A stretch of DNA of 58,540 nt, counting the filler, from Squatina squatina (taxonomy: Eukaryota), in assembly GCA_031763465.1 (NCBI GenBank). It is 4 parts of 4 records of this genome, joined end to end, with 100 filler letters (N's around TTAATTAATTAA, not from the genome) between each part and the next. Parts side by side here need not be neighbours in the genome. Positions count along the whole stretch, not along the records: positions 14,355 to 30,410 come from JARFOE010000120.1; 3 more parts are not named here. One strand, given 5' to 3'. The position numbers were made by a program, and so were the translations under genes. Below the pieces are notes generated by a model. It made no database searches, had not been told where the DNA came from, and saw nothing but the letters and a program-made list of their open reading frames with translations. Below, in pieces: positions 1 to 58,540 of this stretch. Numbering within the stretch: position 1 is the first letter of the stretch; each line of letters begins with the position of its first letter.

Positions 1-12
1 CTGGCATTGTCA

Positions 13-335
13 TAGAGACAGATAAACAGCCAACTAGGCATAAATCGGTAGATTAGAGCTGAGTAGATAGATAGGCATTGATAGAGTTTGGTAGATAGAC
101 TGGCAAAGATAGGTAAATAAGAATACATAGATAGACAAACAGGCAAACAGGTAACTTGATAAATAGGGATTGATATGGAAAGTTATTTAAATGTACATTC
201 AAATAGTGGTAGGTGTTTAGATAGATAGGGTAGGTAGGTAAATCGAGTTTGGTCAGCAGGTAGGCAAACATAGATAGACAGATAAATAAACAGATGCGGG
301 TAGGTAGGTAGATAGATAGGGATAGATCAATAGAG
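13..335. repeat. Degenerate (GATA/GGTA/GACA)n tetranucleotide-derived simple repeat
   Basis: Recurring tagata/taggta/tagaca units throughout the stretch; explains the low-complexity ORF 53..271. Confidence 0.8.
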
Positions 336-2782
336 AGGATGCATTAATGACCGCTGCTACGTCACACTCGATTTAAACACTGCAGAATATACTTGGATCA
401 CATTGTCTGGATGGGATATTCAGTGTTAAAATCATACATATTTTGGTCGTTTGGAAATCCATTTCATTCTGTGTGGTGTTCATCAAGGTCATTTAGCTCT
501 GGAATGGCATTGGGCTGATACACTTACTGCATGGCTACATTTTATGTGTCAGATGTAATATTAGGGTTTCCCGCACAGTAAAAGAAATATAGGTTGTGCA
601 TATTCTACTTCTGTGTTAAAATCACTAGTTATTTCCTTTTTTATAATTATTGGAGCTGCCTTTGCTCTCTCGTGCAGCCACTGCCCAAGAAATAAAGGTC
701 ACCAAATAAGTATGAACCTTCTACATTCATTATTTTTTCATGTTGACCAGCTGCTCCCTCAGCACAACAGGGACAACACAGACAATGGCCTGTCCAAATT
801 AAACCTGCTTCCTGTTCACTTCCAGCAATCATAATAAAGGCCAATTTCAACTGAGCTTTGCGTAATTGGATCTTCTAAAAGCCAGCAATGAGCCTCTACT
901 CCACATCCCTATTATATTATACAACTGTTTAAAACTAAATGACATTAATTCCAAGGATTAATAGGATCAGATAAAGTATTGGAGGTAAATAAATGGCAAT
1001 TGCTGCTAAATGAAGAAATGTTTTAGGGTAACTCTTGTTTTTAGATCTTAATGATATTCTCAACAAGCAGCCTTTCTGCTCATCAGAGGCACAGACATAA
1101 AGGCTGGAATTTTAAAGCAGAGGTGGGTTAGTAGTGGGGGTGGGCTAGAAAGCGGTCTGAAAGCCCGGGAGGATCAGTTTCCCTCAGCCCTGCCGAACTT
1201 AATGGCAGGGCCTGATTTGCATTTCAAACNNNNNNNNNNNNNNNNNNNNNNNNNNNNNNNNNNNNNNNNNNNNNNNNNNNNNNNNNNNNNNNNNNNNNNN
1301 NNNNNNNNNNNNNNNNNNNNNNNNNNNNNTGTGCAATGAATTGTGCAGTCTCCACTCAGTTCCAGACTCTCAACCACAAGAAACTGAGTACTATTCGCAG
1401 AAAATATGCCACTCCAAAATGGAAAGGGTGGATGGAAGAGCCTTTGTACGGTGTGTCAATCAACCTGATTATTTTTAATACCCATAGCATTCTCATAAGG
1501 AAATTTACCCTAAATAAGACACACAAATGGCCTACACCAGATTTGACAGCTGCACATCCCTCATAAAATTCTACATAAAGCTGGTTCGAAGACAATATTT
1601 AATTAGTTACATAGCCTTTCATCCTCCCAAAGTGAAAATGATTGCCTTGTGATGTATCAGTAGTGTTAGCTATTAATGTTAACTGTTCCTCTGTAGGTCA
1701 CGGCATCTAGCTCAAGGGTATAATACAAAAGGAAGAGAAACACTAACTTCAATTGCCCAAAGCAACAGTCATTGTTTGATACAGTCAATCCAACAGCCTC
1801 AGGGTAATGGCCTTAGCAATCGTGCCCTTGACACTGCCACGATTTGTGTAAGAATATACACAGAGATTTCCGTCATGCACTTAAATGAATCATGGAATGT
1901 GTTATTCACAGTGATACATACCTTAAAGTTTATTTTTCATTTATTCCTGTTACAAAACCTTAGAGAATTAGACTTCAACTGGATAATGGAAATAAATTTT
2001 CCTTGTATGTAATAAATCTTTATTGCTATAAAAGGATTTTTTCCACTGCTGTAACTTTGAGCTTGTAATAACCAGTTACATTTAACACATTCAAAAAATG
2101 CCATAAATAAATGCAAAAGTAGCAGCTTCAGAACACTTGTGATATTATGTACAAAATTAAGAAACAAAATACCATGGGAATTTATACCATTTCATTTCCT
2201 CAACCTCAATTGCACATCGTTGAACCACATAATCTGTTTATTGATATTGAAATCTTTGGAACCAAATTTCCCAGCAGACTTTTATAATAAGCATCCAGAG
2301 CAATACCACACAGGTTGATACAATATCTGGGCTATCTGCATCAGTTTCTGTGGGCTCTTTTGTTTATCTTGAACGCTACGCATTTCAGTTCCAGGTGTTG
2401 CAGAGTTGCTGCCGTTACGCCCTAACTTCCCACGGCAAATTCCAACCCATTCGCCTGGAAAAGATAAAGGCCTGGAGATTTGTGTTCGCCATGAAAGTTG
2501 CTGGTGTTACTGGAAAGTGGATTTAACAGCCACTGAAAATGGACAAAGCGCTACAAGAGAAAAATTCACACTGGGGACTAAAGATGTTTAAGCCAGCACT
2601 AAATTACTGTGGAACACCCTCCTGGTAGTGTTTGTGCAGGACTGGGAGTCGAAGTTCCCATCCAGAAGCGCCCTTCCAGTTTNNNNNNNNNNNNNNNNNN
2701 NNNNNNNNNNNNNNNNNNNNNNNNNNNNNNNNNNNNNNNNNNNNNNNNNNNNNNNNNNNNNNNNNNNNNNNNNNNNNNNNNN

Positions 2783-3500
2783 TGAGGAATAAAAAGTCCA
2801 CTGGAAAAGTGGTACAGCCATGGTTAACTAGAGAAGTTAAGAATCATATTAGAATAAAATAGGAAACTTATAATGTTCTCAAAAAGTGCAGTAAGCCTGA
2901 AGATTGGGAGGGTTTTAAAAATCAGCAAAGGATAACCAAGAAATCGATTAGGTGGGAGAAAATAGAACATCAGAGTAAACTAGGAAGAACTATAAAAACA
3001 GATTGTAAGAGCGTTTACAATTATGTAAAAAGAACAGTTTACTAAAAGTAAATGTGGATCCCTTAGAGGCAGAGACAGGAGAAATTATTATGGAGAATAA
3101 GGAAATGGAAGAGACGTTAAACAAATATTTTGTGTTTGTCTTCACAGTAGAAGACACAAAGAACATATCGGAAATTGTGAGGAACCAAGAGTCTAATGAG
3201 AGTGAGGAAGTTAAAGTCATTAATATTAGTAAATAAAAAGTACAGGAGATATTAATAGGAGTAAAAGCTGACAAATCCCCTGGGCCTGATGGCCTACACC
3301 CTAGGGTTTTAGAAGAGGTAGAATTCCCTAGATTCTAGAATGGTCCCCATGGATTGGAATGGTAGGAAATGCAACCCTGTTGTTCAAGAAATGAGGGAGA
3401 GAGAAAATGGGGAACTATATACCAGTTAGCCTGACATCTATGCTAGGGTAAGTGCTAGAATCTATTATTGAGTGTGTGGTAACAGGGCATTTGCAACATC
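2783..3500 (+). mobile_element. CR1-clade LINE ORF2 fragment (HER1-like), decayed
   Basis: Translates with stops and frameshifts to QPWLTREVK...TDCKSVYNY...GEIIMENKEMEETLNKYF..VFTVED...KADKSPGPDGLHPRVL...GNYIPVSLTS..GKVLESII, typical of CR1 ORF2 entering the RT domain. Confidence 0.9.
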
Positions 3501-5250
3501 ACAATGGCCGGATTATGCGGTCAGCAGCGAAGTGTTGGTGCTCACTATTAACTGCAAAGAAAGCTGTCCACAAAGATCTAGCAATCTCAATGGCATCGAT
3601 TTCACCTCTTCTATTTGATTCTGGCATCACTTATAGGGGACCTCCAACATTCAGCAACAGTGATGTCATCAAGGTGGCTAAGCAGCCAATCATTTTGTAG
3701 AATTCTCACAGACAGCAAACCAGGAAGTAAAATGCACTGATTATCCTTCACTTTTTAAATCATTTGACAGAGAGTGAAATAAAGATTGGGACATAGACAT
3801 GCGATTAAGGTAAAGGCTGAGATATCATAAACAAACTTTAAACAAATAGAAAAGTTAAAAACCATGGAGCTTTTATCGTAATGGGAAAAATTTGACATTC
3901 CACAAACATTGGGAGCCCAATTCGGCTTTTGTGCGTTGGTAGCGCCAAGTGCCGAATTTAGCGCTAGAAATGGGACTCTATGAAAGTTTTCCTTCAAGCC
4001 CCCAATTNNNNNNNNNNNNNNNNNNNNNNNNNNNNNNNNNNNNNNNNNNNNNNNNNNNNNNNNNNNNNNNNNNNNNNNNNNNNNNNNNNNNNNNNNNNNN
4101 NNNNNNNGTGGGAATGGAAGTGCAGCCCATGAATTTATATTAATTCATTTTAATGGACAGAAAATCTTGCAGGACATGCTAACCTCCCTCACCTGAATTC
4201 CTGATGTGCACTCCTGCAGCACAAAGCTGTGCACTCGACACGTTTATTTGTAAAAATGACCACTTTGTCCTTTTTTTCACTTTAACTACCTCAGTTAATG
4301 TCACATCCTAAGAATGTGACAGAGAAAATAATCTGCAGAGCAAACAGACTTAAAAAGGGTCATTATGTTGAAAGTGAGAATTGAAATGATTCAGATGCAC
4401 CAAACTTTGTGCAGTGACAAAACTCAAATTACATTTTAAGCTATAAATGCACTTCTAGTGTTAATGTAATCTCAAATTAGCTGTAGAAATTACAAAATGG
4501 TGCAACAAAAATTTCATATCCTATTAAAATCTTCTTTAGAGGACACAGGAAACTAGCCATGTGATCCACTCCATGCCCTGAAAAACTAGACTGAATGTCA
4601 GCCAGCTCTAAATTAATTTGACAAACAAGCTCAACCAGCAGTTTCATATTTAATGCAGATTCAGAAGGGAACAACATTCAACCAAAACATTTCATCTGTA
4701 TTTCCTATGAAAATATTGGACAATTAAAAAAAATTCCAACAATTCAGCAGAGAACAAACAAAAAATAAATGTAATGTTTGAAACAGATGGCCCTTCATAT
4801 GTTTTAAGTACATTGGTAACTCTACAGTTTGTGCTCAGGCTCCAGGCTGTTTTTTAAGCTTGAACTCCATTTCCAGTCAGATCAATGACAAGTGGCGTTA
4901 ACAGCAATGTTTAATTCTATCAATATGTGACCAATTGTGTTATATTGCTCGGTCATTGATTTCACATTGTGTTAAAGTCTATCACTTAAAAAAGCTAAAT
5001 TTCCTGTGCTGCCACATACAAATGACAAATGCCTTTAAATGCTTTGTGCTGAGGCATTACTCACAGCAATGCTTCGATTCCGCTCGTTGTCCATAACCTT
5101 TCATTCACAACGTCTTTAAGCTGCTAACTAATGATAAAATAATGCAACGCCAGCTCACAAATTTAAACACAAGAAATGTCACAATTCAGATGCAACAGAA
5201 CTATTTTATTTGGTGTCGCTCTCAAATTACAGTACCCATGCTGTACACAT

Positions 5251-5615
5251 TCAGCTGTAGCTCAATGTTAGCACTCTCACCTCTAAGTCAGTCGGTCGTA
5301 GATTCAAGCCCCACTCCAAAGACTTCAGCACATAATCTAAGCTGATATTTCAGTGCAATACTTAGGGAGTGCTGCACTGTTAGAGGTGCTGTCTTTCAGA
5401 TGAGATGTTAAACCGAGGCATCGTCTCCCCTCTCAAGTGGCCGTAAAAGATCCCATGGCACTATTCAAATAAAAGCAGNNNNNNNNNNGGGCGTTTTCCT
5501 GGTTTCCTGGCCAATATTTATCCTTCAACTACCATCTAAAACAGATGATCTGGTTATTCATTTCATTTTAGGGAATTTGCTGTGTGCAAATTGACTACAT
5601 TACAACAGTAACTAC
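5251..5615 (+). mobile_element. tRNA-derived DeuSINE (SacSINE1-like), near full length
   Basis: tRNA-like head (gtagctcaatgttagcactctc...gattcaagccccactcc) followed by the core gggagtgctgcactgt..gaggtgctgtctttcagatgagatgttaaaccgagg...aaaagatcccatggcactatt. Same family as 24765-25083. Confidence 0.85.
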
Positions 5616-8600
5616 GGGCTAGATTTTACGAAGGCTCAGCGGACACGCTTGTTGGTGGGTCAGGTGGGAAAATGTTTTTTTCTGATGGTGGGTCACATTA
5701 CTTTCCCAGCGATGGGGGAGGCATTTCAGGTGATTAAGACCATGTTAATTTTGAGCTGTACTTACCGTATNNNNNNNNNNNNNNNNNNNNNNNNNNNNNN
5801 NNNNNNNNNNNNNNNNNNNNNNNNNNNNNNNNNNNNNNNNNNNNNNNNNNNNNNNNNNNNNNNNNNNNNNGATAAATTTTTCCTTGTAGGATAAACTGCA
5901 CTGCGGCACTGAACTGTTCCCTATTGTGCATCCTGTATATACTTGCGTGCAATATAGCCCTGTTACCTTACATATTATCAATTGGTTAGCTGTTGATTAG
6001 ATTCAATGTCAATTGTTATTGCAATATCTGGGGATGCTGAATTTTTATGACATTCTTTGACCTAAACATCAAGGCAACATTGATTTTTGACCAAGTTATT
6101 CAAGTGTTGCATCCCTGTTTAACACAGTTTTAGCCCAGGCAGCCTATATTACAGTGTGCTGCCTGACTCTTAAGGTTGAAACCCATCAGTTTCAGAGCTC
6201 TACAATAAAAGGGTCACTACAGTAATTTTCAAATACTGGTGAATAGAGGACATTAGTAGGCAGTAGATGGACACGAGAATTAGGCCACAAATGTACAATA
6301 CTAATAATTCAAAATCCATCAAATGGTTGTTACTGGGCTGTCGACCACATGACTATTGATCTCTGTTGTTGGTATGATTTTACTGCATTAGCAAACTTTT
6401 TCAAAATTGAAATATCTGAAGAGGACTAAATCTTAAATAAACAACCAATTCAGATGTCCCTCAGTTTAAAAGGTACTCAATCAAATAAAACAATGGAGTC
6501 CAGGTGGTACATTGAACACCAATAAAGTAATGATATTCAAGTACAAATCCTGATCTTCTCCCTGACACTATGGCAAGGTGACAAGCAGNNNNNNNNNNNN
6601 NNNNNNNNNNNNNNNNNNNNNNNNNNNNNNNNNNNNNNNNNNNNNNNNNNNNNNNNNNNNNNNNNNNNNNNNNNNNNNNNNNNNNNNNTGGTTGTCCGCC
6701 ACCGATCAGCTGTAGTTCCATGTTTCCCTGGGCGCTTCTGAACTGGGATGTCCAGAAAGTGTTCATTCCAGAAAATGACATGGAAGGGCATGAATGTCCC
6801 CTCACACCACATTAGCATGGCTGTAATGGACTTGTACCATGCAGTCCCGGTTCTACCCACCCCACACCATCCTCCCACGGAAATCCTGGGGCAACATAAA
6901 AAGGGGATGAAAATGTTTAAATGGGTCTCAGCTCCTTTTTTCCTGATCTTTGTAGCAAGGCAAGTGAACATTGTCCAGATGCAAAGTTCAGGGGGAAAAA
7001 GCCCAATTGAATCAGTGTAGTTTCTACCGAGTGCTTCGGCCAAGATCTCACCAATTCAGTTCTGCAATGTTTCAATATCGACGAAAGCTGCAGGTTTCTA
7101 GATCAGTTTGGTATCAACTGGCACCAAATCAACCTGCAGAACAATGACTGCACTTTTTGTGAAGTACTTTGGGATATCCTGAGGATATAAGGGCAGATAT
7201 AAATGCACATACATTTTTTTAAATCTCCCCTGGATCAGAAAGCAGTAGGTTTAAGACCATCCCTGTGGAAAATAAACTAATTCCTGATGCCAACAATTCA
7301 GTTCAGAAATTGAGGGAGGAGAGGCACAAAACTGTCTTAGGTGCTATCTTTCAGATAACTGCTAACTTAGAGAGATCCTGTCTGATTCTGTCAATGAACA
7401 AAATAAAATCTCACAATGCCAACAGCAAAGAGTCTGATCCCAAATGTTGTTGCCAATATTCTCAAAAGAAACCATTTTAGTATTCCATGTCCCCTGGGAT
7501 GCACTGTAAATGAGACACTGCATTTCACTGGTTAACTCTTGTTAAATACCTTAAAACATATGAATGAAGACTTGTTGTTACAGTTATTTCTCTGTACCTT
7601 CCACCTTTAAGCTAAACAGCTAATTACCGATTCAAACTTTTATGGAAAATAATTCTTAGGACAGTACATGTATTTGAAGCTTCATGGTGCATTAATCAAT
7701 CTTTTAACCCAGTTCTGTACTTTAGATATCTGGGCCATAAAGTGTGTGACTCAGTGCAAACAATCAACATCACAGGCTGTTAATAGGTCCCCTTACAAAT
7801 CGCTATTCCAAAATAATTGATTATGTTTCTCTTTTGGTTAGTGAGGGGCTGATCTAATCCTGCGATCTAAGGGATTACAAAATACAATGACAATCTGTCG
7901 GAATTCACACAATAGACAATTTTAATAGGAACAATAGCACCTATGGGATGAACGAAAACCATTATTCACAAATCAAATATTGTAATGAACAACCAGTTTG
8001 AACATTATATAGAAGTGTTTAATTTAAAATATTAGCTGAAACTGCAAATAATAAATCTATGTGAAATATGCAACCTATTAGCCACTGAAACTTAAACACA
8101 AGTACAGCACTGCAAAAATGCTGCTCTTGTGTGGTGAGGTTCGCTAAACTGAGTAACCAGCAGTCAGATTAGCAGCAATAATTTACACAAGTGTGCAAAA
8201 CAAATCGGTTCTATGTTGCATTTGGCAATCATTTGAAATGGCCCTAGAGCCTAACACCCTTGTGAGCGGTTAGTGTGTGCAGCTTATCAATTTACTGGCA
8301 AACGGCTCCCTGAAGTATTAACCCAGGTTAATTATTCGTCAAATATGATTATGCAGTTCTAATGTAAAAATCGGGAAACGTAGGATGGNNNNNNNNNNNN
8401 NNNNNNNNNNNNNNNNNNNNNNNNNNNNNNNNNNNNNNNNNNNNNNNNNNNNNNNNNNNNNNNNNNNNNNNNNNNNNNNNNNNNNNNNNNNNNNNNNNNN
8501 NNNNNNNNNNNNNNNNNNNNNNNNNNNNNNNNNNNNNNNNNNNNNNNNNNNNNNNNNNNNNNNNNNNNNNNNNNNNNNNNNNNNNNNNNNNNNNNNNNNN

Positions 8601-8907
8601 NNNNNNNNNNNNNNNNNNNNNNNNNNNNNNNNNNNNNNNNNNNNNNNNNNNNNNNNNNNNNNNNNNNNNNNNNNNNNNNNNNNNNNNNNNNNNNNNNNNN
8701 NNNNNNNNNNNNNNNNNNNNNNNNNNNNNNNNNNNNNNNNNNNNNATCACGAATACCGCGGCAGGGGCGCAGTTCCGGGAGCTGCCGCAGAAAATGGGCA
8801 ACCCTGGGAGAATTTCCCCCCCTATGACTTTAGCTTGTACTTTATGAAACAAAGATTTCTTATATATATATATATATCTCAGTACAGAAATTTCCAAGAG
8901 CAAGGAT

Positions 8908-9283
8908 ATCATAGAATCTTACCGCACAGAGGGAGGCCATTTAACCCATCGCGCCTGTGCCAGCTCTTTGAAAGTGCTAGCCAATTAGTCCCACTCCCCT
9001 GCTTTTTCCCTATAGCCCTGTAAATTATTCTTTTTCAAGTATATATCCAATTTCCTTTTGAAATCTACTTCAACTACCCTTTCAGGCAGTGCATTCCAGA
9101 TCATAACTTGCTGCATAAAAAAAAATTCTCATCTCCCTTCTTGTTCTTTTGCCAATTATCTTAAATCTGTGTCTTCTGGTAGCAGACCCTCTGACCAGTG
9201 GAAACAGTTTCTCCCTATCTACTCGATCAAAGCCCTTCATAATTTTGAACACCTCAAGTAAATTTCTCCTTAACATTCTCTGC
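8908..9283 (-). mobile_element. CR1-clade LINE 3' fragment
   Basis: ORF 9082..9276 reads LLEVFKIMKGFDRVDREKLFPL...HRFKI, the conserved CR1 ORF2 C-terminus, followed by a 3' tail. Confidence 0.85.
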
Positions 9284-12200
9284 TATTCTTAACCTTAACC
9301 TATCATTTGGGGTTTTTAGCTGTGTAGTTTTTTAAACAAGCAGAAAAGGTACATTGGAAAATGCATGGACTAACGGCACAATTCACAATACTGCCAAACC
9401 CCCATAGTCTCTGATCATTACTGCTCTTGTGTATCAGAGGTTTGGAATAAAATAACTCAATATATTCCAGAAAAGATCTCAAAGTTTTAAGTAACAGGTA
9501 TAATTTTTGTACCGGATTTACAGAAAAGGCCAAACTGTGTGCAGATTAACATTAAAAAATGCAAATCAACCAGCTTTATCTAAGCATTCCCTGCACAGAA
9601 CTGATAAAGGCTGCGCTGTAATAGCCAAGTGATTTACACAAAGGTAACTGTTGACTTCCTCGGTTTCCACGTAGTTCTAATGCATGAACAATGTGCAGTT
9701 AGGTGAGGGGAAACGTGCCTTATTTTAAAAGTGAGAATTGCTCACGATTTCCTTTGCTATCAACAGATTAAATATAAGGAGCTCACGTAGACCACACAAC
9801 GTTTTCTGTATTTACACAAAATTAATATTTCCAAAAGAAGAATAAGAAAAATGTCAATACATCTCTACCATTACCCCCACTGGCACACAGACTCATAACC
9901 AGACATCCTATTTGGCTCACAAGCTGTTGATGAGAAAAGCTGAAATTGTAGCTGTCACTTTGAATTTCATCAGTACGATTTGTACAACATAGTGAAATTA
10001 AAAGCAGCTGATGGCAAAGTATCCAGTTTCAGTCATTAGCCATCAGAACTGACACGGACCATTCATAAAGGCCAGACCCCTGGGTCGTGCTGTGGATACT
10101 TTACCCTGTCACCAGGGGATTTGCTGCTGATGTTATTGTTTCATGCCCCACTTCTTTGCATGCACAGGGCAAGAAATTATTTGGTTTTGCCATCTTTTCC
10201 CACTTTTAAGAGATAAAAAAATGAACAGAAATGCACACGGGGCGAAGGTGCAACGAAATGTCTCTGACGTACATATCACAGGATACAGTTATTGTACACT
10301 GAATTGTCTTCCCACTTCAAACACACAACTGAAAGCTGCAACAAATGTGTTTCTTTCCTCTGAAGAATTCAGGAATATAATACAGCATCAGATCTCCCAG
10401 CACATCTCCACATAAAACAAGCGTAATAACATTCCTGGAAATCTCATGATTGTGTTGCCATGTAATTTTCTTTTTAGTTTTCAAAAGAAAACAGTTCAGC
10501 TAAAAGGACACAGGGGCATGTATTAGTGCTGGTCAGTGCTCAAAGAAATGTGTTATAAATAATAAAGATGGCCAAGGTGAAGGGCACTCGAAATTACCTC
10601 AGGATCGAAGCTGAGCAATCAAAGAGAAGAATCAAATTCTGTATTTAAAAACCCAAGTTACAATAGATATGCTTTATTTGCTGGCCAGCTCCAAATGTGC
10701 TAGTTGCTGGCAGCACAGGTGATATCTGCAGAAATCAGCAACTTTGTCGGAGGTAGTGTCAGAAGAATCAGTTGGAGCTGTATAAAGCCATTCCTATTCT
10801 CTCTTCAGGCCAACATTGAAGGGGGACAATAAATGAAAGGAAAAGAAATTGTCAAATCACACATTTACCTCTAAAATGTTTTCACTTGTGCCATTGTCGT
10901 CATTTTTGTGATTTGCTATTACTGCACGTTTTGGATGCCTTTAGATCATCTCAATTTAAAATCTTCACTGAAACATAGCCGAATGTATTATCCTTCTTAT
11001 TCTTGTGAGTTTGGGTTATTTCATTCTGTATTGAATTGCTGGATTTTCCCTGGCTCACAGAGTTTGCACACACCTTGTGGGGTTATATATAATGTTGTGT
11101 TAACTTTAAAAATTCTTCCAGGCACGGTTTATCAACAGGAAGTACAAACTGCATCGACTACAACAATGTGTCTTTTGTCCTAGGGAATAAATTGTGCAGT
11201 TGACATAGAATTCATCCAGTGTTTGAGGAACTGAAAGTAAACACTGGAGAAATACTTCAGTGAGTCTGAGCCACTGAGTGGCTTGGCTTGTGTACACCAC
11301 CAACAAATTATTACACAGAAAGAACAAAGAGCCTTTTACTTAGCGAACTTTAAGGGAGACAATTTTTTTCAAAACCCTTTGGAGCATCAATGATCTCTAT
11401 ATAGCGGTAGAAATAGGAGATTAGGAGGTTCAAATTGAATATTGACTTTATAAGAATACAGAAACAGTGAATCAAATAAACTATTTTTATTTATTTTTCA
11501 GATAAATGTTCTCTCAATTATTGCTCATCGGAATTATTTTGGTTAACTGCATTTGTCATTCCCTCTCTCACACCATGATTTCAGTAATCGACCATTTTAC
11601 ATGCTGAATAAGGCATATTGTTAAATAAACCGACAAATTCACAGCAANNNNNNNNNNNNNNNNNNNNNNNNNNNNNNNNNNNNNNNNNNNNNNNNNNNNN
11701 NNNNNNNNNNNNNNNNNNNNNNNNNNNNNNNNNNNNNNNNNNNNNNNCACAACCTCTCTCTCTCTCTCTCTCACTCTCAAAAATACTTGTTTTCATAGTA
11801 TATTTTTCTTTTTATTTGACCATTGAAAACTTTTCCAGCTGAATATTAATTATTATTCAAAGTAGCCTATGAGTGTACTAAACTCAAATGCCCTACAGAT
11901 AGCGGAAGAAGCAAGTTTCAAATCCGTCCACAAATTCCAACAGATTGAAGGGAGCTCACAGGTTCAAACTTAGCTAAATACACACCGATGAAAAATATAC
12001 AAAAAAAAATCAAGCAAGTCAAAAAATACCGCAGGGTTCACCTGTGGCCACTGATCTTCCAGTGACCTTATGATGTAAGAAAGATTCAAAACGGACCTAA
12101 TATGACCTTAGCTTTAGGTGTGCTAGTGGTACACATGGGATACTCACAGTCCACGCCATACTCTCTTCAAATATGTAATAAAGTATTCAAGAACTGCTCC

Positions 12201-14131
12201 TGCAGAGAACACTTCACACAGTCGGCATTTCCTTCTGCACCCAGTGCCACTGAGCTCAATATTCTTTCAGCTGAGCTATTTGTCTGTCTTTCAGTAGCAC
12301 AGCATAGTTCAAATGGCAATCCTCGGCCCAAGACAGCTGAATCACTTCACTACCTATATAGTACGCCATTTTGAAGCTGTAATATCCTTACACTGTCCTC
12401 TCACTGCAGTTCCTCTATCTACCCTTGTTTTGACGAAAACAAAATTTATATATATTTTTTCATGGTTTTTTGTGAATGCAACCTTTACCAAACTGTTCTG
12501 CGATGTAAATTTCAGAACTTTAGTTACAAGTTACACCTATCACCTCAATAAAGTTTTATAAACATGAACTTAAGATAATGATTGCAAGCAAATAAATTTA
12601 ATCTTGATGGACACTCTTCCGACAAAATAATGATTTGGAAGCAAGCCACTTCTCAAATAAAGTACAGAAAAAAAAATATTTTTACCACCTTGCAAAATGT
12701 ATAACAGCAATGAGACCATATTCCGTTGTATGCTACTACCAAGGGATTTCTTGTCAAAGTCAACTTCCAAGGCAGCCTCATGGGAACTGTGCTGTGCACA
12801 TTCTTATGGAAGGTGTGAAAATCTGATTTTCCAAAATGGATCAGTAATTCTCTACGAGGGAAAAAAAACTGAATCGATAAATCTTTGCTAAGTAGATTGC
12901 AAAGGAAAAATTATTCTTCCATTGACAGCGCATTAGGAAGTCTAAAACAATCTAAGCACAGTGCCAGCACGTCACCTCCATACCAAGAGTTTTAGATACT
13001 TACACAGTCGTAAGATATCTAATTGGAGTGCTTTACTACACTAATGAGAGACATGGTGTGCAATCTGTAAATCTGTCTGAAACAATATAGTGCAGATAAT
13101 TAAGTTTAGATTCAGAAGATGGAACGAACCATACGATTAGAGTTACAATGCGGAAGTTCTGGGTGATCATGGTGTATATTTTGTGTTCATCTGGCTTACA
13201 ATGCAGACATGTCCATTTTCAAAAAGAAAATCACTTCAAATACATCACAGTGAAACATTAATAAAAGTACATGGATTAATTATCTACTTTTTCTACTGGC
13301 TTGTGTTCTGACAAGAGAGAACTGTTTGCTGCTGCAATTAAATAACAATTTCAAAACACTAAGAGCAATATGCTGCACACTTCCAGCTGAAAGTCAAGCT
13401 CTCCAAATTTTTTAATGTTTTGCAACGCATCAGCATGAGGCATCGACCTGGCTGGAATTACTTAGATCGAAAGTAAATGCACTGATTGTTTTCTCAGTGT
13501 GATATTTTTCCCCGCTTTGAGCTGCAGAGTCACAATGGCAAGCTACTACCATGGTGGCTGTTTTAGTTCTCTGTCTTGGCCCACTGTAGCTTGTGACACG
13601 ATCAATAGCCAGGTTATGAGGCAGAGGAAGCTAAAGAGAGATTATGCTGATGAGGAAGGTGACAGAATTATCTCACTGGATTTGTTCTTTGTATCACCTT
13701 CAATCTTTTTCCACTTCTGACAAGGATAAAATCCAACAGCAAACAAAACTGAAAACAGCAGGTTGTGATTGAATATTCTGGCCAAACAAATACTAAAAAC
13801 ACTCTCCCATTCCAGGACAAAAGGAATTGCCTTGAACAAAAACCTGTAATTGGGACCTTTAACACACTATTTATATGATCTCACAATTAAAAAGAGCAAT
13901 GTTATTTCAACAGTTGCAAGAAGCTAGGAGGAAATTTAAGCAAAGAAAATGTTGATATCATGTTCCAAATCAGCACACAAAGTTCCACTGCTTCTTTCTG
14001 TCACGACCTTCCTTGTGACTGTTTTTTGTATCGATAACACTTTATCAGTGCTCCTTTATTGCTGCTCTTGGTGGCGGATATGGTGTCCTACGTTTTCCTC
14101 CTTCTCCCCATATCTTCATTGTGGAGAAATC

Positions 14132-14254
14132 GAGAGTAATTTTAACCTAACCTGTCTGGTGGGGAACCCACGGGATTGGCTGGAATGCTGGATTTACACC
14201 CCACCCAATATTATTGACTTCCTTGGAGAGTAAAATCGGGCGGGGTGTAAAAGG
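14132..14254. mobile_element. Truncated copy of the palindromic MITE family seen at 15596-15782
   Basis: Shares aattttaacctaa and tttacacccc...taaaatcgggcggggtgtaaaa with the complete copy; cut by the scaffold end. Confidence 0.7.
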
Positions 14255-14354
14255 NNNNNNNNNNNNNNNNNNNNNNNNNNNNNNNNNNNNNNNNNNNNTT
14301 AATTAATTAANNNNNNNNNNNNNNNNNNNNNNNNNNNNNNNNNNNNNNNNNNNN
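14255..14354. other. Artificial scaffold-joining linker (N44-TTAATTAATTAA-N44)
   Basis: Exact 12-mer at 14299-14310 inside a 100-nt N block; it gives stop codons in all six frames; identical design at three sites. Confidence 0.97.
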
Positions 14355-15297
14355 AATCAGTTGTCAACCTGTAATCTTGTTCCATTTGTGAATCCATTTG
14401 CAGACGGTGTTGGCCATGTGCTCTTTAAGTGCAGAAATATTTTATTGCATGTGTGCACTAAGTTTTAGAGCAGAGTGACAATGAATGTGGCTGGTGGCGT
14501 GTGTGGGAATGACTGGGCCTGAGACTAAGTGTGGTTGTTGGGCTTTGGGATTGTCTGACTCATGATCTAGAAGGATCCAGAGGGAAATGACTTGGAACCC
14601 CAGTTCTATAAAACCTTTTTAAGAATAGAGGCTAGTCTACAGAGCACAGGATAATAAATGTGTGCCCCATGGGTTATACCCACATCACCAATATAGAGTC
14701 TCATTAATTTCTACAGAACGTAAAGTCAGAATTTCAATTTTTAAAAAAACTTTTTGTTTGTTCATCAAGACGAAGGTAAACAAAGTGCAGAGTGATGGAA
14801 TCAGAACACTTTCAATTACAGTGTCAGCATTAAGCATGCCCAGGTCAGGAAAGAAAACTTCTTCTATACTGCCCTGTCAGGCACTCCAAGTCAAGTACAG
14901 CACAATTTAAATGTAGAGCTGAGTTTTCTCCAGCAGGCTGTTGAACTAACTGAGCGTGGCGAACTATCCTTTGAAGGTGATGACAAGACAGAAAATTAAC
15001 AGTTTACACTTGACTGTCACATGCCAACAAACACCGCCTATTACAATGCGAATGCCGAACCTGGGTCCAAAGGGACGACTTGCTGATTCTCCTGGTGGAA
15101 GAGCTGAACCTCAGCAAAATCCAGTCAAAAACAGAGACCTCCCATTCCTGACTGCACTTCATATAATGGAGCCTTGAGCTGTGCTGCTGTGAAGGAGAGG
15201 ACTCTATTGTGCCCTGCTGTTACTGTGAAGAATGCTGTTACTGATCCCATTATTCCCAGTTGCAGGAATACTGCAGGCTGGGCTGTGAGACCCTTAC

Positions 15298-15418
15298 CTA
15301 GCGGCATGATGGAGAGGTACTTCCCACGGAATTTGCTGGCGATGGTGATTTCCTGCCACAGGGTCCAGCCGTACTTAGAATAGACGTGGTGGGCAGCTGC
15401 GGGTGGGTGATGGCTCAC
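15298..15418 (-). CDS. OSBP2: OSBP2 internal exon, ORD signature (EQ)VSHHPP
   Basis: 121-nt exon, ttgcag|GTGAGC...CCGCTAG|gtaagg. Encodes VSHHPPAAAHHVYSKYGWTLWQEITIASKFRGKYLSIMPLG, the OSBP-family fingerprint. Confidence 0.95.
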
Positions 15419-15595
15419 CTGCAAACAGGAGGCAGACAGACAGACAGACAGGTCAGGTCAGCAGGATGTGCCACAGGATGGCAAGAAGGTTGTTGAGAGT
15501 TACACCACCAAGGGGATCGTCACATGGGGCACTCGACCGGCACTGACAGCACAGCAGTACACACCTTCTGATACGTCTAAACAGCTGAAAAAATA

Positions 15596-15782
15596 GGGGG
15601 CAATTTTAACCTAAGCCGCCGGTCAGGAAACTGGCGGGATCGGGTGGTACGCTGGTTTACACCCCGCCCGATTTTACTCTCCGTTGAAATCAATGGAGTG
15701 TAACATTGGGCGGGGTGTAAAATTGGCGTTCCACCCCATCCTGTGGGATTCCTGCCCGGTGAGTCTGGTTAAAATTGTCCCC
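15596..15782. mobile_element. Palindromic MITE (~187 bp), probably PIF/Harbinger-type
   Basis: TIRs GGGGGCAATTTTAACC / GGTTAAAATTGTCCCC match 15/16. Internal arms tttacaccccgcccg / tgggcggggtgtaaa flank a central ctccgttgaaatcaatggag hairpin. Confidence 0.85.
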
Positions 15783-16074
15783 AAACTGGGACAGCCGCCT
15801 GTCAGTTTATACTTTTTGCTTGATAGACTTCAATAACAAACGAGAATGAAGAAAGAAGGAAGGTGAATTTATATAACATGCCCTGACGGTCTCCCTTCGA
15901 AGAACAGTCACTGTTTTATGGACAATTCGGGCTCAGTCTTGTTCTGCGTGTTATAGCCACCGGATTAAGACGGANNNNNNNNNNNNNNNNNNNNNNNNNN
16001 NNNNNNNNNNNNNNNNNNNNNNNNNNNNNNNNNNNNNNNNNNNNNNNNNNNNNNNNNNNNNNNNNNNNNNNNNN

Positions 16075-16345
16075 GCAGGCTGCCCTTGGGTACTGTGCCG
16101 AAGTGGCCATTCTTCAAGTGCGAGCTAAAGCAAGACGCATCAACAGACTATTTGACTGTGGGGCATCATGGCCGAGTCCAATCCTGTCCTCACCAGATGT
16201 CCACACAGTTACGCTTTCCAGTGGAATGAAGAACACTGGTCAAGTTCATCTAACTTAGCAAAGACCAGGAACTGTACCTGGGACCTTCTGCACTGTATCA
16301 CTTAGTGCTGCAATAGATGTGCCTTCACCCACTTGGCCATTGGCA
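16075..16345 (-). mobile_element. Old SINE-like repeat; related decayed copies near 21065-21400 and 29380-29590
   Basis: Similar blocks recur in scaffold B (cctgtcctcacc..atgtccacaca..ctttccag; cctgggaccttctg). Family not identified. Confidence 0.5.
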
Positions 16346-16412
16346 GGTACAGGGAGGGGGAGCTGGGAGTAAGTTACATGCAGGCAAAGCAATGTGGGAG
16401 TAAGTTACTTAC

Positions 16413-16580
16413 AGGCATGGGAATCTTGGACAGCTCCTTCCCAATGCAGTTTTTCATAATGCTCCAGAGGTTAAGGCTGTAATTGGGCTTGTCTGGGATT
16501 TGGGTCCGTCTCTTTCTGTTCGGCTTTACCTCCCTGCTTGCTGATGCACTGAAGGAACCTTGGTGCTGACAGCCAACAAC
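16413..16580 (-). CDS. OSBP2: OSBP2 internal exon, start of the OSBP-related lipid-binding domain
   Basis: 168-nt phase 0/0 exon, cctgtag|GTTGTT...ATGCCT|gtaagt. Encodes VVGCQHQGSFSASASREVKPNRKRRTQIPDKPNYSLNLWSIMKNCIGKELSKIPMP. Not in the ORF track. Confidence 0.95.
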
Positions 16581-17162
16581 CTACAGGAAGGATAGCACAA
16601 CGACCAATGTGAGATAAAGCACACGCAGATGGGAGAGCACCAAGAAACCAGAATTACTGCTGGGAAATCCAGAGAAAGCAGAATTACTACTAATTACAAG
16701 CAAAATGCAGACTGAAGAATAGAAAGTAGTATTTCTATCTGAAAAGCAAGTAACTTTGTTTTAGGTAAAGTAACATTACTACCACAGAGTGCAGAGAATA
16801 TAACATTATCACTGATTAAAGGCAAAGTAACGTGACTCACTATGGGTCACTGGGCTCAGCATCATGATGAAAACGATGGGTTATATTTCAAATGATTACA
16901 GGATGTTTTAGCCAGCTAGATAGTTTTAAAAAGAAAGGATTTGCTTATTTGGAGAGAATCATGATTAACAGAGCTGATCGCTCACAAGTCAAATACCCAA
17001 CAGCCAATCAAAAGCACTGGATAAACTCAGCAACTCACTGACACCAGTATCACAGGGACAACNNNNNNNNNNNNNNNNNNNNNNNNNNNNNNNNNNNNNN
17101 NNNNNNNNNNNNNNNNNNNNNNNNNNNNNNNNNNNNNNNNNNNNNNNNNNNNNNNNNNNNNN

Positions 17163-17790
17163 GGCAACATCACGTTCAAGGAATTTGAAGAGAAAAGGGA
17201 GGTTGGAGATGGGCCGGTAGTTTGCAAGGACACAGGGTTCAAGGGTTGTTTTTTTGAGGTGAGGGTTGATGACAGCAGATTTGAGCGAGAGGGGGACAGT
17301 ACCTGAGGAGAGGGAACCGTTAACAATGTCAGCTAACATGGGAGCCAGAAAAGGAAGTTGGGTGGTCAGCAGTTTGGTGGGAATAGGATCAAGGGAGCAG
17401 TAAGTGGGTCTCATGGACAGGATGAGCTCAGAAAGGTCATGAGGGGAGATTGGAGAGAAATTGGAAAAAGATGTAGAGCCAGGGCTAGGTCAGGGAGGGT
17501 CCTTAGAGGAAGTTTGGCCCAGTGGGCTAGCGGAAGAAAGGGAAGCGACAGAGGCAGCTGAACAGATGGTCTCAATCTTGGAGACAAAGAAGTCCATGAG
17601 TTCCTCACAGTCATTGTCGGAGGTGAGGGTGGAAACTGGGGAGAGGCATTTAAAAAGGTGGCTAGCAGTGGAGAATATGAGCCAGGTTTTATCTTTACAT
17701 TCCAGGATGATTCTAGAATAGTGAGCTTAGTTTAGGGAGGGAATTTCAGAGCTTTAGGATCTAGGCAGCTGAAGGCAAGGTTCCCAGTGG
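17163..17790 (-). mobile_element. L2-clade LINE ORF2 fragment
   Basis: MRPTYCSLDPIPTKLLTTQLPFLAPMLADIVNGSLSSGTVP...LANYRPISNLPFL, typical of L2 RT N-terminal motifs. Confidence 0.9.
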
Positions 17791-19078
17791 GCCCAGTGCA
17801 AAGCCAGCACACTACAGTTTAAGCCTGACATTCTCTGGCTTTTATTCTTTTGCTATATGATTTACTTTTACAATATCAAGTTATACAACAAAAATATGCA
17901 AGAAAATAAATTAAATGCTTCCTTTGTAACTTTTTTATAGTTTAGTCTTTAAGATCAAACCATAACCCAGTAAATCACTTTCCATTGCTTGTTCACCAGT
18001 GGTTATATTACAGCACCCTTCAATTTTTCTTTTTCCTCTTGCAGTACCGTCCTCACCCAAATTCTTACAGGCACAATTGCTGAAGCACTGGATATCAATC
18101 AAGAGCGGTAAATCTGGCCACTTATTTCCCATCCCTAATTCAGGTGCTGAGACTAATTATAATGCATTTGTTATGCATTTTTTTTTATATAAACATGGTC
18201 TAACTAGAAGTGATTTTATTGCGGGAAGAGAAGTCAGACAAAATAATGCTAATTAGTAACACGGGTGTGGATCTTTTCTCCCTCCCAATCGTCAAGCAAG
18301 TATTAAGAGATTTGATATTTTTTTCTCTCTGCACCACTCACCCTATTCTTCTGAAGCTGCTGCCTCTTGAGGGAGCGTGGTCACTGTTGCCAGCTGACCC
18401 TTGAGACATTGCCAAAGGAGGATTTCTTTGTACGNNNNNNNNNNTGGTCCTTACCTAACCTGTACATATGCATAATTTCAGTAAGGGTTCACTGGATGGT
18501 ATTAAGGAGCAAGGACTCTAGCTGATTTTTCCCCTCCTAAGGACAGATGCTGAGGCTTAACAACCTATCCATGCCAGACGAGATGAATATGTGAATGATT
18601 TATTCAGTAGCAGAGCTAAATTTAGCCTACTGTGGTGGGGGGAGGGGCTGTTAAACTGAAGATTTGGCCAAAAAGGCTGACGGGGTCGAGCTGGGAACCA
18701 GGGAATGCTGACTTGCCAAGTCCAAAGGCGGAGTCAGGAACTGCACAGACTTGCAGGCCAAAGACTGGTGACAGAGGTTCCCAGAAGCGAAATAGAGATG
18801 GTCCTCCAAAGCCTCGTTGGCTGACCTCAAAATGAGATCCCAGGAGTATTCGGAGTGGTGTTACAGAGCAGGTTAGCTTCAGAATATACATGGAAGGAAA
18901 AACTGTAGGAAAGTCAGAAGAACACAGTAGTTTAGAAATTAAGGTTGATATTACTTGTTCATATGACAAGGTAACCAATTTATAATGAACAGTAATTAAC
19001 AATAATTTCTGGGCTTAAATGTAAAATGTCCATCTCGTTTCTGTGATATTAGTTCCAGATATTTTAAGTGAGAGACAC

Positions 19079-19260
19079 AGTTTAATTGAAAGACTGACCA
19101 GGCTGGGGCTCTTTTCTCTAGAAAAGAGAAGACTGAGGGGTGACCTGATAGAGGTCTTTAAAATTATGAAGGGGTTTGATTGGGTAGATGTAGAAAAGAA
19201 GTTTCCACGTGCGGAGATCAAAACTAGGGGCCGTAAACATAAGATAGTCACTAATAAATC
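19079..19260 (+). mobile_element. CR1-clade LINE ORF2 C-terminal fragment
   Basis: ERLTRLGLFSLEKRRLRGDLIEVFKIMKGFD motif. Confidence 0.9.
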
Positions 19261-19360
19261 NNNNNNNNNNNNNNNNNNNNNNNNNNNNNNNNNNNNNNNN
19301 NNNNNNNNNNNNNNNNNNNNNNNNNNNNNNNNNNNNNNNNNNNNNNNNNNNNNNNNNNNN

Positions 19361-20231
19361 AATGGCGGAGAGGCGTTGGAGGAGGATAGAGTGATCAACC
19401 GTGTCAAAGGCTGCAGACAAGTCAAGAAGGACGAGGAGGGATAGTTTACCTTTGTCACAGTCACGAAGGATGTCATTTGTGAATGTGATGAGAGCCATTT
19501 CGGTACTGTGACAGGCGCGGAAACCAGATTGGAGGGATTCAAACAAGGAGTTCCGGGAAAGATGGGCATGGATTTGGGAGGCGACAACACGTTCAAGCAC
19601 TTTGGAGAGGAAAAGAAGGTTGGAGATGGGGCGGTAATTTGCAAGGACGGAGGGGTCGAGGGTTGGTTTTTTTGAGGACAGGACTGATGGCAGCAGATTT
19701 GAGGGAGAGGGGGACAGTACCTGAGGAGGGATAACTGTTAACAATATTAGCTAACATGGAAGCCAGAAAAGGAAGTTAGGTGGTCAGCAGTTTGGTGGGA
19801 ATAAGGTCAAGGGAGCAGGAAGTGGGTCTCATGGACAGGGTGAGCTGACAAATGTCATGAGGGGAGATTGGAGAGAAACTGGAGAAAGATTTGGAGTCAG
19901 GGCGAGGGCAGGGGGGGATCCTTAGAGGAAGATTGGCCCGGTGTGCTAGGGGAAGGAAGGGAAGTGGCAGCAGCGGTTGAACAGAGAGTCTCAATCAGAG
20001 ACAAAGAAGCCTATGAGCTCCTCACACTTAATGACAGATGTGAGGGTGGAGACTGGGGAGAGGGGTTTAAAAAGATGGTTAGCAGTGGAGAATAGAAACC
20101 GGGGTTGATCTTTACATTCCAGAATGATTCTGGAATAGTGAGCAATTTTGGCAGACGAGAGCATGATCCGATAATGCTTTATGTGGTCCAGCCAGTTCTG
20201 GCTGTGAATGGCGAAACCAGTTGTCCAACAT
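19361..20231 (-). mobile_element. L2-clade LINE RT fragment
   Basis: LANYRPISNLLFLSKVLERVVASQ...LQSGFRACHSTEMAL...LLVLLDLSAAFDTVDHSILLQRL; same family as 17163-17790. Confidence 0.92.
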
Positions 20232-20665
20232 NNNNNNNNNNNNNNNNNNNNNNNNNNNNNNNNNNNNNNNNNNNNNNNNNNNNNNNNNNNNNNNNNNNNN
20301 NNNNNNNNNNNNNNNNNNNNNNNNNNNNNNNTTGCTTGTGACAAGGTGCACACAGTATGAAGCCTGTCGGGTTGTGTTCATTCTTCGAGTAAAGGGATTT
20401 CTCCACACCCTATTAGAGTTGGGCAGTGTCTCACTGCCAGCAGAGTTGCAGCTCAACTCCAGCAGTGTGCGAAGGAAGTCAGGAATGAAGAGGAATACAA
20501 ATAAAACAATTTTCATCAGCGTGAAATCTCAGTTAATACAAGGTTCACAATAAAAATGAGTCAGCAAAGTCACCCATTTATCTTTCATCCAAAGAAAATC
20601 TGAAGCAGCATTATTGCAATGTAAGAGAGGAGGACATATATTAAGCATCGCTCCACAGACACTAC

Positions 20666-20874
20666 CTGACTGATTGTTCATCATCCGAATAGCTTTGGAC
20701 TTGGCCAGTTCGAGCGCAGTCACCCAGCGTTGCCGTTCCACCTCCGAGCTTGCCTTCAGGTGGTACGTGCGCCCACTATCTGAGAGCACAAAAGTGCAGG
20801 AGTCCTCTACATCGATGTGGGCAGTTGCCAGGTTAATGGTGCCCCTGCATGTGTGCCCCATCTCGGCCTGGGTC
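20666..20874 (-). CDS. OSBP2: OSBP2 exon 2, C-terminal part of the PH domain
   Basis: 209-nt exon, ttcaccag|GACCCAG...CAGTCAG|gtagtg. Encodes (R)TQAEMGHTCRGTINLATAHIDVEDSCTFVLSDSGRTYHLKASSEVERQRWVTALELAKSKAIRMMNNQS. ATAHID and AIRMMN favour OSBP2 over OSBP. Confidence 0.93.
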
Positions 20875-21625
20875 CTGGTGAAATAATAAAACAAATATGA
20901 CACAATGAATGATCGTACCAGTGTTGCACACGGGTCCACTACATCACTGAACCTCTTCCAGGCATTCAAACATTCACCACCATATAATTGACAGAATAGC
21001 TTACAAAACCTCATTATTTTTCCATGTAGGAATCACTATTATTATTTATTTTGTTCCTCCAATTTTGTTTTTCTCTGGACTCGTACTGGGCAATAATTCA
21101 CAGGTCCGAGTCTCCTTCCAACACCTACCCCAGCTGGCTGCTCTTCCTCATCAGGGAAGGCAGGTAGGTTTGTTCAACAACCATGGGAGGGAAGGAGGCA
21201 ACATTGTAACTGCGCCCGGCCCTGTCCTTCCTCATCCAATGCGCACATATATACTTTCTCGGACAAATCACTGAATAATGTGCAGGAACAAGAACCATCT
21301 CTGGCCCAGAGGTGCTATCACATCTACTGCCACTGAAACTATCTCAGCGCAGAAGGATTGTTGAACCCCAGACATTCTGGTTTGCCTGGCTGATTACCAC
21401 CTTGATCAGTGAAATTACAAAGACCTCTGGAACATGTTGTAGTATCCATTTTTCATGATTAATTTCACTTATACTCTTTGGCGTGGTTTGTTCCTCCCCT
21501 CTTCCTCCACCCCCCGCAGTAACAGNNNNNNNNNNNNNNNNNNNNNNNNNNNNNNNNNNNNNNNNNNNNNNNNNNNNNNNNNNNNNNNNNNNNNNNNNNN
21601 NNNNNNNNNNNNNNNNNNNNNNNNN

Positions 21626-21830
21626 AGTCCTGTGTAGACCAGGCCGAGTCGGGGTAGCAAGCTCCCTTCCCTCAAAGGCTTGAACCAGTTGGATTTTATG
21701 ACAACCTGGCAGCTTTCTTCACCATTATCTAGTGCCAGCCAAGAAATGACCAGAATTTATTGAATTCAATTTTGCAACTTGACCTCTGGGAGACTAGTCC
21801 AGTACCATAACCACAACCACTAGGCAACCG
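21626..21830 (-). mobile_element. tRNA-derived SINE fragment
   Basis: Minus strand begins cggttgcctagtggtt...atggtactggactag (tRNA A-box-like head), then aattgaattcaataaattctgg. Confidence 0.55.
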
Positions 21831-22829
21831 TATCTATTATAATAGAAATTAAAAAATCTGGGCGAATGTCCTGTAAGCAGCAAGAGACTGGCCGGTCGAC
21901 TTAAGGATTAACCACAGGAAGAGATCACCGAAGACGCAGCACCTGCACCCTCAGAAGCTTGTGTTTCAGTAACCTCTTTATATTCTACAGATAGGCAGAA
22001 GAGACAAGTACAAATTGTAAACAATCCTTGGAAAAATACCAAGGAGTAGACTTTACTAATCTGAAGGGAACCTGCATGGATCTGAGTGAACACAGCTGTT
22101 TTGATTAGAAAACTGCTACTTGCAAACACGCGACAGTACAATTTCAGCCTCAGGAAGTGCAGCTTTGGAATTAGCTGAATTGCAAAGTATCGCAAATTAC
22201 TCAAATGAATTTGGTCGTGCTATTATCCCATCCAACTCGGTGGCTAAATGTTCGAGATGTTTTTGGAATAGCAAATAGGTCCAACCAGGACACATAGCGC
22301 CACTGCATCCATATACTTAGAAGGGAGCTTCCTTATTACAGAGTGGGGCAATGGTNNNNNNNNNNAGAAAGAAAGGTGAGTGAAGTTAATGAAAAATTGG
22401 TAACGAGAGCAAAAAGCAAGGTGATTTGTGTAGAGAGGTGGGGCTGAAATAATACACAAAACTTTCCAAACACAACATATTCCCCTCTGTTACCCGATGA
22501 AATTAATTCTGATATCACTCCAGGTTGCCTCTAATTTTCCTTTGGCCCGCACAACTCATTATTCAAAATTCCACGCGTGCAAGGTTTTTCTGTTTAAAAC
22601 CCGGCTTACTGGTTGTGCAAGTACTGCAGAGCGCTGCGTGGCTGTGAAGCTTAAAGGGAATATTGCTATCACTTGTGCCTAATGAGATAGCACAAGGGCA
22701 CGGACATTCTGTTTGGTATCACACATACACCCTCTGCTGCGAAAATAAACACTAAAACCAAAACACAAAAACAGCAAGAAACCAGTCTGCAGGTGGGAAC
22801 ATTTTTCAGAAAGGACATGATGATTTGTT

Positions 22830-23200
22830 CAAGTTTGAGCTCGTTTCTCAGAAATGTGCCAAAGCACTTGACATACAATGAATTACTCTGAAATGCATTG
22901 GCTATTATGTGGGGGATTGAACCAGCCATTTTGCGCACACAGCAATGTCCACAAACAGCAAAGAGAATAAACAGCTAACCCATTTTTGGTGGCTGTGGTG
23001 GAGGGAAAAATATTGGCCAGGACAGCGGGAGTGCTCCCTGGTCTTAAAATGGGATCTTTAATGGAATGGCACCGCCAGTTATGCAGCAAACTGCACTAAA
23101 ATGTTGGCTTGAATTACAAGCTCAAATCCTGGAGTGGGGCTTGAACCCATAACCTTCTGACTCAGCTGCAAAAATGTTACCAGATGAATCATGCTGACAT
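22830..23200 (-). mobile_element. Decayed SacSINE1-like DeuSINE
   Basis: gagggaaaaatattggccaggaca..., atgggatcttt and ctggagtggggcttgaacccataaccttctgactcag match the better copies. Confidence 0.75.
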
Positions 23201-23727
23201 TGAAATTACTTAAATTGCCAGTTTGCATTGTTAGAAACATATTATCAAAGTGCTTTTTTCAAGCAGTTTCTTCGTAACACAAACAAGGGAGGGTCAAACA
23301 CAGTTCCAACTCACTTTCCCGAAGCAGAAATTTGATATTTGACCCACCCATTCACAGACATAGCTCACATCACAGGAGACCAGCTAAACATGCCCAAGTA
23401 CTTTAGCAATGAGGAAAAAACTGTAAATCTGGAGTAAAGAGACAGAAAAGTTTGGACGTACACAGCAGGTCCATCACCTATAAAGTCAATGGCTCAAAAA
23501 TTGCTGTGAAATGTTTCAAAGATTTCCAAAATCAATTTGAAAAAATCAAAACATCGGATTCCCAATAGCCCACAGTCTGGAATTTTTCCAGAACCATTTC
23601 CTCACACAAATGGGCAGACAACAGTCTCTGTAAGTGGACCGCATGCTTACGCTATCTAACCAGTGTCTTTCACTCTCTGCCATACGGAGTTATTTAGTCT
23701 TGGGATGTGGGCAACACCAACAAGGCA

Positions 23728-24009
23728 ATAAGACCATAAGAAGTAGGAACAGGGAGTAGGCCATTCAGCCCCTCGAGCCTGCTCTGCCATTCAGTAAGAT
23801 CATGGCTGATCCAACTTTCTTCAAGTCCACTTTCCCGCCCAATCCCCATAACCCTGGACTCCCTTACTGATTAAAAATCTATCTATCTCAGCTTTGAATA
23901 TATTCAAGGATTCAGCCTCCACAGCTTTCTGAGGCAAGGAATTCCAAAGACTCACAACCCTTTGAGAGAAGAAATTCTTCCTCATCTCAGTCTTAAATGG
24001 GCGCCCCCT
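23728..24009 (-). mobile_element. CR1/HER1-type LINE 3' end with tail
   Basis: cataagaagtaggaacagggagtaggccattcagcccctcgagcctgctc...gagagaagaaattcttcctcatctcag is the reverse complement of the CR1 ORF2 end and 3' UTR. Confidence 0.85.
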
Positions 24010-24109
24010 NNNNNNNNNNNNNNNNNNNNNNNNNNNNNNNNNNNNNNNNNNNNNNNNNNNNNNNNNNNNNNNNNNNNNNNNNNNNNNNNNNNNNNNNNNN
24101 NNNNNNNNN

Positions 24110-24377
24110 CCTGGTACTGCGCCTCCAGGTCGCGCACCAGCATCCGGATGTAGCGCAGGCTGGCGCTGGACAGGGCCTTCATCCAGGCCTCCTGGCCGGG
24201 CTGGTCCTCGGCCGCCAGCTTGTACAGGCGCAGGCTGGGCTGCCGTTCAAAGACCACGGCGAAGGCGAAGCCCTCGGCTGATGACTCGCACAGCTGCACC
24301 GAGCAGCCCTCCAGGACGACCAGGCCTTGGGGCTCCCGCTCCCCGGGCCGCTCGAAGTAGAATAGCAGGTTCCCCCT
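24110..24377 (-). CDS. Sesquipedalian/PHETA (FAM109/IPIP27)-like PH domain segment, in frame with OSBP2 exon 1; truncated by a gap
   Basis: RGNLLFYFERPGEREPQGLVVLEGCSVQLCESSAEGFAFAVVF...YKLAAEDQPGQEAWMKALSSASLRYIRMLVRDLEAQYQ matches the PHETA pattern RGN(M/L)LFYFE...G(V/L)(I/V)(I/V)LEGC.V.L.E...FAFAV.F...Y.LAAE.Q...W.KALS.AS..Y.R..VR.LE.Q. Paralog not assignable. Confidence 0.85.
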
Positions 24378-24518
24378 CAGCACGAACCAGCGGCGCTGGT
24401 AACCCTTCAGGTAGTTGGTCCATTTGTGGAGCCAGCCTTTGTGAGTGTCAACGTTGCCGGGCGGTGAAGGCGGCGGCGGCGGCGCGGAGCTGGAGGCCTC
24501 TCTGGGCGCCTCACTCAT
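24378..24518 (-). CDS. OSBP2: OSBP2 first coding exon, 5' part (start at 24518 or alternatively 24632); normal 3' end and splice donor absent
   Basis: MSEAPREASSSAPPPPPSPPGNVDTHKGWLHKWTNYLKGYQRRWFVL. KGWL.KWTNYLKGYQRRWFVL is the OSBP2 PH start. The ATG at 24518 has A at -3; the frame is open upstream to the gap. GC/CpG-rich contig. Confidence 0.88.
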
Positions 24519-24764
24519 CCTGTCGCTGGGGTGGGGGCCCGGGCCGGAGACTTGCAAATCCTCACACGGCACCGAACTGTCCAAGGCCAGCACCCCGCAG
24601 GAGGACGGTACCAGAGCTGCCGGCTTGGCCATGGAGGAGGCGGGCGGTGCAGCGAGAAGGCGGGNNNNNNNNNNNNNNNNNNNNNNNNNNNNNNNNNNNN
24701 NNNNNNNNNNNNNNNNNNNNNNNNNNNNNNNNNNNNNNNNNNNNNNNNNNNNNNNNNNNNNNNN

Positions 24765-25083
24765 ATGTGATAATGGCCAAATAATTTGTTTTTTTAGCAT
24801 TGTTGTTTGAGGGATAAAAATTGGCCAGAACACCAAGGAGAACTCCCTGCTCTTCTTCAAAATAGTGCCATGGGATCTTTTACATTCACCTGAGGGGGCA
24901 GACAGGGCTTCGGTTTAAAAATCTCATCCGAAAGCCGGCACTTCTGACTGTGCAGCACTCCCTCAGTACTGCACTGGAGTGTCACCTTAGACTACGTGCT
25001 CAGATCTCTGGAGTGGGGCTCGAACCTACAAACCTTCTGACTCAAGGGGTGAGAGTACTACCGACTGAGCCACGGCTGACACC
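24765..25083 (-). mobile_element. SacSINE1-like DeuSINE
   Basis: Minus strand starts ggtgtcagccgtggctcagtcggtagtactctc...gtaggttcgagccccactccagag (A and B boxes), followed by the same core as 5251-5615. Confidence 0.9.
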
Positions 25084-25805
25084 TTACCTTACTCTTTCAC
25101 TCTCATACCTCAAAACTGGGATCCTAAACAGACCCATCTTCTCTTTCAGACACCAGCTGACCTGCTGTGCAGTCGCAGCATTTTCTGTTTTTATTTCAGA
25201 CTTTCAGCAATATTTTGTTAATTCGGTAATAGTGTAGTGAATAATGCAAAGGCAAATCCTGGTTTGCTTGATTTATATAATCTGTTCCTTACTAAGCTTC
25301 CTGCTAAATTACATTGATTTCATTAATGTGGTGCTAATTGTATGGTGCTTCTGTTTTTAGTAGGAAAAACCACGGCCATTGGGGAGGTACTGCATGGTGT
25401 GTCAGTAGGAGTGTGTGGAATTCTGTGGTCATGTCACTGGCAGTTTCGAATGGCTAATTATGGAGGATATTGGTGGCCACCTGGGAGGAGACTGTGTACT
25501 CTCAAATTCTGGGTCAGGTATGGGGCTCTCCATGTGAAGAATAGGAGAATTGGGCACACAAAATGAATGGAGAACGTCCCTGAATATATAAACATTAAAA
25601 AAATAATGGGGAACAAAATGGCAGTAGGTTATGTAATGTTTAAGTTTCTGATAATTTGGCATGGTATGATTAACTTGCTATGTAACTGGATTCCCTGCTT
25701 TTTGGGGCATGGGTGACCATAAGGCGTTTCTTCTCAACTGGGGCAAGCGATAATGCCTTGTTACTTAATGGATTTCAGTGTGAGTGATTGTTCCAGTGAT
25801 TACAG

Positions 25806-25987
25806 ATGGCTGTACCACAGCAGGCCGGGATTTCTGGCCTAGATGCCCAGCAGACTCTCCTGGCCACAGTCAGTGGAAATGTACAGAAATATGCAGTCAA
25901 GAAGAAGAAGATCCTCAATGCAGAAGAGCTGGAGCTGTACGAGCTCACACAGGCCGCTGGTATTGTCATGGACCAGGAAGTGTTCAA
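25806..25987 (+). CDS. MZT2: MZT2 (MOZART2, gamma-tubulin ring complex subunit), first coding exon
   Basis: MAVPQQAG...QKYAVKKKKILNAEELELYELTQAAGIVMDQEVFK resembles MZT2 KKVLSTEEMELYELAQAAG..IDPDVFK. Ends TTCAA|gtaagt (phase 2); ATG directly follows tacag. Confidence 0.92.
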
Positions 25988-26232
25988 GTAAGTCCAAAAG
26001 TAGCCATAAAGGTGAGAAATAACCCTGGAAACTTGAAATTAAAAATGAATAATGCTGGAATAGTTTCTTTTTCAGAAGTTGATCAACTACTGTGCATTTC
26101 CAGCATTTTCTGTTTTATTTGAAGTTTGATCAACCTTTCCTACAAGCTTGAATTGAATGTTTTTGGGGAGTCAGGAGGTGAGTTACTCACCGCAGAATAC
26201 CTAGAACTGGCCTGCTCTTGTTGCCACCATAT

Positions 26233-26517
26233 TTACGTGGCTGGTCCAGTTATCTACAAGGCACAAGTCAGGAGTGTGATGGAATACTCTCCACTTGCCT
26301 GGACAAGTGCAGCACCAACAACACTCAAGAAACTCAACACCATCCAGGACAAAACAACCTGCTTGATTGGCACCCCATCCACCACCTTAAGCATTCATTC
26401 CCTCCACCACTGGCACACCATGTCTGCAGTGTGTACCATCTACAAGATGCACTGAGGCAACTCACCAAGGTTTCTTCGACAGCACCTCCCAAATCCCCCA
26501 ACCTCTATCACCTAGAA
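26233..26517 (+). mobile_element. LINE ORF2 C-terminal fragment (CR1/L2-related)
   Basis: IYKAQVRSVMEYSPLAWTSAAPTTLKKLNTIQDK...IHSLHH...AVCTIYKMH, a post-RT region of non-LTR ORF2. Confidence 0.8.
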
Positions 26518-27486
26518 NNNNNNNNNNNNNNNNNNNNNNNNNNNNNNNNNNNNNNNNNNNNNNNNNNNNNNNNNNNNNNNNNNNNNNNNNNNNNNNNNNN
26601 NNNNNNNNNNNNNNNNNNNNNNNNNNNNNNNNNNNNNNNNNNNNNNNNNNNNNNNNNNNNNNNNNNNNNNNNNNNNNNNNNNNNNNNNNNNNNNNNNNNN
26701 NNNNNNNNNNNNNNNNNNNNNNNNNNNNNNNNNNNNNNNNNNNNNNNNNNNNNNNNNNNNNNNNNNNNNNNNNNNNNNNNNNNNNNNNNNNNNNNNNNNN
26801 NNNNNNNNNNNNNNNNNNNNNNNNNNNNNNNNNNNNNNNNNNNNNNNNNNNNNNNNNNNNNNNNNNNNNNNNNNNNNNNNNNNNNNNNNNNNNNNNNNNN
26901 NNNNNNNNNNNNNNNNNNNNNNNNNNNNNNNNNNNNNNNNNNNNNNNNNNNNNNNNNNNNNNNNNNNNNNNNNNNNNNNNNNNNNNNNNNNNNNNNNNNN
27001 NNNNNNNNNNNNNNNNNNNNNNNNNNNNNNNNNNNNNNNNNNNNNNNNNNNNNNNNNNNNNNNNNNNNNNNNNNNNNNNNNNNNNNNNNNNNNNNNNNNN
27101 NNNNNNNNNNNNNNNNNNNNNNNNNNNNNNNNNNNNNNNNNNNNNNNNNNNNNNNNNNNNNNNNNNNNNNNNNNNNNNNNNNNNNNNNNNNNNNNNNNNN
27201 NNNNNNNNNNNNNNNNNNNNNNNNNNNNNNNNNNNNNNNNNNNNNNNNNNNNNNNNNNNNNNNNNNNNNNNNNNNNNNNNNNNNNNNNNNNNNNNNNNNN
27301 NNNNNNNNNNNNNNNNNNNNNNNNNNNNNNNNNNNNNNNNNNNNNNNNNNNNNNNNNNNNNNNNNNNNNNNNNNNNNNNNNNNNNNNNNNNNNNNNNNNN
27401 NNNNNNNNNNNNNNNNNNNNNNNNNNNNNNNNNNNNNNNNNNNNNNNNNNNNNNNNNNNNNNNNNNNNNNNNNNNNNNNNNNNNNN

Positions 27487-27562
27487 ATGATCTCATTGAA
27501 TGGCGGAGCAGGCTCAAAGGGCCGAATGGCCTACTCCTGCTCCTATCTTCTATGTTTCTATG
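27487..27562 (+). mobile_element. CR1/HER1-type LINE 3' tail
   Basis: atgatctcattgaatggcggagcaggctcaaagggccgaatggcctactcctgctcctat; same tail as 33326-33530 and 23728-23810. Confidence 0.85.
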
Positions 27563-28292
27563 ACCTATACTTGGCTTGCCACCTCTTAGAGCAAGTTGAG
27601 CGCAAAATATTGTGCTCCACATGCACTGTGGGGCACGAGTGGGACGGAAGGACTCCGCAAAAGTGCAGCGCTACAAAGTGGGACGCATATCCCCTTCATT
27701 AAAGGGGAGGGCCAAGCTGCTGACTCTACCATCCCTGGACCACCAGGGAGCGGGGTGCCGGGCTGCAAGATCGCGGCACGGACCCTGTGATCCATCAGCA
27801 AGATGGCTGCGACTGGTAAGTTGGCCATTTAAAAAGTGTTGAACTCCCCTTTAATTTTCTCCTGGTGCAGCACAAAGATCTACATTTTTCCCATGAATTT
27901 CGCTTCAAGATTTTAAAAAAATCTCAGACCTTGGTTTGCATTGCTTCATAATTTGTCTATCCTCAATGACACGAGGTTGAGGTTCCTCAGCCTATCTTGC
28001 CAGATCAATGACCTAACCCCCCGCCAAACCATTCTTCTTATCCTTTGAACTATTTGCCATGCCTTTGTCTTTTATATGAGCTTGGCGATCTGGATCATTT
28101 GTTGTGATTTATGTATGTTATCCTGTATGTTTTTCATGATTTTTCCAGTGTCTCATCCTAAGCTTTAGTGTTCAGATTTGTGATACTCCTTCAGATGAGA
28201 CATTATTTAAGCAGGGAATGATTGTTTCTGTTCCCATCATTGTGTTGATGGATCTGATTCCTCTGACGGTGGTCCGGTTTCTCGCCCATCAG

Positions 28293-28441
28293 GATAATCG
28301 TGGATCTGTTGAAGATGAATGTGGCTCCATTGGCAGTTTTCCAGATGCTGAAAGCCATGTGCGCAGGACACCGAATTGCAGAGATTTCCTCAACTGAGAC
28401 ACCGCCCACGACAACACAGAGCAACCTGGCGGACTCCAGAG
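28293..28441 (+). CDS. MZT2: MZT2 second coding exon
   Basis: 149-nt exon, ccatcag|GATAATC...TCCAGAG|gtgaga. Phase-compatible with the previous exon. Encodes (K)IIVDLLKMNVAPLAVFQMLKAMCAGHRIAEISSTETPPTTTQSNLADSR. Not in the ORF track. Confidence 0.95.
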
Positions 28442-30410
28442 GTGAGACACTAACAGCTGACTAGCGGAAGCAATGCCCCAGAGTAATTAGTATTGCATCT
28501 GTAATGAGTACTTTGAGCTTCTAATCTCTCACATCCCGTTAGTCATCCACAGAGGTGCTGTGTGAGTATTTTTAAATATTGGGTTTCTCAAAGATTACCT
28601 ATTTCCCTCCCACAATGCAAAGTGTAGCTCGAGGCCCAACAGATTGAGGCTATTTTCACAGTTGAAATGTTGAATTTAAAACTGGTACAGTGTGACTAGT
28701 CCACTCAGCATCTGAAGAAGGTTTCTAATAGCTTTGCTGTGGTTAACTTAAAGTTCAAATCTTGTGATCAGCACAGTGTCATCTTCATTCTGTACTGTAA
28801 GTAGACCTGGCCCAAATAGTCAAGAGTTTCATTCCCATCACTTGGGCAGCGTTGCCAGGTTTAATTCTGGGGGTGAAAAGTACAACATGTGACTGTTCTC
28901 ATAGCGAGTTCCTGATCTCGGCCATGTGTCAGTAGAAGGATTCTCCCTGAAGGGAGGGAGGGAGGCAAAGTTGAAGTTTGTGTTATCCCAAAACCAACAG
29001 TTGCAGGTTCCACTGGTCAAAATAAAACCGAAGCCTGCGAGTGCATCACCTGCCTTCTGCGCAACCAGGCATGTGAAATAAAATTGAATTTAAAGTAAAA
29101 TAAATGTAAGTAATTATTTTTAAGTTAACTTTTTGGCACTTATCAAAAAGTGAGTGATCTAAATACTGAAGAATGGAACAGTGTCAGTGTACAGCACAAG
29201 TTGGATGTAAACATCTTTTAACTCTGACCAAGATGCCTTAACTTCACCTTCAGAAGAGATCACCCACCCCCTGCCAGCTACACGTGATATTTCTATAGCT
29301 TCCACCAGCTATACTTGTCATTGATCTCTGAAGAAAAATTGAAATAAAATATTATGATTTTGAGGAGAAGGTTAACTTTTCTTTTTCCCTCTTTGCAAGA
29401 TGTTGATTCTTGCAGGAGTAATGTTCATGGGCACCACACACCCTCTGATACCTTACTCAAGTATGCAGACCTAGGGGAGTGCGTGTTGGCAGCTAAGCCT
29501 GACTGTGCCCTTAGCTGATGTTTACCAAACACACAGACACTTTCCAGCAGGGGTGAATTAATGGCAATCAGCAGCAGGAATAATGGCCTTTTCTTTTTCT
29601 CTTTCTCTCTCTTCCCCCCACCCCACCACCCCCCANNNNNNNNNNNNNNNNNNNNNNNNNNNNNNNNNNNNNNNNNNNNNNNNNNNNNNNNNNNNNNNNN
29701 NNNNNNNNNNNNNNNNNNNNNNNNNNNNNNNNNNNCTGTTGCATTTGTAATTTAAAGAGGAAGTCTTTCCATTGGAGTCCCCTTTAAGAAAATCAAACCT
29801 CCTTGTGGATACTTGCTAGTTACCGAGCTTGGCAGTTAACACACACACAAGCTTAAATGCTATTGGTTAATTATTTTACTGGATGTTAATCCTATTCCTT
29901 TGCATCATTTGTCTCTCTGACTGCTCCCTGTCAGTTCCTCTGACTGATGCATATAACTAAAAATCTTCCGAAAAGAAGTCAAAAAGACAAAGTCAAAATA
30001 AGAGGATACATTAAAGTTTTTTCTTAAAGTGGTTTTGATGATGCTCACTCTTTCAAAATGGTCAGCTATGGCTCTAAAGCCCAAAGACTCATTAGAGCCA
30101 CACTGTTTGATAGATCAGTTGAGTTTGTAGCTTTGCACTGGAATAAGCTTCTGTACCTCTCTCCATCCTGTGTTCCTTAATGTGTTTTCATCTCTTTCCT
30201 CTCTGAACTAGAGCATTCGTTTATCTCCGTAAAGAACAGTAAAATCCCAGCACTCTCCTTTTCCTCTGCCCTTCGATCTCCAAGACTAGCCACTAAGATT
30301 GTGGTCTACAACCCTGCTGATGCTTGCTCACCTCTCTCTCAAGGTCCCCCTGGTTCCTTCCAGTTTTCTTGCTGCCTGTTCTCGCCCTTCTCAGGTTGCG
30401 TTTATTAGTT

Positions 30411-30510
30411 NNNNNNNNNNNNNNNNNNNNNNNNNNNNNNNNNNNNNNNNNNNNTTAATTAATTAANNNNNNNNNNNNNNNNNNNNNNNNNNNNNNNNNN
30501 NNNNNNNNNN
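30411..30510. other. Artificial scaffold-joining linker
   Basis: TTAATTAATTAA at 30455-30466 with 44 N on each side. Confidence 0.97.
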
Positions 30511-32623
30511 CAACACCCTCCAGGCCAAGTCCCCGATGGAGCATGGGAGGACTCCAGCGTCGAATCAATAGAGAAGTTAGTTCCTTTCAAGGTGCACGTA
30601 CACTTTGAGACACATTCATTGGTTGTAAAGTGTTTTGGGTCGGTCTTGAGGTCTTGAAAGGTGTTATTTATAAATGCAGGTGTCTCTGTTTATCTATTCT
30701 CAAGATGCTTTAAATATGGCATAATTACATTTTATACCTTTTTGCCATCGCAAATGTAGGAGCAATGGGGTAACTTTTTGCTTATTGTCAGACTTGCTCG
30801 GGAGAAAAGGCCAAACATGAGTGACCCAGCAAGCTGAACAACAGCAGATTCGGAAAAACTTGAGGTTTCGTCAGTTTAAAGTCTCATTTCAATATCTTTC
30901 TGTTCCCAATAAGAATGACGAAACTGTTTACTGCGGATACAGTTGGACGGTGAATTTTGAAGGTTGGACCTGGCTGTTGTGCAGTGAAATACATATTTTG
31001 CTATTATATAGATGACGTGAACCAATCAAGGTTTTTGAGCCTGCCACTTCTCAAAAATTAATCCGAACTCGTGATCACTTATTTTGTCATTCAGTTCAGG
31101 CTTGCAAAAAGCAAGAGTTGTGGGGTTTTGATTTTAATGATAATGGCGGTAGTCGAGTCCATCTGACATGTTCGGTAAAAGTGTCTGAATATTAAGATTC
31201 CCTTTAAAATATGAGTATGGGACGCTCTTGTTATTTAATATAACTTTTTGAAAATTATTATATTGAGTGCGCCGGATTGTTCCTGATGCTGGATAAAAAT
31301 GTGCAAATCCATCCATTTATGTTTTTTCTGAATAAAATGCATTTTTGAATGAAAACGCCGATTCATTTCACATTGGCAGTGTGACACTTTTTTTGCAAAT
31401 CTGTCCATGGACTTTGTTAAAATCTAGTCACTGGTGTAATTATAATGGGAGCTAAATATGCTCGATAATAATGTTTCACGTTGTGCATTAGTCTAAAATT
31501 GCCAGTTGTGTTTTTTTTTGCTTGTACGTGTTGCCATGAGTTTGGAGTGAATACCTCTGTGAAACAAATGTGTTTATTCACAGTTTGCAAGGAGGGTCGA
31601 AATGATGGGCATCTCTGATGAGTAAGTAAATCACACGGCGTCGTTCGGTTGGTGCTGAAACGTCCGAAATACCTTTATGTCGTCGTGTGTTTGTGAAGGG
31701 ATTGCGTGCTTTTGTATGGAAGTATAATTTGCAGTGAGANNNNNNNNNNNNNNNNNNNNNNNNNNNNNNNNNNNNNNNNNNNNNNNNNNNNNNNNNNNNN
31801 NNNNNNNNNNNNNNNNNNNNNNNNNNNNNNNNNNNNNNNGCTCAAAAATTGGCAACAGAAACATGGTGAGCACATTTTCCAGCAGCTACTTAGCCAGTAA
31901 GAATCAGTTGAAACCCTACAATAAGTATCAGTGCAGCAAAATCCCCATGTAAACCATGGCAACAAAGTTTAAGGAAATTCCTGATATTTTCTCAATGCTA
32001 TTCCCCCGCCCCCATCCTGAAGTACGAGGGATATTATTTCTCCGTGTGAGGATGCAGAGAGACAGTCATTGGAGTGCTGCATAAACAGTTACTCAAAATC
32101 CAATCATTTTGTATTTTAAAAAAGGCATTTAATCTGCCTGGCTAGAATTTCTGTACCCTCAGTGTAAGGAAACAGCAAGGGATTGTAATTTCTCTCTGTG
32201 GTTTGGCACACAAAATTATATTGCTTGAAGCAAAAGTCAAGAAACACTGTATGAATTGTGCATTTGAGAACTTTCTGGTATTAGTACAGTTGTAGTCATT
32301 GCTGCTTTATGCATGTATTATTATGAGCAATATTTTAACCCACAACCACAGGATTCCATTGTATTTAATTTATCATTATTCTGCTCAAAAAGATTTCCAG
32401 TTTGGGCATCTATTTATGGATCATTCCTGTCATCCCTCTAACATACAGAGAACAGCCTACTTCTGCTCCTATTTCTTCTGCTCTATTTCTTAATAATCGA
32501 CACTTGGAGTGATTGCATGGCAGGTTGAGGAGTTCAGATGATATTAGAAACCATGAAGTAAGATCAAGAGGTTTATTCTGATCATCTTTGACATTGAATT
32601 ACAACACTGAAATCTTTCCTTGG

Positions 32624-33972
32624 AACATAGTAACAGGAGTAAGCCATTCAGCTCCTCGACTCTGTTCCTGCAGGGCTTGACAGGGTAGATGCAGGGAGGA
32701 TGTTTTCCCCGGCTGGGGGGTCGAGAACCAGGGGCCGGGGTCTCAGAATAAGGGATTGGCTATTTAGGACTGAGATGAGAAGAAATTTCTTCACTCAGAG
32801 GGTGGTGAATCTTTGGAATTCTCAACCATGGAGGGCTGTGGAGGCTCAGTCATTGAGCATATTCAAGACAGAGATCGATAGATGTTATGTATTAGGAATA
32901 AGGTTTTGAGTTTGCTTTGTACAAACTACAGTCGCTCCATTGTGGGAGTATAAAATCATGTGATCTTTGCAAACCCGTCTCTCTTTCTCCAGTGACTCCT
33001 CGTGCTCACCAAAGTTCAGATGACCTGGGAGTTCCTGCCTGGAGCTCAGAGCAGGGCTAGTTGATGTGAAACCAAGTGTATAGTTCCCAGCTTAGATCCA
33101 GCCTTAGTCTAGTGCTGGAGAGTTGTTACTTAATACAGATAGTTGTTTTAAGTGCTGTGTCGCCTCAGTTATTTCCAGCTCCACCCAAGAAACCCATGCA
33201 CCACGCTTAGAAGGAACCCACGAAGTCTCACGCAAAGACTCGGCCACCCAAGGTCAATACATAAAAATATTATCAAGGGGATATGGGGATAGTGCAGGAA
33301 AATGGTGTTGAGGTAGAAGATCAGCCATGATCTTGTTGAATGGTGGAGCAGGCTNNNNNNNNNNNNNNNNNNNNNNNNNNNNNNNNNNNNNNNNNNNNNN
33401 NNNNNNNNNNNNNNNNNNNNNNNNNNNNNNNNNNNNNNNNNNNNNNNNNNNNNNCATGATCTTGTTGAATGGTGGAGCAGGCTCGAGGGGCCGAATGGCC
33501 TACTCCTGCTCTTCGTTCTTATGTTCTTATGTAATGCCATTTTATTGGAGCATAGCTGATCTGTACCTCAGCTCCATTCACCCACCTTTGATACATAGCC
33601 CTTAATACCCTAACCTATAAAAACCTGTCGATCTCAGTCTTGAAAATGTCAGTTGACTCCGCATCCACAGCCTTTGGAGGAGAGAGTTCCAGATTTCTAC
33701 GACCGTTTGTGTAAAAAAAGTGCTTCCTGATTTCACTCCTGCATGGTCCAGCTCTGATTTTAAGATCAAGTCCCCTTGTTCAGGATTCCCCCACCAGAGG
33801 AAAGAATTTCTCTGTGTCTACCCAATCGAATCGCTAAATTATTTTAAACACCTCGACTGGCTAGCCCCTCAAAGCTTTAAACTTGAGGAATACAAATCAA
33901 GTTCATGCAACCCTTTAAGTCCTGGTATTATTCTGGTGAATCTGCGCTGTACCCTCTCCAAGGCCAGTACCT
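32624..33972. mobile_element. Cluster of CR1/HER1-type LINE 3' fragments in both orientations
   Basis: + strand 32670-32885 (FRTEMRRNFFTQRVVNLWNS...FKTEIDR); + strand tail 33273-33530; - strand fragment about 33550-33972; unique sequence interspersed. Confidence 0.8.
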
Positions 33973-35121
33973 AATTTTAGCTGTGCCGTGCCCATAACGG
34001 AAAGCAGTGCTCCAGTATCTGTTGTGTCTCAGAACATGTAAGATTTTGTTTGGGGCAGTTTTATGCAGTTTGGACTCTTTGTTTTTGTGCCTGCAGCAGT
34101 CACGAATGTTCCATGTGATGATGCATGATGATGTTTACACTGGAGGTTTAAGGGCGCTGGTGTGGTTGCTGCAAATTCATCAGCCAGAGTTTCTTGATTA
34201 TTCAGCTTTGACAACACTCCTGCTGTTGACTGAATCTTGTACCTGATTGCAGCTTCCTGCCTCCGCCGTGCATTCTTTTGCTCATACTTGACTTGTTTTA
34301 CCATCGTGCCGAGTGGCAAATAAAACAATTTGTGACGAGATGCGCCACTGTGCAGCGTATCCTTCAGGCAGACCAGCTGTAAAGTAAGAGATTGAAAAAG
34401 AAAGGAAGGCAGAAAAGCTTAAGACGAGAGAGTAGGGACAAAGAACATTGAATGTCACCTTTACACTGCAGTATCCGCTCCATTTTCAAAACAAAGCCAG
34501 AGGAAACCATGGTATTGCAGCTTAATCGCATCTTTGTGAAGTTGAGTGGCGCTCTGCTTTCCCCCTTGCTCACTGGCTTCCCAGTGAGATTTCTTTTCAT
34601 TGGAAATAATTGATAAGATAACAAAGTGTGGTAACAAGAATTTGTTTTTAAACGTTTATCTTTTTGATGGGGCTTCGTGCTGTTTCTTTAATAATGCCGC
34701 TGCTGCCCTTTCTTATCAGTGTGGGCCTCCACTTCTGCTGGATTGCTGATTGGCCGCAATAGCTTTCTCCTGTAGTTACTTCAGGTGATGCAAATTGGTC
34801 ATTCAAATGAGAATTGAAAATAAAAGCAGCGACTAACGGCAGCAGTAACAGCACAGTGAACACAGATTGAATCACGAACTGGTTGGCCCCTGTGACTTGC
34901 AGATTTTTGTGCTATTGGTTTGAGGCATGCAGTTTAAATGTGTGGCTGGGCTGCAATGGAAATTTTCACTCCTTGGATTTGCCCAATGCTGACAGTTTCG
35001 GGTTGCTTGGAAATTTAATGTTCAGTTTGTATTGTGCAAACATTTTCACTCAACTGAAATCAGTCCTCAGCATTTTATTTTGTTACCGTTCAGCTCCAGA
35101 AATAACTGCAGTGGGGTGAGT

Positions 35122-35355
35122 AAAAGCAGACAATACTGTAAACGCTCAGCCGGTCGTGGAGATGGGGAAGTAGGGTTAACATTGCAGGTCTCGTGACCCT
35201 TTACCTGAACCAATTCTGAGGATGAAGGATCGACTCGCAACACCTTGAACGCCAGCCTTACCTCCTACTCTCGGCAGCTGCTGCTTGACCAGCTGATTGC
35301 AGCATTTTCTATTTTTATTTAATATTTCCAGCATCTGCAGTATTTTGCTTTCGCA
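35122..35355. mobile_element. Penelope-associated terminal repeat fragment; similar pieces at 25130-25225, 26040-26125 and 47391-47500
   Basis: Recurrent ...gctgc(c/t)tgacc(t/a)gctga...cagcattttct.tttttattt.a.atttccagcatctgcagt motif; assignment to Penelope is from recall. Confidence 0.55.
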
Positions 35356-38300
35356 TTATGTTAACATAGTCTTGGATTAAATTTTTTAGAACAGAAAAAA
35401 TATTTTTGTTTTTTCACCAATTAACAACACTCACTATTCAGGCCATTGTTGTATTCAAACAAATTAGCAGACAACAGTTATAAAAAAAAATGTGTTCTGC
35501 TAATACATATAAATATCTACATAACTCCTATGGCATTGCTTAAGGTAAGTTGGATTTTGCACTGTTTTGTAACAATAAATGTGATATCAATAAAGTGTGA
35601 CATGAAGTAAGCATGATGACACTTACGGAAAGTGTGCACAATATCCAAGTTTTACAATATAGTCAAGACTGTTGTATTTGTAATATATGGGTGTGTTTGA
35701 TTTTCATGACATTTTCAATTAAGAGATTTTAGAAAATGAGATATTTTCAAAGTACTTTTGCTTTTATTTTCCTTGAATAAAACAAATGCTGCTCATTGCA
35801 CCTCGGCCCCTGAAAACAGGGAGCAGAATGTGATTTTATTTCTGGTTGGGCAGCTAAAAATCGAAATGGCAAACCAACAGTGTTTCATCACCTCATGCTT
35901 GGTGACTTCAATCTATGTTGCTACTCCCCTAGTCCCTTCTCCTTCAAATTCTCCTCCATTCTGTCTCACCAATGAAATCCAGCTCTACTTCTCCACTGCC
36001 ACTCTTGCCTCTGTGCTATCCAACATACTTCACATCATGTTGGGATGACTGAAGAAAACTTCCACTTGCATCCTCATCCCTGATATTTCCTTAGGCAGAA
36101 CCCTAATTGTTTACATCCTTAACCTTCTAATTGACCCTGAACTGAACATCAGTCCCCATACCCTCTCCATCAGAAAGAGTNNNNNNNNNNNNNNNNNNNN
36201 NNNNNNNNNNNNNNNNNNNNNNNNNNNNNNNNNNNNNNNNNNNNNNNNNNNNNNNNNNNNNNNNNNNNNNNNNNNNNNNNCTTTTACTCCTTGTCTGGTG
36301 TGGCCATCCATCCCTGGCTCTCCAGCAGACTAAGGATGGCAAAGCTCAGAAAAAGTTGGGAAAAATGTATTTAAGTATTTATCTGATGCCACCTAATTGT
36401 GCCTTCAGAAATAATCAACAGTAGTGTGCATTTAGATTACTGTTAACAACACTACTAACACCACTCAGAATATGAGAATTCAAACTTCACCTCCAAACCA
36501 TTGTACTCCAGCTCAGAATATATTGTTAGGCCACTGTGCTGAGAGATGGGATTAATCAGGCTCATACTTGTCCTGTCCGAAAGTTGGTGTAAATGTGCAA
36601 CATGGGCTGAGCACATTTTGTTTTGCATACTGTGAACATAGCTGTTGTTAGCATTTGTTTTTATTCTTGCTTTGAAATTAGAGTGAAGATGATGGATATG
36701 CATCGAGAAACAAAGTGGAGCAGCGGCCTGGAGAGTTTAAGTATGTCATATGAGCTAACGCCTCTCTCTTATTGCCTGTGAAAGCTACTGTGGCGCATGT
36801 TATCCCCTTGGTTTGTATACAAGTGAAAAATTAATATTGGATAAATTCTAAAATTAAATTTTTGTGGGGATTTTTATGTTGCTGACTTTGTGCGTGTAAC
36901 AAAATCTGGAAAATGTACATTCACGCAGAATTTTAATTCTGTTTTACGGTATTTACCATTGGGGCCAAAATTTAAATCTGATTATTGTTAAAATAATAAC
37001 GAAACAAAATTCTGAGAAAGCTGAAGTGTCCTACGGCAGATTAAGAATTCAAATTTGAAATATACTGGCTATTCACTGNNNNNNNNNNNNNNNNNNNNNN
37101 NNNNNNNNNNNNNNNNNNNNNNNNNNNNNNNNNNNNNNNNNNNNNNNNNNNNNNNNNNNNNNNNNNNNNNNNNNNNNNGAGGTGAGATGGGATACTTTTG
37201 TAAGGAGTTTGTTGTTATCTTAAATATTGTTTATCTTGGTCATTTCCAACCTTAAATAACCATGTATACTGAAAACATGTGATGGATTTTAGACCTTTGG
37301 TAATGAAAAATTCAATTGTATTATGTTGTATCTTATGGTACAGTTAGAAGAACAATGAATTTTTGCCTACTGAAGCCAGGATTATATGTCACTGTGCCTT
37401 GTCAGGAATTCTATGAATATTCAATGAGAATTTTAATGTACTGTCATCACAAAAGCAATTGGAGTGTAGCTGTATTAAACACATTGTCTTCTCTTTGGCT
37501 GAAATATGTTTCCTTGTCCATGCAATGACCTTACAGTATTAGAAATCTTCAGTGATTTGGTTAGAGCAATTTCAAAGATGCACACAAGTGAATGATGTAA
37601 ATTTGCCTTTGATAATCTGTTAATTTACCTCTTAGCAGTGCAGTGTGTGGAGTAACTTCACTAATATCTTCAGTACAAAGCTAAAGCTTTTAGTCATTTT
37701 TAACAAAGCACACTACGCTATAGTTGTACCAACATAGCTAGGCTTATTCAAAAAGCATAATTAGAATAATACAATGACCGTTAACAAAAACAGCTTTTAA
37801 TGAGGGAAAGTGTGATGGCATAAATCTGGATTGTCTTGAATCTTTTTCACATGGCAATTCTCAAAATACCAGTAAATATAATTTGTGCACACAATGTATG
37901 TACCACCAGAGTTCTTAGTAACTGAATAATTTGATTCATCCTTCTCCATTGTTAACTCAGCAAAGTGTTGCCTTTCACAGATAAGGAAGGTTGTCGAGTC
38001 GAGAGTATGTTTGATTTGCTTGGTGCCAATGGTTTTTCTTTTCATTTAGCAAGGAATTTTTGATTGAAATGAACTAAGCTGTTTAAATCAAGTCGCGAAG
38101 AAACTGCCAAAGCCATGGAGGTAAAATTATCTAATGGAGGGTTGTCTGTTGTGATTATTGTTTTACTTCCTCCATTGACTTGTATGCTGTTTGAGGCACT
38201 TCACCATTAAATGCGAGCTTTCCAAATCTAAAACAGAAAATGCGCTCAGATGCCAGCCGTCTACTTCAATTTGACAGCAAGTACTATTGCAAATTCTACA

Positions 38301-40259
38301 GAAGGGAATTGTTAACTTAAACTTGCTTTATATATTTAGCTTTATCTATTTNNNNNNNNNNNNNNNNNNNNNNNNNNNNNNNNNNNNNNNNNNNNNNNNN
38401 NNNNNNNNNNNNNNNNNNNNNNNNNNNNNNNNNNNNNNNNNNNNNNNNNNNTCTTTCTCTTTCAAGGTCTTGGTCTCTCATCAATTATAATAAATCACAA
38501 TTGGAAACTGAGTAAGTCCTGGGAATTGTCAGCCAGCACACCATTTCCTCGCATGCTGTATTATCCCCTTCTTGCAAGGGATAGCAGATATCTATAGAGT
38601 GTTCTTGGTCTGATAACTGTAGCTGTTATATTACACTGATAAGGAGAAAGGCATGGTGAATATAAATGTAAGAAGGTTATTCAACTTTAAATTTCCAGAG
38701 AACTGCAACAACAAAAACTAGCTACCAGTGTTGAGCCAATCTGAAAATAATTGACCTGCCTTGCAATTGTTTTGTATGTTTTGCTCAATAGCTTGATGGG
38801 AGTCATGTAGAGGTAGTCATGGTGATAATCCTGAGTTTGGCTAATGTAAGCCAGAAGAATGGTGATTGATAATTAAAAATGTGAAGCAAAGATAAGCTTC
38901 CTTAGTTTGTTGCATATCTCTCTGGAGCAGATGTACTTAGTGAGCAGTAAGTTTATATTTACCACATTGCCACTGTGATTTTATTAGGAAAAAACTGAAC
39001 CCACTTGTCAATCTCATAATAACCACAAAGTAACATAATAATGTATCTGAGTAATTGATAAAGATATGTATCAAATTTGCAAATGCTGTAAGTGGTTTTG
39101 TCTGTTACTCTGATTAAATATTCTATTTTCATATCAGCTGCAGTCAAGCTACATCATTGCACACTGGGAGCTAGCAGTTAGTTATCTTGCCATCTTTTTC
39201 TTCAAATTAGTCTGATTTTTCTCTCCTACCAATATTACAAGGCTACTTCTAATCTTCGAGTCACAAGAGAGAGATGGTAGATAATTTGCCCCATGCCCAT
39301 GATCCAACTTTTTGTTGCTTCATTTGCCTTCTGATTTTTCTTTCACTTCTGTGGAAGTGACTGGCCTTGCCCAATGGCAGATGTGGACACGACTCCCATC
39401 ACACAATGGCGCATTGTACTATTCCACTGTGTCGTTAAACCCAGCAGTGTAATGGCCATTGAAGTTTAATCTTTTGATGGTTCTGCCTCTTGACTTCAAT
39501 GATGCATCACCTGAGATGCAGAGATAAAGTTTGTTCAAAAGGCAGTTTACATTGAAATTTGTGTATCAGTGGGTAAATGCACTGTTTGATAAGATACAGA
39601 GACATACTTACAGGAAATATTCCTCTATCCCCTGTGTTGGGAGGAAAAGCTGAACAGGATTTCTTCTCTGTATTCCTGTGTAGTGCCTCCTGCAGGAAAG
39701 TACCTGTATGTGTGCATTGGATGAAAACTGGATTGGGTTCAGTTGTGAGGTTCTTCGTGATCAAAGAGGCTTTTGATTCTCAGTCTAGATTGTGGCATGC
39801 ANNNNNNNNNNNNNNNNNNNNNNNNNNNNNNNNNNNNNNNNNNNNNNNNNNNNNNNNNNNNNNNNNNNNNNNNNNNNNNNNNNNNNNNNNNNNNNNNNNN
39901 NAGGAAGTTGATTCTTGAATTAATTAAGCTTACATATTTTAAATAGGTTTAATTAAATAAGTCATTGATATTTTCTGCCTTTTACTTTGCAGAATATAGT
40001 CTGTGTGGATTTTAGTGTGCATGGATTTTAAATGGGTTCAGTTCTCTGTTAAAGAAATGCATAAGGGATGTGTTAAGGATTCACATCCTAATTTCTATAT
40101 GAGCAGTTCCTTATGCTAGGAACCTTCTGAGTTATAGATTAGATTTTAGCTTTTAATATGAAGGATAAGAAGAGACAGATGAGTGACTGCTGGAAGCAGC
40201 TGTACTTTGACGTGCTTAGTATGTGAGGGTGAGATTTCAGTGAGAAAGGATAGCGTACA

Positions 40260-40942
40260 AGATAGCCAAGAACCATGGAGGGTGTGTACTCCTGCTTGGT
40301 CACTTGTGATGACCCTGATGTGACCTATCCCCGTAATCTGCATGACTTGCTTCTCAATGGGCAGAGGATCAGAATGGATGTTCTGCCTCCTACTGTCCTC
40401 ACTTTCTCTCTATTTTTGTTGATCAGCTTTGCCTGCAAGAAAGAAGGGAGAATGTTTGTGGTCACCTAGTGAGATGGTTTGAGGATCTGCTTGTCAAGGC
40501 CAGAGGTAAAGGGGAAGGCTACAGAGTAGGAGGTACAGAAAGTTGCATTAGGAGGAGTAGGAGGTGGAGAGAAGTGTGCCTCAGTGAATCGAGGAGAATG
40601 CTGGCACTTGGAGGAGGGAAGGGCGGTGAGTGCTAGAACTTCATAAAGTACGGGGTTTTGCAGAGAACGATGCAGGATTGAAGTTAGCAGTCTTACCTTA
40701 GCAACCCTAGTCAAATCATTAAACTTCTTCCTTTAGAGCCAGGTCTGCAGGGCGATGCACCTGGTGTTCACACGTTCTGTCAGCAGCTTGACGTAAGAAG
40801 TAGTTCAAGCTTCGCAGGATATCTTCCTGCTGCTTGGTGGGAAGAGGATGCCCCTCCTCTTGCTGAGCTCCATTGCAGTGTTGGAAAAGCGAGGGGCCCT
40901 TGAAGCATCTGTTTCACCTGCCAACTCCTGAGCTGCATTCAT
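40260..40942 (-). pseudogene. Decayed two-exon Myb/SANT-like (NAIF1/MSANTD-type) gene of a PIF/Harbinger transposon
   Basis: Exon 40942-40697: MNAAQELAGETDASRAPRFSNTAMELSKRRGILFPPSSRKISCEA*...ERVNTRCIALQTWL*RKKFNDLTRVAK|gtaag. 264-nt intron ends ctttcttgcag. Exon from 40432: AKLINKNREKVRTVGG... with a frameshift. Possible TIR aatttctacccc near 41152. Confidence 0.8.
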
Positions 40943-42356
40943 TTGGCTTGCAGCCAAAGTGCACCCACCCTTTAAGAGGTGCAGGTAGATTTAAGCGATT
41001 AGGTGAGCTATCAATCAACAGCAGGACTAATGCTGGCAGTCCATTTATGTAGTTGAATTGAGGATCACAGACCAATTTAACAATCTTCTCCAATCTACGT
41101 GATTAGGTATGTGTTTCTCAGCTCGAAACGGGCCGACATCAATTTCTACCCCATTATATTTAAAATGGTCAAAATTCTTAAATTTAAAATTTACAAAATA
41201 AAGTCAAGACTCGCATTCCTGCTGCCTTGCCAAGGTTGCTATTTTCAGTGCGGGTTGGATGAAGGGAGGACAGCTGCTCATTTCCACTTAGCTCCAGATT
41301 GGCCTGAATCCACAGCTGCCCACAGGACAAAGAAAAACTACTTCAGTGATCCTGCCAGTCTAGCTGATCTAGAAAGGTACTGGGTTGGAAATGTGTTGTA
41401 CCAAATCTTATCAAAATTTATCTTAAAAAATGTTGCAGTATATTTTGCATGTTTNNNNNNNNNNNNNNNNNNNNNNNNNNNNNNNNNNNNNNNNNNNNNN
41501 NNNNNNNNNNNNNNNNNNNNNNNNNNNNNNNNNNNNNNNNNNNNNNNNNNNNNNTGTCACTAACAAATGCTACAACCTGCAGTTATACTCATCCTAGATA
41601 GCTATTGTAAAATGTTTTAAACCAACAAATGGAAAAATAAGTAAGTAACTTTTATAGGATTTTCTTCCTGAATAAAAGAACGCTTTGTAGGGTGAAGGCA
41701 AAACACTTCAGGTTGCTGTATGAGCCACAGAACTGCCTCTCAGTTAATATGTAGCATGTAAAGCAGTACAACTTGCACTTAAATTGAGATAAAGTGCCAC
41801 CTTTATACTGTGGGGGTTGGGGGGAATATTGAATAGAAATTCATGCTTTCTACACTTCAGGCTTTGAATGTCAAATTTGCTATTTTAATATCATGAATTG
41901 TGATCAGATAACTCTCATTCTCTTTATTTTTACAAGAAACCATACTGTAGAATAGGAACTTTAAAAGGGCAGTATGCAGCTTGAGGGTCATTTCAGGTTG
42001 ATAAGCTTGTTTGCATTAAAGCTTCGTTTACACAAAATGTGAATAGCAGTGCACACTTGTTTTACACTTTATTAATAATACGTTGTCTATTAATTATGTT
42101 TAGAAAAAGCATTATGGCTCTCGCTGGGTTCCAACAGATGAAGCAATGAAGATTTTTTTACACAAAAATGACTACAGTATGCACAGTGGGTCCTTTTCAT
42201 TGCTTTTATGAACTTTCTACCCTGTAGTGCAAAGCCAACGCAAGCAAAAAAAACTGTTACGTCAATAATTGTGTCTCAGTGAAATTCATTCTGCAAACTT
42301 GATGACTGTTAATCCTGAGTAATAGTGCTTATAGAATAACTAAACTAATTAGACTA

Positions 42357-42397
42357 AAGCTCGAGGAACAGCACCTCATCTTTCGATTAGGCACTTT
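42357..42397 (+). mobile_element. Penelope-like element GIY-YIG C-terminal fragment
   Basis: aagctcgaggaacagcacctcatctttcgattaggcacttt = KLEEQHLIFRLGT(L); cut by a gap. Confidence 0.7.
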
Positions 42398-43217
42398 NNN
42401 NNNNNNNNNNNNNNNNNNNNNNNNNNNNNNNNNNNNNNNNNNNNNNNNNNNNNNNNNNNNNNNNNNNNNNNNNNNNNNNNNNNNNNNNNNNNNNNNNCTG
42501 GGAGCGAGAGGTCCAGGGCCAGCATTAAAAAAAACCGCCAGGGAATTTCTCCCCCTAAATATGCTTATGGAACATGTCTGTATGTTTGTAAAGTGCTGCT
42601 GTGTAGGTAATCGCAGCAAGTGCGCAGATATCCCCTGATTTTCCCTCCCTCTTCTGTGGGAATGGTCTCCTCCTAACCACTTTTTGGTGCCACAGTTCAG
42701 GTTAGGAACTCGCTCTGTAGAGAAATTTCAGCTTGTCCTACCACTCCATTGTGTACCAAAGTGCAGGGCCACTCTGCTATGCTGTTTAAAACAGAAATAC
42801 TTTGTTAGTTACTCAGTTTAAGTGGAACTTTGGAAGCAATTTGCATTTGATAATTCTGCATGGCCACAGAGTGTAACTGCTCACTATTCTTTTTGGCTCC
42901 AATAATGTTTTATGACTTTTAACTACATCTCCAGTATTTACTCGACCCAGTGAACATAATTAACCATAATAACAGGTTGAGCGTTCCTTAACCTGTGGCT
43001 TGGATAGTTATCCCTTTCTGCTGAAGTAGTCTAATCTGTTTGAACTGAAAAGTGCAGATATGTTCACGAAAGGTTCAGAATCCCTAAAAGAGCATTCCTC
43101 TTCTCTATATGTAGGTCTGCGAGGCTTTTCTTGTACTTCGATAAGCAGTCTGCCCAAGAAAATTTGGAGTATAATTTGAATAACAGCTGGAAATGAATTT
43201 AAGTACTCGCATCGTAA

Positions 43218-43394
<177 letters not shown>

Positions 43395-44891
43395 NNNNNN
43401 NNNNNNNNNNNNNNNNNNNNNNNNNNNNNNNNNNNNNNNNNNNNNNNNNNNNNNNNNNNNNNNNNNNNNNNNNNNNNNNNNNNNNNNNNNNNNNCCGTAA
43501 AAATGGCGACATGTATGCACGCAGCAAGCTGAGGTCACATTCCCTGCCGATAGTGAGGCGGTTAATATCAAGGCCAATGTTTTTGATAATTTTGTAACAC
43601 TGCATGACAACACAAAAGGATAGAGTCTATTAATGGATTCTAGAGATTTGATTTTCTTTACTGAATTTGAACCCAAGTTCTCAGTTCCCGTATCAATTAT
43701 GCTTACTGTTAGTGATTTTGATTCAGGGTAAACACAGCTTAAATTGGCTTCCTGTTAATTGAATCTGAATTAAACAGATCGCTATTTGGTGACATGGCAG
43801 TTGTGTCATTTAATATTTCAGATCACTTGGGGATTTTCTAGAGCATTACATTTAAAAATGAGTTATGGGTTTACATTATAAAACAAATGGCAGCTGTTTA
43901 AAGGATCTTGAAATGATCAATATGCTCTGCACTGGAGAAGGGAAACTGTGACTGTGAGACGGCAGTGAGTTATCATTTGGCTGGAGACCACGTGGATTGC
44001 TTTGGCGCCTGCTATATTTATATGGTGCATATGATGGGGGACTGATTGATCTTTTAGAAGAATTGCCAATGTCAAGCTGCCTTTACTTGTCACCCATCTT
44101 TTGTATCCTTTGGCGTATCTGTCAGATTTGGAGAACATATTCAGAAAGGAGTTGTATGCTTTTAAGAATATTGATGAGAAAGCTGTGATGAATTGAGGAA
44201 AAGCCCCTCTCTCTGTCACTGTACTCTAACTTCCTGAGATTTTTGATATTTCTTTGAGCTGGTGTTTTGGAGGTACTACTGTTCAGTAGTCTGAGTCTCA
44301 AAAGGATGGACTTTCTGTCAAAGTGCTGTCAGCGGGTATCTCTTACACGTACCCTCGGTGGTTAGTTGTGCTTCCTTTAAGTAAAATTACTTAACGAAAT
44401 GTGAATGGAATAAGTTTTTCTGTCAAGCGTTGCTGGNNNNNNNNNNNNNNNNNNNNNNNNNNNNNNNNNNNNNNNNNNNNNNNNNNNNNNNNNNNNNNNN
44501 NNNNNNNNNNNNNNNNNNNNNNNNNNNNNNNNNNNNCCCGAAGGATCCTTCAACGGCCCGATACAGTCCTTAATGGTGCCCTGACTCCATAATGTAGTTG
44601 AAAAAGATATTGCCAATATTATCACTGTGCTTCAATTGTTCTTCAATGTCATTTCGGTTGCTCTGATAGCAACTTTTGTCTTTAGCTGCGATGGATACCG
44701 ATTCTTATCCTCCTGCAAAATATTTCTGTAAAAGTATTTTGTGAGGACATATTGTCATGTGCGGTGATGTGAAAGGGACATGACCTGGTTTTACCACAGA
44801 AGGCAGAAATAACTATTTACAGTATTTATTTATGGCAGTAGTTGTTTGTCTTGTATTTAATTTATAAGACATTTGTGTAAAATGATAGTAA

Positions 44892-45263
<372 letters not shown>

Positions 45264-45669
45264 TGAGCAGTAGAATAATCAATTTGAAAAAAACCCTGCA
45301 ATTTAGAAATCTGTACCAAGTTTATTTTAATACAGTGGGCTGGGCTTTCTTCCGGTATCCCGGCAGAAAAGGGGGCAAAGTCGGGCAGTTTGTTCCTGCC
45401 AGAGCTCCATTTCCCTCCCCTTATTGCTGGGTTCCCCTTCCCCATCCAACACATGTAACTGTTTCGGGGCTGGGCGGGAGGCAGATTCCCTGCTGTTTTT
45501 GTTGTTTTCTGCCCCCCCCCCCCTTCTTACCGCCAATCTCTGCAACGGCCTGGCGAATAAAGGCGGTGGTGCGCCCTGGGTGTTGACGGTAAGGTTTCAA
45601 AATTCTTTTCGTGGTTGGAGGGGACCTAACAGAGGCATTCACTCCCTCCATTTTGGCCCCAGTGCTCAG

Positions 45670-45769
45670 NNNNNNNNNNNNNNNNNNNNNNNNNNNNNNN
45701 NNNNNNNNNNNNNTTAATTAATTAANNNNNNNNNNNNNNNNNNNNNNNNNNNNNNNNNNNNNNNNNNNN
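45670..45769. other. Artificial scaffold-joining linker
   Basis: TTAATTAATTAA at 45714-45725 with 44 N on each side. Confidence 0.97.
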
Positions 45770-46723
45770 TTACGGATACTGACAGCATCCTGCAGTAACC
45801 TGACTCAGGCCCTAACCACTGCTCATGAGCCGCTGCATTCACTGCTTGACAGAAGGATGTAATTACATCATTCCGCACAAGCCAGCAGTCGTGTTGCAGC
45901 TGCTTTGAATGACTTGCCCTCTGAACCCGATGTTACTGGAAGTACATGATGCTGCTAACAATAGGCAGCACTTGTTGGCCAACATACTTCGTGAGTAGGT
46001 CTTCCCAAGGGGCAGCAACTACTTGTCACCAGAATGGCATAATGGCCGAGACCTCAACAGGTGAGTACTTTCCCTTCAGATTCCTCAACCCTAATTAATT
46101 AACAGAGAAGGAATGTCGAGAGAGAAAATAATTCTTATGTACTTCTTATTAGAGTTTTTTTTTAAATCACAGAATATTTTTCAATGTTCAATAGAGTAGC
46201 ACAGTACTTTGAATAAAAAGTATTTTTCACATAGCAAATTTATTCCAGCACCCTCCTACCTGGACCTTCCTCCTATTCCTACACCTTCCCACCATCCCTT
46301 CCCTCCCTCCTATACCAGAACCTTACTCCCATTCCTGCACCTTACTGCTAGTCCTGCACCCTGCTCCTACCCTTGCACCTCCCCTCCTATCTCCTCACCA
46401 TTCTTTATACCCGCACTTGTTTTTCCTGTTCTTCCACCTGTTGCAAGGTGGCAGAATGCTACCCTTTTACCAGCTCCCATCAAGACACGCTAAGGGGTGC
46501 TTGGGCTGCTATTCCAGCCATGACTCAGCTGTGGAAAGGTATCAGTGCACTACATGAGAAGCTCACAGCAATGACAAATCTCACCTTTTGGTGGCTGTTA
46601 TTTGTTTCCGCACTCACCAATACTCATCTGCAGCTTTTGTTTTATTAATTGATGCTCTGTGCACCTGAAAATCTTCCTGAAAGGTTTTTATGGGGCTTCC
46701 ACTGTGCATAGCCATTTTGGATG

Positions 46724-47290
46724 AACAACAACTTGTATTTATATAGCGCCTTTAATGTAGTGAAATGCCCCAAGGTGCTTCACAGGAGTGTTGTAAGACA
46801 CAAAATTTGACACCGAGCCACATAAGGAGAAATGAGGGCAGATGACCAAAAGCTTGGTCAAAGAGTTAGGTTTTAAGGAGTGTCTTAAAGGAAGAAAGAG
46901 AAATAGAGAGGCAGAGAGATTTAGGCAGGGAATTTCAGAGCTTTGGACCTAGACAGCTGAAGGCATAGCCACCAATGGTTGAGTGATTATAATCAGAGAT
47001 GCTCAAGAGGGCAGAATTACAGGAGCATCGATATCTCTGGGGGTGGGGTTTGGGGTTGTGGGGCTGGAGGAGATTAGAGGTAGGGAGGGACGAGGCCATG
47101 GAAGGATTTGAAAACATGAGAAGTTTGAAATCGAGGCATTATTTAACCGGGAGCCAATGTTGGGGTGATGATGGGTGAACAGGACTTGGTGCGAGTTAGG
47201 GCACGGGCAGCTGAGTTTTGGATGACCTCAAGTTTATAATGGGTAGAATGTAGGAGGCCAGCCAGGAGTGCGTTGGAATAGTCAAGTCTA
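46724..47290 (-). mobile_element. L2-clade LINE 3' end
   Basis: RLDYSNALLAGL...KLEVIQNSAARALTRTK on the minus strand; ends ...aaaggcgctatataaatacaagttgttgtt. Confidence 0.88.
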
Positions 47291-48709
47291 NNNNNNNNNN
47301 NNNNNNNNNNNNNNNNNNNNNNNNNNNNNNNNNNNNNNNNNNNNNNNNNNNNNNNNNNNNNNNNNNNNNNNNNNNNNNNNNNNNNNNNNNAAACGTTGAC
47401 TCTGTTTTTCTCTCCACAGATGCTGCCTGACCTGCTGAGTTTTTCCAGCATTTTTTGTTTGTATTCTGGATTCCAGCATCCGCAGTGTTGCGCTTCTATA
47501 TATTTCTTGGAACTGGCTTCAATAATAAAAATCGGGCTTGCATCACTGAGGTGATAAGACAAAATGTGTCGAAGCATAGCATCACAAGATTAAACTCCTT
47601 GCTTCCAGCAAGGGCAAGGAATTGAAAACCAAGTGGTTCTATGCACGGACGGAGGATTTTGCTACAGATATTCAATCTTAAGTCCTTTGAACATATTTCA
47701 CATATAGCTCAACAAAAGAAGTAAATTACCCAAAAGCTACTCTTCAAAGGTGCTGGTCACTCAATTTAAGGTTAGTTTTATAGAATGCATTCTTGAAAAT
47801 AAACTACTAAATGGCCTGTGCACTCTCTCTGTGTATCTGTGTGCCGGACTGTGTATAGCAGCTCTCAGCCACTATTACAATGGTACAGACAAGGCTGATT
47901 CAGCAACATGGCCTGGGTTGGAATAAAATTTTATTTTTGTTTGTTTATTTTAGGAACGAGAAGCATCCTACTGGAATGCATTTTGGAGTAGGATTGGAAA
48001 CTATAAGGAAAGTATTTTTCAAGATGCATTATGAAATGGCAGATGTGTATTTTGAATACTTAAAAAGGGTCGGTTCTCAATAGGACTGACAGGCTCCCCA
48101 CTTTAGATCTGGTTATACTTGATGTAAACAGATGTTGAGAACTGCAAGAAGAAAAAGAAAAACCTATTCATTCTGATATAAAACCACTTCAAGCTGTTTG
48201 GCAAACTTTCTAAATGGTTTTCATTTCCTGACTTGGCTCAGACTCGTGTACCTCTGACTTGCACTGCACCTCAGTGCACTCTGGACAATTCATTTCATAC
48301 TGCAGTGAATTGGCAATGCATGACTCAATCCAAAAGCACAACCTGCCCTCACTCAGCCTCTCCATTCTGACACCATGAAGAATGTATGCAAAACTTGCCA
48401 TTGCTTAGTGCAAAGGGAAAACAAGAGTTCCTGGCATTGAAATCAGACTCAGTAAATGCTGAAAGCACAAATTTCGATTGATATGCTACCCAGATATTCC
48501 GGTGCGATTTCCTTTAGGCCTCACTCACTTCTTGACACAAGTTGTAGAGTTGAACAATTTGTCCATTTTTTTTAAAATTATGACCGAATTTCTAATTAGA
48601 CTTAAGTTTTTGAAGAAAGCCAATAATCTTACTTCATTGTCTAAACAAAGCAGGTTAGACCGGTAGTGGCTTAAAACGTTTTGTTTCATTTAAACCTTCT
48701 GATGTGAAA

Positions 48710-48723
48710 GCGCCACCTGTTGG
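48710..48723 (-). promoter_or_regulatory. Candidate CTCF site
   Basis: Minus strand CCAACAGGTGGCGC matches 13/14 of the core consensus CCASYAGRKGGCRS. Motif match only. Confidence 0.4.
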
Positions 48724-49926
48724 TGGCAGAAACTCTACACCCAAACCAAACTAAGAATGTAACTGAATCAAATGATCTTTCGGTAGGTATAGTAACTTAT
48801 AGTTTAGTTATATTGTGGATCTCTTTCAAAAGCTGTAAAAATGTTAGGTGCCATTATGTCTGCAGGCAGAAAATATAGTTGCTTATTGCAAGCATTATCT
48901 TCTCATCACGCACTGGTCACTTTGTAGCTCTGCAGTTCATCGTATGTCCTTTGTGCAGCACAAAGACATGAGTGCATAGAAAATGTTCTTGTATTTAGTA
49001 TCAGTATAGATAAGCACTGCACCCCATTCCTGAGGTTGTGTAGAGGTCAAGGAGTTAAGCTCTGATTACATTTAACCCAACTAAATTTAAACAGCAAATC
49101 AATTTTAAACCCACTGATAATATTGTAATGGACATACCATTTGCTGTTTATTTATAGTTGGATTATATTTATAAATACATGTTGTAGTTAAACTTTGTGG
49201 ATACTGCATCTGGCACTCACTAATTAAAATAAACCAGATTTATTCAGTGTGATACCCTAATTCCTGGTTGAGTTGCACCATCATTTAAGGGATAAATATT
49301 AACACCGTGCTTCAGCCACTGAGTCAGGCGATTGAATCCCAGCCATTGGGCACGATTTGTCACTTTTTATGTGTGCTGCTTGCAGGAGTGCAGTGCGCCA
49401 ATTCAAGGAGAGACAGCGAGTGAGAGACAGCAGGCCTCAAAAACGAGTTATCTCCATGAGTTATCTCCCGGAACACTATTGGCAGCCACCTTACACGACT
49501 CCACAGGCCAGTCTATCTAAATCCTCAGCTGAAGGAGGAAGCATGACAGTGTGGGCTCAAAATACAAGAGAGAAAAATCCTTTGAAAAGAGTGAATTATT
49601 GAAGCTCAGAGGGACTTGGACATCTGGAAACTACAACAGGTGGTCATCCAACCATCTCATGTCAGCTTCCATATCTGTATCCATTATAACTGCTAATATG
49701 GCAAGTTATTTTCTCCCCATATGTTGTGTACCAGTGTCTGCGCTGCAGTAACTATTTTGGAGGACAGCCATCACCATGGCATTTACCCCAAGTAGAAACC
49801 GTAATTTCAAGTCAAAAATCTTTCCACTATTGATTATTGACTAGCTTCTGAAAACCAATATGTCATTTGCAGCAGAGAGCAAAATAATGCCAAAGCCGTG
49901 ACAGTAACCCTAGATCTGCTGCTTAC

Positions 49927-50315
49927 CCGGTGTATTGTGTAAATCTGCAACAGTCCTGTCTTTAAATAATTCATACTGGAAGCCAGTGATTTTTCTGCTT
50001 ATGTCCATCTGAGGGGTGGCCTGGATAAAGAGTGCCCCCTGGTCCATTCCAAAGCAATACACCTTGTTGGGGATGTGGTCCTCTTCACTCACAAGAAGTT
50101 TCAGATCACCAGCTTTTTCCAAATAAATATTAGCTCCCTTGGAGTCTTTGAAAGGCTTAACGCAGACAGTCAAGTCTTTGTAGGAGGATGTTGCTATATT
50201 GGTTCTTAGGTTAACCCTTAGGGCTCCAGTAGGATACAACCATTCCAGTGAGCCTTCGGAACAGCGCAGGTACACCTGTTCTACTTCTCTGGAGTGACCA
50301 TTGTGCGTTAATCCA
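49927..50315 (-). CDS. METRNL: Meteorin-like (METRNL) large internal exon
   Basis: 389-nt exon, ttttttcctag|TGGATTA...ACACCGG|gtaagc. Encodes (S)GLTHNGHSREVEQVYLRCSEGSLEWLYPTGALRVNLR...GANIYLEKAGDLKLLV...CFGMDQGALFIQATPQMDISRKITGFQYEL...DLH. EVEQVYLRC, ANIYLEK and TGFQYEL fit METRNL better than METRN. Confidence 0.9.
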
Positions 50316-53300
50316 CTAGGAAAAAAGCAGAGCGAAAAACAATTAAAGTCTTTGCAATTTGTAAACATATCCCACTGAGTGTGCTTTGGGTGGCTTGCTG
50401 GTGGAGTTTTCCTTGCAACTGTCTGTTTACAATCATTTCTTTATTAGTTCCATAAATTTGAAATGGAAGAAGCAGTCTCGCCATATTCAGAAGGGTTTTG
50501 AACAAGGCCTATCAGAAAATACTGACATGACAGGTCAATTGTTTCAGTCGAAGAACGATTCTGAATTGCAAGACAAAGGCACTGTAGTTTGTAACTTTTT
50601 GTAGATTACAATATTGATCGCTGAATAAAGACAAAAGGGATAGTGCAATTTAACGGTAGTTGCTGCCCCTGAACTGGGCTTTATATATCTCAGAAGGGTG
50701 GAGATCCATTTCTCATCCCTATTCCCTTGGATCCTGTGTGAATAATTGCAAGGTAAGTACTGCTCTCTGNNNNNNNNNNNNNNNNNNNNNNNNNNNNNNN
50801 NNNNNNNNNNNNNNNNNNNNNNNNNNNNNNNNNNNNNNNNNNNNNNNNNNNNNNNNNNNNNNNNNNNNNACAGTAATCTAGGGGAGTGATATTTCTTTGA
50901 ATAAGTGACAAATGCCACAGTCAGATCAGGTCCTGTAATGCTTATTTATCAGTTCACCTAACATTTGGCTTGGATCAAAGCCACAATACAAAAAAGGTGA
51001 TTGACGTGCCCAGTGACATTTACTTCAACATAGATGTTAACCAAGTTGAAAAATATATTGGTTCTGAAACTGTAAAATGGTTCCTTTACAAATGGAGAAA
51101 ATATCTCCGTTCAGTCAATGGTTAAAAATGCTCTTTTTCTTTTGAATTTGACAATTTGTTCGAAGTTGAGATAGTAGTTAGCCTGCTGACAGGAAATTCT
51201 GAGCACAATCAAGTAAAAAAAATCTTTATTCCTGTTTAACACCTTTGGTAATCTTCCACTTTAAAGCTGGTATCTGCTAGCAAAGTCAATTTATGTGGGT
51301 TGATAATGCACTAAAATTACTCTGCGGTATTTGCATGTTGCTCCTATTACTGTGGCTCTTTAGCTCTTCTGAAGTGTTGCTACATATATGTCCACAATGT
51401 TCAGGTCAGTTTAAATTGTTTACATGATCTGAATAAGTGAACTTTAAAGAAAAAAAGCTCCAGGCATGAAGAGCTTATCTTTCCAATTAAATGTACTGGG
51501 TGATGCGGTTATATTGCAGTAACCCATATTTAATTTAAGTGGTCATTATTTTGAGTCGACTTATCTCACACTTGTAAACGCACTGACAGATAACAGGTCA
51601 CTTTTCATTAGCTTTTGGCAAACTTTTCCTGGGTAAAGTAAACTTTCTTTGTCTGGAGGACGTCTCAGACCTCCCAGGGTATAATCACCACATGTCAAAC
51701 AATAACTAGAAGTTTACACAAAGGTTTTAAGGTGGGCAAACAAAGAGCCTTGGCATTTGACTAATTAACAGGGAAAGAATTAGCTGAGCCTCTTTTTTAA
51801 CATGGTTGGAGGAGAAGGAAAAGTCCACAAACTCACGTGTTGGTAAACATACTATTATACCTATTATAAGAAGCTATCTGCTGGGACCCATTAGGACACA
51901 CACAGTCAAGGTTCTGGTAAAGAGGAACCCCTGGCACAAACTATAATGTCTTCGTACCCAACAGTTTGTAATAGCGAGGTTGGACTTCAGTTATATATCA
52001 CATTTTGAGTAACGCAGCAAAAATATACAAGTGAAAGCTGAGTGGTTTGGTTGATTGGAGCTTGAAACTTGTGCTTTTTACCGCTTCAATTTTCTCTGCT
52101 CAATCACCCCCAGTTCACCTAGGAGTGACAGCTCATGTTGGGGTACAATGTTGGCCTTTCTACACCTTGCCCAAGTGGCACGCCTCATACATCAGCCTGT
52201 TAAGCTCACATCACACCTCTCTCTTTCCCGCCACACAGGCTTGACACTCCTTAATGCCCACTGGCAGTGTGGGGCCCTGGAGCCCCAGCTGTAGTTTTCA
52301 TTCGAGAGACCTCCGATGAATTTGTTTTCCAGGCAATAGCACTTAAAAATACAGGCTGCCATCCCCCATCAATACAGTTGCCCTTGTCTCTTTTGGCCAG
52401 CATTGTTTCAAAATCCCAGTTGCTCAATGAGATTTCATAAGCCCAGTGAATCAAGCGGGTGAATCACTGCGAGTACAATGGAAGTAGGTGACAGCAACAG
52501 GTGATTAATGTTTTCATTGAGGTTTTCAGACAAAAATAATAAGGACATTTGAATACTAAAATTCTTATTTTGAACGAACATAAAAAGCATGTAGCTCGTG
52601 TATAATCATAACTATGTCACCTTGTAAAATATTTTTATCAAAGCGGTTCAATTTAAAAGGCTTTCTTAAGTAAACATGTGTGATGCTTCGCAGGTGCTTT
52701 TTTCCCCTCCTCTCTGTTCAAAAACAATGTGCCCTCCTTCCAGAGACCAGCGAGAATCTCAGCGCGTTACTTTGGGTATGAATTACAGGGTAGAAACGGC
52801 TCATTAAACTCATGGGTTGTAAATTCTCCTTCCTCCATCAAAAACAAACACCAACTCGAAATACTAAAATATTCCAAAAACAATGAAGGTGCCTTTTTTA
52901 AAAGTTATTTTTTCTCAATTAGATTCTCCTTGCAATTTCCATCACCCTTGCTCAAAGGGTAGGTAGCCTGTTCCCAAAGATTCAACAGCACTACACAGAA
53001 CTGACAATTAGGGTGTAAACAAGAGGAAAACACATTAGTGGCAAAGCATGGAGTGAATACAGTCAATAGTTGGGCCACTACAGATCGGCTCCAAAGAAAC
53101 ACCGCCCCTCCCCACCCTTTCCCGCTATCAATGCATCAGCTCCAGAACACATGGTGTTCTTTCATATCAGNNNNNNNNNNNNNNNNNNNNNNNNNNNNNN
53201 NNNNNNNNNNNNNNNNNNNNNNNNNNNNNNNNNNNNNNNNNNNNNNNNNNNNNNNNNNNNNNNNNNNNNNCAAGCTATTCCATTCTGAGGCATAGATAAT

Positions 53301-54407
53301 CCCAGGTTGATGCCATCTGTGCACATTGTAAGATGGAGTGCATTCTGATAACTAGCAAACCATCCAAGCTCATTGGTCCACATTACAGAGAGCATGCTGG
53401 TTCCTTTTGTGTGTGCCCAGGTACAACCTCCTACTTGGAGCAAGTGGTCAGCTCTGTCAACACTGCAGGGGGTCCACAGCAATGGAGCATCTGATGGCAG
53501 TTCTGATAACTTCACTGGGATTTCAGGCAGCAGCCATATCCTCTGGCTTTCAAACCAAGGGACAGAATGGAAAGGAGCCTCAAGAGCCTCACTTAACTCC
53601 TGCATTCTGTTCTCGGGCAGGGCAGTGGGAGTTATAACCAGCAGTAAGTAGGAAGTGTAGCAACAGTATTGTTCGTCTGAAACCTGTACTCCAGCTTCTG
53701 GGTTGAGACCTGGAACTGCAGTATTAATACAACCTAAACTCTTTTGGCGTTATAGATATGTAAGATCTTTTAATGGCATTATTAAGCTCTGTTCAGATAA
53801 AAGTACTAAATTTAAATGTATTCTATATCTGTGCTTGTTCTGATCTGTAACGTGTGTCCTGAATAATATAAATGTATCTAATGTTAGATGGGCGCATAAT
53901 CTCCAGTTTCCTCCATTTTTTAGATGTTGGTTTAAAATTAATTCTAATTTAAGAGGTCACAACACAAGTCAGTCTGGTTCAAATACCAGGATTCCTTCAG
54001 TCTCTCTTTAGAGCACATGTACTGAACTGCAATATGATAAGGTCAAAACGTCAGCTACATGCCCCGGGCCGGGACAAAGGTGTAGTTTAAGTACTAGTGA
54101 GTGGAATCTATTCAGTTTAATGCAATCCATACTGAATTTGATCCCACGTCCAAATGGGAATGAAATACCACAGATACTGTGGTAAATCATGACAGGAATT
54201 CCTGAAGTACTACCAACAGTGGTGGTGAATACCATTCACAATAGTACCATTATGTGCACAACCACGATTTTACTACTATATGTATGTGTTCCTACTGAAT
54301 ATATGTGTTCCTACTGAAAAGGGCTCACTACTGTGAACTCTATACAAATGATTCCAACAGGGAAAATGAATCCTGATTAACTAAACTTTATTCTGTATTT
54401 CTTAGCA

Positions 54408-54621
54408 GGACCACAGTGCTGTGAGCAGTTTTGGGCTCCATGCTATAAGAAGAATGTTGAGGCAGAAAGAGATGGTGCAGCACGGATCAGGATGCAGTCT
54501 GGTATGAAGAAATACAAGTACAAAGAAAGACTTGAAAAATTGAGTCTGTTTTCATTGGAACAGAGGAAATTTGATAGAGATGTTTAAGATTATGGGGCAA
54601 GGTAGATAGAAACAACCTGTT
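54408..54621 (+). mobile_element. Old CR1 LINE 3' fragment
   Basis: Decayed QFWAP...VQ...YKERLEKLSLFSLEQR...MFKIM motifs. Confidence 0.75.
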
Positions 54622-54721
54622 NNNNNNNNNNNNNNNNNNNNNNNNNNNNNNNNNNNNNNNNNNNNNNNNNNNNNNNNNNNNNNNNNNNNNNNNNNNNNNN
54701 NNNNNNNNNNNNNNNNNNNNN

Positions 54722-55250
54722 CAACTTCTGCCGCAACTTCTCCCATCCTCTTCTCATCATCCTTGCTGTCCCCCTTCTCCCAGACGCAGGAAAGAGGATT
54801 TCTGCCCTTCTCACCACAGCCTGAGCAAGTGCCTGCAGAGCTGCCTCACTGAAATTATCAGTCCTTGTTCTGGGTTGACTTCTCTGGTCCATTTTTAAAT
54901 CTTAGCAAAGTGATTCCTAACATCTGAAAAAGATTCCCCTCCTCCTCCTTAAGTGACCTAAGCAGTGCCTGTGTAAGGGAAAGGCCCACCTTTAAGTACT
55001 GACATGGGCTGATAGATAAGTGGAAGCTCTTAAGCCAATTGAGAAATTCTACAGCTGAAAGAGGCTAAGAAAATCAGTGCTAAGTGTGGGCCCATTAGCG
55101 CTGAAAGTAGCACGTTTCTTTAAGCTGTTTGTGAAATTTTTTCTAAGTGTTGAAAAGCCAGATTTAAGCCTAAGGTCCGAAGAGCTGAACTTAGCACCCA
55201 ACTATTCTTCCGTTAGCCCCAGAAACTTAGGGCAATCGAATTGCGCACCC
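54722..55250 (-). mobile_element. PIF/Harbinger element end with Myb/SANT-like ORF start (54892-54722)
   Basis: MDQRSQPRTRTDNFSEAALQALAQAVVRRAEILFPASGRR...GW, then frameshift to EVAAEV. Upstream end gggtgcgcaattcg at 55250 resembles a TIR. Confidence 0.7.
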
Positions 55251-55870
55251 ATAGTCTGTAACACAGGGCACTGAGGGAGGGGGTTACTGAGTGACTGTGT
55301 GAGGGAGCTGCTTTAACATCACTGGAGATATAGTCAGTAACAAGGTGTTGGAGGGAGGGGTTACTGACAGTGTGAAGTGTGCCAGATAGAATAGGCATTC
55401 AAAATATCCATATATCAATACTCACTCTGCAATGGCTATACAGGGTCAGGCCTAGAGCTGTGGAGACATTACCTCATTAACCACGTATGGAAAGAGATTA
55501 AGTACTATAGTAGGTATATAGTAATTTAATCAAGCAGACTGCAGGGAGATANNNNNNNNNNTGGTATGAATGTGCTTGTGTTATGAATGTACTGTGATGT
55601 GATAAGAAAGTAGGTGACAACTGATAATTGTGCTTTCTCATTCACGAGTAAACAGATCTTATTGCGCAGACACATTGAAAGGAGATTAACCAGACATAGT
55701 TATAATGTGATGACATCATGGCATTACATTAGGAAGACATAATTAAACATATAAATAAACAGACACTAGAGCGCCCTGGGGACGATTTGGTCCAGTCTGG
55801 CTGAGGCTAGTGTAAGCAGCCAAGACGACACTCTTGCGATCTCCTGAGGAGTTCTTGATAATTGAGTTTT

Positions 55871-56560
55871 GAGGATGAAATTTCCCCTTTTTATAGCCCC
55901 GTTCATGCCTCCTACTGAAGCGGAGGACACTTTTCGCCCGGGGTGGGGGTGCTACGGGTTCCCGGGAAACTGCGGAGGCGCTGACTCCTCACCGCCCATG
56001 CGTTGACTCCTTAGCGTCCCACGGGGGAAGCTGCCCCGCGGGCCGCGAGGCTGGCCCGAGCGGATGTCAACGCCAGCGTCGCAGGTTGCGAAGCTGGCCG
56101 ACATCCGCTCTCGGGGAGCCGGTTAAAGGGGAGAGCGCAGGCGCCCCGGGCCGCCATCTTCTCTGGATGGCCAACTATCGGGTCAGCTCCGTGATGGCGG
56201 CCCCAGCGTGGCCTGGGCCGCCGTCGTGCACTCCGCCTTGGGTGTCGGGCTGCAGGCCCCAGTCCCACGTTACCCTGGTGGCCTAGTGGAGACCGTCAGA
56301 GGCCTTGCAGATTGTGCAGTGGCCCCTCCACTTTAAGCGAAGGGGAGGGGCGTTGAAGCAAGTCGGCACGACGCTCACCACTCCAGCAGCACCCCGGGGA
56401 ACTGCAGCCAAATTAAGTGGGCCGCGCGAGATTGCGCTCCGTTTCCTTCGAGGGTAAGTCGAATTCAGCGTCGGGAGCGGGACATCTGCGCCATGAGCAG
56501 AAAGCCTCATCCTCAGAAGGTTACCGCCCCCAATCGGGGCACAGGGCACTTTTCGCCCCC
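55871..56560. mobile_element. GC-rich non-autonomous DNA element (probably Harbinger-type)
   Basis: Sharp GC/CpG block with TIR-like ends (gaggatgaaattt ... acttttcgccccc) and internal inverted ttaaaggggag / cccctccactttaa. Similar ends occur at 8746-8822 and 42498-42554. Confidence 0.6.
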
Positions 56561-57180
56561 TTGGTCTTTCAAATAGGTCAAGTATATCCTAGTTTCTTGT
56601 AATTTTCTCGTTATCTGTGGTCTTTATCAGTGCACTGAGGAAGTGCAGAAGTGAAGCTCCTATCTCTGTTTAATGAGTATTGTGAACTTTGCTTCCTGCA
56701 ACTATGGTGTGTTATTGCCAAAGGCCAAAGCGGTGAGCTAACATTGTCTTTTTCACTGCAGCAAGATTAAAACCATTTCCTATCATAAGAACAGCGTTGA
56801 CTGCAGACTATATCTAAGATAATAAACTGTGGACAGGAGGCAGCGAACTATGATTGAACATGTCAGGCATATTGCAGGCTACACAAGCAAAGCTTGAGTA
56901 GGTAATGAGCACGAGTAAGCCTTCAGGTTATGTAACTGAAATTGTAAGTGTGACCAACACCACATTTAAAAAAAAAGACTTCAAGAGTTGCAAAGAATTA
57001 TTATTTATCATTACTTGTGCATTGCTGTCTTTCTCAACTAGATCCTACCCTCTGGACCTCGTTGCCCTCTTCAGTTTGCTATTTGCCGCCCTTTGAAAGC
57101 CTCCTTAGAGCTATGCTTTGGTCAGCCCTCCTAATTCTTCCACTCCTCAGCCCATGCTAAGCTGCTTGGGACATCTGATT

Positions 57181-57540
57181 ACAACAACAACAACAACAAC
57201 CTTCATTTATATAGTGCCTTTAATGTTGAAAAAGATCCCGAGTTGCTTCACAGTCAAAATTGGATGCTGAGCCAAAGGAGGAGATATGAGGAGTGGTGAC
57301 CAACAGTTTGTTCAGAGATTTGAAGGTGCTGGGGGGACCGGGAACAAATGTAGGTCAGCAAGGACAGGGGTGATTGGTGAACAGGGCTTAGTGTAGCAAA
57401 GGATACGGCCAGAATTTTGAACTGAAGCATATGGAAAGTAGAGGATGGGAAGCTGGCCGGAAGAGCATTGGAATAGTTGAGTCTGGAGGTGACAAAGACA
57501 TGGATGAGGGCATCAGTAGCAGATGGGCCGAGGCAGGAGA
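57181..57540 (-). mobile_element. L2-clade LINE 3' end with (TTG)n tail
   Basis: (CAA)n at 57181-57200, then atttatatagtgcctttaatgt. Minus strand encodes DALIHVFVTSRLNYSNAL; same family as 46724-47290. Confidence 0.85.
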
Positions 57541-58540
57541 TAGAAACGTAGGAACATAGGAAATAGGAGNNNNNNNNNNNNNNNNNNNNNNNNNNNNNNN
57601 NNNNNNNNNNNNNNNNNNNNNNNNNNNNNNNNNNNNNNNNNNNNNNNNNNNNNNNNNNNNNNNNNNNNNCCTGAAGAAATGGTTTTCCACAACATTCCCA
57701 GATGCAGTCATCCAAATCCTGCTCCCAAGGTCCTGTCCGCCATTCTGTCTATCCATGCGCTAAGCTGCACAGGCCAGCGATGCGCTCTTCCCCCTCTGTA
57801 TAAAGGGTGCAGTCATTTAATGTAAATACAGTAGTAGACTGTCACAGTCGAGCCCTTTGGCTTTTCTGGAGTCTTAACATGAGCACCAGGGCCACAGACC
57901 GAGGGAGGGATGTACAAAGCTGTCACAGAGACCGCTATCTGTTTACTTTGGCACATGTGGTTTGAGATTATTTTGCAGGAAAAAAAAGTCTAAATATACA
58001 TGTCTGCATTCAGCACAAGCTGACCTCTGATGATTGAAATGTGTTTTAAATTATGTTCAGATTTTGTTCTGTGTGAAGTCTGCTGCCCACACAAGGTTGG
58101 CTTTGTGTTCACAATGGACAAAAAATGCACATTGAGTAAACGAGCAACGGAATATGAGTAAGAGATCTGCTAGCACTGCACAGATTTATTTAATTAAAGA
58201 TTATTGAAGAGGGAAGGAAGGAGCCGGTGAAGGCTACTATGAAAGCAGTCGGACCATGGTCTCACTGGCATACATTGAACACTAGNNNNNNNNNNGGATG
58301 CATAGATAATAAATAGCCTGCAAAAATGTGTTGGTGGTCTTGTTTAAGTGGCACTGTGTGTTAGCCTGCAGTCAGATCTAATGAACCTGGCACCTTTGAT
58401 CCAGTTTATATTCAGACTTCATAGAGGGACGACAGACCTCCTTTTCCTGATAGCGGTGATTGAAGTGAGTTGTGATACTCCAATCCGGATCCCAGTGGAT
58501 ATTATCCACGGCATAAATTCCCAAGAATTTTGGGACTGAA

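Follow-up and report, generated by a model that had tools for sequence, protein, structure and literature searches.

The region of interest lies in a 58,540-nt stretch of the draft genome of Squatina squatina (hereafter referred to as the window), and comprises 555 bp (24110–24664, GC 0.68) that correspond exactly to one contig (Table 1). Read on its minus strand, this contig begins as exon 1 of a shark OSBP2 gene, continues as such up to the amino acid motif YQRRWFVL, and then proceeds as the exon of a shark sesquipedalian-1-like (PHETA) gene. A sequence-only reading of this DNA had reported a single uninterrupted minus-strand ORF with an OSBP2-type first half and a PHETA-type second half. 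This was borne out, with 184 stop-free codons running across the whole contig (24662–24111; P0001) and with both parents named correctly. Neither end of this frame is closed; it runs into the gap without a stop codon and without the PHETA C-terminus, and a full Pfam PH match spans the join (residues 74–168 of P0001, E 8.8e-18).

Table 1. Features of the contig carrying the join and of the surrounding OSBP2 locus (positions in the window).
Feature	Positions	Strand	Remarks
MZT2 (MOZART2) coding exon	25806–25987	+	Pfam MOZART2 E 7.6e-22; GT donor after the exon
100-N gap	24665–24764		promoter side of the contig; 100 N is a nominal size
OSBP2 (ORP4L) exon 1, 5′ part	24402–24664	-	end of 5′ leader, ATG 24632, second ATG 24518, first PH-domain strand to ...KWTNYLKG
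Junction word TACCAGCGCCGCTGGTTCGTGCTGAG	24376–24401	-	YQRRWFVL plus AG, 26 nt; widest possible overlap of both parents, edges from relatives' contigs
PHETA / sesquipedalian-1-like coding piece	24110–24375	-	rest of PH domain and start of the next helix
100-N gap	24010–24109		PHETA side of the contig; 100 N is a nominal size
OSBP2 exon 2 (second half of OSBP2 PH domain)	20666–20874	-	intact; AG acceptor, GT donor
Internal OSBP2 exon (~residues 394–449 of P0122)	16413–16580	-	tblastn 94%; AG/GT ends; Oxysterol_BP E 1.2e-5, below the Pfam cut-off
Internal OSBP2 exon (VSHHPP..., ~residues 532–571 of P0122)	15298–15418	-	tblastn; AG/GT ends

Both halves of the frame were readily told apart by protein similarity. 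Residues 11–87 of P0001 are identical to each of the OSBP2 proteins P0122 and P0124 at 52/77 positions, with PHETA proteins scoring at background (50–60), and the OSBP-type strands KGWLxKWTNYLKGYQRRWFVL are present, the 14 residues preceding the motif all being identical to those of P0125, P0132, and P0141. Residues 96–184, in which the PH core is of PHETA type and extends from (K/R)GNLLFYFE to the C-terminal helix, are identical to the sesquipedalian-1-like proteins P0002 and P0003 at 68/87 and 65/89 positions, respectively, and score at background (48–53) against OSBP2. A PDB sequence search with the hybrid returned general PH domains only. The sequence-only reading let the ORF begin at MSEAP, but the OSBP2 start is the ATG at 24632, located 38 codons earlier, from which the frame reads MAKPAALVPSSCG, corresponding to MGKAAALLPSSCG of P0122.

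The four OSBP2 pieces of the window (i.e., the partial exon 1, followed by 20874–20666, 16580–16413, and 15418–15298) are arranged in order within 9.4 kb. The earlier assignment of a genuine OSBP2 exon 2 was upheld, including its splice acceptor and donor. At the protein level, this exon is identical to P0139 (Mustelus asterias) at 69/69 positions and to six other chondrichthyan orthologues at 61–68 of 69, and all 15 of the differences listed against runs X19 and X7 (in which differences near piece ends were left out) are silent third-position changes. Exon 2 is intact and, as judged from this substitution pattern, under purifying selection. On the other side of the contig, MZT2 is oriented head-to-head, so that the 5′ half of the contig occupies the proper place of OSBP2 exon 1; both ATGs are 1.17 kb apart, including a gap, and a shared CpG-island promoter is possible. 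The space between exon 2 and the next OSBP2 exon is filled with LINE reverse-transcriptase fragments (17163–20230; RVT_1 E 1.4e-13 at 19361–19750).

Nevertheless, the locus is far from complete, as tblastn found no match in the window for residues 166–393 and 450–531 of P0122 (~310 of the first 572, or ~54%), indicating that the 100-N gaps hide much sequence. The FFAT motif of OSBP2, expected between the PH and lipid-binding domains, presumably lies within the first of these two missing stretches. The expected end of exon 1 had earlier been noted as missing, and indeed neither NGLL.YY nor GLLSY occurs in the six frames of the window. OSBP2 proteins P0123, P0124, P0132, P0141, and P0150 furthermore have an insert of ~25 residues (STCSPSCSGLQPGGG...) inside the PH domain, between exons 1 and 2, and no exon encoding this insert was found in the window by tblastn with P0124.

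The PHETA piece likewise ends in frame at the contig edge, without a stop codon and without the F&H motif, and has a GC3 of 0.93. This C-terminal F&H motif of PHETA binds OCRL, according to passages of PMC7272357. A loose pattern scan of the window for F&H yielded six matches elsewhere, none with a PHETA-like context, and the PHETA N-terminus is absent from the six frames of the window, so that neither of the reciprocal halves (i.e., the OSBP2 exon-1 end and the PHETA N-terminus) is present there. In two other sharks, the PHETA-like records stem from small contigs (17 kb for P0002 and 501 kb for P0003), which hints that shark PHETA is hard to assemble.

The switch between both parents was previously placed inside 24376–24401, and the contigs of relatives diverge exactly at these two positions. 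Among the 24 public runs listed, none contained half of the 53 words sampled, the best share being 0.09, and no RNA run was listed as a holder. These contigs, which belong to other species and are not Squatina reads, were aligned from four runs of two organisms at 80% likeness, and in none of the four runs did a piece bridge the junction at this likeness. PHETA-type contigs of the relatives fit 24288–24401 and stop at 24401 in 4/4 runs; past that position they read LLMKGQLKPS, which matches the register of the first strand in the PH domain of shark PHETA (GFLLKKGELNPS in P0004), and at the other end they continue beyond 24114. OSBP2-type contigs, in turn, are identical to the window over the 75 nt from 24376 to 24450 and depart at 24376 in three of the four runs. 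Run X19 has one OSBP2-type loose end, in which SNGLLSYYR leads to a GT donor 24 nt beyond the junction, and in run X5 (which is RNA by guess only) a two-contig consensus gives ...YYR-TQ, with exon 1 spliced to the beginning of exon 2. Another OSBP-type contig, which shows 10 differences, the two listed ones together converting YLKG to YIKG, also departs at 24376 in 3/4 runs; we take this variant to be OSBP1. Relatives that differ by ~7% in exon 2 show no difference over the terminal 75-nt segment of OSBP2 exon 1, which represents unusually strong silent-site conservation.

A PHETA contig from a third organism (run X23) fits 24116–24401 with 30 differences over 286 nt and no gaps, and again stops at 24401. 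This organism is close to Squatina squatina, differing from it at 6 positions over 212 nt of exon 2. A second layout of relatives' contigs, covering 20332–26517 in four runs, is dominated by repeats and showed no junction among the matches listed, with run X21 having nearly no cover there. As read from these contigs, the relatives keep two separate, normal genes. The check proposed in the sequence-only reading, i.e., whether sequences are clipped at the motif and continue into normal OSBP2 or PHETA, thus gave clipped contigs continuing into normal OSBP or PHETA, albeit in other species and from contigs instead of reads.

The proposed microhomology of ~24–26 nt consequently stands as to its position, with the 26 nt being an upper bound that is set by the relatives and not by Squatina's own PHETA copy. 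Given how codon usage is biased in the PHETA half (GC3 0.93), both genes would use the same eight codons with a probability of ~0.02 (24 nt), decreasing to ~0.002 when the extra AG is included (26 nt), both values being rough and derived from small counts. An exact match of 24–26 nt, although uncommon, is within reach, and an artefact requires it as much as a real recombination does. An exact search of metagenome contigs, a collection that is uninformative for sharks, returned 0 matches to the 24 nt of the motif.

Homologues of P0001 were surveyed among the best 120 of 158 near-length matches, the best 120 of 662 longer matches, and all 67 shorter matches (307 in total), with shark sesquipedalian-1-like (PHETA) proteins on top of the near-length matches and shark OSBP2 on top of the longer ones. 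Classes were anchored on the motif, with OSBP-type requiring at least 9/14 identical residues before it and PHETA-type at least 13/30 after it. Accordingly, 180 of the listed homologues matched upstream only, 118 downstream only, and nine neither, whereas none of the 307 (and none of 240 in an earlier set) matched both flanks of the junction among the matches listed. An unlisted homologue hiding a hybrid is unlikely, since a true hybrid would be expected to rank first. One protein known to match both halves would have spoken against a chimera; it was looked for among these 307 listed homologues, and none was such a protein. Similarly, no OSBP2-PHETA fusion was found among the matches listed in the open-access literature, and the open-access literature searched held no text treating sesquipedalian, OSBP, and the PH domain together.

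This survey also bears on whether P0001 might simply be an old, single PH-domain gene that resembles both families. The (Y)xRRWF strand is indeed widespread among PH domains, but each half of P0001 is related at orthologue level to a different shark gene, including the OSBP2 leader that lies outside the domain, and 75 nt of perfect identity to the relatives' OSBP2 are followed by an abrupt switch. With no intermediate among the 307 listed homologues in addition, an old single gene was rejected as extremely improbable.

YQRRWFVL itself was found in 178/180 of the OSBP-type and 27/118 of the PHETA-type homologues, always in the same register. As the register of the motif does not differ between the families, any join through YQRRWFVL would be in frame and PH-like. 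The in-frame status of the contig was therefore rejected as a sign of selection, as it follows automatically from the shared register.

This matters for the reading in which the contig represents a real, heritable, and young recombinant, originating from ectopic recombination or microhomology-mediated repair through the shared motif, by which a PHETA body acquired the promoter of OSBP2/MZT2 together with the first two PH strands. It would encode a PHETA-like adaptor whose PH domain combines the basic loop of OSBP2 with the core of PHETA, and it would be regulated as OSBP2, being present as an additional copy or in place of ORP4L. Such a gene would account for the open frame of 184 codons with its full Pfam PH match across the join, for a clean join at homologous positions, and for the absence of the normal exon-1 end from the window, while the adjoining gap could hide the rest of PHETA, including the F&H motif. 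Yet both the frame and the PH match come for free with the shared register, and the join is found in 0/307 homologues and in no contig of a relative, among the matches listed. Moreover, the hybrid would be devoid of the conserved PHETA N-terminus, the Arg6 of which is conserved and was modelled to stabilise the domain (as described in part of PMC7272357).

The state of OSBP2 poses a further difficulty for a real recombinant. If an intact OSBP2 copy remained in the genome, the assembly graph would be expected to branch at 24376, and without such a copy, the perfect conservation of exon 2 would be expected to erode before long. The kept splice ends and conservation of exon 2 fit with continued production of a complete OSBP2 PH domain. 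A very recent change would leave no trace in exon 2 yet, and this exon could also be kept for the PH-truncated ORP4M, the use of exon 2 by ORP4M being assumed here; PH-truncated ORP4 forms including ORP4M are described in passages of PMC6440634.

The genomic position of the parents points in the same direction, as in Scyliorhinus torazame the records that carry them differ in length (P0141, 426 Mb; P0004, 147 Mb) and the parents are thus probably unlinked there, which further disfavours a recombinant. In Rhea pennata, sesquipedalian-1 (P0093) and OSBP2 (P0135) are found on records of the same length, so that OSBP2 may be linked to some PHETA paralogue. The human PHETA genes adjoin CUX2/SH2B3/ATXN2 and NAGA/SMDT1/NDUFA6, according to passages of PMC7272357. 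Taken together, we consider a heritable recombinant gene to be improbable.

Even less probable, by a clear step, is a private or somatic rearrangement (i.e., a translocation or deletion at the microhomology) devoid of evolutionary meaning. It would explain both the absence of the join from relatives and the intact exon 2, but a heterozygous or mosaic join would be expected to lose to, or branch with, the two normal alleles.

The state of the assembly around the junction is poor. The window consists of 40 pieces with a median of 1,229 bp and a maximum of 3,379 bp, and contains 29 gaps of 100 N, five gaps of 10 N, and three 100-base spacers (44 N + TTAATTAATTAA + 44 N), and the contig with the join breaks inside GC-rich sequence at both ends. 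It shares no repeated k-mers with the rest of the window (k = 15, 21, or 26). The TTAATTAATTAA spacers (14255–14354, 30411–30510, and 45670–45769) have a 12-base core with a stop in all frames; genes differ between the segments flanking them, and they probably join unrelated scaffolds. Among the matches listed in a literature search, TTAATTAATTAA turned up in bacterial-genome papers only.

Elsewhere in the window, a single CTBP1-like exon was identified at ~44907–45125 on the plus strand (PDB match to C-terminal-binding protein 1, E 1e-40), with no other CTBP exon noticed nearby. A coding exon on the minus strand at 49913–50440 had no Pfam match, its atlas leads being limited to an ADAMTS-spacer scoring under 0.9; it looks like meteorin-like (METRNL). 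Finally, a CpG-rich piece at 55900–56400 (GC ~0.69) is probably a promoter or first exon.

The junction edges that coincide with a short word, the poor local assembly, the lack of any bridging relative, and the intact exon 2 together favour an artefact. When all technical routes are considered jointly, the contig is very likely an artefact that was formed through the shared word, and the OSBP2-PHETA hybrid is most likely not a real feature. The short-k assembly chimera of two GC-rich exons that was suggested from the sequence fits with the junction edges, the relatives, and the 0/307 homologues alike, and is in that sense supported. More specifically, the join probably reflects a collapse of the de Bruijn graph at this word. 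Both OSBP2 and PHETA of Squatina are GC-rich and would write YQRRWFVL with the same C/G-ending codons, creating an exact shared word of up to ~26 nt. With a k-mer size of ~26 or less, this word would become a crossing point in the graph, and the true exits (on the OSBP2 side the final 24 nt of exon 1 plus the donor, on the other side the 5′ end of PHETA) may have been covered so thinly that they were pruned as dead ends. Under these presumed values of k, coverage, and pruning, one wrong through-path would remain, and the resulting contig was then likely placed at the OSBP2 locus by the scaffolder on the basis of its 5′ half. Shared k-mers as a source of chimeric contigs, and the pruning of tips and low-coverage paths as a routine assembler step, are both covered in parts of a metagenome review (PMC7299287).

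Some points weigh against such a collapse. The short-k route fails if k exceeded ~27 throughout, the contig is unbranched through the junction, which requires the loss of both true exits (as assumed above), and real microhomology-mediated rearrangements leave the same type of junction. The same contig could also have arisen by another technical route, i.e., a PCR template switch in the library or the later merging of contigs that both ended in the shared word. The junction lies exactly on this word, and the several kinds of gaps (100 N, 10 N, and TTAATTAATTAA spacers) suggest that more than one joining step took place. Library chimeras, however, are usually confined to one molecule and outvoted at normal depth, which disfavours the PCR variant. 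All in all, we regard such a route as unlikely, albeit somewhat less so than a genuine recombinant gene.

If the join is an artefact, it illustrates that GC-rich genes sharing a protein motif can become fused in frame at that motif in fragmented short-read drafts. The plausible hybrid domain passes Pfam and would be annotated as a novel fusion, thereby hiding two normal genes; in the animal itself, OSBP2 and PHETA are likely both ordinary genes. If the join were real, on the other hand, it would constitute a rare case in nature of two distant PH families exchanging strands inside the domain, and a lineage-specific shark gene in which a PHETA body has come under the promoter of OSBP2/MZT2, along with the leader and the basic phosphoinositide-binding loop. 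Such a protein could bring an OCRL-binding adaptor to PI4P membranes, with lipid binding and OCRL recruitment possibly changed.

In comparison with the OSBP2 genes of other sharks (P0122 from Heterodontus francisci, P0124 from Heptranchias perlo, and P0139), the Squatina locus has the same leader from the first Met onwards and the same first two PH strands up to YQRRWFVL, and exon 2 and two later exons also follow downstream in order with intact splice ends, whereas the contig lacks the SNGLLSYYR and phase-2 GT donor that end exon 1 in relatives. Compared with shark PHETA (also known as FAM109, Sesquipedalian, or IPIP27; P0002, P0003, and P0004), P0001 is 73–78% identical to P0002/P0003 from YQRRWFVL through the PH domain and the following helix, while OSBP2 sequence stands in place of the N-terminus (MKLN...) and the first PH strand; the F&H motif by which the C-terminus of this family binds OCRL falls outside the contig, which ends in frame before it. 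Finally, the contig resembles the de Bruijn chimeric contigs described in parts of PMC7299287 in that two unrelated loci of a fragmented draft meet precisely at a short word common to both. It differs from the metagenome chimeras treated in those parts in that both partners are genes from a single genome and the word they share encodes a protein motif, and it is because of this motif that the join resembles a sensible in-frame gene.
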